From an uncultured Candidatus Rokubacteria bacterium (GTDB lineage Bacteria; Methylomirabilota; Methylomirabilia; Rokubacteriales; DASRDR01), in contig CAVPSB010000013.1 in assembly GCA_963708025.1 (NCBI GenBank), positions 512,001-576,000 on the forward strand: a stretch of 64,000 bases of DNA, written 5' to 3'. Position numbers and translations under genes: made by a program. Position 1 is the stretch's first letter; every line of letters starts with the position of its first letter. Positions 1 to 64,000 of this stretch are shown piece by piece. The notes beneath the pieces were generated by a model. That model made no database searches. It worked only from the letters and a program-made list of their open reading frames with translations, and had not been told where the DNA came from.

Positions 1-939
1 GTCGCCGGTCCCGCGGCCGCCCGCCCACGCCGCCCACTCCGGGATCGCGCGCGCCCCCTCGACCGGGCCGTACCAGGTCGGGCTCAGCGCGAGCATTGCC
101 CGCAGCACGAGCTCGCCCCGCTCGTGCGCCTCGCGATAGACCTGGAGCACCTCCGGCGCCACCCCGTGGCCCTCGTAGACCGCGGTCACCCCGCGCGCCG
201 CGTAGCGACGCTGCGACACACGGAGTGCGCGGAGCCGGTCGCCAGGCGTGAACCGAGGAGCCGCCCGCATGACGGTGAACTCCAGCACCTGGATCGCGTT
301 CGATTCGACGAACACCCCGGTCGGCTCCCCGGTCGCGTCCCTCAGGATCTCGACGCCACGGGGCGGGACCGTGTCGCGCGTCACGCCGGCTCGCGCGAGG
401 GCGAGGGTGTTGGCGCTCGAGTAGACCGGGGGCTTGTTCCAGTAGCCCCAGATGCCGCGGACGTAGACGGGATGCTCGGGCGCGGCGGCGTCCAGGTCGG
501 CGCGCGTGGGCCAGCGCCGCTCGGCGAGCGCGTGCGGCGCGTCCTGGTAGAAGGGCGGCGAGCCCACCGGCATCGTCACGATCCACTCGCCCCGCGGCGT
601 GCGGGCGGCCCGGCGCCGGATCACCGCCTGGACGTCATTGATCGAGCGGCAATGGGCGAGCGAGGGGGAGAGGGTCTTCAGTCCCTCGCGGTCGAGGTGG
701 GCGTGGGCGTCAACGAGGCCGGGGACGACGGTGGCCCCGTGGAGGTCAACGACGCGCGTCCGCCGCCCGCGCCAGGCCCGCTCGTCGGCGCGCGCGCCCA
801 CGGCCACGATGCGCCCGCCCGCCGCCGCCAGCGCCGTGGTCGACGGCCGGCGGGGGTCGAGCGTGACGATCCGGCCGTCGAGGAGGACGAGATCGGCCGA
901 GATGCCGTCGCCTCGGGCGGAGCGCGTCCGCGGGTCGAG
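1..939 (-). CDS. Amidohydrolase 3 (YtcJ-like) family protein, 5' part; runs off the window, start codon unclear
   Basis: Manual minus-strand translation: ADLVLLDGRIVTLD...GRIVAVG...VVDLHGATVVPGLVDAHAH...DLDAAAPEHPV...GEPTGVFVE...GVTAVYEGHG. Confidence 0.85.
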
Positions 940-1812
940 CTAGCTCATCCCCGGCACGAAGGCGTCCCGCCCGCGCTGATAGGTCGGCTGCCGCTGGGCC
1001 GGATTCCGGTTGACCAGCGGGCGCAGGTAGAGCGGGCTCAGGAGGCTCCGGACCTCGTGCTCGATCGTGAAGAGCGGTCGGTTCGTGTCCGGATCGACGA
1101 TGTCCTGGAACCGGTACTGGTACCAGTTGCTCTCCTCGGTGACGAGCCCGCGCTCGCCGAGCCACCGGTGCGGCCCCGAGAAGTTCGCGATGTAGATCTG
1201 GAGATGGTGGCCGTCGTAGACGGGCATCGGGTCGGCGGTCTCCCGGAAGACGAGCTCCTGCTGGGGACCGACCGTCACCCGCGCCGCCGTCCCGCCGCCG
1301 TTCCGGACCACCGCCGCCGGCGCGCCGAAAGCGGCCCGGTAGAACCGCGCGACCCCGTCGGCGGCCCCCGGCTCGACCGGGAACTCGACGTAGGGCATGC
1401 CGAGCGTCATGGTCCCGAAGGCGGGACCCGGCGCGTAGCAGCGGATCACGTTGCCCCAGGGCGAGACCACGCGGACGTGCTTGTCCTCCACCGCGTACTC
1501 GAACTTCGTCCCCGCCAGCCGGGGCTTGACGGCTTCCAGTCGCCCGGGCAGCTCGTCGTGATCGGGGATGACGAGGCCCACGTGGCCGCGGAGCACCTGG
1601 GGCCGGCCGGTGGGCAGGTGGAACTGCTGCTGCCCGATGTTGACCCACATGTTCTCGAGGCCGGGCATCAGGTACGGGTCACGGGTCAGTCCGAGGCCCA
1701 CCACGTAGAAGAGGGTGGCGACCTGCTGGTCGGGAACCATCACGTTGACGTGTTCCAGCGCCACGATGTTGCCGACGTCCTGGGTGCTCCGGTCGTGCGT
1801 CTCGCCCGCCAT
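940..1812 (-). CDS. VOC/glyoxalase-like two-domain protein
   Basis: ORF 940..1878; ATG at 1812 preceded by AAGGAGG; LEHVNV..FYVVGLGL, QFHLP, GHHLQIY motifs. Confidence 0.7.
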   Translation of the reverse strand: MAGETHDRSTQDVGNIVALEHVNVMVPDQQVATLFYVVGLGLTRDPYLMPGLENMWVNIGQQQFHLPTGRPQVLRGHVGLVIPDHDELPGRLEAVKPRLAGTKFEYAVEDKHVRVVSPWGNVIRCYAPGPAFGTMTLGMPYVEFPVEPGAADGVARFYRAAFGAPAAVVRNGGGTAARVTVGPQQELVFRETADPMPVYDGHHLQIYIANFSGPHRWLGERGLVTEESNWYQYRFQDIVDPDTNRPLFTIEHEVRSLLSPLYLRPLVNRNPAQRQPTYQRGRDAFVPGMS

Positions 1813-1884
1813 GGCTGGCCTCCTTGGTCGGATTGCCGTTGCGCCGTCCAGCATAGCGCGGTTCCCGGGCCCGGACAACGAACG

Positions 1885-3240
1885 CTACCCGGGGGAGGGC
1901 CACACGGGCCGGGCCGCGAGCGGATTGGCCGCGGGGTGCAGGACGTCGGTCGCCCAGCCGAGGTCGAGCCGCTCGCCGAGCCAGCTCGGACACCCCGTCC
2001 GCGCGTCGATCGCCAGGCCGCGCGCTCGATTCGCCGTGACCAGCGCCCAGATCGGGTCGGCCGGCACTCCCGGCGGCGCCGGCACCTCGGGGATCGGCCG
2101 GCCGTTCGGCGTGCGGAAGTGGAGCGTCCCGTCGGCGTCCCGCTCGACCTGGTAGCCCTCCTCGTGGACGGCCCCGTGGTGACGTCGACACAGAAGGGCA
2201 AGATTGTCCAGCCGCGTCGGGCCGCCGTTGGCCCAGTGGTGGAGATGATGCCCCTGGGCGTGGCGCACCCCGCAGCCCGGGAAGCGGCAGCCGTGGTCCC
2301 GCGCCTGGAGTGCCCGCCGCAGGGCCGGCGGGATTGCTCTGGTCCGCCGCCCGACGTCGAGCACCGAGCCGTCCCCCGCGTGGTGCATCACCACCCGGGT
2401 CGCGTCGCACGCCAGCCGCCGGGACGTCTCCGCGGAAACGCGCACGCCGTCCTCGAGCGCGGACTGCCCGGGCTGCTCGGGGTCGGCCAGCGCCGCGGCG
2501 TCCACGTGGACCACGACCTGGTACCGCTCGCTCCCCGCGCCGGGATCGAGCCCGTGCCCGAGGGCCGTCTCCGCCACCAGCGCGAGGGCGTCCGCCCGCT
2601 GCTGGCCGTGCGTCGGGAGGTCCCCGTCCACCCCCGCCTCGGGCGTGGCCCGCGCCCGCGCGTACAGCGCCTCCCGCGCCGCCTCCAGCGCCCGCACCAG
2701 CACCGCCCCCACCTCCGGCGTGAGCCGCCCCCGCACCACCAGCATCCCGTCCTCGTCCGGGTACACCTGGAGCGACCGCCCCCGGTGGCGCGCCGCCGCC
2801 TCCCGCCCCTCCACCTGCCGGTCCACCCGCCGCCACCCCCGCACGATCCGCTCCACGTGGGCCGCCGTCCCCGCCCGCCCCACCGCCAGGAGCCGCGCCT
2901 CGGTCTCCGGCGTCGCGACCCGCGTGAGGGCGCGCACCTTCGAGTACGACAGCTCCCCGCGCTCCAGGGCCGCCGCGAGCTGGGGCAGCCCCCCCAGTGC
3001 CCGCGCCACCCGCACCCGCTCCCGGGCCGCTCCCAGATCCAGCCCGACCCGCCAACTCAGCCATTCGGCGCAGGAGCGGGCCCCGTTGGCCCAGCCGCCC
3101 TGCGCGTCGAACTCGCGGAGCAGCACCAGCAGCCGGGCGGTGGCGGCGTCGAGGTGCGCGGAGAGCTCGGCGATCTCGTCGCCGAGCTGGTCGAGATCGG
3201 CTGCGGGGGACAAGGGCGCGAGCGTCGTCACAAGCTGCAT
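1885..3240 (-). CDS. DUF222 (13E12-like) protein with C-terminal HNH endonuclease
   Basis: RRALQARDHGCRFPGC..HHLHHWANGGPTRLDNLALLCRRHHGAVH; ATG at 3240 with AGGAGG RBS. Confidence 0.9.
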   Translation of the reverse strand: MQLVTTLAPLSPAADLDQLGDEIAELSAHLDAATARLLVLLREFDAQGGWANGARSCAEWLSWRVGLDLGAARERVRVARALGGLPQLAAALERGELSYSKVRALTRVATPETEARLLAVGRAGTAAHVERIVRGWRRVDRQVEGREAAARHRGRSLQVYPDEDGMLVVRGRLTPEVGAVLVRALEAAREALYARARATPEAGVDGDLPTHGQQRADALALVAETALGHGLDPGAGSERYQVVVHVDAAALADPEQPGQSALEDGVRVSAETSRRLACDATRVVMHHAGDGSVLDVGRRTRAIPPALRRALQARDHGCRFPGCGVRHAQGHHLHHWANGGPTRLDNLALLCRRHHGAVHEEGYQVERDADGTLHFRTPNGRPIPEVPAPPGVPADPIWALVTANRARGLAIDARTGCPSWLGERLDLGWATDVLHPAANPLAARPVWPSPG

Positions 3241-3268
3241 GGCGAGCCTCCTGGCTCGCACTCTATCA

Positions 3269-3281
3269 CCCGAATTTCGGG
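3269..3281. promoter_or_regulatory. Palindrome CCCGAA-T-TTCGGG, candidate operator upstream of DUF222-HNH
   Basis: Perfect 6-1-6 inverted repeat next to a TAGAGT-like -10 on the minus strand. Confidence 0.4.
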
Positions 3282-3492
3282 CCACCTGGTAGGCCATCTG
3301 ACGGCCGCTCGTCAACAGAGGAATGATTTTCGACTCCACACCGGCGCCGCGTGGCACCACGCGGCAGCACGGCCCGCTGGACGGAACTGACGCCGAGGCC
3401 GCGACCGCAGCGCGCGGCCGATCCGAAGTCGTGTCAAGCGGAAAGTGCGGCGTGGACGTGAAGAGTGTGCCCCACCGGCGACCCTGCGGCGA

Positions 3493-4425
3493 CTACGCGC
3501 CGAGGCGGCCGAGCCGCTCCGTCAGCAGCTCGAACAGGCGGTCGGCCTCGACGCGGGTGACGACGTGGCAGTTCGGCGGGTAGCCGGCCAGGTGCCGCTC
3601 CCGCGCGCGGACGATCGTCTGGCCGAGCGTCCGGGGCGACTCGCACTCCACCGCCACGTGGGCGTCGACGCCGCCGAACAGCGCGGGGTCGATCAGGGAC
3701 GCGATGACGCACGGGTCGTGCAGGCGCGGGTCGGCGCCGCCGTAGGCGCGCACCATCCGGGCCGCCGCCCCGGTGACCGGGCTGGCCACGGCCTCCCAGG
3801 TGGCGAGGCGGTCGGCCGTCGCCCGGGCCTGCCGGGTGACGTCGAGACCGAACATCGTGAGCGGCACGCCGGATCCCAGGACCACGTGGGCCGCGTGCGG
3901 ATCCACGAAGACGTTGAACTCGGCCACCGGCGAGACGTTGCCCGGACAGAACGCGGCGCCGCCCATGAAGAGGATCCGGTCCAGTCGCCGGGCCAGGCGC
4001 GGCTCCTTGATCAGGGCCAGCGCGGCGTTGGTCATGGGCCCGACGCAGCAGAGCGTGACGGCCCCGCCCTCCCCCGCCAGCGCCTGCTCGATGATGAAGT
4101 CAACGGCGTGCTGGGGCCGCAGCTCGAACGCAGGCTCGGGGAGGCCCACGTCGCCCAGGCCGTCCTTCCCGTGGACCGATGCCGCCGTCTCCCCGACCCG
4201 CGACATCAGCGGGCGCGCGCACCCGGCCAGCACCGGCACGTCGCGCCGCCCGGCCAGCGTGCAGACGCGGCGGGCGTTCCGGGCGGTCGCCGCCAGCGGC
4301 ACGTTGCCGGCGACGCAGGTGATGCCGAGGAGCTCGATCTCCGCCGGCGAGGCCAGGGCCAGCAGGATGGCGATGGCGTCGTCGACACCCGGATCACAGT
4401 CGAGGATGACGCGGTGTCGCGCCAC
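3493..4425 (-). CDS. Inosine/uridine-preferring nucleoside hydrolase
   Basis: ILDCDPGVDD (DxDxxxDD), GNV, HGKDGLG, AEFNVFVDP, LHDP; GTG at 4425 within ORF 3493..5181. Confidence 0.93.
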   Translation of the reverse strand: MARHRVILDCDPGVDDAIAILLALASPAEIELLGITCVAGNVPLAATARNARRVCTLAGRRDVPVLAGCARPLMSRVGETAASVHGKDGLGDVGLPEPAFELRPQHAVDFIIEQALAGEGGAVTLCCVGPMTNAALALIKEPRLARRLDRILFMGGAAFCPGNVSPVAEFNVFVDPHAAHVVLGSGVPLTMFGLDVTRQARATADRLATWEAVASPVTGAAARMVRAYGGADPRLHDPCVIASLIDPALFGGVDAHVAVECESPRTLGQTIVRARERHLAGYPPNCHVVTRVEADRLFELLTERLGRLGA

Positions 4426-4439
4426 GGAGGGGCCCGGGC

Positions 4440-5519
4440 TCACACGTCCCGGCCGGTGTAGCCGACGAACGGCGGCTCGCCGGGCTCTTGCTTCGACGGC
4501 ATCGAGATGCGGAACTGGCAGGTCGCGTCGCCGCGGGTCTTGATGCCTTCGAACTGCACGATCATGTCGGGGTGGTACCGGCGGTAGTACGTCGGGTGCA
4601 GCTCGTAGTCGTAGATGTAGCCGAGCTGGAGGCCGCGCCGGCCGAACTCGCCCCACACGGCGGCGTAGGGACACCACGTGCAGTCCTGGTGCCAGGATCC
4701 CTCGGTCAGCAGGCCCGGCGCGAATCGCCAGATCGAGATGAGCTGGCCGTCCCAGTGGTCCATCAGCGTCTTGACGTTGAGGTCCCAGCCGGCGGCGAGG
4801 TGGGCCGCCTTCTGGCGGTCGGCGCGCTCGTAAGCCAGGTCCCGGACCTGCTGGCGCAGCGCCGCCTCGCCCAGCATGTCGAAGCGCTTCGTCTCCTCGT
4901 CGGCGCAGAAGTAGTACAGGGCGCCATTGTTCATGGCCGTGCGGCGGGCCAGCTCGACCGAGTCCTCCAGGCGGTCGAAGACGCGCGAGTGCACCGGCGC
5001 CGAGGGACCGTCGGCGCCCGTCTCGACCCGCCACGTCACCGTCCACGGGCGTTCCAGGTCGAGGGCGGCGGCGTCGAAGGCCACCGAGACGCCGAGGCCC
5101 TCGGCCAGGCCGGGCAGGACGCCGCGGTAGTAGAGGCGGGCGATCTCGACTCCCGCTTCGTACTCGCGCCAGCGCTGCCACTCCGGCGCCTCGCGGACGG
5201 TGACCGTCACCGCGCGATCCGTTCCCTCGATGGACCCCGCGCCCGTCTCGGTGAGCAGGTGGAGGTCGGCCATGTCCCAGTGCTCGATGACGGTCCGCGC
5301 GGTGAGGGCGGTGCTGGCCTTCTCGAGCGCCGTCCGGATCAGCCCGGCGCGATACTGCCCGTACCGGTGGAGACCCCGCAGCACCGTCGTCTCGCCCTCG
5401 TCACCGAGCCGCTTCGCGGCGGAATGGGCGAAGTGACGACTGAACATCGCCTGGAAGCGCATCAGGTCCTGGCAGCTCTGGACGACGCCCGCGCGGTCAA
5501 CCTGCTCGTCGAATCCCAT
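4440..5519 (-). CDS. Tandem L-2-amino-thiazoline-4-carboxylate-hydrolase-like (ATC hydrolase family) protein
   Basis: Two similar halves; C-terminal CTWCPYAAVW...G..Y......KTRGDATCQFR pattern. Confidence 0.6.
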   Translation of the reverse strand: MGFDEQVDRAGVVQSCQDLMRFQAMFSRHFAHSAAKRLGDEGETTVLRGLHRYGQYRAGLIRTALEKASTALTARTVIEHWDMADLHLLTETGAGSIEGTDRAVTVTVREAPEWQRWREYEAGVEIARLYYRGVLPGLAEGLGVSVAFDAAALDLERPWTVTWRVETGADGPSAPVHSRVFDRLEDSVELARRTAMNNGALYYFCADEETKRFDMLGEAALRQQVRDLAYERADRQKAAHLAAGWDLNVKTLMDHWDGQLISIWRFAPGLLTEGSWHQDCTWCPYAAVWGEFGRRGLQLGYIYDYELHPTYYRRYHPDMIVQFEGIKTRGDATCQFRISMPSKQEPGEPPFVGYTGRDV

Positions 5520-5573
5520 GACGGTCCCTCCCGAGCCTGGCCCGGCCGGCGCCGGCCCGCCTCGGCTGTCGCG

Positions 5574-7529
5574 CTAGCCGGCGTGGCCGCCGGCGCCGTC
5601 GTGACCGCACGCCGCGTGGCCGGCCGGCCGCGGCACGTCGAGCGCCGGGTTGCGGTCGAAGAAGCCGACCGGCTTGAGCATGAAGCCGATGTAGGTGACC
5701 GGCATCACCGGCCAGTCCTCCGGCCGGACGACGTGGTGGGCGCCGAACGTGTACCAGACCACCACGTCGGTGTTCTCGAGCGGCGCGTCGTCCCGCACGT
5801 AGCTGGGCAGCCCGGCCCCGCCCGGGTGCTGGTTCGGGTAGTCGCCGCCGGCGTACCGCTCGCGCGGGTCGTACCGGGTCACCCAGAGGTGCCGGGTCAT
5901 GAAGGCGGCCCGCCGGGTCACCGGACGCCTCGGGCCCGGCGAAGGGCCGCACGTTCTCGCCCGGCACCAGCTTGTACCCGACCGGCGTCGCCCAGGCGGT
6001 TCCGGACGGACGGGTTGACGATCTTCCAGAAGCGGCCGCGCGAGCGGGTCGACCAGCCGCTGGGCCTCGGACTCGGAGCGGAGCAGGGTGGCCTCGGTGT
6101 GGAAGGCGTTGGCGTGCGGGTTCTCGGGGCCCGGGGCGTCGGCCACCGTGTTCACCTCGTAGACGGAGTTGTGGGGGCCGTCGACCGTCATGTCGAGCCG
6201 CACGTTGAAGAAGTGCTGGTGGATGGGAGCGTACACCCCGGGCGCCACCAGCTCGCCCCAGCGGCGGCGTCTCGCCGGGCCCCACCGCCCCGTTGGAGAC
6301 GATGCCGGTCAGCTTCACCTCGAGCTGGATCGTCCCGTCCAGGTAGAAGTACCAGTAGAAGCCGTACTCGTAGTTGCCCACGGTGGCGATGAACGACACC
6401 ACGAGCCGGCGCGAGCGCCGGACCTCGGTGTACCCCGTCCGCCAGTCGAAGTGCTTCCAGAGGATGCCGTAGTCCTCCTCGTGCACGCAGATGGCGTTGG
6501 CCAGCGTCACCGCCCCGCCCCGGCTGTCGTTGACGACGGCGTCCAGGTACCGGATCTCGCCGAGGCAGTCGCAGCCGTTCTCGAGGGAGTTGGCCAGGTA
6601 CCCGATGCCGTACTCGCCCACGTCGAACGCGTTGCGGTGGAAGTAGGTGGGCCGCGGGTCGCCGTACGGGACCACCATGTCGACGACCGAGGCCCGGTGG
6701 AGGATCGGCCGCTCGCGCTCCTGGTCGCGGTAGCTCACCGTGTGGAGCACCAGGCCCTCGCGCGGCGTGAACCCGAGACGCATGCGCCACCTCTGCCAGG
6801 GCAGCTCGTGGCCCGTCCAGCTCGAAGCTCGGCCCCTCCGGCTGGCGGATCTCGATCGGCTTGAGGCCCGGTGCGGGTCCCGGCGACCTCCGGCGAGTAG
6901 TTGGCGTCCTCGGGCGGCAGCGGGACGACGCCGTAGTCCTCGACCCGCGAGCACCTTCATCTCGTTCAGGTCGACGAGCGCGATCACGTTGGCCACGGGT
7001 CGGGCGTAGCCGTTGTCGGTCGGGCTCCGCTTGATCCAGGTCAGCGTCCGGGAGAGCCGCCGGCCCTCCTCGTCCGCGAGGCCGAAGTTCCCCGCCGACC
7101 ACGGGTCGATCATGGTCAGGTCGAAGTCGGTCACCCCTCGCTTGCGCATGGCCGCCTGCCAGCGCGGATCGGCGCGCACCGCCGCCTCGCACTCGAAGAA
7201 CTCGTCGAGGACGATGGCCGGCTGGACGCCGGGCACGTGCTCCCAGGAGAGCACCCGGTCCCCGGTCAGGGAGACGACCGCCTCGTAGGTCCTGGCCGCC
7301 GCGCTGTCGATGAGCACGACGAAGGCGGCCCGCTCCACCGGCCTCGCCGGGCCGGTGGCGCCCCACGAGCCTCCTTGGGCGGCTCGTGCAGGGTGATGGA
7401 GACGACCCGGATCCGCCCGCTCAACGTCTGCCGGGTGCGGAGGATCTCCCACGCGCGGTTGATCTCGTCGGCGGTGAGGGGCTCCAGCGGATGGGTGGCG
7501 CGCGTGGCCTCGGCCGTGGGGGACGTCAT
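5574..7529 (-). CDS. Copper-containing primary amine oxidase (TPQ); several frameshifts
   Basis: HPLEPLT N-terminus, NAFDVGEYG, GCDCLG, TVGNYEY TPQ consensus, HQHFF, HHVVRPEDWPVMP, spread over ORFs 7266..8093, 5497..7452, 6188..7366 and 5574..6248. Confidence 0.93.
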
Positions 7530-8183
7530 GGCTCGGCTCTCCTTGCTGTCACCGCGACCTCGGGGGCGCGGCCCGGACGCTCGGCCGGTTCGACCCGCGT
7601 CGAGCGGGAAGACGCCCGCCGGAGGAGCTCGCGCCAGAGGGTGGCGGGGTCGGCGCGAAAGATCGTGTCGGCGTCGGGCTCGAGGACGTACCAGTCGTCG
7701 CGGGCGATCTCCGCCTCGAGCTGCCCCGGCGCCCAGCCCGCGTAGCCGGCGTACACCCGCAGCTCGCGGGGGGCGTCGGACCGCCGGAGCAGTCCGTCCA
7801 GGAAGACCCCATCGAGGCTCAGGTAGACGTCCGCCAGCACCCGCAGCGCGGCCTCGGGCCGCTCCCTCGATCGGAACACGGCGACCAGGCGCCGCGGCGA
7901 GACGGGGCCCCCGGCGAACAGCCGGTCCGTCCGGCCCCGGAGCGCCTCGTGCTCCGGAAGGAGCTGGCTCGCCGGCACCCGCGTGGGCCGGTTCAGGATG
8001 ACGCCGACCGACCCCGCCACCGGGGTGTCGGGTGACCAGCACCACCGTCTCCCGGAAGTTCGGGTCGCCGAGCACCGGCTTGGCGACGAGCACGACGCCG
8101 TTGGGCGCGTCCTGCGCGGCGGCGGCGGTCGCCGCAGATCAGCCAGAGCCCGGCGGCGAGGAGTCCCGTCCTTGCTTGACATT
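7526..8183 (-). CDS. YqgE/AlgH (DUF179) family protein with N-terminal signal-like segment; frameshifted
   Basis: LVAKPVLGDPNFRETVVLV / GVILNRP..GGPV..YAGYAGWAPGQLEAEI. Confidence 0.85.
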
Positions 8184-8189
8184 CCGCAG

Positions 8190-8534
8190 CTAGTGTACGC
8201 CAACGCGCGGCGCCGTTCCCTCCGCCGGCGCGAAGAAGACCAGGGCCGTCAGGTCGTCCGTGATGCTGTGGAAGCGGTGCCGGACGCCGGCGGCGACGAA
8301 CAGGATCGAGCCGGCCTCCGCCACCCGGTCCTCGGTCCCGACGCGCAGCATCGCCCGCCCGGCCAGCACGTAGTAGACCTCGTCCTCCGTGTGGGGGCCC
8401 TGGGGGTCCTCCGCCCCCGCCGGCAGCGCGTAGATGCCCATGCTGAGCGCCGGGACCCGCAGGAACTCCAGCCACGACTTCCCCGACTGGCGGCGTTGCT
8501 CGAGCAGCTGGGACAGCGTGAACGTCTCCGGCAC
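8190..8534 (-). CDS. Cupin domain protein
   Basis: PHTEDEVYYVLAG...FVAAGVRHRF; GGAGG-type RBS. Confidence 0.88.
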   Translation of the reverse strand: MPETFTLSQLLEQRRQSGKSWLEFLRVPALSMGIYALPAGAEDPQGPHTEDEVYYVLAGRAMLRVGTEDRVAEAGSILFVAAGVRHRFHSITDDLTALVFFAPAEGTAPRVGVH

Positions 8535-8789
8535 CTTCTCCCTCCTCTCCTCCCGGTGCCTGGTCCGCCCCGGGTCAGGATGAGCTCGTCCGAGGCGCAG
8601 GCCCCGGTCGGCGGGTCCAGCCCTTGGCGAGTGACCCGGTGCCTATCCGGGGGGGATGGTCAGCGCCCGGAGGCCGAAATGGCGGGCGCCAGCCGACATG
8701 TGATGGTCATTGGTGTAATCGCCCTTCGACTCGTGGTGGGGCGTGATGCCAGAGTGTCGTGCCGCCACCGGGACGATTCGCTCCTCTGC

Positions 8790-8870
8790 TCATCGGAGTA
8801 GCTCCGCTTCGGCTTGCTCAGGCCAGAACCGCATGTCCATCTCGCGGTACAGGTGCTCCCGCGCCTGCCG
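8790..8870 (-). pseudogene. Stump of the 3' end of a cyclase-STAND-TPR gene
   Basis: QAREHL-YREMDMRFWPEQAEAEL*, homologous to 9720-9810 and 13085-13180. Confidence 0.75.
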
Positions 8871-9060
8871 AGCCGAGACCGTCAACGCCGGCAGCCGGGA
8901 ATGTGCCGGTGGCCGGAAAAAGCCGGCAACCGGGACACGAGTAGGCCGGCCCGGAGGCCGGGGCGTTGCCGATGTCCTGGGGGCGGTAACCCGCGAGCGC
9001 AGTGGACTTCGGCTGCGGCCTTGCCCTCTCTTCCCCGCCCAGGTTGTCCCCTGTCCGAGC

Positions 9061-9109
9061 TTGACGGGTCGTGGGGCCCAGAGGTAGAGTCTGGTCACAA
9101 TCGTGACCA
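9061..9109 (+). promoter_or_regulatory. Sigma70-like promoter with palindromic operator for the TA operon
   Basis: TTGACG (9061)...TAGAGT followed by TGGTCAC-AATC-GTGACCA (9092-9109). Confidence 0.65.
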
Positions 9110-9128
9110 TTCCTGCCTGGAGGGGCCG

Positions 9129-9392
9129 ATGAAGACGCTGCCGCTCGCCCACGTGAAGGCGAATCTCAGCCGCCTCGTGGACCAGGTCGTGGAAACGGAT
9201 GAGGAGATCGTGATCACCCGCAACGGCCGCCCGGCAGCCATTCTCGTGAGCCCCGACGAGTACGAGGGATGGAAGGAGACGCAGGCGATCCGATCGGACC
9301 GGGAGCTCGTGGCCGAAATCCGGCGTGGCCTGCGGATGCTCAAGCGCGGCGCCAAGATCTACACGCTGGAGGAGCTCCTGCCCGAGGACTGA
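9129..9392 (+). CDS. Phd/YefM family antitoxin
   Basis: MKTLPLAHVKANLSRLVDQV...IVITRNGRPAAILVS. Confidence 0.92.
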   Translation: MKTLPLAHVKANLSRLVDQVVETDEEIVITRNGRPAAILVSPDEYEGWKETQAIRSDRELVAEIRRGLRMLKRGAKIYTLEELLPED

Positions 9393-9411
9393 TGCGGGTG
9401 GCGCGGGCACC

Positions 9412-9693
9412 ATGGAGCCCTACCGCCTCCGGGTGCCAGGACGGATCGAGGAACTTGTCCGGACCCTTCATCCCGAGCTCAAGCGCAAAGTGCGGGCAGG
9501 CCTCGACCTCATTCGCACCGACCCGGAGGTCGGCAAGGAGCTACGCGATGAGCTGGCGGGACTGCGGAGCCTCCGGGTCGGACGGTTCCGAATCGTCTAC
9601 CGGGTCGCGCCGAGACGGCTGATCGATCTCGTCGCCATCGGCCCGCGCCGGACCATCTACCAGGAGACGCTTCGACTACTCCGGCGAGCGTGA
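9412..9693 (+). CDS. RelE/ParE family toxin
   Basis: P..GKEL..ELAGLRSLRVGRFRIVY...IGPRRTIY, directly downstream of the antitoxin. Confidence 0.9.
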   Translation: MEPYRLRVPGRIEELVRTLHPELKRKVRAGLDLIRTDPEVGKELRDELAGLRSLRVGRFRIVYRVAPRRLIDLVAIGPRRTIYQETLRLLRRA

Positions 9694-12600
9694 AGGTGGG
9701 CCCCGCGGTCATGACGCCCCTCAGCTCCCTCTCGACCTGCTCCAGCCAGAAGCGCATGTCCATCTCGCGGTACATCGTCGTCGCGGTGGTGAGGTGCTCC
9801 TGCGCCTGCTCGCCGCTTGCCCGTGCGCCGGTAGAGCTTGCCGAGGCCGAGGTGGCAGTGGGCGACGAGCGGGCGCATGCCGAGCTCGCCGGCGAGGGCC
9901 AGCGCCTCGCGGTAGTAACCTTCAGCGTCCTCGGCGCCGCCGGTCGACGCGACGTCACCGGCGAGGCAGAGGGCGTGGGCCTCGCTTCCCCGAGCCCCCA
10001 GCCGGCGGGTGAGCGCCAGCGCCTCTCGGGCGTGGCTGGCGGCCTCGTCGATCCGCCCGGCCGAGAGGTAGGTCATCCCCGCGCACAGAAGAATGAGCGC
10101 CGGCCAGGTGTGAATCTGGCGACCGCGGAACTCCTCGACGGCGCCCGCGACCAGCGGGAGCGCCTCGTCAGCCCGGCCGGCGAGGGCGTAGGCGGCGCCG
10201 AGGGTCGCGGCGACGAGCGGTGTCCCGACGACGAACTGCCACGTTCGGCAGAGGTCGAGGCCCCGCTCGAGGACCCGGGTCGCGCGCGGGAGATCCCCGC
10301 GACGGAGGTGGGCGAGGCCGAGATCGAGCAACCCGACGTACAGCGTGAAGGGATGATCGGCCGCTTCAGCGATCCGCACGGCGGCCTCGGCGTGCCCGAT
10401 GGCCTCGTCGAACCGGCCGAGCTGGGAGAGCACGTCGGCGAGGCGGGCCCCCGAGAGCGCCGACTGGATGGCGGGCGCCCCGAAGCGCTCGTAGCGCAGG
10501 TCGCCCTCGAGCGCGACGTTTCGCTCGAGGAAGGTGGCCGCGTCGCTGAACTCGCCCCGGGCGACGTGCGTCATGCCCAGAAAGGACGTGGCGACCACCT
10601 CGATCGAGCGATCGCCGAGGGTTCGCGCGATGCTCAGGGCCTCCTGCCCGAATCTGACGGCCTCGTCGTAGTCGCCAGTGACCAGGCACTGGATCACCAT
10701 GAAGGTGGCGATCCGCGCGAGCCGGTGCTGGTCGCCGAGCGTCCTGGCGAGCCCCTCCGCCTCGTGGAGGTGCTCCCCCATGCGCGCCCGATCGCCGAGC
10801 GGGAGGAGCGCGTTCCGGAGGTCGATGTGGAGGTCGATGGTCAGCTCGGTCGTCTCCCGGGTCTCGGGGAGACGGCGGAGGGCCCCGAGCGCCTGCTCCA
10901 GGTGGGCGATGGCCTCGCGGTTGGCCGCCCGCGCCATGGCCCGGAGCCCCGCCTGGCGGAGATAGGCGACCGCCTTCTCCCACAGCTCCCCGCGCAGGGC
11001 GTGGTGGGCCAGCCGCTCGGCCTGCTCGGCGACGCGCTCGGTCGAGAGCCGCTCGATGGCCTCGGTGATGCGGGCGTGCAGGGCGCGCCGCCGGTCGTGG
11101 AGCAGGCCCTGGTACGCCACCTCGTGCGTGAGCGCGTGCTTGAACGTGTACTCGAGGTCCGGAAAGAGCCGGGTCTCGTAGAGGAACTCCGCGGCCTGGA
11201 GGTGCGTGAGCTCGGCGCGCACCTCGTGCTCCGGCGCGTCGGCGATGGCCAGGAGCAGCGGCATGGGCACGTCCTTGCCGATGACGGCGGCGGCCTGGAG
11301 CAGTCGCTTGGCCTCGGGCGCCAGGCGGTCGATGCGCGCGGCCAGGATGGCCTGCACGGTGGCGGGGATCGTCAGGGGCTCGACGGGCCGGGTGAGCCGG
11401 TAGGCGCCGCGCTCGCCGGCCAGGGCCGCCGTCTCCACCAGGGCCCGCACACTCTCCTCGAGGAAGAGGGGATTCGCCTCCGTCCGCTCGACCAGGAGCT
11501 GCTTGAGCGGGCCGAGGGCCGCGTCAGGGCCGAGGAGCGCCTCGAGCAGCTCGTCCGCGCTCTCGGGCGGCAGGGGATCGATCCGGAGCTGGCGGTAGTA
11601 GGTCTTGCCGCCCCAGGCGTGCTGGTACTCGGGGCGGTAGTTGACGAGGAGCAGGAGGCGCGCCGCGGGCAGGCTCTCGACGAGGCTGTCGAGCAAGGCT
11701 CTGGGTCTCGCCGTCGATCCAGTGCAGGTCCTCGAAGACCACCACCAGCGGCTGGACCTCGCTCTCGCGCAGCAGCAGGCGCTTGACCGCGTCGAGCGTC
11801 TGCTGGCGCCGCTGGAGCGGATCGAGGGCGTGCCAGGACGCCTCGTCCACCGGCACGTCGAGCAGCGCCAGGAGGGCGGGCACGGCGGGCGCGAGCGCCG
11901 GGGCGAGCGTCAGGACCTTCCCCGTGACCTTCTCCCGGATCTTCCGCGGGTCGTCGCGGCTCTCGATCGCGAAGTAGCCGCGGAGCAGCTCGATCACGGG
12001 CAGGTAGGCGGTGGCCTTGCCGTAGGAGACCGAGGCGGACTGCACGATGAGCCAGCCGTGCACGCGGTGGGAGTGGGTGAGCTCCCAGAAGAGACGCGAC
12101 TTGCCCACGCCCGGCTCCCCGACCACGGCGACCACCTGGCCGTGCCCCAGGCTCGCCCGGTCGAGGGCGTCGCGGAGCTGCTCCAGCTCCGCGGTCCGGC
12201 CGACGAAGCGCGTGAGCCCCCGCCGCGCCGCGGCCTCGAGGCGGGTGCGGGCGGCGCCGGCCCCCACCAGCTCGAACACCTCGACCGGCTCGCCGAGCCC
12301 CTTGATCGGCACCGGGCCGAGCGGGGTGACCTGGACGAAGCCCTCGGCCAGGTGCAGCGTCTCGGCGGTGAGCCGGATGCTGCCGGGCGCCGCGAGCTGC
12401 TCCATGCGGGCCGCCAGGTGCGTGGTCTGGCCCACGGCGGTGTAGTCCATGCGGAGATCGCTGCCGATCGAGCGCACCACGACGTCGCCGGAGTTGAGGC
12501 CGACGCGGATCTGCACCTCCACGCCCTGCGCGCGGCGCAGCTCGTCCGAGTAGCGCCGCACGACCTCCTGCATCCGGAGCGCGGCGTAGCACGCGCGCAC

Positions 12601-13074
12601 GGCGTGATCCTCGTGGGCGAGCGGCGCGCCGAAGAGCGCCATGATCCCGTCGCCCATCACCTGGTTCACGGTGCCCTCGTAGCGATGGACGGCCTCCATC
12701 ATCCGCTCGAGCACCGGGTCGAGGAGCTTCCGCGCCTCCTCGGGGTCCCGGTCGGCGAGCAGCTCCATCGAGCCCTTGAGGTCGGCGAAGAGGACGGTCA
12801 CCTGCTTCCGCTCGCCCTCGAGGGCGGCCTTGGAGGTGAGGATCTTCTCGGCGAGGTGCTTGGGGGTGTACGACCCCGGTGAGGCGAAGGCGGGAGAATC
12901 TTGAAGGGCCGGTGCAGGAGCCTCGACCACGCGCGCGCCGCACTTGCCGCAGAAGGCGAACCCCTCGGGGTTGACGAAGCCGCACGAGGGACACAGGGAG
13001 GCCAGCCTGGCTCCGCAGCGCCCGCAGAACGCCATCGCGGGAGGATTCTCGAAGGCGCACTGCGGACAGGTCAC
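9509..13074 (-). CDS. Double zinc ribbon + class III nucleotide cyclase + STAND/AAA ATPase + TPR protein (copy 2); frameshifted
   Basis: CPQC..CGRC..CPSC..CGKC; ERKQVTVLFADLKGS, GDG; GEPGVGKS Walker A; FEDLHW Walker B; TPRs; GTG overlaps the upstream TGA; frameshifts near 11697 and 9815; 3' end uncertain. Confidence 0.9.
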
Positions 13075-16000
13075 GCGCCGAGCTCCATCGACTCCGCCTC
13101 CGGCCTGCTCCAGCCAGAAGCCCATGCCCATCTCGCGGTACATCGCCGCCGCGGTGGTGAGGTGCTCGTGGGCCTGCTCGCGCTTGCCCGTGCGCCGGGA
13201 GAGCCTGCCGAGGCCGAGGTGGCAGTGGGCGACGAGCGGGCGCATGCCGCGCGGCTCGGCGAGGGCCAGCGCCTCGCGGTAGTGGGCCTCGCCGCTCTCG
13301 GCGTCGAACCGGTCGGGATGGGTCGCGATGTCGCCGAGCAGGTGCCGGACGTGGGGCGCGAACCCGGGCTGATGCGGAGAGGATTCGAGCGCGCGGTCGG
13401 CCAGGCGCCGCGCCTCGTCGAGCCGGCCGAGCAGCAGACAGGTGCGTCCCAGCAAGTGGTACGCCCAGGCGCGATGGCCGACGATGCCCCTCGCCGCATG
13501 CTCGCTCGCAGGAGCTGCTCGCCTTCCCGGAGCCGGTTCAGCGCCTCGCTCGACTCGCCGAGCTGGGCCAGGACCCAGGCCGAGGACGTGACCGCCCAGG
13601 GAAGATGGACGCCGACGTTCCCCGTCTCGGCCACGGCGATCCACTGCTCGACCAGCGCAGCGCGCCCTCGCCCAGTCGCCCTCGACGAGATGGCGCGTGC
13701 TCGCGGCGAAGTAGGCCAGGCTGATGCTGAACGGCATGGTGCGTCGGCTCGGCGAGACGGATCGCCTCGGCTTCGTGCGGGGCCGCCTCGGCGAATCGGC
13801 CGAGCTGGGCGAGGCTCACGACCAGCCAGACGCGATCGAGGATCGAGATCGGAGCGCTGCTCCCCAGGGACTCGTAGACCCGGTCGGCGGACAGGGCCGC
13901 GATGTTGTCGCTGGCCAGCTCGACCACCCGCTCGAACTCGCCCCGGTAGTAGTGCACCTGGGTCAGGAAGCTCAAGCTCAGGAGGCGGAGTCGCGGGTCC
14001 CCGAGGCGCCCGGCGATCGCCAGGGCGCGGGTGCCGGCCGCCAGCCCCTCGTCCAGCTCGCCGAGCAGCGAGTGGACGACGGCCAAGAACACGCAGACCT
14101 GACCGCGGCGGCGCTCGTCGTTCAGCTTCTCGGCGAGCGTCTCGGCCTCCCGCAGGCGCTCCAGCATCTGCTCGGCCTTCCCCGAGCTGGAGCAGCACCG
14201 GCCGCAGATCGAGTCGGATCTCGAAGGCCTGCTCCAGGGTGGACTGACTCTCCGGCAGCGCCGCCACGACCTCCAGCGCCTGCTCGAACCAGCCCCGGGC
14301 GTCCGGGAGCGCCGACCGCGCGGCCGCCTTCAGGCCGGCCTGCCGCAGGTAGTCCACCGCCTTCTCCCGGAGCTCGCCCCGGACCGCGTGATGGGCGAGC
14401 CGCTCGGTGTGCTCGCCGAGCCGGTCCCGGTGGAGCGTCTCGATCGCCGCGACGATCCGCGCGTGGAGCTCCCGCCGGCGCTCCTGCAGCAGCCCGCCGT
14501 AGGTGACCTCGTGCGTGAGCGCGTGCTTGAACGAGTACTCGAGATCCGGATAGAGCCCGGTCTCGTAGACGAACTCGGCCGCCTGCAGCCGGTCGAGCCC
14601 GCCGCGGAGCGCCTCGTCGGGCAGCTCGGCGATCGCCTGGAGCAGTGTCAGCGGCACGTCCTTGCCGACGACCGAGGCGACCTGCAGGAGGCGCTTGTCC
14701 TCCGGGGCAAGCCGGTCGATGCGGGCCGCCAGGATCGTCTGGACGGTGGGGGGAACCTGGATCGCCTGGACCGGTTGCGTCAGCCGATACCGGCCTCGCT
14801 CCCCCACCAGCGCCTTCGTCTCCACCAGCGTCCGGACCGTCTCCTCCAGGAAGAACGGGTTCCCGCGCCTGACGAGGCGCTGCTTGAGCGGCGCCAGCCC
14901 GGGATCGTCGCCGAGGAGCGCCTCCAGCAGCTCGGCGGCGGTCTCGGCCGGGAGCGCGTCCAGCCGCAGCTGGCTGTAGTAGCGTCTTGCCACCCCAGCC
15001 GTGCTGGTACTCGGGACGGTAGTTCACGAGCAGCAGCAGACGCGCCGAGCCCAGGCTATCGACCAGGCCATCGAGTAACGCCTGCGTCTCGCTGTCGATC
15101 CAGTGGAGGTCCTCGAAGATCAGGAGGAGGGCTTGCTCGCGCGCTTCCCGCAGCAGCAGTCGCTGCACGGCGTCGAGCGTGCGCTGGCGTCGCTGCGTCG
15201 GGTCGAGCGTCCGCCACGCGGCGTCGTCCACGGGCACGTCGAGCAGGGCCAGCAACGCCGGCAGCGTCGGCTCCAGCGCGCGGTCGAGCGTGAGCAGCTT
15301 GCCCGTCACCTTCTCGCGGATCTCCCGGAGGTCGTCGCGGTCCTGGATCTTGAAGTAGCCCTTGAGGAGGTCGATGACCGGCAAGTAGCTCGTCGCCTTG
15401 CCGTACGAGACCGACGCACTCTCGAGGACCAGCCAGCCCTGCAGGCGATGCGAGTGGGTGAACTCGTAGACGAGGCGCGACTTGCCCACGCCCGCCTCGC
15501 CCACGACCGCCGCCACCTGACCGCGCCCGGTGCCGGCGAGCTCGCTGCGCGCGGCGGAGCTGCTCCAGCTCGACGTCGCGGCCGACGAACCGCGTCAAGC
15601 CCCGCCGGGCGGCCGCCTGCAGGCGGGTCCGCGCCGGGCCCGCCCCCGTCACCTCGAAGACCTCCACGGGATCGGCCAGTCCCTTCACCGGCACCGGGCC
15701 GAGCGGCTTCACCGCGACGTAGCCTTCCACCAGCTCCAGCGTCGCTGCCGTCGAGGAGAATGCTGCCCGGGCTCGCGAGCTGCTCCAGCCGCGCCGCCAG
15801 GTGCGTCGTCTGGCCCACGGCCGTGTAGTCCATGTGCAGATCGCTGCCGATGGCGCGCACGACGACCTCGCCCGAGTTGAGCCCGACCCGGATCTGGACG
15901 TTCACGCCGTGCGCGCGGCGCGCCTCCTCCGCGTAGCGCGCCACCAGCTCCTGCATCCGGAGCGCCGCGTAGCACGCCCGCACCGCGTGGTCCTCGTGCG

Positions 16001-16451
16001 CGACGGGCGCGCCGAAGAGCGCCATGATCCCGTCGCCCATCACCTGGTTGACGGTGCCCTCGTAGCGGTGGACCGCCTCCATCATCCGCTCGAGCACCGG
16101 GTCGAGCAGCTTGCGCGCCTCCTCGGGGTCCCGGTCGGCCAGCAGCTCCATCGAGCCCTTGAGGTCCGCGAACAGCACCGTGACCTGCTTGCGCTCCCCT
16201 TCGAGGGCGCTCCGGGAGGTGAGGATCTTCTGGGCCAGGTGCTGGGGGGTGTACGTCTGCGGCGAGACGAAGCGAGTCCGACCGGGAGTTGGCTCGACTC
16301 CGGTAACGGGATGCGCGCACTCCACGCAGAACTTGGCCGCTGGTGGAAGGACGGCCCCACAGCCCGGGCAGTTACGCGCGAGAGGCGCCGCGCACTCCAG
16401 ACAGAACTTCGCCTGGGGAGGATTGTCCGTCTGGCACCGGGAACACAGCAT
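13071..16451 (-). CDS. Double zinc ribbon + class III cyclase + STAND/AAA ATPase + TPR protein (copy 1); frameshifted
   Basis: MLCSRC..CLEC; same cyclase, GEAGVGKS, FEDLHW and FKHALTHEV motifs across ORFs 15306..16502, 15056..15730, 14122..15516, 13071..14993, 13538..14167 and 11524..13737. Confidence 0.9.
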
Positions 16452-16699
16452 GCCGGCCGCCTCCAGTGCGCCAAGGCTAGTCCCGGGGGAAGGAGGCGTC
16501 AAGCACGGCGCGGGGTCGCGGCGTGGGGTCGTGCGCGATCGAGCGCCCTGGCCCGGCGCCGCTCTTGTCTTGCCTGCGGGTCTGTGCTGAGATGTGGCCC
16601 TGCGGCCGGACGCCGCGGCGACGGCATCGATCGCCGGGAAGCGCCGGCCCTGGACAACTCGAGCGATTCCGACCAGAACCCGGCGGTCAGCGTCTTCGG

Positions 16700-17782
16700 A
16701 TGGTCCCGGCTCTCGAGCTCGCGCAGCTGGTGAAGCGGTTCGGCTCGATCACGGCGGTGGACCGCATCGACCTGGTCGTCCCGTCGGGTGAGCTGGTCGC
16801 GCTGCTGGGGCCCAGCGGGTGTGGCAAGACGACGACCCTCCGGATCGTCGCCGGCTTCGAGCGGCCCGACTCCGGCCGGGTGCGCATCCAGGGGGTCAAC
16901 GTCACCGCGTCGCCGCCGTACCGGCGCGACACCGGCATGGTCTTTCAGCACTACGCCCTCTTTCCCCACATGACCGTCCGCGAGAACGTCGGCTTCGGCC
17001 TCCGGATGCGGGGCGTCAACCGGAGCGAGGCCGAGACGCGCGTGCGGGAGGCGCTGGCCCTGGTCTCGCTGAGCGGGCTCGAGGGCCGATACCCCCGGCA
17101 GCTCAGCGGAGGCCAGCAGCAGCGGGTCGCGCTGGCCCGCGCGCTCGTCATCCGGCCCCAGCTGCTCCTCCTCGACGAGCCCCTCAGCTCGCTGGACGCC
17201 AAGCTGCGCCAGGAGATGCGGCTGGAGGTGCGGGCGATCCAGCGGCGGGTCGGCATCACCGCCCTGTTCGTGACCCACGATCAGGAGGAGGCCCTCTCCC
17301 TCGCCGACCGCGTGGCCGTGATCAACCAGGGCCGGGTGGAGCAGGTGGGCACGCCGGTCGAGGTCTACGAGCGACCCCGCACCGCCTTCGTCGCCGGCTT
17401 CATCGGCCAGAGCAACTTCTTCCGCGGCGAGATCGTCGACGCCGCCGCCGACGGCGGGCGGGGCGTTCTGCGCGGGGAGGATGGCCGCCTCTTCCACGCG
17501 AGCAATCCGCTCCACCTCGCCGCCCGCAGTCCGGCGCTCCTGGCCGTGAAGGACCAGCGGGTGCGCCTGCGCAGCGCGCCATCCCCGGCGGCCCTCAACT
17601 CCCTGGCGGCGACCGTCGAGTCCGTCGCCTATCTCGGCACCGCCGTCCAGTACGTCTGCCGGGCCGGGGAGCGCTCGGTGGTGGCCCTGGTGGGAAACGA
17701 CGGCCACCAGTCGCTGCTGCCGGCCCAGACCAGGGTCTGGATCGAATGGGACCCCGACGATGCCGTGCTGCTCCCCCCGTGA
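16700..17782 (+). CDS. ABC transporter ATP-binding protein (PotA-like)
   Basis: GPSGCGKTT, LSGGQQQRV, LLDEP, TOBE-like C-terminus. Confidence 0.95.
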   Translation: MVPALELAQLVKRFGSITAVDRIDLVVPSGELVALLGPSGCGKTTTLRIVAGFERPDSGRVRIQGVNVTASPPYRRDTGMVFQHYALFPHMTVRENVGFGLRMRGVNRSEAETRVREALALVSLSGLEGRYPRQLSGGQQQRVALARALVIRPQLLLLDEPLSSLDAKLRQEMRLEVRAIQRRVGITALFVTHDQEEALSLADRVAVINQGRVEQVGTPVEVYERPRTAFVAGFIGQSNFFRGEIVDAAADGGRGVLRGEDGRLFHASNPLHLAARSPALLAVKDQRVRLRSAPSPAALNSLAATVESVAYLGTAVQYVCRAGERSVVALVGNDGHQSLLPAQTRVWIEWDPDDAVLLPP

Positions 17783-17825
17783 GCGCGATCGAGCCCCCAC
17801 CCGACACCCGAGGAGGATTTCACCC

Positions 17826-18887
17826 ATGAGCACCCCGAGCCAGAGTTCCCGAGCGGTGAGCCGGCGGTCCTTCCTGCGGCAGAGCCTCATCGCCGGCGCC
17901 GCCCTCGCCGCCTCCCGCCCGGCCACCGCCCAGACCCGGACGCTCAGCATCATGATCAACGCGGGGCAGTACCAGGACACCCTGACCCGCCTGGTCATCG
18001 AGCCCTTCCAGAAGAAGCACAACGTCCGGGTGCTGGTCACGCCGGGCAGCAGCACGGAGATGCTCGCCAAGCTCCGGGCCGAGAAGGCCAGCCCCAGCGT
18101 GGACCTCGTCGTCATCGCGGAGACGGTGGCCGTCACCGGCCGACTGGAGGGCATCTTCGAGAAGATGGAGCGGGCCAAGATCCCCAACATGGCCGACGTG
18201 GAGCCCAAGGCTCTCAACCCGGACGGCTTCGGGTTCGCCTCGCTCTACGCGACCGCCGGCATCGGCTACAACGCCGAGAAGGTGAAGCCGGCTCCCCGGG
18301 CCTGGAAGGACATGTGGAATCCGGCCTACAAGGGCATGATCGGACTGCAGGACGTCGCCGGGACAACCGGGGTCCAGTTCCTGATCACCGCCGCTCGGCT
18401 TCACGGCGGCAGCGAGCAGAACATCGACCCCGGCTTCAAGGCGATCGGCGAGCTGATGAAGATGGGCGCCTCGATCAACTCCGGCAAGCCGGCGGAGATC
18501 ACCAACCTCTTCCAGACCGACACGATCCTGATGAGCCCCGGGGTCGAGAACAGCTTCTACAAGGTCTACGCGCCCAAGGACAAGCGCTTCGCGTTCGTCC
18601 TCCCACAGGAGGGCTTCTTCGCCATCCCCTACACGGTCGAGATCGTCAAGGGCCGCAAGGGCGGCGACCTGGTCTACGAGTTCATCAACATGCAGCTCGA
18701 CCCGGAGGTCCAGCAGGGCTTCATGGAGTCCATCCTGATGACGCCCGTCAACACCCGGGTCAAGATCCCGTCGAGCCTGGCGACGCTGGTCCCGGAGGCG
18801 CGGGCCGCCCTCCAGTTCGACTGGGGAGCCATCGCCCGGAACCGGGGGGCGTGGCAGGAACGCTTCAACAAGGAGATCGCGCGATAG
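17826..18887 (+). CDS. ABC substrate-binding protein (PotD-like) with Tat signal
   Basis: SRRSFL twin-arginine leader; W.D.W.P.YKG motif; GAGGAGG upstream. Confidence 0.9.
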   Translation: MSTPSQSSRAVSRRSFLRQSLIAGAALAASRPATAQTRTLSIMINAGQYQDTLTRLVIEPFQKKHNVRVLVTPGSSTEMLAKLRAEKASPSVDLVVIAETVAVTGRLEGIFEKMERAKIPNMADVEPKALNPDGFGFASLYATAGIGYNAEKVKPAPRAWKDMWNPAYKGMIGLQDVAGTTGVQFLITAARLHGGSEQNIDPGFKAIGELMKMGASINSGKPAEITNLFQTDTILMSPGVENSFYKVYAPKDKRFAFVLPQEGFFAIPYTVEIVKGRKGGDLVYEFINMQLDPEVQQGFMESILMTPVNTRVKIPSSLATLVPEARAALQFDWGAIARNRGAWQERFNKEIAR

Positions 18888-18901
18888 GCCTCGGGTCTTC
18901 C

Positions 18902-19786
18902 GTGCTCCCGACGAGCCCCGGCGCCCGGCGGGCGGTGACGGGCGGCCTCCTGGCGCTGCCCGCCGTGTGCGCCCTCGGCCTCTTCTGCGCCGCGCCGCTC
19001 CTCTATCTCGTCCGCTACAGCTTCTTCGTGTACGTCCCGGGCGACCCGCTGGCCACCGGGTTCACGCTCGGGAACTACGGCAAGTTCCTCTCGGACCGCT
19101 ACTACCTCGGCGTCCTGGGCCAGACGCTCGGCATCGGGCTGGCGGTCACGGTCGCCTCGCTCGTCCTCGGCTTCCCGGTAGCCTACGGGCTGGCCCGCAT
19201 GCGCTCGCGCTGGCGCGCCGTCTGCCTGGTCCTGATCATCAGCCCGCTCTACGTGAGCGCCGTCGTCCGCGCCTACGGCTGGCTGGTCATCCTGGGCGAC
19301 GCCGGCGTCGTCAACAACCTGCTCCGCTGGCTCCACGTGATCGAGCGGCCTGTCCGCATGATGTTCACGCCGCTGGCGGTCGTGATCGCGCTGACCGAGG
19401 TCGCCCTGCCGTTCATGATCCTGATCCTGGCCAGCGTGATCCAGAGCATCGATCCCGCGCTCGAGGACGCGGCCGCCAACCTCGGGGCCCGCCCGTGGTC
19501 GGTCTTCTGGAAGGTGGTGCTGCCGCTGAGCCTGCCGGGGGTCGTGGCCGGCTCGCTGCTGGTGTTCATCCTGGCCACCGGGTCCTACGTGACGCCGGCG
19601 CTCACCGGAGGCAAGAGCGTCAAGATGCTCGTCACCGAGGTCTACCAGCAGATGACGGCGATCTACAACTGGCCGTTCGGCGCCGCGACGGCGTTCATCC
19701 TGCTCGTGGTCACGCTGCTCTGCGTCGCCGGGTTCGCCGCGGCCGTCGAGGGCTCCACGCGCGAGCGGCTGGGTCGCGTGCGATGA
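18902..19786 (+). CDS. ABC permease (PotB-like)
   Basis: VVRAYGW, EAA loop LEDAAANLGA, NWPFGAA. Confidence 0.92.
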   Translation: MLPTSPGARRAVTGGLLALPAVCALGLFCAAPLLYLVRYSFFVYVPGDPLATGFTLGNYGKFLSDRYYLGVLGQTLGIGLAVTVASLVLGFPVAYGLARMRSRWRAVCLVLIISPLYVSAVVRAYGWLVILGDAGVVNNLLRWLHVIERPVRMMFTPLAVVIALTEVALPFMILILASVIQSIDPALEDAAANLGARPWSVFWKVVLPLSLPGVVAGSLLVFILATGSYVTPALTGGKSVKMLVTEVYQQMTAIYNWPFGAATAFILLVVTLLCVAGFAAAVEGSTRERLGRVR

Positions 19787-19787
19787 A

Positions 19788-19949
19788 ACATTCGGGGGCG
19801 ACCCTCTCGTTCCGCCGGTCTCGCGCCACGTCGGGACGGCGAGCCGCCTCCCCTCCCCCCGCCAGAGGCCGAAGGCCGTCCGGTCAGTCGGGAGGGGTCG
19901 CCAAAGGCCGCAGGCCGTCAACAGGTGGGGGTGGACCCGAATGAGCGGT
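19788..19949. mobile_element. MITE/REP-like structured insert with 7-bp target duplication
   Basis: Terminal IR CATTCGGG (19789)/CCCGAATG (19936-19943); flanking direct repeat CGATGAA at 19781 and 19950; internal hairpins. Confidence 0.7.
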
Positions 19950-19951
19950 CG

Positions 19952-20746
19952 ATGAAGCGGCTCTTCGTCGCGGTGAACGTCCTCATCTACGCCTTCATCC
20001 TGTCGGCCGTGGTGTTCGTGGTGATCCTCTCGTTCAGCCCGTCGGCCATCCTCCGCTTCCCGCCGGAAGGCGTGTCGCTGGTCTGGTACCGGAAGATGCT
20101 CGCCTACGGGCCGTTCTGGGACAGCATGGGCCTGAGCCTGGTCATCGCGGCCGGCGCCTCGCTGGTCGCCATGCTCCTCGGTCTCCCCGCCGCGCTGGCG
20201 GTGGTCCGGTACCGCTTCCCCGGGCGCGACCTCCTGGCGGCGGTCCTCATGGCGCCGATCGTCGTCCCGGCCATCATCCTGGGCGTCGGCCTCCTCATGC
20301 TCTACACGCAGTTCTTCGTCCACACGCTGCACGTGGCCGTGAACGGCACGGTACCCGGGCTGATGATCGGCCACGTGATGGTCTGCCTGCCCTGGGTCGT
20401 GCGGGTGCTGATCGCCGGCCTCCAGGGAGCCGACCCCGCCGTCGAGGAGGCCGCCATGAACCTGGGCGCCCGGCCGCTGGCGGTGCTGTGGCACATCACC
20501 CTGCCGCTCCTCCGGCCCGCCCTGGTGGCGGCCGGGATCTTCGCGTTCATCGCCTCGTTCGGCAACGTGGAGCTGTCCCTGATGCTGAGCGTGCCCGGGA
20601 CCAGCACGCTGCCGGTCGTGATCCTGACCTATCTCGACAACTACAACGACCCCTCGGTGGCGGCGCTGTCCACGGTCCTCATCGCCGGCACCGCCGCGGT
20701 GATCGTGATCGCCGACCGGCGCTTCGGACTGGCCAAGCTGATCTGA
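19952..20746 (+). CDS. ABC permease (PotC-like)
   Basis: FPP.G.SL.WY, EEAAMNLGA, TLPV. Confidence 0.92.
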   Translation: MKRLFVAVNVLIYAFILSAVVFVVILSFSPSAILRFPPEGVSLVWYRKMLAYGPFWDSMGLSLVIAAGASLVAMLLGLPAALAVVRYRFPGRDLLAAVLMAPIVVPAIILGVGLLMLYTQFFVHTLHVAVNGTVPGLMIGHVMVCLPWVVRVLIAGLQGADPAVEEAAMNLGARPLAVLWHITLPLLRPALVAAGIFAFIASFGNVELSLMLSVPGTSTLPVVILTYLDNYNDPSVAALSTVLIAGTAAVIVIADRRFGLAKLI

Positions 20747-20825
20747 GAGCCTATCAACTCGGGCCCTCCGGCTCCCCCCTCCCCCCGGTGGGTGGGGGAG
20801 GGGGGTTGGGGGGGTAGGCGGGAGG
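20743..20825. repeat. C-tract/G-tract palindromic intergenic repeat (copy A)
   Basis: Core CTCCGGCT-C-tracts-GGTGGGTG-G-tracts-GGCGGGAGG nearly identical to 55591-55651. Confidence 0.8.
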
Positions 20826-20830
20826 TGCTA

Positions 20831-21619
20831 ATGGAACTCGGGCTTCGGGGAAAGGTCGCGCTGGTGACCGGCGCCAACCGCGGGATCGGCCTGGCGATCG
20901 CCATGGAGCTCGCCCGGGAGGGCTGTGACCTCGCCATCTGTGCCCGCGGCGAGAGCACCCTGGCGGCGGCCGCCGAGCGCATCGGGGGGCTGGGCGTCCG
21001 GGTGGCCGCCATCCCGGCCGACGTCCTGCAACCCGCCGACGCGCAGCGCTTCGTGGAGGAGGCGGCCGCCCGGCTCGGCGGCATCGACATCCTGGTCAAC
21101 AACGCCGGGAAGAACGTCGGCCGGCGGCTGGCGGAGGCCACCGACGAGGAGTGGCGCCAGACGTTCGACTACAACGTCTTCCAGGCGGCCCGGCTCGTCC
21201 GGCTGGTCGTCCCCCACATGCGGCAGCGGGGCGGCGGCGCCGTGGTGCTGGTCTCGTCCATCTCGGGGTGGATCCCGCAGCTCGCCGGGACCGGCCAGTA
21301 CGGCGCCTCCAAGGCGGCGCAGATCTTCATGGCCGAGCCCCTCGCGCTGGAGCTGGTGCGCGACCGCATCCGGGTCAACGTGGTGTCGCCGGGCTCGATC
21401 CTCTTCGAGGGGGGCGGCTGGGATACCCGCCGGCGCACCGAGCCGGAGAAGTTCGCGGCCTACGAGCGGAACGGGTTCCCGGCGGGGCGCCTGGGGACCC
21501 CGGAGGAGGTCGCCGACGTCGTGGTGTTCCTGGTGTCCGATCGCGCGCGCTGGGTCAATGGCGCCAATGTCCGCGTGGACGGGCTCGAGCAGCCCGTGCC
21601 GTACGAGCGACCGTGGTGA
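20831..21619 (+). CDS. Short-chain dehydrogenase/reductase
   Basis: TGANRGIG, NNAG, YGASK. Confidence 0.95.
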   Translation: MELGLRGKVALVTGANRGIGLAIAMELAREGCDLAICARGESTLAAAAERIGGLGVRVAAIPADVLQPADAQRFVEEAAARLGGIDILVNNAGKNVGRRLAEATDEEWRQTFDYNVFQAARLVRLVVPHMRQRGGGAVVLVSSISGWIPQLAGTGQYGASKAAQIFMAEPLALELVRDRIRVNVVSPGSILFEGGGWDTRRRTEPEKFAAYERNGFPAGRLGTPEEVADVVVFLVSDRARWVNGANVRVDGLEQPVPYERPW

Positions 21620-21767
21620 CGGACCGAGGCAGACTCTGTCACGCCGCTTCTTACCGGGGCCGTGATGGTGTGAAGCCCTCCCCTGCTCTTCGCCCGAGAG
21701 GTCGGGATTACGCCGACAGGGTGAAGAGATGCGGCTGGACGAGAACGACATTCAGGAGGGAGGACCC

Positions 21768-22157
21768 ATGATCGAGTTCTTCAACCCGCCGGAGGCGCCG
21801 CCGCCCGGCGCCTTCTCGCGCGCCACCCGGGCCGCCGGGCTCGTCTTCGTGTCGGGGACGAGCGCCGGCCCCGACGCCGAGGGGCGGCCACGTCAGGGGA
21901 CGGCGGCCCAGGAGACTCGCTGGGCGTTGGAGCACATCTCCGCCATCCTCCGGGCGGCGGGGTCGTCGCTGGAGCGGGTGGTCCAGGTCACGCTGCTCAT
22001 CACCGACCCCGCGGACTACCACGAGGTCAACGCCGAGTACGTCAGACACTTCCCGCGCGGGCTGCCGGCCCGCCACACCGCCCGGTTCGGCGTCCCCACC
22101 AGCGCCCGGGTGGCTTTCGCCTGCATCGCCCTCGCGCCGGAGACGCCGGCGGGATAG
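21768..22157 (+). CDS. RidA/YjgF family protein
   Basis: FVSG..., AAGSSLERVV, N..Y..F...PAR; GGAGG RBS. Confidence 0.88.
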   Translation: MIEFFNPPEAPPPGAFSRATRAAGLVFVSGTSAGPDAEGRPRQGTAAQETRWALEHISAILRAAGSSLERVVQVTLLITDPADYHEVNAEYVRHFPRGLPARHTARFGVPTSARVAFACIALAPETPAG

Positions 22158-22173
22158 GCACCGGGGGAGAGGA

Positions 22174-22854
22174 ATGGACATCTTCGAAGCGCTCTACACG
22201 ACCCGGGCGATGCGACGCATGCAGGATCGGGACGTCCCGGACGAGCTGATCCCGCGCCTCCTCGACGCCGCGATCCGCGCACCTAGCGGGGGCAACTTCC
22301 AGAACTGGGGCTTCGTCGTGATCCGCGACCGCGCGATGAAGGCGTATCTGGGCGGCTTGTTCCGGGAGGACGTCGTCAGCGCGCGCCGGACCCGGTACCG
22401 GGAGCTGGACGAGGCCGTCGCCCGGGGCGAGCGCAGCGAGCGGTTGGACGCGCACGCGGCCTTCATCCGGTCAATGGTCCACCTGGCCGACCGCTTCGAG
22501 TCCGTGCCGGTCTTCATCGCGGCCCTGATCCGCTCCGGCGAGAACACCATCTGGCCGGGCGGCTCCATCTATCCCGCCGTCTGGAGCCTCCAGCTCGCCG
22601 CCCGGGCCCATGGGATCGGCACCGTCCCGGTGGGCAGCCTCGCCCGCCACCAGAGCGAGATCTTCCCCCGTCTCGGCGTCCCGGAGGACGAGGGATGGGT
22701 GCTGGCGACGTTCGTGGCGCTCGGCTATCCCACCGGCCGCTGGGGCGTGCCGCCCCGCAAGCCGGCCCACGAGGTCACCTTCGTCGAGCGCTGGGGCCAG
22801 CGGCCATCGTGGACGGTTCCCAGGCCGCTCTGGCCCTCGAAGGCGAGGCCTTGA
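22174..22854 (+). CDS. Nitroreductase family protein
   Basis: TTRAMRR, AAIRAPSGGNFQNW, LAARAHGIG, LGYP. Confidence 0.92.
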   Translation: MDIFEALYTTRAMRRMQDRDVPDELIPRLLDAAIRAPSGGNFQNWGFVVIRDRAMKAYLGGLFREDVVSARRTRYRELDEAVARGERSERLDAHAAFIRSMVHLADRFESVPVFIAALIRSGENTIWPGGSIYPAVWSLQLAARAHGIGTVPVGSLARHQSEIFPRLGVPEDEGWVLATFVALGYPTGRWGVPPRKPAHEVTFVERWGQRPSWTVPRPLWPSKARP

Positions 22855-22879
22855 CGGCCCTCGGGGCCGTCCCTACGAT
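22851..22879 (+). promoter_or_regulatory. Sigma70-like promoter with an inverted repeat in the spacer
   Basis: TTGACG-17 nt-TACGAT; GACGGCCC-tcg-GGGCCGTC overlaps it. Confidence 0.55.
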
Positions 22880-22924
22880 GGTTCCACCGCCGCTTGCCAT
22901 GACACCCCGTCCAAGGAGGAGAAC

Positions 22925-24262
22925 ATGACCAGCCTTGCGCGCGCCACGGCGTCCTCGTTCTTCTTCGTGTCCCTGACCCTGATCGTGATCCTGGTCGCCG
23001 GACCGGGACCGGCCCACGGCCAGGCGGGCGGCCCGGTGACGCTCAACCTGGTGTCGTGGAGCTACGGGGTCGAGATCGTGCGCGACAACATCGACAAGTT
23101 CCAGCAGCGGCACCCCGGCGTGGTCGTCAAGTACAGCGACTTCTCCTGGGCGACCTACCACGACGCGATGGTGGCCCGCTTCGCCAGCCGCACGCCCACC
23201 GACGTCCTCTACTCGTCGGACCACTGGCTCCAGGAGTGGGCCGCCGCCGGCTGGATCGTCCCGGTTGACGAGCACTTCCCGCAGGTGCGGCAGTACCTCG
23301 CCGAGTACTCCCCGTTCGTCCGGGAGGCGCTGACCTACAAGGGGCGGATCTACGGCACGCCGTACTACGCCGACACCTTCATCTTCGTGTACAACGCCGA
23401 CCACCTGCAGAGGGCCGGCTTCAAGGCACCGCCGGCGACCCTCGACGAGTGGACCCGGCAGGCGGAGGCCATCAAGGCCAAGGGCATCGCCGATTTCCCC
23501 ATCGCGCTGGGCTGGGGCCAGCAGGACCCGTTTTCCATCGAGAGCTTCACCGCCCTGGTGTTCGCCCAGCAGAACGGGACGATGTTCGACAAGGCGCTCA
23601 ACCCCGCGTTCAAGGCCCCGGGCAGCGCGGCCGAGAAGGTCGTGGCCTGGGCCACCGACGCGCTCCAGACGAAGAAGATCCTGGGGCCGACGTCGCTGCA
23701 GGCCATGAACATCGACATGATCAAGGCGCTCCAGGCGGGCGCGGCCACGTTCGGCGTCATCCCGTCGTACTCGCTGGCGGTGCTCAACGACCCCGGCCAG
23801 ACCCAGCAGGCGGGCAAGTTCAAGATCGGCCTGATGCCCGGGGAGAGCCACGCCACCGTGGGCTTCATCCGCTTCTACGCCATCAGCGCGCAGGTCCCGC
23901 GTCGCGGGAAGGAAGCGCTCACCGCCGCCTGGAACTTCCTCGACTACTTCGGCGGCAAGATCGACGGCGAGTACCGGGTCACCAAGCGCTGGTCCCTGGA
24001 GAAGGGCCTGGGCTTCGCCCAGACGGCGCTGTTCGGGGACAAGGAGATCCGGGCCGCCTTCGGCAAATGGGCCGACGTCGACATGCTCCAGAAGCAGGCG
24101 GACCTCGCCCGGGCCAAGGAAGGGATGACATCCTACTACGGCACCTGGGACGTCTTCAGCCGGGCGGAGCTGCACAAGGCCTATCTCGGCCAGCAGAAGC
24201 CGGCGGAGAGCCTCGCCAACATGGCGAAGAAGTGGGAGGAGCTCCGGGCCAAGGCCAAGTAA
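22925..24262 (+). CDS. Carbohydrate-type ABC substrate-binding protein
   Basis: Signal peptide, G.IYGTPYYADT..FVYN motif; AAGGAGG RBS. Confidence 0.9.
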   Translation: MTSLARATASSFFFVSLTLIVILVAGPGPAHGQAGGPVTLNLVSWSYGVEIVRDNIDKFQQRHPGVVVKYSDFSWATYHDAMVARFASRTPTDVLYSSDHWLQEWAAAGWIVPVDEHFPQVRQYLAEYSPFVREALTYKGRIYGTPYYADTFIFVYNADHLQRAGFKAPPATLDEWTRQAEAIKAKGIADFPIALGWGQQDPFSIESFTALVFAQQNGTMFDKALNPAFKAPGSAAEKVVAWATDALQTKKILGPTSLQAMNIDMIKALQAGAATFGVIPSYSLAVLNDPGQTQQAGKFKIGLMPGESHATVGFIRFYAISAQVPRRGKEALTAAWNFLDYFGGKIDGEYRVTKRWSLEKGLGFAQTALFGDKEIRAAFGKWADVDMLQKQADLARAKEGMTSYYGTWDVFSRAELHKAYLGQQKPAESLANMAKKWEELRAKAK

Positions 24263-24283
24263 CTAGCCAGCTAACGGGGCCCC

Positions 24284-25195
24284 GTGCCGCCGAGCGCCAC
24301 CGCGCCGCGGGCCAGGGCGACCGCCCTGGCCCGCTCGTACCCGTACGTCACCGTCCTGCCCGTCATGCTGGTGGTGGCGCTCTTCACCGTCTACCCGCTG
24401 CTCTACAGCATCGACCTCAGCCTCCACGAGAACGTCCTCACCCGGCCGCTCGACCACGACTTCGTCGGCCTGCAGAACTTCCGGGAGGTGATCACCGGAT
24501 ACTACTTCTGGCGGTCCCTGTGGTCCACCGCGGTCTTCGCCGTCATGGCCGTGCTCGCCGTCACCCTCTACGGCCTGGGGGCCGCGCTGCTCCTGAACCA
24601 GCCGGTGTTCGGCGGCGCGCTGCTGAAGGTCGTGATCCTGCTCCCGTGGGCCATCCCGGCCGTCATCAGCGGGATCATCTGGCGCTGGATCTTCGACGGC
24701 GACTACGGGGTGCTGAACGGCCTGCTCCTGGCCACCGGCGCCGTCGACCGCTACGTGCCGTGGATGAGCAACATCGTCAGTGCCCGCATCTGCCTCGTCA
24801 TCGCCCACGTGTGGAAGCAGGGGCCGCTGGCTTCGGTGTTCCTGCTGGCGGCGCTGCAGGTCATTCCCGCCGACCTCTACGACGCCGCCCGCATCGACGG
24901 CGCCGGGCGCTGGAACGGCTTCCGCTACGTGACGATCCCGTACCTCCGGGCCACGCTGGCGCTGGTGCTGATCTACGAGACCATCGTGGCCATCGCCACG
25001 TTCGACCTCGTCTACGTGATGACCGGCGGGGGGCCGGCCGACGCCACCGCCATCATCGGGTGGTACGCCTACACCGAGATCTTCCGCTTCCTCAACCTCG
25101 GGCACGGCGCCGCGCTGGCGCTCATCCTGGCGGTCTTGCTGCTCGGCATGGTGATCCTCTACCTGCGCGCGCTGCGGTGGGAGGAGACGTCGTGA
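24284..25195 (+). CDS. Carbohydrate ABC permease (MalF-like)
   Basis: FVGLQNF, LYDAARIDGA, MTGGGP. Confidence 0.92.
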   Translation: MPPSATAPRARATALARSYPYVTVLPVMLVVALFTVYPLLYSIDLSLHENVLTRPLDHDFVGLQNFREVITGYYFWRSLWSTAVFAVMAVLAVTLYGLGAALLLNQPVFGGALLKVVILLPWAIPAVISGIIWRWIFDGDYGVLNGLLLATGAVDRYVPWMSNIVSARICLVIAHVWKQGPLASVFLLAALQVIPADLYDAARIDGAGRWNGFRYVTIPYLRATLALVLIYETIVAIATFDLVYVMTGGGPADATAIIGWYAYTEIFRFLNLGHGAALALILAVLLLGMVILYLRALRWEETS

Positions 25196-26109
25196 TCGAT
25201 CGCCCGGCGCCGCGCCGGCGGCCCCGGTCCCGCCGGGTCGAGCGGACGCTGCTCAACCTGGCCAGCGTCCTGCTGGGGGCGTTCATCCTGGCGCCGTTCG
25301 CCTGGATGCTGGTCTCGAGCCTCGCGGGCGAGGCCGAGCTGACGCGCCGACCGCCGGTCTTCGTCCCGTCGCCGCCGACCGCGGCCAACTACACCTACAT
25401 CTTCACCGGCCGGCTGCCCACCGACCCTACCCGTCACGGCATCTTCACCTGGCAGACGTCGTACGAGGTGCGGCTGCTCGTGCCGGCCTTGAAGAACAGC
25501 TTCATCGTGGCCCTGTCGGTGATGGCGGCGAACGTGGTGTTCGGCGGACTGGCGGCCTACAGCTTCGCCCGCCTCCGCTTCCGCGGCCGGCGCGCGGCGT
25601 ACGCCTTCATCCTGACCAGCCGGCTGCTGCCGGCGGTGGCGGTGGCGATCCCGTTCTATGCCATCGTGCAGCAGCTGGAGCTGCTGGACACGTACCGGGC
25701 CCTGATCCTCGTGTACCTGGCCTTCACCTTCCCCTTCACCATCTACTTCCTGTCCGTCTACTTCCGCTACCTGCCGGTGGAGGTGGAGGAGGCGGCGCTG
25801 CTCGACGGCTGCAGCCGCTTCCAGACGCTCCTGCGCATCGTGGTGCCGTGCGCCGGGCCGGGGCTGGTGGCGGCCGCGGCCTTCGCCTTCATGACCTCGT
25901 ACAACGAGTTCCTCTTCGCCCTCCTGCTCACCCAGACGATCGAGGCCCAGACGATGCCGGTGCTGATGGCGGCGGTGGCCACGAATCCCGCCGTCAGCCA
26001 CGCCCTGCTGGCCGCCTGCGTGATGCTGGCCATCGTTCCCCCGGGGCTGCTGGCCCTGGCCCTGCGGCGCTACCTCACCCGGGGCCTGATGGCGTCCATC
26101 GCCCGGTGA
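25192..26109 (+). CDS. Carbohydrate ABC permease (MalG-like)
   Basis: AAYSFARLRFRG, EEAALLDGC, YNEFLFA; GTGA overlap. Confidence 0.92.
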   Translation: MIDRPAPRRRPRSRRVERTLLNLASVLLGAFILAPFAWMLVSSLAGEAELTRRPPVFVPSPPTAANYTYIFTGRLPTDPTRHGIFTWQTSYEVRLLVPALKNSFIVALSVMAANVVFGGLAAYSFARLRFRGRRAAYAFILTSRLLPAVAVAIPFYAIVQQLELLDTYRALILVYLAFTFPFTIYFLSVYFRYLPVEVEEAALLDGCSRFQTLLRIVVPCAGPGLVAAAAFAFMTSYNEFLFALLLTQTIEAQTMPVLMAAVATNPAVSHALLAACVMLAIVPPGLLALALRRYLTRGLMASIAR

Positions 26110-26140
26110 GAGGATGCGCGGGGCGATCCTTGCTACGTCA

Positions 26141-27299
26141 TCACTGTGCGGTCCGTAGGCCCGCGGGCCCGCCGTTGACCTTGATCGCACCGATCTTCGT
26201 CAGGCCCTTGCTGTCAAAACTCAGCACCTCCAGCTCCTTCTCGATCATGCTCTGCGCGAGAAGGGTCTTGCCGTCCCTGCTCCAGACCACACCCTGTCCC
26301 CAATGGCCGACCTTGGCCTCGGCCACGAGCGTGAGTTTCGTCCCATTGATGCGAAACACTTTGACCAATCCAAAGTCGTTGAAGGCCTGGTGCGACTTCG
26401 GCCGCTGCGAGCCGTTCTGGATGGTCACCGCCACGTGGGAGCCGTCGGGTGATATGGCGACGCCCTCCGGAATCTGACCGACGGAGATGGTGTCGACGAT
26501 GCGCGGCGGGCTCATTCTGAGGTCGATGACATTGATCGTGTCGATGTCACCCACACCCCCGCCTTGATTGACGAGTACGGCTACGTCGCCCTTGGAGCTG
26601 ATGTCGATGGCGTAGGGCCGTATTCCCCCGACCATGAACTGCTTGGTGTCCTCGATCTTGCTGCCGTTGACCGACAGCACCGAGATACGGTGATCACCGT
26701 CGCGCGTAACGAGCACCATCTTGCCGTCGGGAGTGAAAGCGGCGTGACTCGGCCCGGACTTGGCGTCGCCGAGTTGAATCTTGCCAGCGGCCGTGAGCAC
26801 CTTGCCTGAAATCGCATAGATCGAGACGGTGCCCTCCGCCCGGTTGGCGACGAGCGCCAGCGTGCCGGCGCGATTGATCGAGACCCCGGAGGCACCCATT
26901 CCGGCCTCCAGCGTCGCGATCACCGCCGGGGGCGACACCTTGAGATCGATCACGCTGAGCTTGTTGTCGGGAACCGTCTTCTTGGGATCGGCGGGATCGA
27001 TCTTCAGCGCCGCCGCTACCAGCGCAAAACTCTCGTCGGGCGCGACCGCCACGTTCTGCGGCGGGCCAGCCACACTCGATGGCGCCTTGACTTCGCCGAT
27101 GACCCTGGGCGGCGAAGCGCCGAGATCGACGATCGTGACCGTGTCCGCCGGCGGATTCTCGACGATCTGGTTGACGCCGTTGACATTGATGACCTTGTTG
27201 TCATTGGAGGAGACCGCGATCTGGGCGGCGGCGCCGACCGACAGGAGCGGCAGGGTGATGAGGGCGAGCCCGGTCGTCGTGCGACATGCGGAATGTCAT
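26141..27299 (-). CDS. Exported YncE/YVTN-like beta-propeller protein; 1-bp shift in the signal peptide region
   Basis: Repeated P.GVAISPDG/SVIDL blades; ATG 27299 with GGGAGG RBS is out of frame with the body. Confidence 0.8.
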
Positions 27300-27434
27300 G
27301 GAGAGTCCTCCCTTGCTGGGATTGAATCGGCCTTCAGCCGATATGGCCGCGAACCATTGGACATGTACGACCCCGCGCGTGCGGGCGTGGTCACCCGGAC
27401 CGTCATCGCCCTCGCTCCGTAAGGGGGCTGGCGA

Positions 27435-27520
27435 TCACGTGGGGCGCCACGCCAGGCCCTCGATTCGGGCAAGGATCTGCCCAAACAGGTACCGCGTCAA
27501 GTGGCTCTCGGCCACTGTGG
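27435..27520 (-). mobile_element. IS1380-family transposase C-terminal remnant
   Basis: AESHLTRYLFGQILARIEGLAWRPT*. Confidence 0.65.
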
Positions 27521-27656
27521 CTCGTCCGCGGGCCGGGCCCGGTGGCAAGGAAGAACGCGGCATTGTCGGGATAGGCCGGCTGTTGGCCGTGGCTGCCCAG
27601 CAGGGGCTTGTCTCGGCCACGCGACGCGCCGGCCGTCACCGGCCAACGACGACGAG

Positions 27657-28088
27657 CTACCCGCCGAGCCCGCTCGTCCCGACCCAGCCGGTCTCGGAGA
27701 CGTTGACCATCACGCCGTCGGGCCCGTTGTACTTCACCTCGACGTTGGCGTGATGGACGCCGGGCATCCCGACGCCGAGAGCGCGATTGACGTCGTCGCG
27801 GGGCTGGGCGCCTGCCGCCGCGAGCTTCTCCTTGATTTCCTCGAGGCTCTCGACCTGGAACCCTATGTGGTGGATGCCGCTCCAGTCCTTGCCGCGCTCC
27901 ACGCCGGCCACCGCGTCGTTCTTGAAGTCGAGGATGGCCAGGTTGAGGTCGCCATCGCTCAGGTAGTAGCCGCTGGCGGTCGGGCTGTCGATCTTGGCGA
28001 TCTGCTTCATGCCGAACACGTCCATGTAGAACTTGGCCGTCTTCTCCACATCCTGGGTCGCGAGCGCGATGTGCTTGATCTTGGGCAT
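27657..28088 (-). CDS. VOC/glyoxalase family protein
   Basis: IKHIAL..DVEKTAKFY..VFGM, GIHHIGFQV, GPDGV. Confidence 0.9.
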   Translation of the reverse strand: MPKIKHIALATQDVEKTAKFYMDVFGMKQIAKIDSPTASGYYLSDGDLNLAILDFKNDAVAGVERGKDWSGIHHIGFQVESLEEIKEKLAAAGAQPRDDVNRALGVGMPGVHHANVEVKYNGPDGVMVNVSETGWVGTSGLGG

Positions 28089-28421
28089 GACGGTTCCCCC
28101 TCTCGCCGGTTCAGGTCGGTCCACGTGGCTGCCCTGCTAGGGTAAGGCAGCGCCCGGCGAAACGCCAGGGTCGCGATGGGCGCGAGGCCGCGGGCCGAGT
28201 TGGCCCGCTGCGCCCGATCCCCCCGCGGCCCAGGCGAGGGGCCTGGAGACCCACCTGCGCAGAGAGACCCGGGCGTCGGCGGCGCGACCCGGAGATCCGT
28301 TCCCCCGGGGATCGGTCGGGGCGGTCAGCCGGGATGGCGGGCACCCGCGTGCCGTGTCCGGACGGGGCGGATCATGATTTTTCAATGACCACGAGTGGGG
28401 ATTATTGGATGACCGCTGACA

Positions 28422-29618
28422 CTAGACGACGCCGTCGGCGCGTAGTGCGGCGATCTCGGTGGCTGTGAGACCGAGCAGCTCGGACAGGATTTCGTCGGTG
28501 TGACGCCCGAGAGCGGCGCCGGCGTGGGTGACGCGGCCCGGTGTGCGCGAGAGCTTGGGCACAACTCCGGGCTGGGGTAACGCGCCGAGCCCCTCTGCCG
28601 GGACGTCGATGATCATTTCGCGGGCGCGGTAGTGGGGGTCGGCGAAGATGTCGGCCATGCTCATGATGGGCGAGTGCGGGATCTCGGAGGCCGAGAGCTC
28701 GGCCACGGCCTTGTCGTAGGGCCGGGCCGCGAACCACTCGGTCATCAGATCCAGGATCACCCCGATGTGCTTCGGCCGCTCGGCCGCGCTGGCGAACCGC
28801 GGGTCGCGCGGAAGCTCCGGCCGCCCGATCATCGCGCAAAGGCGCTCGAAGAGATGCTGGGCCGGCGCGGTGAAGACCACCCACCGGCCGTCCAGCGTCT
28901 GAAAGGCGCCGCCCGGCCAGCCGACGTGCTGCAGGCTGCCGCGTTCGCGGACGACGCCCTGCCGGCCGTAGAGCGTGGGCGCGTACTCCATGATGCGAAA
29001 GGCCGATTCGTAGAGCGCGGCGTCGATCCACTGGCCCTCGCCGGTCGCGTCGCGATGGCGGAGCGCGGCGAGCACGCCGAAGGCCGTGAACAGGCCGGTC
29101 AGGTAGTCGGGATAGACCGGCGTCGGGCGCGCCGGCGGCCGGTCGGCGTGGCCGTTCACGTACCAGGTGCCGCCGAAGGCCGAGCCGATGGCCGCGTACC
29201 CCGGTCCCATCTTGAGAGGGCCCGTCTGGCCGAAGGTCGTGATGCGCGCCATCACCAGGCGCGGATTGGCCGCGTGGAGCGCCTCCCAGCCGAGCCCCCA
29301 GCGCTCCAGGACCCCGGGCCGGAAATTTTCCAGCACCACGTCGCAGTGGGGCACCAGCCGGCGGACGATGTCCTGGCCTTTTGCCGTGTGGAGGTCGAGC
29401 GTCATGAGCTTCTTGTTGCGGTTGTCGGCGGCGAACCAGTAGCCGTGACCGTCTTCGACCGGCCCGAGGCGCCGGAGGTCGTCACCCCGGCCCGGCATCT
29501 CGGTCTTGATGACCTCGGCCCCGAACTCGGCCATGAGGGTGCCGCAGAACGGGCCGGCGACCACCTGGGCCAGCTCGAGCACACGGATGCCGTCGAGGGG
29601 AGCTCGTGGCTCCGTCAT
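28422..29618 (-). CDS. CaiB/BaiF class III CoA-transferase
   Basis: PLDGIRVLEL..VAGP, GAEVIK.E, NRNKK, ENFRPG, LGRHTDEIL. Confidence 0.95.
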   Translation of the reverse strand: MTEPRAPLDGIRVLELAQVVAGPFCGTLMAEFGAEVIKTEMPGRGDDLRRLGPVEDGHGYWFAADNRNKKLMTLDLHTAKGQDIVRRLVPHCDVVLENFRPGVLERWGLGWEALHAANPRLVMARITTFGQTGPLKMGPGYAAIGSAFGGTWYVNGHADRPPARPTPVYPDYLTGLFTAFGVLAALRHRDATGEGQWIDAALYESAFRIMEYAPTLYGRQGVVRERGSLQHVGWPGGAFQTLDGRWVVFTAPAQHLFERLCAMIGRPELPRDPRFASAAERPKHIGVILDLMTEWFAARPYDKAVAELSASEIPHSPIMSMADIFADPHYRAREMIIDVPAEGLGALPQPGVVPKLSRTPGRVTHAGAALGRHTDEILSELLGLTATEIAALRADGVV

Positions 29619-29750
29619 TCCGGAGGAACGACCTCCCGGAGGCGAGGCAGGACCTCCTTGGCGAACAGGGTGAGGCCGTTCTTGGCTTCGGCGTGCGTCA
29701 TGACGCCTGACCGGCTGGCCAGGATCAGATGCTCCGTGCTGGAGCAGCTC
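29615..29750 (-). pseudogene. LLM-class flavin oxidoreductase C-terminal stump
   Basis: GVMTHAEAKNGLTLFAKEVLPRLR*; stop overlaps the CoA-transferase ATG. Confidence 0.6.
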
Positions 29751-30055
29751 CGTATTGAGACGTGAGAGCCCCCGGTAGTTCCACGGGTCGGCGAGCACCT
29801 CGGTCTCGAACCAATGGAGCGTCGAGGTGAGCGCGACGCTCGTCTCCCTCCGCTCGCGCGAGGCCAGCATCCGAAAGGCGGGGTCCCGGGCCAGCCGCTC
29901 GGCGTCGTCGTGTCCTCATAGCCCGCGAGGCGGCTGTAGATCGACTGGCGGAACAGATCAGGCAACGCGAATTGGAAGTTGCGCCCCGTACGGGGATCGG
30001 TGAGGTGTCGTTCTACGACCGGCGGGGGACGGAGGATCCCGGCATCCAACGGGGT
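29750..30055 (-). mobile_element. IS1380-family transposase N-terminal remnant
   Basis: DAG.L...ERHLTDPRTGRN.QF.LPDLFRQSIYSRLAGYED(T)..DAERLARDPAFRML..STLHWFETEVL. Confidence 0.8.
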
Positions 30056-30168
30056 TCTCCTCCCCGAGGGGCCCGGAGCCGCCTGGCGCGGCCCGGCACT
30101 GGGGGGCCTCGAGGCGCTTGGGCCGTAGACCGTCGTCAGGGCCGGGGCGATCCGCGTATGGGCCATCG

Positions 30169-31138
30169 TTACGACCTCTTCGCGCGCTTCTGACCCGGGC
30201 CCTGCGTGAGGCGCACGAACAGAATCCCGAAGCCGAGAAAGACGAGGCCCATCAGCAGCATGCCGCCCGACAGCGCGAACGTGGTGAACGACCAGTCCAG
30301 GTTGTAACGGATCACATTCGGGTCATCGGGCCGATGGTGAATCCGGTGGCGCGTGCCCGGCGCGAACTGTTGCAGCAGCTCGTCCCGACGGCTGAGGCTG
30401 GACGACGCGAGACCGGACGTGGTCTGGCTCTCGAACCGTGCGCCGCTGACCTCGTAACGGAAGGTGACCTGGACGTCGTACATCAGTTGTGAGGGCCGGT
30501 TGCCGACGCTCGTCCGGCTGCTGATCGGACGCACCGCTACCGCCTCGGCGTCGAACGGGCTGCCAGCTTCGCAGCATGGCCACGTCGAGCGACACCAGCC
30601 ACACGCCCAGCCCGAGGATGCCGACGCCGATGGCGACGAAGAGCAGCGCCACGCGCCGCGTCAGTCGCACGTTGTCGGCCGGGGAGGCTCTCCGCGGCTG
30701 GCGAGAGCGGGTCAGCGTCCACACCCCGATGCCCGAGAAGATCAGCCCCATGATGCCCAGCACGCCGGGGCCGATCAGGTTCGTGAGCGTCGCCCCCAGC
30801 TCGTACCGCACGTCGTTCTCGTCGGCCGGGTTGATGGCCACCTCGACGGTCGATCCGGCAGGATAGCGATCGACGTGGCTCTTCACCAGGTTGTACGAGC
30901 TCGAATCCCACGACGGGCGAACGGTGACCTGCCGGATGCCGCCGGCCGTCTGGAACCGCAGCACCAGCTCCGGCTTGTGCTGATTGGGGTTGCGTGGGTT
31001 GATGACGCGGCTGGAGACGACCGTCGCCTCGACCCGCGGCCAGGTGAGCGGCCGCTGCACGCCGTAGTAGTACCACGTGCCACCGCCGCCCAGCAGCGCC
31101 AGGCCGATCAGGAGGAAGACGGCCCCGGTGATCTTCAT
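30169..31138 (-). CDS. Tandem DUF3592-like membrane protein; frameshift near 30545
   Basis: Two TM-W..V.A.V..-G..V.V..NP.D/P..V-TM units. Confidence 0.7.
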
Positions 31139-31317
31139 CCGGGCGCCGCTCGTCGTCGGCCCCTCGTGCTCTTCGATCCGTCGCGCTCAGCGGCCCACGG
31201 CCAGCAACGCGGGCTTCCGGGCCCGCCCGAGCAGTGTCCCACGGCGAGTGAGCATATCACCGTTCCAGCGCACCATCCCGGTCACCCCTCGGGCGCGTGC
31301 CGGCGGAAGGCCCGCGG

Positions 31318-32691
31318 CTATGAGCGGCGCAGCGCGGCGAGCAGGTCGTCGGCGGCGGCGAGGAGGCGGTCGATCTCGCCGCGGTCCACGTTCGAGTTCG
31401 TGATCCCGTAGGCCCAGCGGTACCGCGTCTGGTCGAGGACCGTCTCGAGCGGGACATCGACGATCCGGTCCAGGTCGGCCGTCGGGGGCAGGTAGCCGAG
31501 GTAGTCGTTGCAGTAGCCGAGCACGGCCGTCGTCGGGAAGGGGCTCCGCTCGCGGAGGGCCCGGCCGGGCCCGCTGAACAGCTCGAACGGGAGGCCGACC
31601 AGAGCGGTCTCGCCGACGGCGAGCACCTGGACCTCGGCCTCCACCGCCACGTCCTGGCGCCGGCGCATGTCGCGGTACATCCCGAGCGCGCCACGCTGGT
31701 AATGGAGGGGGAAGCGCTGGGCCGAGGTGGCGGTGTGGACGTCGTCGGGCCAGGCCGCCGGGTATGCCGGCTCGGCCTGCGCGGCCAGCCGGCGCTCCGT
31801 CGCGTCCAGGTCGGCGTCGCGCCAGGGCAGCCGGCGGCGCCGCAGCGGGACCACGCGGCTCGCCGCCGCCAGCGCGATGTCGGGCGCCGTCCGGATCGCG
31901 GGCAGGAGGCGCCGCACCTCGGCCGCGAGCCCGCTGCCGACCCGGTCGCGCGCCGGGAAGCCGTGCGACGTGGCCGCCTCGTTCCCGAACCAGAAGTCGA
32001 GCGGCGCGAGGTCGCCGCCGCACGCCTGGAGGAAGAGGCACTCGGCGGTGGGGAGGGCCTGACGGATCCCGTCGCGCAGCGCATGGGGGAAGTCGGCGTT
32101 CCAGCTCAGGGTCTGGCCGCCGACGCAGGTGCCGTGGCAAGCGAAGGCGACGACCACTGCCACCGGCCCGCGCGCGCCGTCCACCCGCAGCACGGTGACC
32201 GCGTCGTCCACGGGCCGCTCCCGGTCGACGCGGTTGACCGAGATGCCGGGAGCCCGCCCGACGGCGCTCCCGACCGCCACCGGCTCCAGGCGCGCGCTCG
32301 CCCCGTAGATGGCCCCGGCGATCCGCTCGGGGAGCGTCGCGGCGTAGCGCTCGTAGCCGCCCATCGGGACCAGGGCCTCGACGCTGCCGGTGTCCACGAG
32401 CACCGGGGCGCTGTGGTTGTGGGAGGCGTTGAGGAGGACGGCCTCCGGGACGATGCCGGTCAGCTGGTGGGCACGCCGGCGGGTCGCGGTGGCCAGCTCC
32501 CGCGTGATCCAGAGGAGATCGGTCGCGACGACGGCGACCCGGCGCGCGCCGTCGTCGAGGACGACGGCCTGGGCGAGGAGCGGCTCCGCGACCGCGTCGG
32601 CCCGGCCGGTGCGGAGCCGCCAGGCGCCCGGCTCCAGGCCGAGCGGCGGGGTGACGTCGACCGCGCACACTCCGCCGCGCAGCCGGCCCAC
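31318..32691 (-). CDS. Neutral/alkaline ceramidase-like metallohydrolase
   Basis: VDVTPP, ASHNHSAP, FACHGT, ADFP, FLQ..GGD, GY.NDY.GYLP. Confidence 0.8.
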   Translation of the reverse strand: MGRLRGGVCAVDVTPPLGLEPGAWRLRTGRADAVAEPLLAQAVVLDDGARRVAVVATDLLWITRELATATRRRAHQLTGIVPEAVLLNASHNHSAPVLVDTGSVEALVPMGGYERYAATLPERIAGAIYGASARLEPVAVGSAVGRAPGISVNRVDRERPVDDAVTVLRVDGARGPVAVVVAFACHGTCVGGQTLSWNADFPHALRDGIRQALPTAECLFLQACGGDLAPLDFWFGNEAATSHGFPARDRVGSGLAAEVRRLLPAIRTAPDIALAAASRVVPLRRRRLPWRDADLDATERRLAAQAEPAYPAAWPDDVHTATSAQRFPLHYQRGALGMYRDMRRRQDVAVEAEVQVLAVGETALVGLPFELFSGPGRALRERSPFPTTAVLGYCNDYLGYLPPTADLDRIVDVPLETVLDQTRYRWAYGITNSNVDRGEIDRLLAAADDLLAALRRS

Positions 32692-33005
32692 GCGCCTACT
32701 CTCTCGAGCGATGCCCGCCTACCACGGCCACGTACCGGGCCGAGGCGCGGGCGCCGGCAAGACGAGCGAAACGTCTCACGGGCGGTTCGACATGACGAAT
32801 CGGCTCCCCTTACGACCTCGGCGGCGCGTCGCCACCGGCCAAGCCGCCGCCGACCGGTGCACGTGTCCGAACAGCGGACCGCATGATACCCCACCGCGGC
32901 GGTCGAGCTCATCAGGGCTCTGGCGGTCCGGGTTCCGCGGAAGGACCCGCGCCGGTCGGCGATGCCGGCCGGCGCGGGAATCTCCGCGCCGCAGTCAGCG
33001 CAGGA

Positions 33006-33539
33006 TCAGTTGTCCTGCTCGATGAACGGCAGGATGATCGCGGCCTGCCCCGGGCCGCCGTTGATCTGGAAAGTCGCCATGGGCCGCGGGATGCGTCCCT
33101 GCTGGCCGCGCGGCGTCAGGAGCCCGATCAGGATGGCGATGATTCCCTGTGAGTCTCCGAAGACGATGGTGTTGCTCGTGCCGTCCGTGATGCTCAGCGC
33201 CTTGCCGTCGTAGGTCGCCTCGACGACGACCTCGAAGAAGGCGCCCGCCTGAGGCGGCGTCTCGATGTCCACCTGCCCCAGTTCCTCGCCCCCGTCGCCG
33301 AAGTAGGTCAGCCTCACGACCCCGCGCTGAACGGCCGGCAGCCACAGCCGCGCGAGCGCGGAGCCACCGGGTGCCAGCTGCACGGGGCCGGCCACCCAGG
33401 AGACGCCGACGTCGCGCACCTGGTTGACGCCGATGCCTTGCGCTGCCTCGGCGACCGTCGGGCCCACCGCCAGGCTCGACAACAACGTCACGAGCGTGAA
33501 GCGCCGGGTGAGAGTCCCGAGCTCGCCGCCTGTCAGCAT
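33006..33539 (-). CDS. Small exported hypothetical protein carrying DUF1559/prepilin-like motifs
   Basis: ATG 33539 with GAAGGA upstream; signal-like N-terminus ending AEAAQ; motifs LPAVQ, [31 protein letters not shown]. Confidence 0.7.
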   Translation of the reverse strand: [177 protein letters not shown]

Positions 33540-33642
33540 GCGTCCTTCCACGTGTCGGCTCCTTTCGAGTTGTGGGGACCGCCTGAGCCCCGTTCCGGCA
33601 GTCCGACCGCGCCAGCCCACCCCAGGGCACCCGGACTCGATG

Positions 33643-33658
33643 TGCACGGAGGGTGCCA
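33643..33658 (-). promoter_or_regulatory. Sigma54 (-24/-12) promoter candidate
   Basis: Minus strand TGGCACCCTCCGTGCA has correct GG-N10-GC spacing against the TGGCAC-N5-TTGCW consensus. Confidence 0.55.
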
Positions 33659-33775
33659 GAGGGAACCACTTCGGGAATGCGCGCTTGCACGACAGGGAGC
33701 GCCACCGGTGGTGGTGGCCTTCGTCGGTCCACCACGGTTGGGCGCGGTTGCGCCGTGGCCGGCCGCCAGCCTATA

Positions 33776-35059
33776 GTGCGGCGCGTGGCCGCGCCCCCGC
33801 CGGACCTCACCCTGAAGGTCGGGACCCTGATCGACGGCCGGGGCGGCCCCCCGGTCCGCGACGCGGTCGTGCGGATCGAGCACGGCCGGATCGCCTCGCT
33901 CGGCCCCGGGGCCGGACCGCCCGGGCCCAGCCTCGACTTCCCGGGCCACTTCCTGCTGCCGGGGCTCGTGGACGTCCACGCCCATCCCACGTTCCCCGCG
34001 GACCGGCGAGACCTGGAGGCCTGCCTCGCCGAGCCGGACGAGATGCTCGCCCTCACCGCCGTGCGCCAGCTCACCCGTCACCTCGACTCCGGCGTCACGA
34101 CGGTCCGCGACTGCGGCGCCCGGGGCCGCACGATGTTCGTCGTCCGCGAGGCGCTGGGCCGCGGCTACTTCGTGGGGCCGCGTCTCCAGCTCGCCGGCCG
34201 ACCGATCACCCACGGCCGGGGGCACCTCCACGGCTGCGGCAGCGTCGCCGACACGCTGGAGGAGATCCGCCGCGAGGTCCGGGGTCTCGTCGCCGAGGGC
34301 GCCGATGTGATCAAGGTCGTCGCCTCCGGCGGGGGGACCCGCGGTGGCATCCCCTACCTGGCGTCCTACACCGTCGAGGAGCTGCGGATGGCGGTGGACA
34401 GCGCCCATGCCCTGGAGCGGCGGACCGTCGCCCATGCCCGCGCCACCCAGTCCATCGAGAACTGCGTCGCCGCCAGCATCGACGCCATCGCCCACGTGGA
34501 GTTCCTGGCGCCCGGCGAGGTCGTGGACATGGGCGGCGCCGGGGCGCCGACCGGGCTGCCCCGCTTCGACCGGCGCGTCGCCGAGAAGCTGGCGTCGTCC
34601 GCGGCCTACCTCGACCTCAACCCGCAGTCGAGCGGCTGGGACACCGTGCTGCTGCTCCGCGCCAAGGCGGGCACGGAGGGCCTAGCCCCTGCCGAGCAGC
34701 GCCAGCTCGACAACCTGGAGCGCTACTTCGACCACTTCCTGCCGGTGATCGGCGCGCTGCGCGAGCTGGGGCTGGCGCATCGCATGGCCTTCGGGAGCGA
34801 CGCCGGCCCGTTCGACACCGAGTTCGGGCACCTCGAGTACAACGTTCACCTCGCGCGGCTCGCGGGCCTCAGCCCGATGGAGTCGATCCAGGCCGTGACC
34901 CGCAACGCCGCCCGGCTCCTCGGGCTCGAGGCGCACGTCGGCACCGTCGAGCCCGGGAAGGACGCCGACCTCCTGGTGCTCGCCGCCGACCCGCTCGCAG
35001 ACGCCGCGAACCTCACCCGCGTCGCCGCCGTCTTCAAGAGCGGCGTGCGGGTGCGCTGA
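33776..35059 (+). CDS. Amidohydrolase family protein (prolidase/imidazolonepropionase-like)
   Basis: LLPGLVDVHAH, GVTTVRDCG, GADVIKV, AHA, FGSDAG, G.VEPGKDADL. Confidence 0.92.
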   Translation: MRRVAAPPPDLTLKVGTLIDGRGGPPVRDAVVRIEHGRIASLGPGAGPPGPSLDFPGHFLLPGLVDVHAHPTFPADRRDLEACLAEPDEMLALTAVRQLTRHLDSGVTTVRDCGARGRTMFVVREALGRGYFVGPRLQLAGRPITHGRGHLHGCGSVADTLEEIRREVRGLVAEGADVIKVVASGGGTRGGIPYLASYTVEELRMAVDSAHALERRTVAHARATQSIENCVAASIDAIAHVEFLAPGEVVDMGGAGAPTGLPRFDRRVAEKLASSAAYLDLNPQSSGWDTVLLLRAKAGTEGLAPAEQRQLDNLERYFDHFLPVIGALRELGLAHRMAFGSDAGPFDTEFGHLEYNVHLARLAGLSPMESIQAVTRNAARLLGLEAHVGTVEPGKDADLLVLAADPLADAANLTRVAAVFKSGVRVR

Positions 35060-35129
35060 CTACCACGGCGGGCGCTTGCGGCGGCTTCGGCCAGATCAGC
35101 CGGTCGTGTCTCGGCTTCAGCCGTCGCGT

Positions 35130-36203
35130 TCAGGGAACGTCGGCGCGCTGAGGGCCCTGTACTCCACGATCCCCTGCCGCCCGGCGAGCAGGCACCGGGC
35201 CACCTGATCCAGCTCGGACCGAGATTGACCGTCGCCTTCGTAGGGGTTGCGATAGCCACAGCGGTCCAGGGCGTCGGGCTTCACGGTCAGGCGCTGGAGC
35301 TCGGAAGACGCTGTTCATCGACAGCCACCGGCCGTCGAACACGAGCCCGATCTCCACGCCATCTTTCTTCGCGCCGATGTGAAGATGCGGCTCCAGCGAA
35401 TAGCCCGAGTTGCCGACCTTGCCGAGCGCCTGTCCCACCGCGACGGTCGTCCCGACCGCAACCGCCGCGCTGCCGCGCATCAAGTGGGCGATGAAGACTT
35501 CCACCTCGCCGCACTTCACCGTGACGTAGTTGGGGTCATGTTCCGTATCGGGGGATCCGGGCGGGTTGTCGGGCCGATCGTCTCGAACGGCCACGGTCGT
35601 GCCGGCGCACGGACTGTATACCGTCTCGCCGAAGATCGCGTAGTCGGAGAGCGAGCCGGGCGCCACGCCATTCGCTCGATTTCCGGAGTCATTCAGCCGC
35701 ACGATGTCCAGCGCGAGCCTCGTTCCGCTCATTGCGTGGAACGGGTTGGCGATGGCACTGTTTCCGCCTTGAAGCACGTAGTAAGCGCCCGACGCCAGTG
35801 GAAACGACACCGGGATCGATTCGCGCGGCGTGAAATGCGACGTCGCTGCCCACACATTCAGGGTCGCGAACAGAACGAGAAGCGCGGCCGAAGCACCGAC
35901 CCGTTCGGTGGCCGGTTCTCGGCCCCCGGTGGCGAGCCGCACTCTCGAGCGTCGACAGGAATGCGCGGCGGCGAGAGCGAACGCGCCGAGCAATGCATAG
36001 CGCAGATAGACGCTCGTGAAAGACCAGCTGCCAGCCTGGAACGCGAAGGCCACGATGCTCGCGCCGAGCGCGATCTCGATGGCCCAGTTGGACCTCTTCC
36101 CCGGCCGCGCCGTCAGCGCCCGGAACAGACCGGCGCCGCCGAGGCAGAGGGGATACAGCGCGAATGCGATCTGAACCAGCACGCTGGCGACCCTTCCCGC
36201 CAA
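35130..36203 (-). CDS. Membrane-anchored M23 family peptidase
   Basis: N-terminal TMs; FH......ALDIV, AHL..GS, GKVGNSGYSLEPHLH; 3' end uncertain. Confidence 0.8.
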   Translation of the reverse strand: MAGRVASVLVQIAFALYPLCLGGAGLFRALTARPGKRSNWAIEIALGASIVAFAFQAGSWSFTSVYLRYALLGAFALAAAHSCRRSRVRLATGGREPATERVGASAALLVLFATLNVWAATSHFTPRESIPVSFPLASGAYYVLQGGNSAIANPFHAMSGTRLALDIVRLNDSGNRANGVAPGSLSDYAIFGETVYSPCAGTTVAVRDDRPDNPPGSPDTEHDPNYVTVKCGEVEVFIAHLMRGSAAVAVGTTVAVGQALGKVGNSGYSLEPHLHIGAKKDGVEIGLVFDGRWLSMNSVFRAPAPDREARRPGPLWLSQPLRRRRSISVRAGSGGPVPARRAAGDRGVQGPQRADVP

Positions 36204-36221
36204 CCCTGACGGATCCCTCGG

Positions 36222-37136
36222 TCAGCGTCCTCCGTACGGGTGCTGCGCGTTCCAGTGGCGGGCGATGTCGATCCGCCGGCAGACCCACACGTCCGGGCGT
36301 GCCTGGACGTGGTCCAGGAAGCGCTGAAGGGCGGCGAAGCGGCCGGGGCGCCCCACCAGGCGGAGGTGGAGGCCGACCGACATCATCCGCGGGGTCCGCG
36401 CGCCCTCCGCGTAGAGCACGTCGAAGGCATCGCGGAGGTAGGCGAAGAACTGGTCCCCGCTGTTGAAGCCCTGGTAGCCCCCGAACTTCATGTCGTTGTT
36501 GTCCAGGGTGTAGGGCACGACCAGGTGCGGCCGGCCGGACTCGACGACCCAGTAGGGCAGATCGTCGTTGTAGGCGTCGGCGTCGTAGAGGAAGCCGCCC
36601 TCCTCCACCACGAGGCGCCGGGTGTTCGGGCTCAGCCGACCCGTGTACCAGCCGAGCGGACGGCTCCCCGTCAGCCGGGTCAGGGTGTTGACGGCGAGCC
36701 GGATGTGCTCCCGCTCGACGGCGGGGTCGACGAACTGGTAGTCGATCCAGCGCCAGCCGTGGCTCACGACCTCGTGGCCGGCCTCGACGATCGCCCGGGC
36801 GGCGTCCGGGTGCCGCTCGAGCGCCATGGCGACCGCGAACACGCTGATCGGGATTCGCCGCTCGGCGAAGAGCCGCAGGAGCCGCCAGAGGCCCACGCGC
36901 GGGCCGTACTCGTAGATCGACTCCATCTGGACGTTGCGCACCCCGGCCAGCGGCGCCATGCCGACGACCTCCCCCAGGAACGCCTCGGACTGCTCGTCGC
37001 CGTGGAGGATCGAGCGCTCGCCGCCCTCCTCGTAGTTCAGGACGATCTGGAGCGCGAGCCGGGCCCCGCCCGGCCAGCCCGCGTGGGGCGGTCGCGGTCC
37101 GTAGCCGACCAGGTCGCGGGGATAGCCCGGGCTCAC
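36222..37136 (-). CDS. puuE: Allantoinase PuuE (polysaccharide deacetylase fold)
   Basis: PRDLVGYG..WPGGAR, NYEEGGE, ESIYEYG, HGWRWIDYQ, PYTLDNNDM, MMSVGLH. Confidence 0.88.
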   Translation of the reverse strand: MSPGYPRDLVGYGPRPPHAGWPGGARLALQIVLNYEEGGERSILHGDEQSEAFLGEVVGMAPLAGVRNVQMESIYEYGPRVGLWRLLRLFAERRIPISVFAVAMALERHPDAARAIVEAGHEVVSHGWRWIDYQFVDPAVEREHIRLAVNTLTRLTGSRPLGWYTGRLSPNTRRLVVEEGGFLYDADAYNDDLPYWVVESGRPHLVVPYTLDNNDMKFGGYQGFNSGDQFFAYLRDAFDVLYAEGARTPRMMSVGLHLRLVGRPGRFAALQRFLDHVQARPDVWVCRRIDIARHWNAQHPYGGR

Positions 37137-38038
37137 GGGTCCAGCCCGTGCAGCACGCGCCAGTGGCGGGCGATGGCGTCCCGCCGGGCCACCCACACCC
37201 ACCCGCGCGCGCGGATGTGCTCGAGGATCTGCTCGAGAGCGGCGATCCGGCCCGGCCGGCCGACGATCCGGAGGTGGAGCCCGATCGACATCAGCTTCGG
37301 TGCGGTCTCCCCTTCCCGCCAGAGCCAGTCGAAGGCGTCGGTCACGTAGGTGGCGAAGTCGCGGGCCAGCGTGAAGCCGCCGCCGGCCTGGAAGCGCATG
37401 TCGTTGGTATCGAAGCTGTAGGGGACCACGACGTGGGCGCGGCCGGCGACGTCGGTCAGGTAGGGCAGGTCGTCGTCGTAGGCGTCGGAGTCGTAGCGGA
37501 AGCCCCCTTCCTCCACCAGGAGCCGGCGCGTGTTCACGCTCGACACCGACCGGGTGTGCCAGCCGACGGGGCGCACGCCGGCGACGCGCGTGATGGTCTC
37601 GACCGAGCGGGCGATCACCGCGCGCTCGACCTCCTCGGGCATGCCGGCGTGCGACTCCCAGCGGTAGCCGTGGCACGCGATCTCGTGGCCGCGCGCGAGG
37701 GCGTCCTGCGCCAGCCAGGGCGAGCGCTCGAGGGCCCGGGCGCACGCGCTCACGGTCGCCGGCACCCCGAAGCGAGCGAGGAGCGCCATGATCCGCCAGT
37801 ACCCGGCCCGCGTCCCGTACTCGAAGTGGGACTCCATGCAGGGATCGACGGCGCCGACCACCTCGTTGACGACCTCGTACCGGCCCTCGTTCCGCTCGTC
37901 GCCCGCCGACAGCGCGAGCTCCGCCCCCTCCTCGACGTTGACCACCACCGACACCGCCACCCGCGCGTCGCCGGGCCAGCGGGGGTGGGGCGGCGCCCCC
38001 CCGTATCCGCGGAAGTCCCGCGCCCGGCCAGCGGTCAT
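37133..38038 (-). CDS. PuuE-like polysaccharide deacetylase paralog
   Basis: RDFRGYG..WPGDAR, NVEEGAE, ESHFEYG, HGYRW, PYSFDTNDM. Confidence 0.85.
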   Translation of the reverse strand: MTAGRARDFRGYGGAPPHPRWPGDARVAVSVVVNVEEGAELALSAGDERNEGRYEVVNEVVGAVDPCMESHFEYGTRAGYWRIMALLARFGVPATVSACARALERSPWLAQDALARGHEIACHGYRWESHAGMPEEVERAVIARSVETITRVAGVRPVGWHTRSVSSVNTRRLLVEEGGFRYDSDAYDDDLPYLTDVAGRAHVVVPYSFDTNDMRFQAGGGFTLARDFATYVTDAFDWLWREGETAPKLMSIGLHLRIVGRPGRIAALEQILEHIRARGWVWVARRDAIARHWRVLHGLDP

Positions 38039-38985
38039 GGGTGAGCCTCGAGGCGCCGCTGCGCCTCCGCCGGCGACAGCGCGAGCGCGGCCGGCGCGCC
38101 CGCGCACTCGACGACCATGGCGGCGGCCACCACCGCCCGCCGGCCGGCCTCGCGCGGGTCGAGGCCGAGGGCGCGGGCCGCCGTGTAGGCGCCGCAGAAG
38201 GCGTCGCCGGCCCCGGTCAGGTTGACCACCGCCGCCGGGAGCGCCCGGATCGCCTCGGGCGGCTCGCCCCCGGGGCCGCTCACGAGGCAGCCCTCGGCGC
38301 CGAGCTTGAGGCCGACCTCCGCGAAGCCGGCCGCGCGGAGCCGCGTGACGAGGGCCGACCAGTCGCCGTCCGCCCCGAGGTGCTCGACCTCGGCCCGGCT
38401 CGGCAGGAAGGCGCTCGCCCCCGCCAGCAGCCGGCCCAGGCCGCGCTCGTCGAGCCCCCGGGCATAGTGGGGTGACGGGTTGACGGACAGGAACCCGGCG
38501 CGCTCCCGGAGCCGCTCGATGCTCCGACGGTGCCGCTCCGCGACCTGGGGGGCGAGGTGGACCGCCCGTGCCGGCAGCCATGCCGCCGGGACGTCCTCGG
38601 CCGCGGGGCTGAGGGCCTCGAGCCGCGCGAGATACCGAGCGCGGAGCTCCGCCGCGTCCGCCGCCGGGTCACGCAGCGCCGGGTCGCGCGGCAGGCTCCG
38701 CCGGCTGCCGTCCGGCTCGTAGAGCATCCACTCCACCAGGTGCTCCGATTCGACGGGAACGAGCCCGTCCACGGCCAGCCCGGCTCCCTCGAGCAGCGCC
38801 GCCACGTCCACGGGCAGCCCCCGTCCGACCCGGGTCACGACGCCGATCCGAGCCGGGTCGTACCAGAGTCGCGCCCCTGCGGCGGCGTACAGCGCGTTGC
38901 CGCCAACCGCCGCCCGCCAGGGGCCGGGCGTGGCGGGCACGACGTGGTCCACGGTCACCTGCCCCAGGACCAGGAGGTCCGCCAC
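38035..38985 (-). CDS. PfkB family carbohydrate/nucleoside kinase
   Basis: GGNALYAAAG, KLGAEG, NLTGAGDAFCG. Confidence 0.92.
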   Translation of the reverse strand: MADLLVLGQVTVDHVVPATPGPWRAAVGGNALYAAAGARLWYDPARIGVVTRVGRGLPVDVAALLEGAGLAVDGLVPVESEHLVEWMLYEPDGSRRSLPRDPALRDPAADAAELRARYLARLEALSPAAEDVPAAWLPARAVHLAPQVAERHRRSIERLRERAGFLSVNPSPHYARGLDERGLGRLLAGASAFLPSRAEVEHLGADGDWSALVTRLRAAGFAEVGLKLGAEGCLVSGPGGEPPEAIRALPAAVVNLTGAGDAFCGAYTAARALGLDPREAGRRAVVAAAMVVECAGAPAALALSPAEAQRRLEAHP

Positions 38986-38990
38986 CCGGC

Positions 38991-39075
38991 GCTACCGCCC
39001 GAGCTCCTCGAGGCCGATCGTCCGCGAGGCGATGGCGACCACGACACAGAACTATATGACACCTCGATCGCCGCG
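38991..39075 (-). pseudogene. ABC permease 3' stump; direct repeat of 55686-55739
   Basis: VVVAIASRTIGLEELGR* vs VVVVASRTIGLEKLGR*; 50/54 nt identical. Confidence 0.8.
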
Positions 39076-39166
39076 GGGGGCCGCAGTCGGGGCTTTTCTC
39101 CGCGCGCCTGTCCGCCTTCGCGAAGTGATAGAATCGCCGCACCAGTCGCCTGCCGGAGAAACGTGC

Positions 39167-46342
<7,176 letters not shown>

Positions 46343-46346
<4 letters not shown>

Positions 46347-46708
46347 GCCGGCGGATCCTGGTGGTCGAGGACCACGAGGAGAACCGGCGCATCCTGCGCG
46401 TCCTCCTCACGAGCGCCGGCTTCGAGCTGATCGAGGCGGAGACCGGGGAGGACGGCGTGCGGCTCGCCGAGACCGAGCGCCCGGACCTGATCCTCATGGA
46501 CATCCAGCTCCCCGGCATCGACGGCTACGAGGCGACCCGCCGGATCAAGGCGAACCCGGCGCTCCGCCCCATCCCGCTCATCGTGGTGACCTCGTACGCG
46601 CTGAGCGGCGACGACGTGAAGGCCTTCGAGGCCGGCTGCGACGCCTACGTGACCAAGCCCTTCGTCCCCCGCCAGCTCCTGGCCAAGATCCGCGAGTACC
46701 TGCCGTAA
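46343..46708 (+). CDS. Single-domain response regulator (DivK-like)
   Basis: [24 protein letters not shown]. Confidence 0.93.
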
Positions 46709-46729
46709 GGGACGCTCGAGGCGCGCCCC

Positions 46730-47874
46730 GTGCGAACGCCGCCGCGGATCCTCGTCGTGGACGACATGCCGGCCAACGTGCACATCCTCGAGCTCCGGCT
46801 GGCCGCCCAGGGCTACGAGGTCCTGACCGCGACCGACGGCGAGGCGGCGCTGGCCGCGGCCCGGGAGACGCAGCCGGACCTGATCCTCCTGGACGTCATG
46901 ATGCCCAAGGTGGACGGGCTCGAGGTCTGCCGGCGGCTCCGATCGGACCCGTCCTTCCCGTTCACGCCGATCATCATGGTCACCGCGAAGGCGGACCCGA
47001 AGGACGTCGTGGCGGGCCTCGAGGCGGGCGGGGACGAGTACCTGACGAAGCCCGTGGACCAGACCGCGCTGGTCGCCCGGGTCAAGTCGATGCTGCGGAT
47101 CAAGGAGCTCCACGACTCGGTGGAGGCGATGGCCGCGCAGCGCGCCGAGTGGAACCGGACGCTCGAGCAGCGCGTCGAGGCCCAGGTGGCCCAGCTCGAC
47201 CGGCTCGCGCGACTCAAGCGCTTCTTCTCCCCGCAGCTCGCCGAGCTGATCGTGGACGGGGGCGCCGGGGACCCCCTCCAGACGCACCGGCGGGAGGTGA
47301 CCGTCGTCTTCCTGGACCTGCGCGGCTTCACGGCGTTCGCCGAGACCGCCGAGCCGGAGGAGGTCATGGGCGTCCTCCGCGAGTACCACGCCGCGATGGG
47401 CGCCCTGATCCTCGCCCACGAGGGCACCCTGGAGCGCTTCGCCGGGGACGGCATGATGGTGTTCTTCAACGACCCGGTGCCGGTCCCGGACGCCGCCGGA
47501 GCGGGCGGTCCGGATGGCCGCTGGCGATGCGGGACCGGGTGGGCGAGCTGGGCGCCCGGTGGCGCAAGCGCGGCCACGAGCTCGACGTCGGGATCGGCAT
47601 CGCGCAGGGCTTCGCCACCATCGGCGCCATCGGCTTCGAGGGGCGCCTGGACTACGGCGCCGTCGGGACGGTCACCAACCTGGCCGCGCGCCTGTGCGGC
47701 GAGGCCAAGCCCGGCCAGATCCTGGTCTCCCAGCGCCTGCTGGGGGCCGTCGAGGCCCTGGCGGAGGCGGAGCCCGTCGGCGAGCTCGCGCTCAAGGGCT
47801 TCTCCAAGCCGGTGCCCGCCTTCAACGTTGTCGGGCTCACGACGCCGGAGGCGGGGGGCGTTGTCGGCACCTGA
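46730..47874 (+). CDS. REC + class III adenylate/guanylate cyclase; frameshifts near 47495-47520
   Basis: [44 protein letters not shown]. Confidence 0.9.
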
Positions 47875-47939
47875 GCCCGGGCCGAGCCGCCCTCGTCGAC
47901 CGGCGCGCCCGCGCGGCTCGTCTCATGCGCCTTCACCCG

Positions 47940-48080
47940 CTGTGCTATGCCGGCACCTTCTTCTGGGTCGATCGGAAGGAACAGCTGGTGGCCGTCTTCA
48001 TGGTGCAGTCGGGCTGCGCCCTGCGCCTGTACCATCGCACGCTCTTCCGGCAGCTCGTCTATCAGGCGATCGTCGACTGA
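47940..48080 (+). pseudogene. Serine hydrolase/beta-lactamase-like C-terminal stump
   Basis: YAGTFFWVDRKEQLVAVFMVQ...FRQLVYQAIVD*. Confidence 0.7.
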
Positions 48081-48120
48081 GCGGGGCGCCTGAAGGTCAA
48101 GTGAGCGGCAGGCCGGCGGG

Positions 48121-49351
48121 GTGAGCGCCCGTCAGACCGGGGGCGAGACCAGAGTCGCAGTACCGCAGGCCGCCACGTTCGGCTTCGTGGCGCTGCTGTT
48201 CTGCCTGACCTCGCTGAACCAGTTCGCGATCAGCATCGTTCTCCCGGCGATGCCCGCCATGGCGGCGGCGCTCGGCGCGAGCGGCGATGCCGCCAAGGCG
48301 ACGCTGTCCGTCTACTTGATCGCCTACGCGGCCTCGATGCTCGTCCACGGTCCGCTCTCCGACCGCTTCGGACGGAGGCCGGTTCTTCTCGCCGGGACGA
48401 CGTTGTACTCCCTGGCGAGCTTCGGCTGCGCGCTCGCGCCGAGTATCGAGGTCATGCTCGCGTGGCGCATCGTGCAGGCCTTCGGCGCCGCGGCGGGCGT
48501 CGTGCTGGCGCGCGCGATCGTCCGCGACGCCATGGAGGGCGAAGCCCAGACCCGCACGAATGCCTATCTGAGCACGAGCCAGGGCATCTCGCCGGCGCTG
48601 GCCCCTTTCCTCGGCGGGCTGCTCGTGGAGTGGGGAGGTTGGACCTGGACGTTCCATCTCGTCGGCCTGGGCGGCGTCGGGCTGCTCATCGCTGCCTATC
48701 TCGGACTGGAAGAGACGAACCGCCACAAGCTTCAGCGCATCGACACGCGCTCGCTGGCCGCCAGCTACGCGGCGGTTCTTGGCAACCGCCTGTTCCTCGG
48801 GATCACCGCGGCGGGGGGCGCTCGGCGTGGCGCCCTACTATGCCTACTTCGCGGCCTCGCCGGAGCTGGTCATCGCGCGGCTCGGCCATTCCCCATCCAC
48901 CTATGGCGGCCACATGCTCGCCGTGGTTGGCGCCTTCATGGTCGGCAGCATGATCTGCGCCCGCCTCGCCGGCCGATGGAGCGAGCGGACTCTGCTCGTC
49001 GTCGGGGCCGCGGTCAGCGCCTTGGGGATCTGTTTCTTCTCGACGGTGGTCCCGTCAGGCGCACCGGCATTCACAGCGATCGTTACGGCCATGCTCGTCT
49101 ACACCTTCGGCCAGGGTTTCCTGTTTCCGACGGCCATCACCTGCGCGATCAGGCCGTTTCCGGAGAAGGCCGGCACGGCGTCGTCCGCCTATGGGGGCCT
49201 CGCCATGGCGACCGCTGCCCTGGGCTCGTTCGCGCCGGCGCTGGTCAGCCCGGATGTCATGGTCGGGCTCCCGGTGGTGATGGCGATCGGCATGGCGCTC
49301 TCGGTCGCCAGCCTCGCCCTCGTCGTTCTCCCCGCGATCCGCGCCGCGTAG
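48121..49351 (+). CDS. Bcr/CflA-type MFS efflux transporter; frameshift near 48815
   Basis: LPAMPAM, GPLSDRFGRRPVLL, WRIVQAFG, SPALAPFLGG, AGTASS. Confidence 0.9.
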
Positions 49352-49657
49352 CCGAAGCCGCCAGACTCGCATCTGCGAGTCGTCGATTACCGCGATTGCG
49401 CCCTTGGGTCTGTGCCATGAGCAGTGACAGAAGAGTCTCACGTAGACCCGCAAGTAACCGCTCCGGCTTCCGGCCCGTCAGCTCGTCCAGGACGCTAGGG
49501 ATGTGGAGGCCAACGACAACAATTCTCGCTGATGCGCCCGGAGGGGGCGCCGGCGCCCGGATCGCCTGGACCGACCCCGGAGGTCAGCGTCCTCCGAACC
49601 GGTGGTGGGTGACAACCAGCTGCCACCCCGGCACGGACGGGCGGGCCGGCTGCGGCC

Positions 49658-50161
49658 CTACGGCGCCGGGTGGCGCGGGCCGGTCCCGAGCCGGGCGGCG
49701 CGGTTCGCCAGCGCCCGGGCCAGGGCGTAGGGCGTCGTGATCAGCACCGGACCGACGACCAGCGCGGCCCCCGGGTACGAGGCGCCGAGGAGGACCCACT
49801 GGAAGATGGAGTCGAGCAGGATGCCCATGAGCAGCAGGTTCACCACGGACCGGAACCCGCTGCGCGCGAGCTGGCGCCGGTGCTCGCCGCGGGCGAGGAG
49901 GCCGAGCAGGTAGGGGGGCAGGCCGGCGCGCGCGTCCTTCCGCCCGTCGCGGATGCCCAGCAGGGTCGCCACCGCCGGCTGCATCACGAACCGGAACCGC
50001 CCCGGCCCGGTGAGGCGCTTGGGGATGTCCGCGAGGAAGGCCCACGAGAAGAGGTAGAGTCCGCCGCGCTCGTACGCCTCGCGCAGCGCGGACGGCACCG
50101 AGAGAATCAGCACCAGCGCGGTCAGGCCAGCGAGCACGAGCGTCACGCGCGAGCCCTTCAC
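49658..50161 (-). CDS. Hypothetical membrane protein
   Basis: Hydrophobic ORF, RLTGPGRFRFVMQP..LGIRDG..DAR; GTG with GGAGGG upstream. Confidence 0.6.
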   Translation of the reverse strand: MKGSRVTLVLAGLTALVLILSVPSALREAYERGGLYLFSWAFLADIPKRLTGPGRFRFVMQPAVATLLGIRDGRKDARAGLPPYLLGLLARGEHRRQLARSGFRSVVNLLLMGILLDSIFQWVLLGASYPGAALVVGPVLITTPYALARALANRAARLGTGPRHPAP

Positions 50162-50327
50162 GGTCCCTTCCCTCCGGGGTGCCTGTCGCCCGAAGGATAG
50201 CACCCCCTGCGGCCGGCCGGGCCGCGCGATCCGTCCGACCCCTGGCGCCGTGCTTCCGGCTGGGGTATCGTCGGCGTGGCCCGGATGCGGAGCTCTCCGG
50301 GCGGGCCCCCTTCAGGTGGAGATCTCG

Positions 50328-51383
50328 ATGCCGCGAGCCGTGCGGGGACACCACCCACGCGCCCCACGTCTGCCCCGCACTCGGGGCGGAGCGCCGGCCA
50401 CGCGTCGGCAGGCCGTGCTGCTCTTCGCCCTCGCTTTCGGCGTCATCGCCTGGCCGGCGGCCGAGGCCCAGGCGCCGGGCAAGGTCTGGCGGGTCGCCGT
50501 GCTCACGGGGGCCGTGGCGCGCTCGGACCCCCCGCCCCGCGCCCTGGAGGAGCGCCTGGCCGAGCTGGGCTACGTCGAGGGACGGAACCTGGTGATCGAC
50601 TTCCGCTCCGCCGCGGGGGCGCCGGTCAACCGCCTGCCCGCCCTGGCCACGGAGCTGGTCGGCCGGCGGCCGGACGTCCTGGTGGCGGCCTCCACCCAGG
50701 GCGGGCTGGCCGCGAAGAGCGCGACCCGGACCGTCCCGATCGTCCTCGCCGGCGTCGGCGACCCCGTCGGGAGCGGCATCGTTCCCAGCCTGGCGCGCCC
50801 GGGCGGGAACATCACCGGCGTTTCGTTGCTCAACGTCGAGCTGAGCGGGAAGGGACTGCAGCTCTTGAAAGAGGCGGTGCCGGCCGCCTCGCGGGTCGCC
50901 GTGCTCTGGAACTCGGGGAACCGGCTCCACCCGAGGGTCCTCGCGGCCACCCAGGCGGCCGCCGCCACGCTGAAGGTCGCCCTCCAGCTCGTCGACGTGC
51001 CGGGGCCGGCGGATCTGCCGAGGGCGTTCGAGGCGATCACCCGGCAGCGGGCCGACGGCCTCCTGGTGCTCTCCGATACCGTCAGCCTCGCCCACCGGAA
51101 GCCGATCCTCGACTTCGCCGCCAATAGCCGGCTGCCCGCCATGTACCCGTTCCGGGAGATGGCGGACGACGGCGGGCTCCTCAGCTACGGCCCGAGCCTG
51201 ACCGACAACTTCCGGGCGGCCGCCGACTACGTTGACAAGATCCTGAAGGGCGCGCGGCCCGGCGACCTCCCCATCGCCCAGCCGACGAGGTTCGACCTCG
51301 TGGTCAACCGGAAGACCGCCAAGGCCCTCGGCCTCACGATCCCCCAGGCGATCCTGGTCCGCGCGGACGACGTCATCCAGTGA
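50328..51383 (+). CDS. Solitary ABC_sub_bind-type substrate-binding protein
   Basis: LGYVEGRNL, SLARPGGNITG, YVDKILKGARPGDLPI.QPT.F.LVVN.KTAKALG. Confidence 0.92.
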   Translation: MPRAVRGHHPRAPRLPRTRGGAPATRRQAVLLFALAFGVIAWPAAEAQAPGKVWRVAVLTGAVARSDPPPRALEERLAELGYVEGRNLVIDFRSAAGAPVNRLPALATELVGRRPDVLVAASTQGGLAAKSATRTVPIVLAGVGDPVGSGIVPSLARPGGNITGVSLLNVELSGKGLQLLKEAVPAASRVAVLWNSGNRLHPRVLAATQAAAATLKVALQLVDVPGPADLPRAFEAITRQRADGLLVLSDTVSLAHRKPILDFAANSRLPAMYPFREMADDGGLLSYGPSLTDNFRAAADYVDKILKGARPGDLPIAQPTRFDLVVNRKTAKALGLTIPQAILVRADDVIQ

Positions 51384-51413
51384 GCCGCCCGCCGACCGGA
51401 TCCGGCGCGTCCG

Positions 51414-52581
51414 ATGCTTGACGTTCCCCGCCTGCGGGCGGACACGCCCGGCGTCGCCCACGTCCTCCACTTCAACAACGCGGGGGCGGCCCTGCCGCCG
51501 CGGCCCGTCGTCGAGGCGGTGACGGGCCATCTCCAGCGCGAGGCCACCATCGGGGGCTACGAGGCGGCCGCCGAGGCGGCGGACCGGATGGCCGACGTCT
51601 ACGACGCGGTCGCCGCCCTCATCGGCGCGGCCCGGGAGGAGATCGCGTTCGTGGAGAACGCCACCCGGGCCTGGGACATGGCGTTCTACGCCATCCCCTT
51701 CCGCCCCGGCGACCGGGTCGTCACCGCGCGGGCGGAGTACGCCTCGAACTACCTCGCCTTCCTCCAGCTGAAGCGGCGCGTGGGCATCGAGATCGACGTG
51801 GTGGACGACGACGCCGCGGGCCAGGTGGACGTGGCCGCCCTCGAGCGGGCGATCCGGCCGCGAACGCGGCTCATCGCCATCACGCACGTGCCCACCCAGG
51901 GCGGGCTCGTCAATCCGGCCGCCGAGGTGGGTCGGGTCGCCGCCCGGCACGGCATCCTCTATCTCCTCGACGCCTGCCAGTCGGTCGGCCAGCTCGCCAT
52001 CGACGTCGGCCGGATCGGCTGCCACATGCTCTCGGCCACCGGACGCAAGTACCTGCGCGGCCCGCGGGGCACGGGCTTCCTCTACGTGCGGCACGACACG
52101 ATCGGGGCCCTCGAGCCGCCCTTCATCGACCTGGAGGCCGCCTCCTGGATCGACGCCGACACCTACGCGCTCCGCGCGGATGCCCGCCGCTTCGAGAACT
52201 GGGAGCGGTCCGTGGCCGGCCAGATCGGGCTGGGGGTCGCCGTCCGCTACGCGATGGGCGTGGGCATCGAGGCCATCGAGGCGCGGGTCAAGGCGCTGGC
52301 GGCGAGGCTGCGGAGCGAGCTGGCGAAGCGGCCGGGCGTGACCGTCCACGACCTCGGGGTCGGAGAAGTGCGGGATCGTCACCTTCCTGAAGGAGGGCGA
52401 GGCGCCGGAGGCGACCCGCCAGCGGCTCCGGGCCATGAACATCAACGTCACCCACACCCAGGCCCGCTCCTCGCGCCTCGACCTGCCCGCGCGCGGCCTC
52501 GACGCCCTCGTCCGGGCCAGCGTCCACTACTACAACGACGAGGCCGAGGTCGAGCGCTTCCTGCGCTCGGTGGCGGGATAG
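51414..52581 (+). CDS. Class V PLP aminotransferase (cysteine desulfurase-like); frameshift near 52362
   Basis: [33 protein letters not shown]. Confidence 0.9.
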
Positions 52582-52724
52582 GGTGGGCCACAGCGTCGCG
52601 CTCCGTCGCAGGGGCCGCAGAGGTTCCTGTCACCCGGCGCCATCACCCCGATCGGTTGTACGCTAGCCCTGAGCGGCGAATACTGCACCCTGATCGCGGC
52701 TTCCGACGCTGCTCCTGCTCCGCT

Positions 52725-52827
52725 CCCTCTCCCTTCCAGGGAGAGGGTTGCGGTGACGGTCGATTGGAGGGCATGGCTTCCCCCTCACCCTAACCCTCTC
52801 CCCCAGAGGGGGAGAGGGAAAGGAAGG
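52725..52827. repeat. Inverted pair of REP-like palindromes (CCCTCACC..CCCTCTCCC..GGGAGAGGG type)
   Basis: 52725-52759 is the reverse-complement homologue of 52781-52818. Confidence 0.7.
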
Positions 52828-52983
52828 TACAGCTCGAGCCGGATAATCGCCGATTGGGGCTAGTTGTACGCGAGGTGAAGCAGCGAAAGGGCTGCATCGA
52901 CACGCTCCCTGCGAGTGCCGGCGGAGAATGGAGCGCAACGAGGATTCCTCGAGCCGCCCGCGAGGGGCGGAAGGACAAAGACA

Positions 52984-53862
52984 ATGTCGAAGAAACGCAC
53001 GGCCAAGGTCGCATCGGCCGCTCGCCTGCCCAGGGGGTTCGTGGAAAAGAGCGCCAGGGTGAACGGGGTGAGGATCGCCTACAAGATCGGCGGCCACGGC
53101 CCGGCCGTCGTCCTGCTCCACGGCTACGCCCAGACGAGCCACATGTGGAGGCCGCTGATGCCGCTGCTGGCGCCGTCCCACACCGTGATCGCGCCCGACC
53201 TGCGCGGCGCCGGTGGCTCGGAGCGCACGCCGGCCGGGTACGACAAGAAGACCCTGGCGCAAGACGTCCGGGCGCTCGTGCGTCATCTCGGCCACGAGCA
53301 GGTGAAGGTCGTCGGGCACGACATCGGCCTGATGGTGGCATACGCCTACGCGGCCCAGTACCCGAGCGAGGTCGGCAAGGTCGTCCTGATGGACGCGTTC
53401 CTGCCCGGTGTCGGCGACTGGACGAACGTCTGGCTGCTGCGCGACCTCTGGCACTTCCACTTCCATGGCGACACGGCTCTCGCGCTGGTCAAGGGGAGGG
53501 AGCGCGTCTACTTCGAGCACTTCTGGAACGACTTCGCCGCCGACAGGACCAAGTCGGTGCCCGAGGCGGATCGGCGCATCTACGCTGCGGCCTACGCGCG
53601 AGCAGGCGGCATGCGAGCCGGCTTCCAGTACTTCAAGAGCTTCGAGCAGGACGCGAAGGACTTCGCGGCATTCGCGACCACCAGGCTGGACATGCCGTTC
53701 CTCGTCCTCACGGGCGAGAAGGCCTCCGGCACGTTCCTCATCGACCAGGCGAGACTGGTCGCGACCAATGTGTCCGGGACCGTGGTGAAGAGCTCCGGTC
53801 ACTGGCTGATGGAGGAGGCCACCGGCCAGGTCGTCCCGGCCATCGTCGCGTTCCTCGGATGA
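52984..53862 (+). CDS. Alpha/beta hydrolase (epoxide hydrolase/dehalogenase-like)
   Basis: LLHGY, PDLRGAG, GHDIG, SGHWLMEE. Confidence 0.92.
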   Translation: MSKKRTAKVASAARLPRGFVEKSARVNGVRIAYKIGGHGPAVVLLHGYAQTSHMWRPLMPLLAPSHTVIAPDLRGAGGSERTPAGYDKKTLAQDVRALVRHLGHEQVKVVGHDIGLMVAYAYAAQYPSEVGKVVLMDAFLPGVGDWTNVWLLRDLWHFHFHGDTALALVKGRERVYFEHFWNDFAADRTKSVPEADRRIYAAAYARAGGMRAGFQYFKSFEQDAKDFAAFATTRLDMPFLVLTGEKASGTFLIDQARLVATNVSGTVVKSSGHWLMEEATGQVVPAIVAFLG

Positions 53863-53914
53863 CCCCGGTGACCCCCGCAAGTCTGGCCATCGAGCCGGCA
53901 TGGAGGGTACGGGA

Positions 53915-54247
53915 GTGAGCGAACATTATCACGACCCGACGGACCTTCGTCTCATCAAGGACATGCGCACGCTGGCGCCGGCCGACTTCGACGCGTGGCT
54001 CGGCCTCAACAGCATCGTCGCGCGGACGGACGGGACGATCCCCAGGAAGTACCGGGAGCTGATCGCGCTGGCCGTCGCGTGCACGACCCAGTGTCCCTAC
54101 TGTATCGAGGCCCACGCCAAGCACGCCAAGGCTGCCGGAGCGACCCGCGCGGAGGTCGTCGAGTCCGCGCTCCTCGCGGCGGCGTTGCGAGCCGGAGGCG
54201 CCGCAGGCCACGGAGCGATGGCGCTCAAGTTCTTCGACCAGGAGTGA
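53915..54247 (+). CDS. Carboxymuconolactone decarboxylase/AhpD family protein
   Basis: KYRELIALAVA..QCPYCIEAH..GAT..E. Confidence 0.9.
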   Translation: MSEHYHDPTDLRLIKDMRTLAPADFDAWLGLNSIVARTDGTIPRKYRELIALAVACTTQCPYCIEAHAKHAKAAGATRAEVVESALLAAALRAGGAAGHGAMALKFFDQE

Positions 54248-54252
54248 CCGCC

Positions 54253-55020
54253 ATGCAGCTCGAGAAGGCCGTGGACATCCTGTGGGACGCCCTGCAGCGG
54301 GGCGTCCACTACCCCGAGGCACTCAGAGGCCAGCTCACGCTGACCGATGGCTACCGGGTCCAGCTCGGCGTCCTGGCGCGGGCGGTGGCGGCGCGGGACC
54401 GGCAGGCGGGCTGGAAGATCGGCCTGTCGGCTGACGCCATCCGCCGCCGCTTCGGTGTCGACACGCCGGTGTTCGGCTACCTGCTCGAGAGCCGGGGTTT
54501 TCGGAATGGCGTGAGCTTCCGGGCCGGAGACATCGTCAACCCGGCCATCGAGTGCGAGCTGTGCTTCACCCTCGGCGAGACCCTGCGCGGGCCCGGCGTC
54601 ACCCGGGAGCAGGTGCTCGACGCCGTCGCCGCCGTGGCGCCGGCCTTCGAGATCGTCTCGCTGAGGGGCGACATGGCTGCCGATCTCCCGCTGGGGATCG
54701 CCGACAACGTGAGCCAGTGGGCCTTCGTCACCGGCCCGACCGTCCAGCCCTACCCGCGTGACCTGGTGCTCGGGCAGGTGACCGTCGAGATCCTGACCGA
54801 CGGCAGGACGGTGTCGCGCCTGCTCGGGGCCGAGGTCATCGACGATCAGCTCCAGTCGCTCGCCTGGCTCGCCAACCAGCTGGCGCACCACGATCGGGCC
54901 CTGGAGGCCGGCCAGCAGGTGATCACCGGGTCGTTCAACCCGCCGGCGCCGATCCACCCGGGCGAGCGGTGGGAGGCTCGCTTCTCCTCGCTGGGGGCGG
55001 TGACGGCGGCCTTCTCCTGA
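54253..55020 (+). CDS. 2-keto-4-pentenoate hydratase-like FAH family protein
   Basis: GWKIG, PVFG.L, IECE, PAFEIV, ADN, WLAN.L, TGS. Confidence 0.88.
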   Translation: MQLEKAVDILWDALQRGVHYPEALRGQLTLTDGYRVQLGVLARAVAARDRQAGWKIGLSADAIRRRFGVDTPVFGYLLESRGFRNGVSFRAGDIVNPAIECELCFTLGETLRGPGVTREQVLDAVAAVAPAFEIVSLRGDMAADLPLGIADNVSQWAFVTGPTVQPYPRDLVLGQVTVEILTDGRTVSRLLGAEVIDDQLQSLAWLANQLAHHDRALEAGQQVITGSFNPPAPIHPGERWEARFSSLGAVTAAFS

Positions 55021-55031
55021 CGGCCCGGCGC

Positions 55032-55553
55032 CTACTTCACGAAGTGGTCCCGGGCGAGCGGCGGCCGCACATCGCCGCCGGAGAAGAGCAGCGTCACGAT
55101 GATCTCGACCGACGCGTTGCCGCCCAGCCCCTGGCAGCCGATGGCCGCGCGCGTGGGCTTGCCGCGCTCGCCGTAGAGCTCGACGAGGAGGTCGGCGGCG
55201 CCGTTGATCACGCGGGGCTGGTCGCCGAAGCCGGGCGCCGAGTTCACGAAGCCCAGCAGGTGGACGATCTGCTGCACCCGGTCGAGGTCGCCGAGCGCGT
55301 ACTTGACGGCCGCCAGCGTCGTGATCACGGCGTAGCGCGCCGCCTCGTAGCCCTGCTCGATCGTGAGATCCTTGCCGACCACGCCGGGCAGGTACCCCTG
55401 CCCACCCTTTCGCGGCGTGGTGCCGGACAGGTAGAGCAGGTTCTGCACCGGAAAGTGGGAGATGTAGTGGGCGCCGGACGCGTTCGTGCGATAGAGGTCC
55501 TCCAGGTCCGGCACGTCCAGTCCCAGGTTCGCCAGCTTCGCCTCGATCTTCAT
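55032..55553 (-). CDS. RidA/YjgF family protein
   Basis: LLYLSG, G.VG, GFVNS..F.DQP.VINGA.DL, RAAIG, SVEI. Confidence 0.9.
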   Translation of the reverse strand: MKIEAKLANLGLDVPDLEDLYRTNASGAHYISHFPVQNLLYLSGTTPRKGGQGYLPGVVGKDLTIEQGYEAARYAVITTLAAVKYALGDLDRVQQIVHLLGFVNSAPGFGDQPRVINGAADLLVELYGERGKPTRAAIGCQGLGGNASVEIIVTLLFSGGDVRPPLARDHFVK

Positions 55554-55564
55554 GTGAGCCTCCT

Positions 55565-55678
55565 CTGAGAGCGTGTGAAGGAATGGGGTGCTCCGGCTCC
55601 CCCCTCCCCCCCGGTGGGTGGGGGAGGGGGGTTGGGGGGGTGGGCGGGAGGACCCGAACTGAGGGGCTACGCACTCTC
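55565..55678. repeat. C/G-tract palindromic intergenic element (copy B) with inverted ends
   Basis: GAGAGCGTGT...ACGCACTCTC ends; core shared with 20743-20825. Confidence 0.8.
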
Positions 55679-55686
55679 GCCCATTG

Positions 55687-56523
55687 CTACCGCCCGAGCT
55701 TCTCGAGGCCGATCGTCCGGGAGGCGACGACGACCACGATGAAGGCCAGGAAGATCTCGCACGCCGACACCGCCGCCACCAGGGGGCTCGAGTCGTACTG
55801 GACGAGGTAGTAGAGCTCGACGGACACGGGGCGGGCCCGGGGCGAGGCCGTGAACAGGGCGACGGTCACGTTGTCGAACGCCTCGATGAACACCACGGCC
55901 GCCGCGCCGAGGATGGCCCCGAGGCTCTGGGCGAGCGTCACCCGGAGAAAGGTCTGGAGCCGCCCCGCCCCCAGCGTGGCCGACGCCTCCTCCAGGGCCG
56001 GATCGAGCCCGGCCAGGCGGGCCATCACGACCCGCACCACGAAGGGCAGGCAGAAGACGGTCAGGCTCAGGACGAGCATCAGGTGGGAGGCGCGGAAGGC
56101 GAAGTAGGCGCCGAAGAAGAGGACCGCCACGCCGATGACGAGGCCCGGCATCATCTGGGGCGCGACCAGGAACGCCCCGACCGCCGTCCGCCCCGGGAAT
56201 CTCCCCCGCACCAGCGCGTAGGCGGCCGGAACCCCGAGGGCCAGGCACGCCAGCGTCACGTCGAGAGCCGCCCGCAGGCTCACGACGGCCGCGTCGAGGA
56301 TCTGGGCGTGCCGCCAAAGCGCCTGGTACCAGCGGAGCGAGAGGCCCCCGGGGGGGAAGCCGATGTATTCCCGGGCGTCGAACGAGATCAGCACGACGAC
56401 GAGCAGCGGCGCCACCAGGACGGCCACCGCCAGCGCGGCCAGCGCGATCAGGGCCGCCGCCCCCGCCACGTCCCCGGGTGACCAGGCCTGGCGCCGTCGC
56501 GCCTCGACCGAGGGACGCCTCAT
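55687..56523 (-). CDS. ABC permease (PotC-like)
   Basis: FPP.GLSLRWY, LEEASATLGA. Confidence 0.92.
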   Translation of the reverse strand: MRRPSVEARRRQAWSPGDVAGAAALIALAALAVAVLVAPLLVVVLISFDAREYIGFPPGGLSLRWYQALWRHAQILDAAVVSLRAALDVTLACLALGVPAAYALVRGRFPGRTAVGAFLVAPQMMPGLVIGVAVLFFGAYFAFRASHLMLVLSLTVFCLPFVVRVVMARLAGLDPALEEASATLGAGRLQTFLRVTLAQSLGAILGAAAVVFIEAFDNVTVALFTASPRARPVSVELYYLVQYDSSPLVAAVSACEIFLAFIVVVVASRTIGLEKLGR

Positions 56524-57431
56524 CGCGTCGGTCGCAGCCAGGCCATGGCCCGGTTGGCCGCCCAGCTGATGAGGAGGACGAAGACGAAACACGAGCCCAG
56601 GAGGAGCGCGGCCAGGACGGCCCCGGTGGCCCAGTCCAGGATCACGATCGTCTGCTCGTAGACCTTGACCGCCACCGTCGAGTAGTTCCCGCCGCCGAGG
56701 AGCTGGGGGATGATGAAGTTGGTGTAGGAGAGCGCGAAGACCAGGGCGGTGCCGGCCGCGATCCCCGGCAGGCTCAGCGGCACCACGACCCGGACGAACG
56801 TCCCGGCCCGGCTGGCGCCGAGATTGAGCGACGCCTCCTCCAGCGAGCGATCGCGCGAGGCGAGCGCCGCCATCAGCGGCAGGATCATGAACGGGAGGTG
56901 CACCTGGGTCAGGCCGATCAGGACCGCCCAGTCGGTGTTGAGGATGCGGACCGGGGTGTCCACGATGCCGAGCGACAGCAGCACGGTGTTGAGGAGGCCG
57001 CGCCGCCCGCCCAGGATCACGAGCCACGCGTAGGTCCGGACCAGCGCGCTGGTGAGCAGCGGCGAGATGACCGCCACCAGGAGGCACTTCCGGCCGAAGC
57101 TCCCGAGCGCGCCGTAGAGGTAGGCGACCGGGTAGCCGAGGACCAGGCAGAGGACGGTGGTGGCGCTGCCGAGCCAGAACGACCGCCAGAAGAGGAGCCC
57201 CGACAGGGGGTCGGTCAGGATCCGCCGGTAGTGGGCCAGGGTGAACGACCCCGGGACGACGCGGCCGCGCTCGATCGTGAGGAATCCGAAGGCGAAGAGG
57301 ACGCAGAGCGGCAGGACGAGCGCGACGACCAGATAGATCACGGCCGGCAGGGCCGGCCAGACGCCTCGGCCGTCGATGATCCGCCGCCGCCAGACCGCCG
57401 GACTCCGGGCCGAGGCCGTGGCCGGCGCCAT
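56520..57431 (-). CDS. ABC permease (PotB-like)
   Basis: LVRTYAW, LEEASLNLGA, DWATGA; ATGA overlap with the next gene. Confidence 0.92.
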   Translation of the reverse strand: MAPATASARSPAVWRRRIIDGRGVWPALPAVIYLVVALVLPLCVLFAFGFLTIERGRVVPGSFTLAHYRRILTDPLSGLLFWRSFWLGSATTVLCLVLGYPVAYLYGALGSFGRKCLLVAVISPLLTSALVRTYAWLVILGGRRGLLNTVLLSLGIVDTPVRILNTDWAVLIGLTQVHLPFMILPLMAALASRDRSLEEASLNLGASRAGTFVRVVVPLSLPGIAAGTALVFALSYTNFIIPQLLGGGNYSTVAVKVYEQTIVILDWATGAVLAALLLGSCFVFVLLISWAANRAMAWLRPTR

Positions 57432-57551
57432 CACCCCTTGGGGCGGCCGGGCCACACCAGGCATGCCGCACGATATCATGGCCGTGGCCCGGCCGGTCGC
57501 ACGCGGCCGGTGGCCGGTGCGGGTAGAATTCGACGTCGTGGACGCCCAGTC

Positions 57552-57889
57552 CATGGACCGCAAGCTCGTCGACCTCCTGAGCGCCGATGTGGAGGGCGAC
57601 AGCCTATCCGAGACGCTCGGCATGCCTACTACGGGCGGGGCGCAACCAGGAAGCCCTGGACACATTCAGGAAGATCGTGCAGCAGAATCCCAACTTCGTG
57701 CCGGCCCACGCCTACCTCGCCGCGGTCAGCGAGCCGGGGCGCGACGGAAAGGCACGCGCGGCGTGGGCGGCGGCGTCCCGGCTCAGTCCCGGCGCCTCGA
57801 TGGCCGTGCTCCGGCAGCGCCTCCCGTACCGGCGGCCGGCCGACCTGGACCGGTTCCTCAGCGCCGCGCGCAAGGCGGGGCTCGAGTGA
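57552..57889 (+). pseudogene. Internally deleted cyclase-TPR gene (N-terminus fused to C-terminus)
   Basis: MDRKLVDLLSADVEGDS, then TPR tail NPNFVPAHAYLAA...RKAGLE*. Confidence 0.7.
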
Positions 57890-57917
57890 AGAGCCGGGCC
57901 TTCTCGTCATGAGTCCA

Positions 57918-57947
57918 TTGATACGGGCATCACGAGTGATGTACCTT
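57918..57947 (+). promoter_or_regulatory. Promoter with palindromic operator for the vapBC-like locus
   Basis: TTGATA...TACCTT flanking CATCAC-GA-GTGATG (57928-57941). Confidence 0.6.
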
Positions 57948-57954
57948 CTGGCTC

Positions 57955-58242
57955 ATGGCACGCCCCCTTCAAGTCTATCTCGACGATCAGGATCTCCAGC
58001 AACTCGACGCCTGGGCGCGCGAGCGCGGGTGGACGAAGTCTCAGGCCGTCCGGGTGGCGATCCGAGCTCTGACCCGTCGGCCGGTCGAGGATCCCCTCCT
58101 CGAGCTGAGCGGCGACCTCGAGGGGCTCCCCGAGGATCTCAGCGTGAACTTCGACCGCTATGTGAACGAGACGTACGTTGCCGAACCCTCCGCCTCCTAC
58201 CGGGCGCGACGCCGGCGATCGCGGCCGCCTGTTCGTCGATAG
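57955..58242 (+). CDS. CopG/RHH antitoxin (VapB-like)
   Basis: LQVYLDD..L..WA..G.TKSQAVR.A; DLS..FDRY. Confidence 0.82.
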   Translation: MARPLQVYLDDQDLQQLDAWARERGWTKSQAVRVAIRALTRRPVEDPLLELSGDLEGLPEDLSVNFDRYVNETYVAEPSASYRARRRRSRPPVRR

Positions 58243-58363
58243 CGGCGCCTGGATCGCCCTGCGGAACCGGCGCGACGAGCACCACGCCGAGGCTGACCAG
58301 TTCTTCCGGGAGACGCTGCGGCGGCGAATACGCCTCGTCACCACCAACCTCATCTTCCACTGA
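58178..58363 (+). pseudogene. Truncated VapC/PIN toxin
   Basis: LFVDSGAWIAL..RDEHH..A...LVTTNLIFH*; C-terminal half missing. Confidence 0.82.
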
Positions 58364-58367
58364 ACAG

Positions 58368-58492
58368 AGGAATGGGGGATGATCAGATGATGCACCGCGT
58401 GTGCCGCCACGATGACACCCAGTCGCGCGACATGCGGCGGACGACGGTGGCCGGCGACGCGCCCACCGTCGCCCAGGTCCCGGTGGCGTAAG
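58368..58492 (+). pseudogene. TauD/TfdA dioxygenase C-terminal stump
   Basis: QMMHRV..HDDTQSRDMRRTTVAGDAPTV*. Confidence 0.65.
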
Positions 58493-58525
58493 GCCGCGGG
58501 GCCCAGTCGGATTGGAGGCACACCC

Positions 58526-58900
58526 ATGCAGACGCGCGTCGACGAGATCGCCGAGGGGATCTACCGGCTCTCGACATTTCTCCCCGCGGGCGGCCCGAGC
58601 GGGTTCACGTTCAACCAGTTCCTGGTGGATGCCGAGGAGCCGCTGCTGTTCCACTGCGGCCAGCGCGCGCTGTTCTCGTCGGTCTCTCAGGCGGTGGGCC
58701 GCGTGATGGACGTGCGCCAGCTGCGCTGGATCGCCTTCAGTCACGTCGAGGCCGACGAGTGCGGCGCACTGGCCGAGTGGCTCGCCGCCGCGCCCGCCGC
58801 GACGGTCACCCACGGCGCGATCGGCTGCGCCATCTGGCTGAACGACCAGTCGCCACGGCCCCCGCGGGCGCTGGCGAATGCCCTCCACGGATTGCACAGA
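58526..58900 (+). pseudogene. Truncated MBL-fold (ODP/flavodiiron-like) protein
   Basis: MQTRVDEIAEGIYRL..FTFNQFL..PLLFHCG..FSHVEADECG; similarity stops after RPPRALA. Confidence 0.75.
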
Positions 58901-58950
58901 CATCACGGCCGCGCCGTATGTGGCGGGGTGGCGCGTGCTAGACTCCGGGC

Positions 58951-59403
58951 ATGGAGCCTGCGACCGACACGCTGGTGGAGCGCGTCCGGCGCGCGCTGGC
59001 CGGCGTTCATGGCATCCGCGTCGGGTATCTCTTCGGCTCGCGCGTGGCCGGCCGGCCGCGGGCCGACAGCGATCTCGACCTCGCGGTGCTGTTCGACCCG
59101 AGCCTGGACGCCGGCGCGCGGTTGCGCGTCGAGCTGGACATCGTCGCCGCCCTGACCGATGCGCTCGGGACGGTGGGCGAACGCACCGACGTCGTCAACC
59201 TCGGCCGGGCCGGCAGCGGCGTCGCCTTCCGGGCGATCCGCGACGGACAGTGTGTGTTCGAGCGCGATCGGGCCGAGCGGGTGCGGCTCGTCGCCCGCAC
59301 CGCGCGGCGCTACGACGAGGACGCGCCGCGCCGGGAGCTCACCCGACGGGCGGCCATCCGAGCCGCACGTCGGCTGGGAGCCGAAGCCCCTGGTCGACCG
59401 TGA
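58951..59403 (+). CDS. mntA: MNT nucleotidyltransferase antitoxin (type VII TA)
   Basis: LFGS-X10-DLD (GSRVAGRPRADSDLD). Confidence 0.88.
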   Translation: MEPATDTLVERVRRALAGVHGIRVGYLFGSRVAGRPRADSDLDLAVLFDPSLDAGARLRVELDIVAALTDALGTVGERTDVVNLGRAGSGVAFRAIRDGQCVFERDRAERVRLVARTARRYDEDAPRRELTRRAAIRAARRLGAEAPGRP

Positions 59404-59815
59404 CGCGGTCGCCCGGCGGCTTCTGATCCTCGACGAGTCGCTCCGTCACATCCGCGAGCGACCGCCCGGCGACGCCCGCTCGCTGGCGAGCGCCCCGGAG
59501 CGCCGGGCCGCCCTGGAACGCTGGCTTCAGGTCGCGATCGAGGCGTGCATCGACGTCGCCTACCATGTCATCGCCGACCGCGGCTGGACGCCACCTGACA
59601 CCGCCCGGGAGGCCTTCGCGGCGCTCGCCGCCCATGGCCTGCTCGACGCCGACCTGGCGGCCCGGCTGGGGCTGGCGGCCGGTCTGCGCAACGTCCTGGT
59701 CCACGACTACGTGAGCGTCGACCTGGAGCGGCTCGTTCAGGCCCTGCGGAACGGCCTGGCCGACCTGTCGGCGTTCGGGGCGGCGGCCGCCCGGTGGCTG
59801 GAGGAGACCCCGTGA
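59390..59815 (+). CDS. hepT: HepT/DUF86 HEPN RNase toxin; apparent CTG start
   Basis: ERWLQVAIEACID, GLRNVLVHDY (RX4HXY). Confidence 0.85.
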   Translation: MVDRDAVARRLLILDESLRHIRERPPGDARSLASAPERRAALERWLQVAIEACIDVAYHVIADRGWTPPDTAREAFAALAAHGLLDADLAARLGLAAGLRNVLVHDYVSVDLERLVQALRNGLADLSAFGAAAARWLEETP

Positions 59816-59898
59816 CTGCCGCCGGCGGCGGCGCGGTCACGGGTTGGCCGTGACGAGCGCCAGGTCCATGCCGGCGGCGGCCGCGGGGGCGAACCGCC

Positions 59899-60969
59899 TC
59901 AGGCGCCGGCCCGCCCGGGCAAGACCACGCAGCCAGCCGGGTTCTTCAGCTCGACGACCACGCGGGTGCCCACCGCGAGCCGGGCGGCGCCGGCCTCGCG
60001 CATCGCGACGACCCTGAGCGGGTGATCGCGCCCCACGTCGACCTCGTACTCGGTGGTCGCGCCCGCGTGCTTGACGAAGGCCAGGGTTCCCGGCCACCCG
60101 GGGCGGCCGGGCTCCGCGCTGACCGCCAGGTGCTCGGGCCGGATAGCCACGGTCACCGGCCCGGTCTTCACGGTGGGCAGCGCGATCGCGGGGCCCAGCT
60201 CGACCCGGCCACCGGTCGCGACGCCCTCGATCAGGTTCGAGCGCCCGACGAAGTCGGCGACGTAGGCGCTGGCCGGCCGGTCATAGATCTCGAGCGGACT
60301 CCCCACCTGCGTGATCAGCCCCGCCTGCATCACCGCGATCCGGTCGGAGAGCGTGAGCGCCTCGTCCTGGTCGTGGGTGACGAAGACCGTGGTGATGCCG
60401 AGGCGCTGGACGAGCTTCTTGAGGTCGACCTGCATCGCCTCCCGGAGCTTGGCGTCGAGAGCCCCGAAGGGCTCGTCGAGGAGCAGGACCTGCGGCTCGA
60501 GGACCAGCGCCCGGGCCAGCGCCACGCGCTGCTGCTGACCTCCGGAGAGCTGGCCTGGCCACCGCTCGGCCAGCGCCTCGAGCTCGACCAGGGCGAGGGC
60601 CGCGCGGACGCGCCGGCCGATCTCCTCCCGCCGGGCCCGGCGCACGCGGAGCCCGTAGGCCACGTTGCCGAACACGGTCATGTGCGGGAAGAGCGCGTAG
60701 TGCTGGAAGACCATCCCGACCTGCCGGCGGTTGGCCGGCACCCACGTCACGTCCCGGCCGCCGATCGAGACCGAGCCGGCGTCGGGGCTCACCAGGCCCG
60801 CGATCACCCGCAGGAGCGTCGTCTTGCCGCAGCCCGACGGCCCGAGCAGCGTCATCACCTCGCCCTGCCGGACGTCGAGCGCGCAGCCCCGCAGGACGGG
60901 CAGCGTCCCGAAGGCCTTGTCGACGCCCCGGAGCTGGACGCGGGGAACAGCCGGGTCGGCTTCGCTCAT
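59899..60969 (-). CDS. ABC transporter ATP-binding protein (PotA-like)
   Basis: GPSGCGKTT, LSGGQQQRV, LLDEP. Confidence 0.95.
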   Translation of the reverse strand: MSEADPAVPRVQLRGVDKAFGTLPVLRGCALDVRQGEVMTLLGPSGCGKTTLLRVIAGLVSPDAGSVSIGGRDVTWVPANRRQVGMVFQHYALFPHMTVFGNVAYGLRVRRARREEIGRRVRAALALVELEALAERWPGQLSGGQQQRVALARALVLEPQVLLLDEPFGALDAKLREAMQVDLKKLVQRLGITTVFVTHDQDEALTLSDRIAVMQAGLITQVGSPLEIYDRPASAYVADFVGRSNLIEGVATGGRVELGPAIALPTVKTGPVTVAIRPEHLAVSAEPGRPGWPGTLAFVKHAGATTEYEVDVGRDHPLRVVAMREAGAARLAVGTRVVVELKNPAGCVVLPGRAGA

Positions 60970-61280
60970 CGCGGCTCCCGCGGCCCCGGCGCCTCCACCC
61001 CGGCCAGTCGGCCGGTCGGCGCCCCCCACGCCAGGCCGAGCCCCGCCGGCCCCCCCCGGCGACGGCCCGCGCCGCGACCTCGCTCGCCAGGGCCAGGAGC
61101 GCCGGGTCGTCCGCGGCGTCGTCATCGAAGGCCGGGAGGAGGACGCGGGTCTCCTCGCGGCTGGGCGCGAACAGGTCCATGCGGGCGGCCAGCACGAGGA
61201 GGCCCCCGCGGTCCCGCGCCGCGAAGACCTCGCTGGTGTCCACGACCACGGACGGCGCGGTTCTCCCGGGAAGGTATCGC
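60966..61280 (-). pseudogene. Probable PfkB kinase fragment
   Basis: VVDTSE...DLFAPSREET resembles AFLPSRAEV in the 38035-38985 kinase. Confidence 0.45.
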
Positions 61281-61281
61281 A

Positions 61282-61622
61282 TTAGCCAAATGCGGCGGCC
61301 AGACCTGCACGACAGACCTCCGCGATCTCTTGCGGAGATATGGGCCGACCGGCTCTCTCCGCTACGCGAGCGGCTGCCCGCACGGCGTCAAAAGCCGGTG
61401 AGGAGACTTGTCTGACCGTAGCGCGAAGCGCCCGCCTGGCGTTCGCATGAAGCACTCCAGAGATGTTTTCAGTCCAGATCCTCTGCAGGTCTTCCAGCGC
61501 CCTTCCGAAGGTGACGAGTGTATCGTGAAGATAGAGGACATTATCAGCACCAGCTCACCGCGATAGGGTCGCAACGCGTTGACCAGGCGTGCGAACGCGG
61601 CAGACTCATCGGCCGGGCTCAT
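61282..61622 (-). pseudogene. Internally deleted AbiEii/GSU2403-like nucleotidyltransferase toxin
   Basis: N-terminal FARLVNALRPYRGELVLI joined near 61542 to out-of-frame C-terminal D.VLYLHDTL..FG..L..L...W...AAAFG*. Confidence 0.65.
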
Positions 61623-62842
61623 GCGGGTGCTTGCTTCAACAGCGAGGCGAGTGCCCGCCGCCAGATCTCCTTCGCCTGACTAGCTCCACGGGACGGATGA
61701 TTAGCGACGTCAAGCCAGACTTGAATGACATCGCAGACCGGAAGCTCGTTCCGGACCACGGTCGCGCGGAAGACAGATTCGCGAAAGGGTGGAACACGAA
61801 CGAACACATCGGCGCGTTGGCCGGCACGGGCGGGGGCAAGTCCCAGTGACTCCAGAGCGGGCGGATCTAGCCTCTCCAGATAGAGATGAGGGGCGACCCC
61901 ACGAACGAAACCGAACCCGAGAACGTCAGCGGCGGCGAAGAGCCCCAGACAGATGCGGGGGCGCGGCACCGCTCGGTTTGCTCGGCGGTCCCGGGACACA
62001 GCCAATTCCCACTTCTTCAGGTAGGCTCGAACGGCATCCGAGAGCTGCCTTTCTTGGTCCCCAGGGATTACCCAGCGCATCGACAGCTCCCGGGCGGGCC
62101 TGAGACTTGCGGCTCGCCAGCGTTCGAAGAGTGCCTCGACGTTGACGAGGCGCAGGACACCGGACTGCTCGTGAAGGAATCCTTCTGCCCTGAGCAGGCT
62201 GACCAGGCGGAACGCGCTCATGAGAGACACACGTGCTGCTTTTGCGAGGTCCGAGACGCTCTCAAGTTGTTGGCGGGGGGCTTGTAGGAGGTTCTCGGGG
62301 ATCCGTGAAGCCAGCAATATCTTCAGCATCCACTGGTTCAGGTCGGAGAAGAGATGTAGCTGGGGCGCAAGGTGCGGCTGAAGGACGGACTGCTTCGGGC
62401 GGGCAGCGGAGGAGTTCAGTGATTCCAGTTCGTGGCCGACAAAGATCCGTGATCCCTCTAGATCCATGATTCCAATGGCGACATCGGGGGCCACTTGGGC
62501 GGCAAAGGCCCGAATGTCATCGATAAGCGATTGCGATAGCCGGGGAGCACCGATGATGGCCAGGGGCAGGGGGCTCGGTGAGACGTCAGCCTTCGAGGCG
62601 GCAGCTTTGGCTTGAAGGATGGCCTGCGAAAGAAGGGGGATCAATCGATCGCGGCGAGCCTCAGGCGAACTCTTGATCTCGACGACGTACTGGCGACTAC
62701 CTTGATGGACAAGGAAGTCCGGACTGAACTCGACGATGCGTCGCTGGGGGGCGACGTGCCAGCCGGCGCGACGGAACGCGTCAACGACGGCGCGCTTGAG
62801 TGATGACTCGCGAAGCAAACGCCTGCCCGAGGGCGGTCCCAT
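61619..62842 (-). CDS. AbiEi-like type IV antitoxin/regulator with N-terminal PD-(D/E)xK-like domain and HTH
   Basis: PDFLV..VVEIKS; SVSDLAKAARVSLMSA; DVIQVWLDV..PSRG..QA; lower GC; ATGA overlap with the toxin. Confidence 0.7.
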   Translation of the reverse strand: MGPPSGRRLLRESSLKRAVVDAFRRAGWHVAPQRRIVEFSPDFLVHQGSRQYVVEIKSSPEARRDRLIPLLSQAILQAKAAASKADVSPSPLPLAIIGAPRLSQSLIDDIRAFAAQVAPDVAIGIMDLEGSRIFVGHELESLNSSAARPKQSVLQPHLAPQLHLFSDLNQWMLKILLASRIPENLLQAPRQQLESVSDLAKAARVSLMSAFRLVSLLRAEGFLHEQSGVLRLVNVEALFERWRAASLRPARELSMRWVIPGDQERQLSDAVRAYLKKWELAVSRDRRANRAVPRPRICLGLFAAADVLGFGFVRGVAPHLYLERLDPPALESLGLAPARAGQRADVFVRVPPFRESVFRATVVRNELPVCDVIQVWLDVANHPSRGASQAKEIWRRALASLLKQAPA

Positions 62843-62861
62843 GAGCTCTCGTTGCCTTTCC

Positions 62862-62909
62862 CATGGCCATGATGACAACCACGGCCATGATAATTAACAC
62901 GGCCATGGT
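62862..62909. promoter_or_regulatory. Three CAYGGCCATGRT boxes at 18-bp period
   Basis: Copies at 62862, 62880 and 62898, upstream of the AbiEi-like gene. Confidence 0.65.
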
Positions 62910-63067
62910 AAGGCGCTGGCTCTCCATCCGTCAAGTAGTCGGCGGGCCGTTATGCTTTGCCGTTCGGGAAGTCGTTGAGATCCCTCAGGATTACCTGACG
63001 ACCACCGCCGTGAGAACGGGCTTCAGAATCGACCCCGAGATACAGAAGCGGCTCCGCGATTTGACCC

Positions 63068-63111
63068 TCGGTGGACACCTGAAGTCGTGGACGGGTCAAA
63101 GTCGGCCAGTG
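63068..63111. mobile_element. Degenerate IS21-type terminal repeat
   Basis: GTGGACACCTGAA-GTCGTGGACGGGTCAAAGTCGGCCAGT resembles reiterated IS21-family end repeats; no transposase nearby. Confidence 0.4.
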
Positions 63112-63145
63112 GTGAGCGCCCCAAACACGAAGGTTCTAACCTCCG

Positions 63146-64000
63146 TCAGGCGCCGAGCTCCCGGTCGAAGCGGTCCACGATCTGGCCGCGGACGGGGACG
63201 ATCTTGGTCCAGTCGACGGTCTCGAGCCGCAGGACCTCCTCCGGCGTGGACGGCGTGTAGGGCTTGGCGGCGTCGGGAACGGCCACGCCCTTGACGGTAG
63301 GGCCGAAGTAGTAAGGTCGGTCGGCGGCGAACGCCTGGTACTCGGTGCTCAGGATCCCGTCCAGCCACTCGTTGACCAGCTCCGGATGGCGCGTCCGGCT
63401 GATCGCCGAGAAGAAGGAGATGATGGCGACCGGACCGGGGGCGGGCTTCACGAACCGGATCGGCATCCCCTTCTCGGCCAGCGCGGCGGCGTCGTTGTTC
63501 CAGAGCGGCGCCACGCCGATCTCGGCCCGCTCCATGAGCTGCGCGAGCGCGGTCGGCGTCCGCCCCACCACCGGCTTCAGCTCCTTGGTCTTGGCGAAGG
63601 CGGGATCGAGCCGGTCCTCGCCGCCCCCGAAGATCTTGGCGACGATGGCGAGGTAGCCGAGGCCGAGGTTCGACGACGCGCGCGGGATGCCGACGAGCCC
63701 CTTGTACTCCGGGCGCCACAGATCGGCCCAGCCGGCGGGCGGGGTCTTCACGAGCTGGGTGTTGTAGGCGAGCCCGATCAAGGAGTAAGTGGCCGGCACC
63801 CCGTAGCCCTGGCTCTTCCGGACGAACTCGGGGTACACGTTCTTGTAGTTCGGGATCTTCTCGGGCTCCACCTTCTGGATGTACTCCTCCTTGATCCCGA
63901 TGAGGTGGGGCGGCTCGCCGTTGGGCATGGCGTCGTAGGGACTGTATCCCTGGGCGGCCTTGATCTGCGCCACGATGTCCTGCGACTCGCTCGGCACCAG
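63146..64000 (-). CDS. ABC substrate-binding protein (PotD-like), 5' end outside the window
   Basis: KIPNY, GLAYN..V..PP..W.DLW.PEYKG. Confidence 0.9.
   Translation of the reverse strand: MVPSESQDIVAQIKAAQGYSPYDAMPNGEPPHLIGIKEEYIQKVEPEKIPNYKNVYPEFVRKSQGYGVPATYSLIGLAYNTQLVKTPPAGWADLWRPEYKGLVGIPRASSNLGLGYLAIVAKIFGGGEDRLDPAFAKTKELKPVVGRTPTALAQLMERAEIGVAPLWNNDAAALAEKGMPIRFVKPAPGPVAIISFFSAISRTRHPELVNEWLDGILSTEYQAFAADRPYYFGPTVKGVAVPDAAKPYTPSTPEEVLRLETVDWTKIVPVRGQIVDRFDRELGA

Follow-up and report, generated by a model that had tools for sequence, protein, structure and literature searches.

The minus strand of the window, the 64,000-nt stretch of DNA analysed here, carries what its sequence identifies as a real gene. 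Its product is small, begins with a cleavable signal peptide of the Sec or Tat type and belongs to an undescribed family, for which neither Pfam nor NCBIfam holds a model. Judged by its leader, which lacks the G-1/F+1/E+5 signal, and by predicted structures without a pilin fold, it is not a pilin. It has nevertheless five short modules, nearly letter for letter, in common with the DUF1559/SBP_bac_10 proteins (PF07596; PF07963/TIGR02532, TIGR04294) of Planctomycetota, Verrucomicrobiota and relatives. The sequence comparisons lend good support to an origin of the family by re-use of DUF1559 fragments. As the best explanation of the whole we propose, with a probability of about 40%, a fragment-derived exported beta-sandwich protein that acts as a mimic of pilin words.

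Table 1. Features of the gene and its surroundings (window coordinates)
Feature	Position	Strand	Description	Basis
CDS	33006..33551	-	181 aa, GTG start; predicted member of an exported beta-sandwich family	
Stop codon	33006-33008	-		
C word	33009..33035	-	ILPFIEQDN, C-terminus	collinear with A word against DUF1559 positions 25-107
A word	33117..33146	-	10 residues; in DUF1559 pilins the helix word alpha1-N, in this protein predicted as a beta-strand	
D word	33153..33194	-	14 residues (13-residue motif at 33153-33191); predicted beta-hairpin with DGTS turn	hhalign against DUF1559 and model
B word	33324..33341	-	LPAVQR (LPAVQ at 33327-33341); end of predicted strand	
Signal peptide	33444..33551	-	twin-arginine n-region TRRFTL, h-region, AEA/AQ cleavage-type site	sequence read
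RRFTLVTLL	33480-33506	-	within signal peptide	
Shine-Dalgarno-like AAAGGAG	33559..33565	-	7 nt 5' of GTG 33551	sequence read
Sigma54-type -24/-12 promoter-like site	33643..33658	-	TGGCACCCTCCGTGCA	consensus match
Remnant of start of deleted second paralogue	32776..32793	-	ATGTCGAACCGCCCGTGA	alignment with L010
Ceramidase-like hydrolase gene, downstream	31318..32691	-		PF04734 sub-threshold, E 4.8e-5

Gene, promoter and export signal

The five motifs listed in a sequence-only reading of this DNA lie on the minus strand exactly where they had been placed, to the base. The length of ~177 aa given there fits an alternative start at ATG 33539, but GTG 33551, which is kept in P0003 and P0004, is the likelier start and gives a 181-aa product identical to cluster P0002. 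GC3 in the coding frame is 0.88, and the GC content of the gene is that of its 707-kb contig, with typical composition. Compared with the orthologue at the related locus L011, dN/dS is 0.56 overall; the words have 0.37 and the rest of the mature protein 0.52. Within this closest pair the B word is not identical. That selection is only moderate in the closest orthologue pair we count against mimicry.

The promoter-like site shows one departure from the consensus TGGCAC-N5-TTGCW. The window contains no other match; 0.08 are expected, and 8 of 100 shuffles contain at least one. The same letters are found at the related loci L010 and L012, while the site is degenerate in L011. Genome-wide the motif occurs 47 times, versus 2-8 times for six control patterns, and the host has rpoN, 40 PF00158 matches and ~25 full-length enhancer-binding proteins. 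Transcription dependent on sigma54, as the earlier reading supposed, is plausible from these sequence data. A scan for sigma70 promoters and terminators found none, and no Rfam match was obtained on 30000-37000.

The basic n-region, h-region and AxA site typical of Sec or Tat export are all present in the sequence. A basic n-region followed by a hydrophobic 12-mer recurs in 65 of 75 aligned rows of the family and superfamily, and 16 of these 65 have RR; Pfam and NCBIfam searches of the protein gave no Tat HMM match. In agreement with the earlier remark that the leader lacks G(-1) and E(+5), a class III prepilin signal is missing, since no Gly precedes the Phe, Thr stands at +5 and neither Pfam nor NCBIfam returned an N_methyl match (PF07963/TIGR02532).

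A weak PF07596 match and the words in common with DUF1559 could be taken to indicate an ordinary, very divergent pseudopilin. We give practically no credit to this explanation, which the data already contradict. At 15.1 bits the match stays below the Pfam cut-off of 23.3, runs over residues 134-166 of a 213-aa frame and covers only profile positions 147-174 of 268. NCBIfam, including TIGR04294, gave no match to the protein, and fragmentary hits were indeed what had been expected from such searches. Besides the absence of G-1 and E+5, the matches to DUF1559 are non-collinear, and AF2 models of the family members P0001 and P0062 are all-beta, with no type IV pilin-like fold. The view that the protein is not an ordinary DUF1559 homologue is borne out by these observations. 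The C-terminus is the C word and no H-X9-DG-CTERM (TIGR04294). The absence of that tail had been stated correctly for the window protein, but most family members carry a tail word, GDGSVRFL, at the mature N-terminus.

DUF1559 words: order and conservation

Profile-profile comparison (hhalign) of the family with nine planctomycete DUF1559 pilins yielded four local matches that are non-collinear. The A..C block (DUF1559 positions 25-107) is matched with a probability of 95.9% (E 5e-9) and the D block (positions 192-217) with 91.9% (E 7e-7), while the matches of the B word (E 5e-4) and the E word (E 0.004) are weaker. The modules are arranged as (E)-B-D-A-C in the family versus N-A-B-C-D-E in DUF1559 pilins. 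Proteins with these motifs in non-canonical order, for which a pattern check had been suggested, do exist; among 197 proteins the order NABCD(E) is confined to the 10 that have the prepilin word. The same conserved words are out of order, as had been noted. The term scrambled goes too far, because the C-terminal A..C block is in canonical order and the domain consists of two repeats of one unit. Either half of the domain looks like a miniature DUF1559 in circular permutation, [D/E][A B][C].

The modules in common with DUF1559 include ILP(F/Y)IEQxN and, in most family members, DGSVRF. Both groups are exported and the A..C block is collinear between them. Unlike DUF1559 proteins, which have ~300 mature residues, the family has ~140-145, lacks the class III prepilin signal, is predicted to form an all-beta sandwich with the pilin helix word as a strand, and is found in genomes without DUF1559 paralogues.

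Homologues conserve the motifs. The 35 word columns have a top-residue frequency of 0.86 and an entropy of 0.64 bits, versus 0.54 and 1.62 bits for the 97 non-word columns, and D119 to T124 are conserved to at least 90%. The top-residue frequency of the A word reaches 0.95 and that of the other strands 0.54-0.66; across the family GIIAILIG is at least 90% invariant at the identity level. The codons used for the words vary (Ser is AGC, TCC, TCA or TCG, and Gly and Leu codons differ across loci), and selection on the words evidently acts at the amino-acid level, as far as the sequences tell. A repeat or mobile element as a DNA-level origin of the words was rejected because the codons differ.

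Predicted fold and internal duplication

The AF2 models were made for P0001 and P0062, two members with 27% identity (pLDDT 74.7 and 86.3). They show the same strand pattern, with no helices longer than 3-7 residues in the mature part. In these models the D word forms strands 114-118 and 124-129 and the A word strand 133-141, its 11-residue equivalent in P0062 being strand 134-144. The pilin helix word GIIAILIGL is predicted to be a central strand of a beta-sandwich in both, and the other words would form strands and turns. This agrees with the beta-strand-like surroundings seen earlier. A fold displaying the motifs had been considered as well, and of this the fold was found, a beta-sandwich, whereas most words are modelled in strands and not in displayed loops. 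From the position of the strands the words are probably buried rather than displayed, which suits structural re-use better than display of an epitope.

Comparison of the two halves of the domain (probability 97.1%, E 5.7e-11) points to an internal duplication, which does not reach significance within the window subfamily alone (E 0.05). For the mature part a beta-sandwich with pseudo-two-fold symmetry is predicted, derived from a duplicated unit of ~60-70 aa that comprises a DG-turn hairpin, a hydrophobic strand ending in LP(AVQ), and a second hairpin. Two-sheet beta-sandwiches of similar size are found in Thermotoga TM1070, galectins, GOLD domains and jelly-roll proteins. The match to TM1070 (1nc7_A) has Z 8.8, rmsd 3.2 and 106/116 aligned residues for P0062 and Z 7.5 for P0001, and that to galectin 4agg_A Z 8.0 and 7.2, a range common for unrelated models. 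A PDB profile search by sequence gave nothing below E 0.1, Foldseek against the PDB nothing at E<=1e-3 (TM-scores 0.2-0.4), and the best ESM Atlas score, 0.82, was uninformative.

These models bear on a quite possible alternative, in which the re-use was structural only. The words would have been kept as good hairpin, strand and turn blocks for a task in the envelope or outside the cell that has nothing to do with pilins, such as lectin-like or other ligand binding under sigma54 control. This is consistent with the mapping of the words to strands and turns of confident models, with the likeness to galectin, GOLD and jelly-roll sandwiches and TM1070 (Z 7-8.8), with a host that has no DUF1559 genes to interact with, and with the small difference in selection between words and non-word parts in the closest pair. 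However, a buried strand should tolerate exchanges among I, L and V, while GIIAILIG is at least 90% invariant and the other strands remain at 0.54-0.66. Relatives swap the words for other DUF1559 words and not for arbitrary sequence, and the same words turn up in peptides of 29-53 aa and in unrelated scaffolds that are not sandwiches. Moreover, structural match scores such as these are common among unrelated models.

Extent of the family and exchange of words

A word-indexed search found 49 homologues from several sources, intact down to 40% identity and with the words kept; since this search needs shared exact 5-mers, it favours homologues that keep words. An exhaustive HMM search reached 388 clusters at E<=1e-3, of which 53 pass E<=1e-10. 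The tree, read without the second paralogue of L010, contains two deep clades, both maintained. Because homologues occur in independent assemblies, a chimeric assembly, named earlier as a finding that would speak against the gene, is excluded.

At equivalent positions relatives exchange one DUF1559 word for another. DGSVR stands in place of DGTSNT, MCDGSV or FFDITL replaces the C-terminal ILPYIEQ, and DGTSNT appears in another hairpin of P0086. Outside the family, an acidobacterial protein of 340 aa with an otherwise unrelated scaffold ends in a 23-residue segment of DUF1559 words. Actinobacterial mini-ORFs of 29-53 aa carry the D and A words, some of them in genomes without DUF1559. P0077, P0079 and P0125 contain the A word three times between polar linkers, and DUF1559 words are also found in DGTSNT-repeat, PEP-CTERM and planctomycete-type proteins. 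Where D and A words were measured together, they stand 8-9 residues apart in 49 of 64 cases. Pfam revealed no informative partner domain on longer or fused relatives.

The distribution is patchy. The family is present in 2 of 251 genomes of the host phylum; PF07596 gives fragment matches only, in 6 of the 251. None of 41 planctomycete genomes has it at E<=1e-5 among up to 85 candidates scored per genome. Acidobacterial genomes show module-level matches only (2/61), and among 61 pattern matches in viral contigs there were no relatives. A genome scan with the whole alignment returned at least 612 stretches, mainly DUF1559 pattern matches, with at least 4 relatives. Two family loci come from the metagenome scan and one from the genome scan, all from close relatives of the host.

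We propose that DUF1559 gene fragments recombined and were duplicated to give the family, which may then have spread patchily into lineages without DUF1559. The motif-shuffling process suggested by the sequence-only reading fits the non-collinear matches, the internal duplication and the word swapping among relatives. Protein evolution is known to place sub-domain fragments in new folds and to permute chains circularly. The family resembles such cases in having identical short segments in different architectures, but differs in that its segments are near-identical across phyla and exchanged at equivalent positions. None of the papers that we found on DUF1559, H-X9-DG, DGTSNT and SBP_bac_10 describes such near-identical exchange. 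For protein evolution the family would represent an unusually clean and recent fragment re-use, with a nine-residue pilin helix segment turned into a predicted strand and words interchanged.

Possible function outside the cytoplasm

The host genome of 8.17 Mb gave no PF07596 match, while a planctomycete (G251) used as positive control gave 57. In a six-frame scan of the whole genome, this gene alone combines DGTSNT, IIAILIG and LP[FY]IEQ. The host has ordinary pilins and a prepilin peptidase, which makes a self-directed role of the protein toward host pilins possible; its nine N_methyl matches are all on other contigs.

The sequence-only reading had suggested a mimic, decoy or bait. For the mimic that we favour, the sigma54 promoter would drive transcription, and the exported product would act outside the cytoplasm as a mimic of pilin words, which is the weakest step. 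The words would be fixed at the identity level, or swapped only for DUF1559 words, because a partner that reads DUF1559-type pseudopilins must recognise them. Candidates for such a partner are the pilins and the machinery for their assembly or quality control, most likely in DUF1559-rich neighbours, e.g. Planctomycetota, Verrucomicrobiota or Acidobacteriota, and the outcome may be interference or docking.

A more aggressive action appears improbable, in which the protein or the related mini-peptides would kill or disarm competitors, with IIAILIGLL co-aggregating with their pseudopilins in a sequence-specific manner or blocking pseudopilus assembly. IIAILIGLL is aggregation-prone, and a target genome has tens to hundreds of DUF1559 proteins that contain it. 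One study reports at least 41 prepilin-motif family genes per Planctomycetales genome, most also with an SBP_bac_10 domain; the word is in at least 41 genes per such genome and in 91 T. immobilis proteins (PMC8567305). G251, with its 57 matches, fits this picture. Synthetic peptides with aggregation-prone regions common to many proteins are reported to kill bacteria (PMC5830399). The triple A word between polar linkers in P0077, P0079 and P0125, the secreted or very small peptides with D and A words in genomes without DUF1559, and the rapid evolution and frequent loss of the family, which a conflict gene should show, also agree with a poison. However, the word is predicted to lie inside a folded domain in the family, and no uptake route, immunity gene or transporter is nearby. 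In type IV pilins an A-type word is a membrane or fibre-core segment, so that access to it is doubtful, which we also count against a poison.

In a still wider sense, and with little probability, DUF1559 words may be a lexicon of interference modules exported by bacteria without DUF1559 pilins. Exact copies of words, especially DGTSNTI...GIIAILIGL, would then obstruct the assembly of pseudopili in DUF1559-rich competitors or set off co-aggregation there. They would be a natural counterpart of synthetic aggregation-targeting peptides, and inter-bacterial weapons or decoys of a new class.

Of the bacterial gene expansions that still lack an explanation, that of the DUF1559 pilin-like proteins is one of the largest. 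Their invariant segments have an existence outside pilins, in an exported, predicted beta-sandwich family, repeat proteins, other scaffolds and peptides of 29-53 residues. For microbial ecology this is a testable lead on what recognises DUF1559 motifs. If the words are kept because they are read, finding the reader would throw light on the word proteins as well as on the expansion of the pilins.

Locus context and gene decay

Frameshift, internal deletion and deletion of a whole paralogue among close relatives, a dN/dS of 0.56, the rare and patchy distribution (2/251 genomes of the phylum) and the contamination of the host bin (8.18% at 99.67% completeness) would all agree with a decaying relic or an assembly artefact without function. 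We consider this very unlikely, since many independent assemblies contain intact homologues, some only 40% identical, in which the words are kept, two deep clades are maintained, GC3 carries a coding signature, gene GC matches a typical 707-kb contig and the fold predictions are confident.

Gene decay in relatives, the lack of conserved neighbours and the failure to find the family in the 41 planctomycete genomes, with module-level matches only in the acidobacterial ones, are counted against mimicry. Conservation of neighbouring genes does not reach beyond close relatives. The gene had been described as standing alone; this is true in that no pilus genes are near the locus, but close relatives have a second tandem paralogue, which is deleted in the window and has left a remnant there. 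In L010 a complete paralogue of 171 aa, 95% identical to P0036, lies between the orthologue and the ceramidase-like gene. The frameshift, of 1 nt and possibly a sequencing error, is in L010, and the internal deletion is in L012. The spacer homologous to that of L010 reaches to ~32920, and the ceramidase-like gene is syntenic, with 84-87% identity to its counterparts downstream of the two paralogues in L010 and L011.

The gene and its promoter

Every motif coordinate in the sequence-only reading, which had described scrambled DUF1559 and prepilin motifs in an exported protein, was exact on the minus-strand reading frame listed in the table. Its GTG start is supported by equivalent Val starts in P0002, the 100% identical 181-aa representative of the cluster, and in the homologues P0003 and P0004. 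GC3 is 0.88 in the ORF frame, and the local GC content of 0.71-0.72 is the same as that of the 707-kb contig and the whole genome. The N-terminus reads as a signal peptide, with a basic n-region containing TRRF, an h-region and AEA/AQ as putative cleavage site. Since the leader lacks Gly(-1) and Glu(+5), as had been stated, it is not a prepilin signal. Pfam gave only the expected fragmentary hit, a sub-threshold 30-residue match to PF07596 (DUF1559/SBP_bac_10) around DGTSNT (15.1 bits vs. 23.3), and NCBIfam gave no match to the protein.

Coordinates of features and of profile matches (in the window unless a contig or residue numbers are given)
Feature	Location	Strand	Remarks
CDS	33006-33551	-	181 aa; best start GTG 33551, 7 nt after AAAGGAG
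Sigma54-like site TGGCACCCTCCGTGCA	33643-33658	-	sole match in the window, 0.08 expected
Paralogue 2 remnant	32735-32920; ORF 32776-32793	-	ribosome-binding site and ATGTCGAACCGCCCGTGA, 5-codon stub MSNRP-stop
Paralogue 2	L010 7893-8408; L011 from 1103		
Paralogue 1 lesion	L010 about 7690-7760		1-nt insertion/frameshift near end
Paralogue 1 lesion	L012 about 860-970		internal deletion with frameshift
53-aa mini-ORF	L005 7955-8116	+	signal peptide and word segment
29-aa mini-ORF	L033 about 1441-1530	+	word segment alone
Acidobacterial ~340-aa protein	L003 7056-8078	+	
Prepilin of G238	L026 322-1935	-	538 aa
A..C block	family residues 133-177 vs. DUF1559 25-107		probability 95.9%, E 5e-9
D block	family residues 108-129 vs. 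DUF1559 192-217		probability 91.9%, E 7e-7
Signal + B block	family residues 1-73 vs. DUF1559 1-39		probability 30%, E 5e-4
E block	family residues 33-45 vs. DUF1559 301-309		probability 9%, E 0.004

The pattern TGGCAC-N5-KTGCW occurs 47 times genome-wide compared to 2-8 times for six spacing and permutation controls, and the genome encodes rpoN; the AAA+ domain of sigma54 activators (PF00158) has 40 matches in it (∼25 full-length), none of them in the window. This shows that the host makes strong use of sigma54. Together with the sole match in the window, enrichment, rpoN and activators make a sigma54 promoter of the studied gene likely. The site is identical in the related contigs L010 and L012 and reads TAGCACTCTCCGTGCA in L011, but its flanks are conserved about equally, so that this conservation adds little.

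A family built from DUF1559 words

The word-indexed search retrieved 49 homologues, between 101 and 237 aa long; no Pfam domain or informative name is attached to any of them. Alignment A1 holds the query and 37 of them, leaving out the identical P0002 and the shorter or redundant P0008, P0009, P0013, P0014, P0016, P0021, P0029, P0037, P0044, P0046 and P0048. Its invariant or near-invariant columns are the conserved words of DUF1559, including LP(AVQ), and GDGSVRFL, the word of the H-X9-DG tail, stands right behind the signal peptide in most members. Word columns (n=35) have a mean top-residue frequency of 0.86 and an entropy of 0.64 bits, compared to 0.54 and 1.62 bits in the other mature columns (n=97); for GIIAILIGL (the A word) the frequency is 0.95, against 0.54-0.66 in other predicted strands. 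The homologues thus do keep the motifs, which are conserved at the level of amino-acid identity. The word-indexed search requires shared exact 5-mers and favours matches keeping the words, but an exhaustive HMM search without word index (388 clusters at E<=1e-3, 53 at E<=1e-10, 7 at E<=1e-30) also found them in full-length relatives. The word codons vary synonymously among loci (AGC, TCC, TCA or TCG for Ser, with variation for Gly and Leu as well), so conservation acts at the protein level. These differences rule out that the words are a DNA repeat or were recently transferred as a patch.

Profile-to-profile comparison with nine canonical planctomycete DUF1559 pilins gave four separate local matches (see table). 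A simple census of the words in 197 proteins found the prepilin word (N) in 10, all with the order NABCD(E), where B is LPAVQ, C ILPFIEQ, D DGTSNT and E the DGSVRF tail. In contrast, the window's family reads (E)BDAC, and wider relatives EBEBC, BEB or BBEB, with BBCBEEB in double-domain forms. Due to the separate matches and differing orders there is no full-length collinear match to DUF1559; such a match had been named in advance as a refuting result, and the original finding withstands this check. The motifs had been called out of order; their order is indeed non-canonical, but it is not random. Taken together, the data show a real family of exported, by prediction all-beta proteins, assembled from DUF1559-derived modules in non-canonical order. 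The family is undescribed, and so, apparently, is the wider re-use of pilin words; we found no description of such proteins in the literature on DUF1559/H-X9-DG proteins.

The AlphaFold2 model computed with A1 is all-beta (mean pLDDT 74.7, ∼90 over residues 50-130, low in the signal region). In type IV pilin-like proteins the A word forms the N-terminal helix; in the model GIIAILIGL is a strand (133-141) and the D-word segment a hairpin. The strand pattern was unchanged in a second model (pLDDT 86.3; A-word equivalent at 134-144), made for P0062, 27% identical to P0001, with the wider alignment A7. Foldseek found no structural match at E<=1e-3. A wide structure search returned TM1070 (1nc7_A; Z 8.8 with 106 aligned at rmsd 3.2 for P0062, Z 7.5 for P0001) and galectin 4agg_A (Z 8.0 and 7.2), values within the range common for unrelated models, and the likeness of the predicted fold to these beta-sandwiches is generic. 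In A7 one half of the domain matches the other (probability 97.1%, E 5.7e-11, 36 columns), though not significantly inside A1 alone (E 0.05). The domain thus represents one unit duplicated internally, which runs from a DG-turn word through a predicted hydrophobic strand to a hairpin. Compared to DUF1559, each unit reads as a circularly permuted, drastically shortened version, [D/E][A B][C].

Words as interchangeable modules

Among full-length relatives a given structural slot holds differing DUF1559 words: the second hairpin carries DGTSNT in members of the window's clade but mostly GDGSVR elsewhere, the C-terminal word is ILPYIEQDNLFRR, MCDGSV or FFDITL, and a further hairpin of P0086 contains DGTSNTIVF. 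Beyond this fold, too, the words are present. The acidobacterial ∼340-aa protein, by reading without a prepilin motif and with an orthologue in a second genome (L032), has a 21-residue word segment near its N-terminus, FGDGSVRFI in the middle and a 24-residue word segment at its end. Two of 61 actinobacterial, Solirubrobacterales-like genomes contain mini-ORFs with little beyond DGTSNTIM...GIIAILIGL and a stop; the genome with the 53-aa one (G253) has no PF07596 match. A numerous class (P0089, P0095, P0104, P0105, P0112, P0117 and others; ∼215-350 aa, one of 797 aa) has 4-8 DGTSNT repeats, PEP-CTERM-like C-termini in some, and repeated PF07596 fragments as the only Pfam matches. GIIAILIGL appears three times in planctomycete-type extracellular proteins. 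In non-prepilin proteins the A word comes after the D word, at a distance of 8-9 residues, in 49 of 64 cases.

In P0192 (942 aa) a BlaR1-type M56 peptidase/sensor N-terminal domain is fused to three PF07596-matching stretches, which suggests that DUF1559 domains may act as extracytoplasmic sensor modules.

We propose that fragments of DUF1559 genes, recombined and duplicated, gave rise to the family. More tentatively, the words may have been kept, and swapped solely for other DUF1559 words, because a reader of DUF1559 pilins reads them. Plain structural re-use of the words is a strong rival, since most words lie in strands of the predicted sandwich and the dN/dS contrast is modest (0.37 for words and 0.52 for the mature non-word part, 0.56 overall, against the L011 orthologue). 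The observation in the sequence-only reading is confirmed and its interpretation supported in part, with a possible mimic or decoy role as the tentative element.

Distribution and locus

The host genome (8.17 Mb, 71.2% GC, 99.67% complete, 8.18% contaminated) has no PF07596 match, compared to 57 in a planctomycete control, and in six frames the words occur nowhere in it outside the studied gene. One prepilin peptidase and nine ordinary N_methyl proteins are encoded on other contigs. PF07596 matches, all fragments or atypical, occur in 6 of the 251 genomes of the phylum; the family occurs in two, the host and G238, and in none of 20 genomes from the same taxonomic family as the host. The protein family occurs in genomes without DUF1559. 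G238 also has a prepilin with N, A, B, C, degenerate D and E words and a long C-terminal extension, but its bin (7% contamination, 800 contigs) leaves co-residence with the family member uncertain.

As had been claimed, no pilus gene lies near the studied gene. A conserved partner is absent as well; the genes around it encode a CoA-transferase, a DUF3592 protein, an amidohydrolase and an M23 peptidase, and the context in G238 differs. However, it does not stand alone by ancestry. Three contigs of close relatives (L010, L011 and L012) reveal an ancestral order of sigma54-like site, paralogue 1, which belongs to the window's clade, a ∼130-nt spacer, paralogue 2 (clade 2; 95% identical to P0036) and a ceramidase-like gene (84-87% identity in L010 and L011). 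In the window paralogue 2 is deleted save its ribosome-binding site and a stub ahead of the ceramidase-like gene. The tree, read disregarding one mistranslated row, splits the two paralogue clades with support of 95/100 and 87/99. The lesions in paralogue 1 of L010 (FIEQDNG becomes VHRAGQR, as in P0012 and P0020) and L012 represent either decay or sequencing errors.

Although L010 (224,965 bases) is labelled as an uncultured alphaproteobacterium, it shares synteny with the window and a neighbouring gene is 84% identical, while the window's genome is placed in a phylum of 251 genomes; probably either one label or one bin is mistaken.
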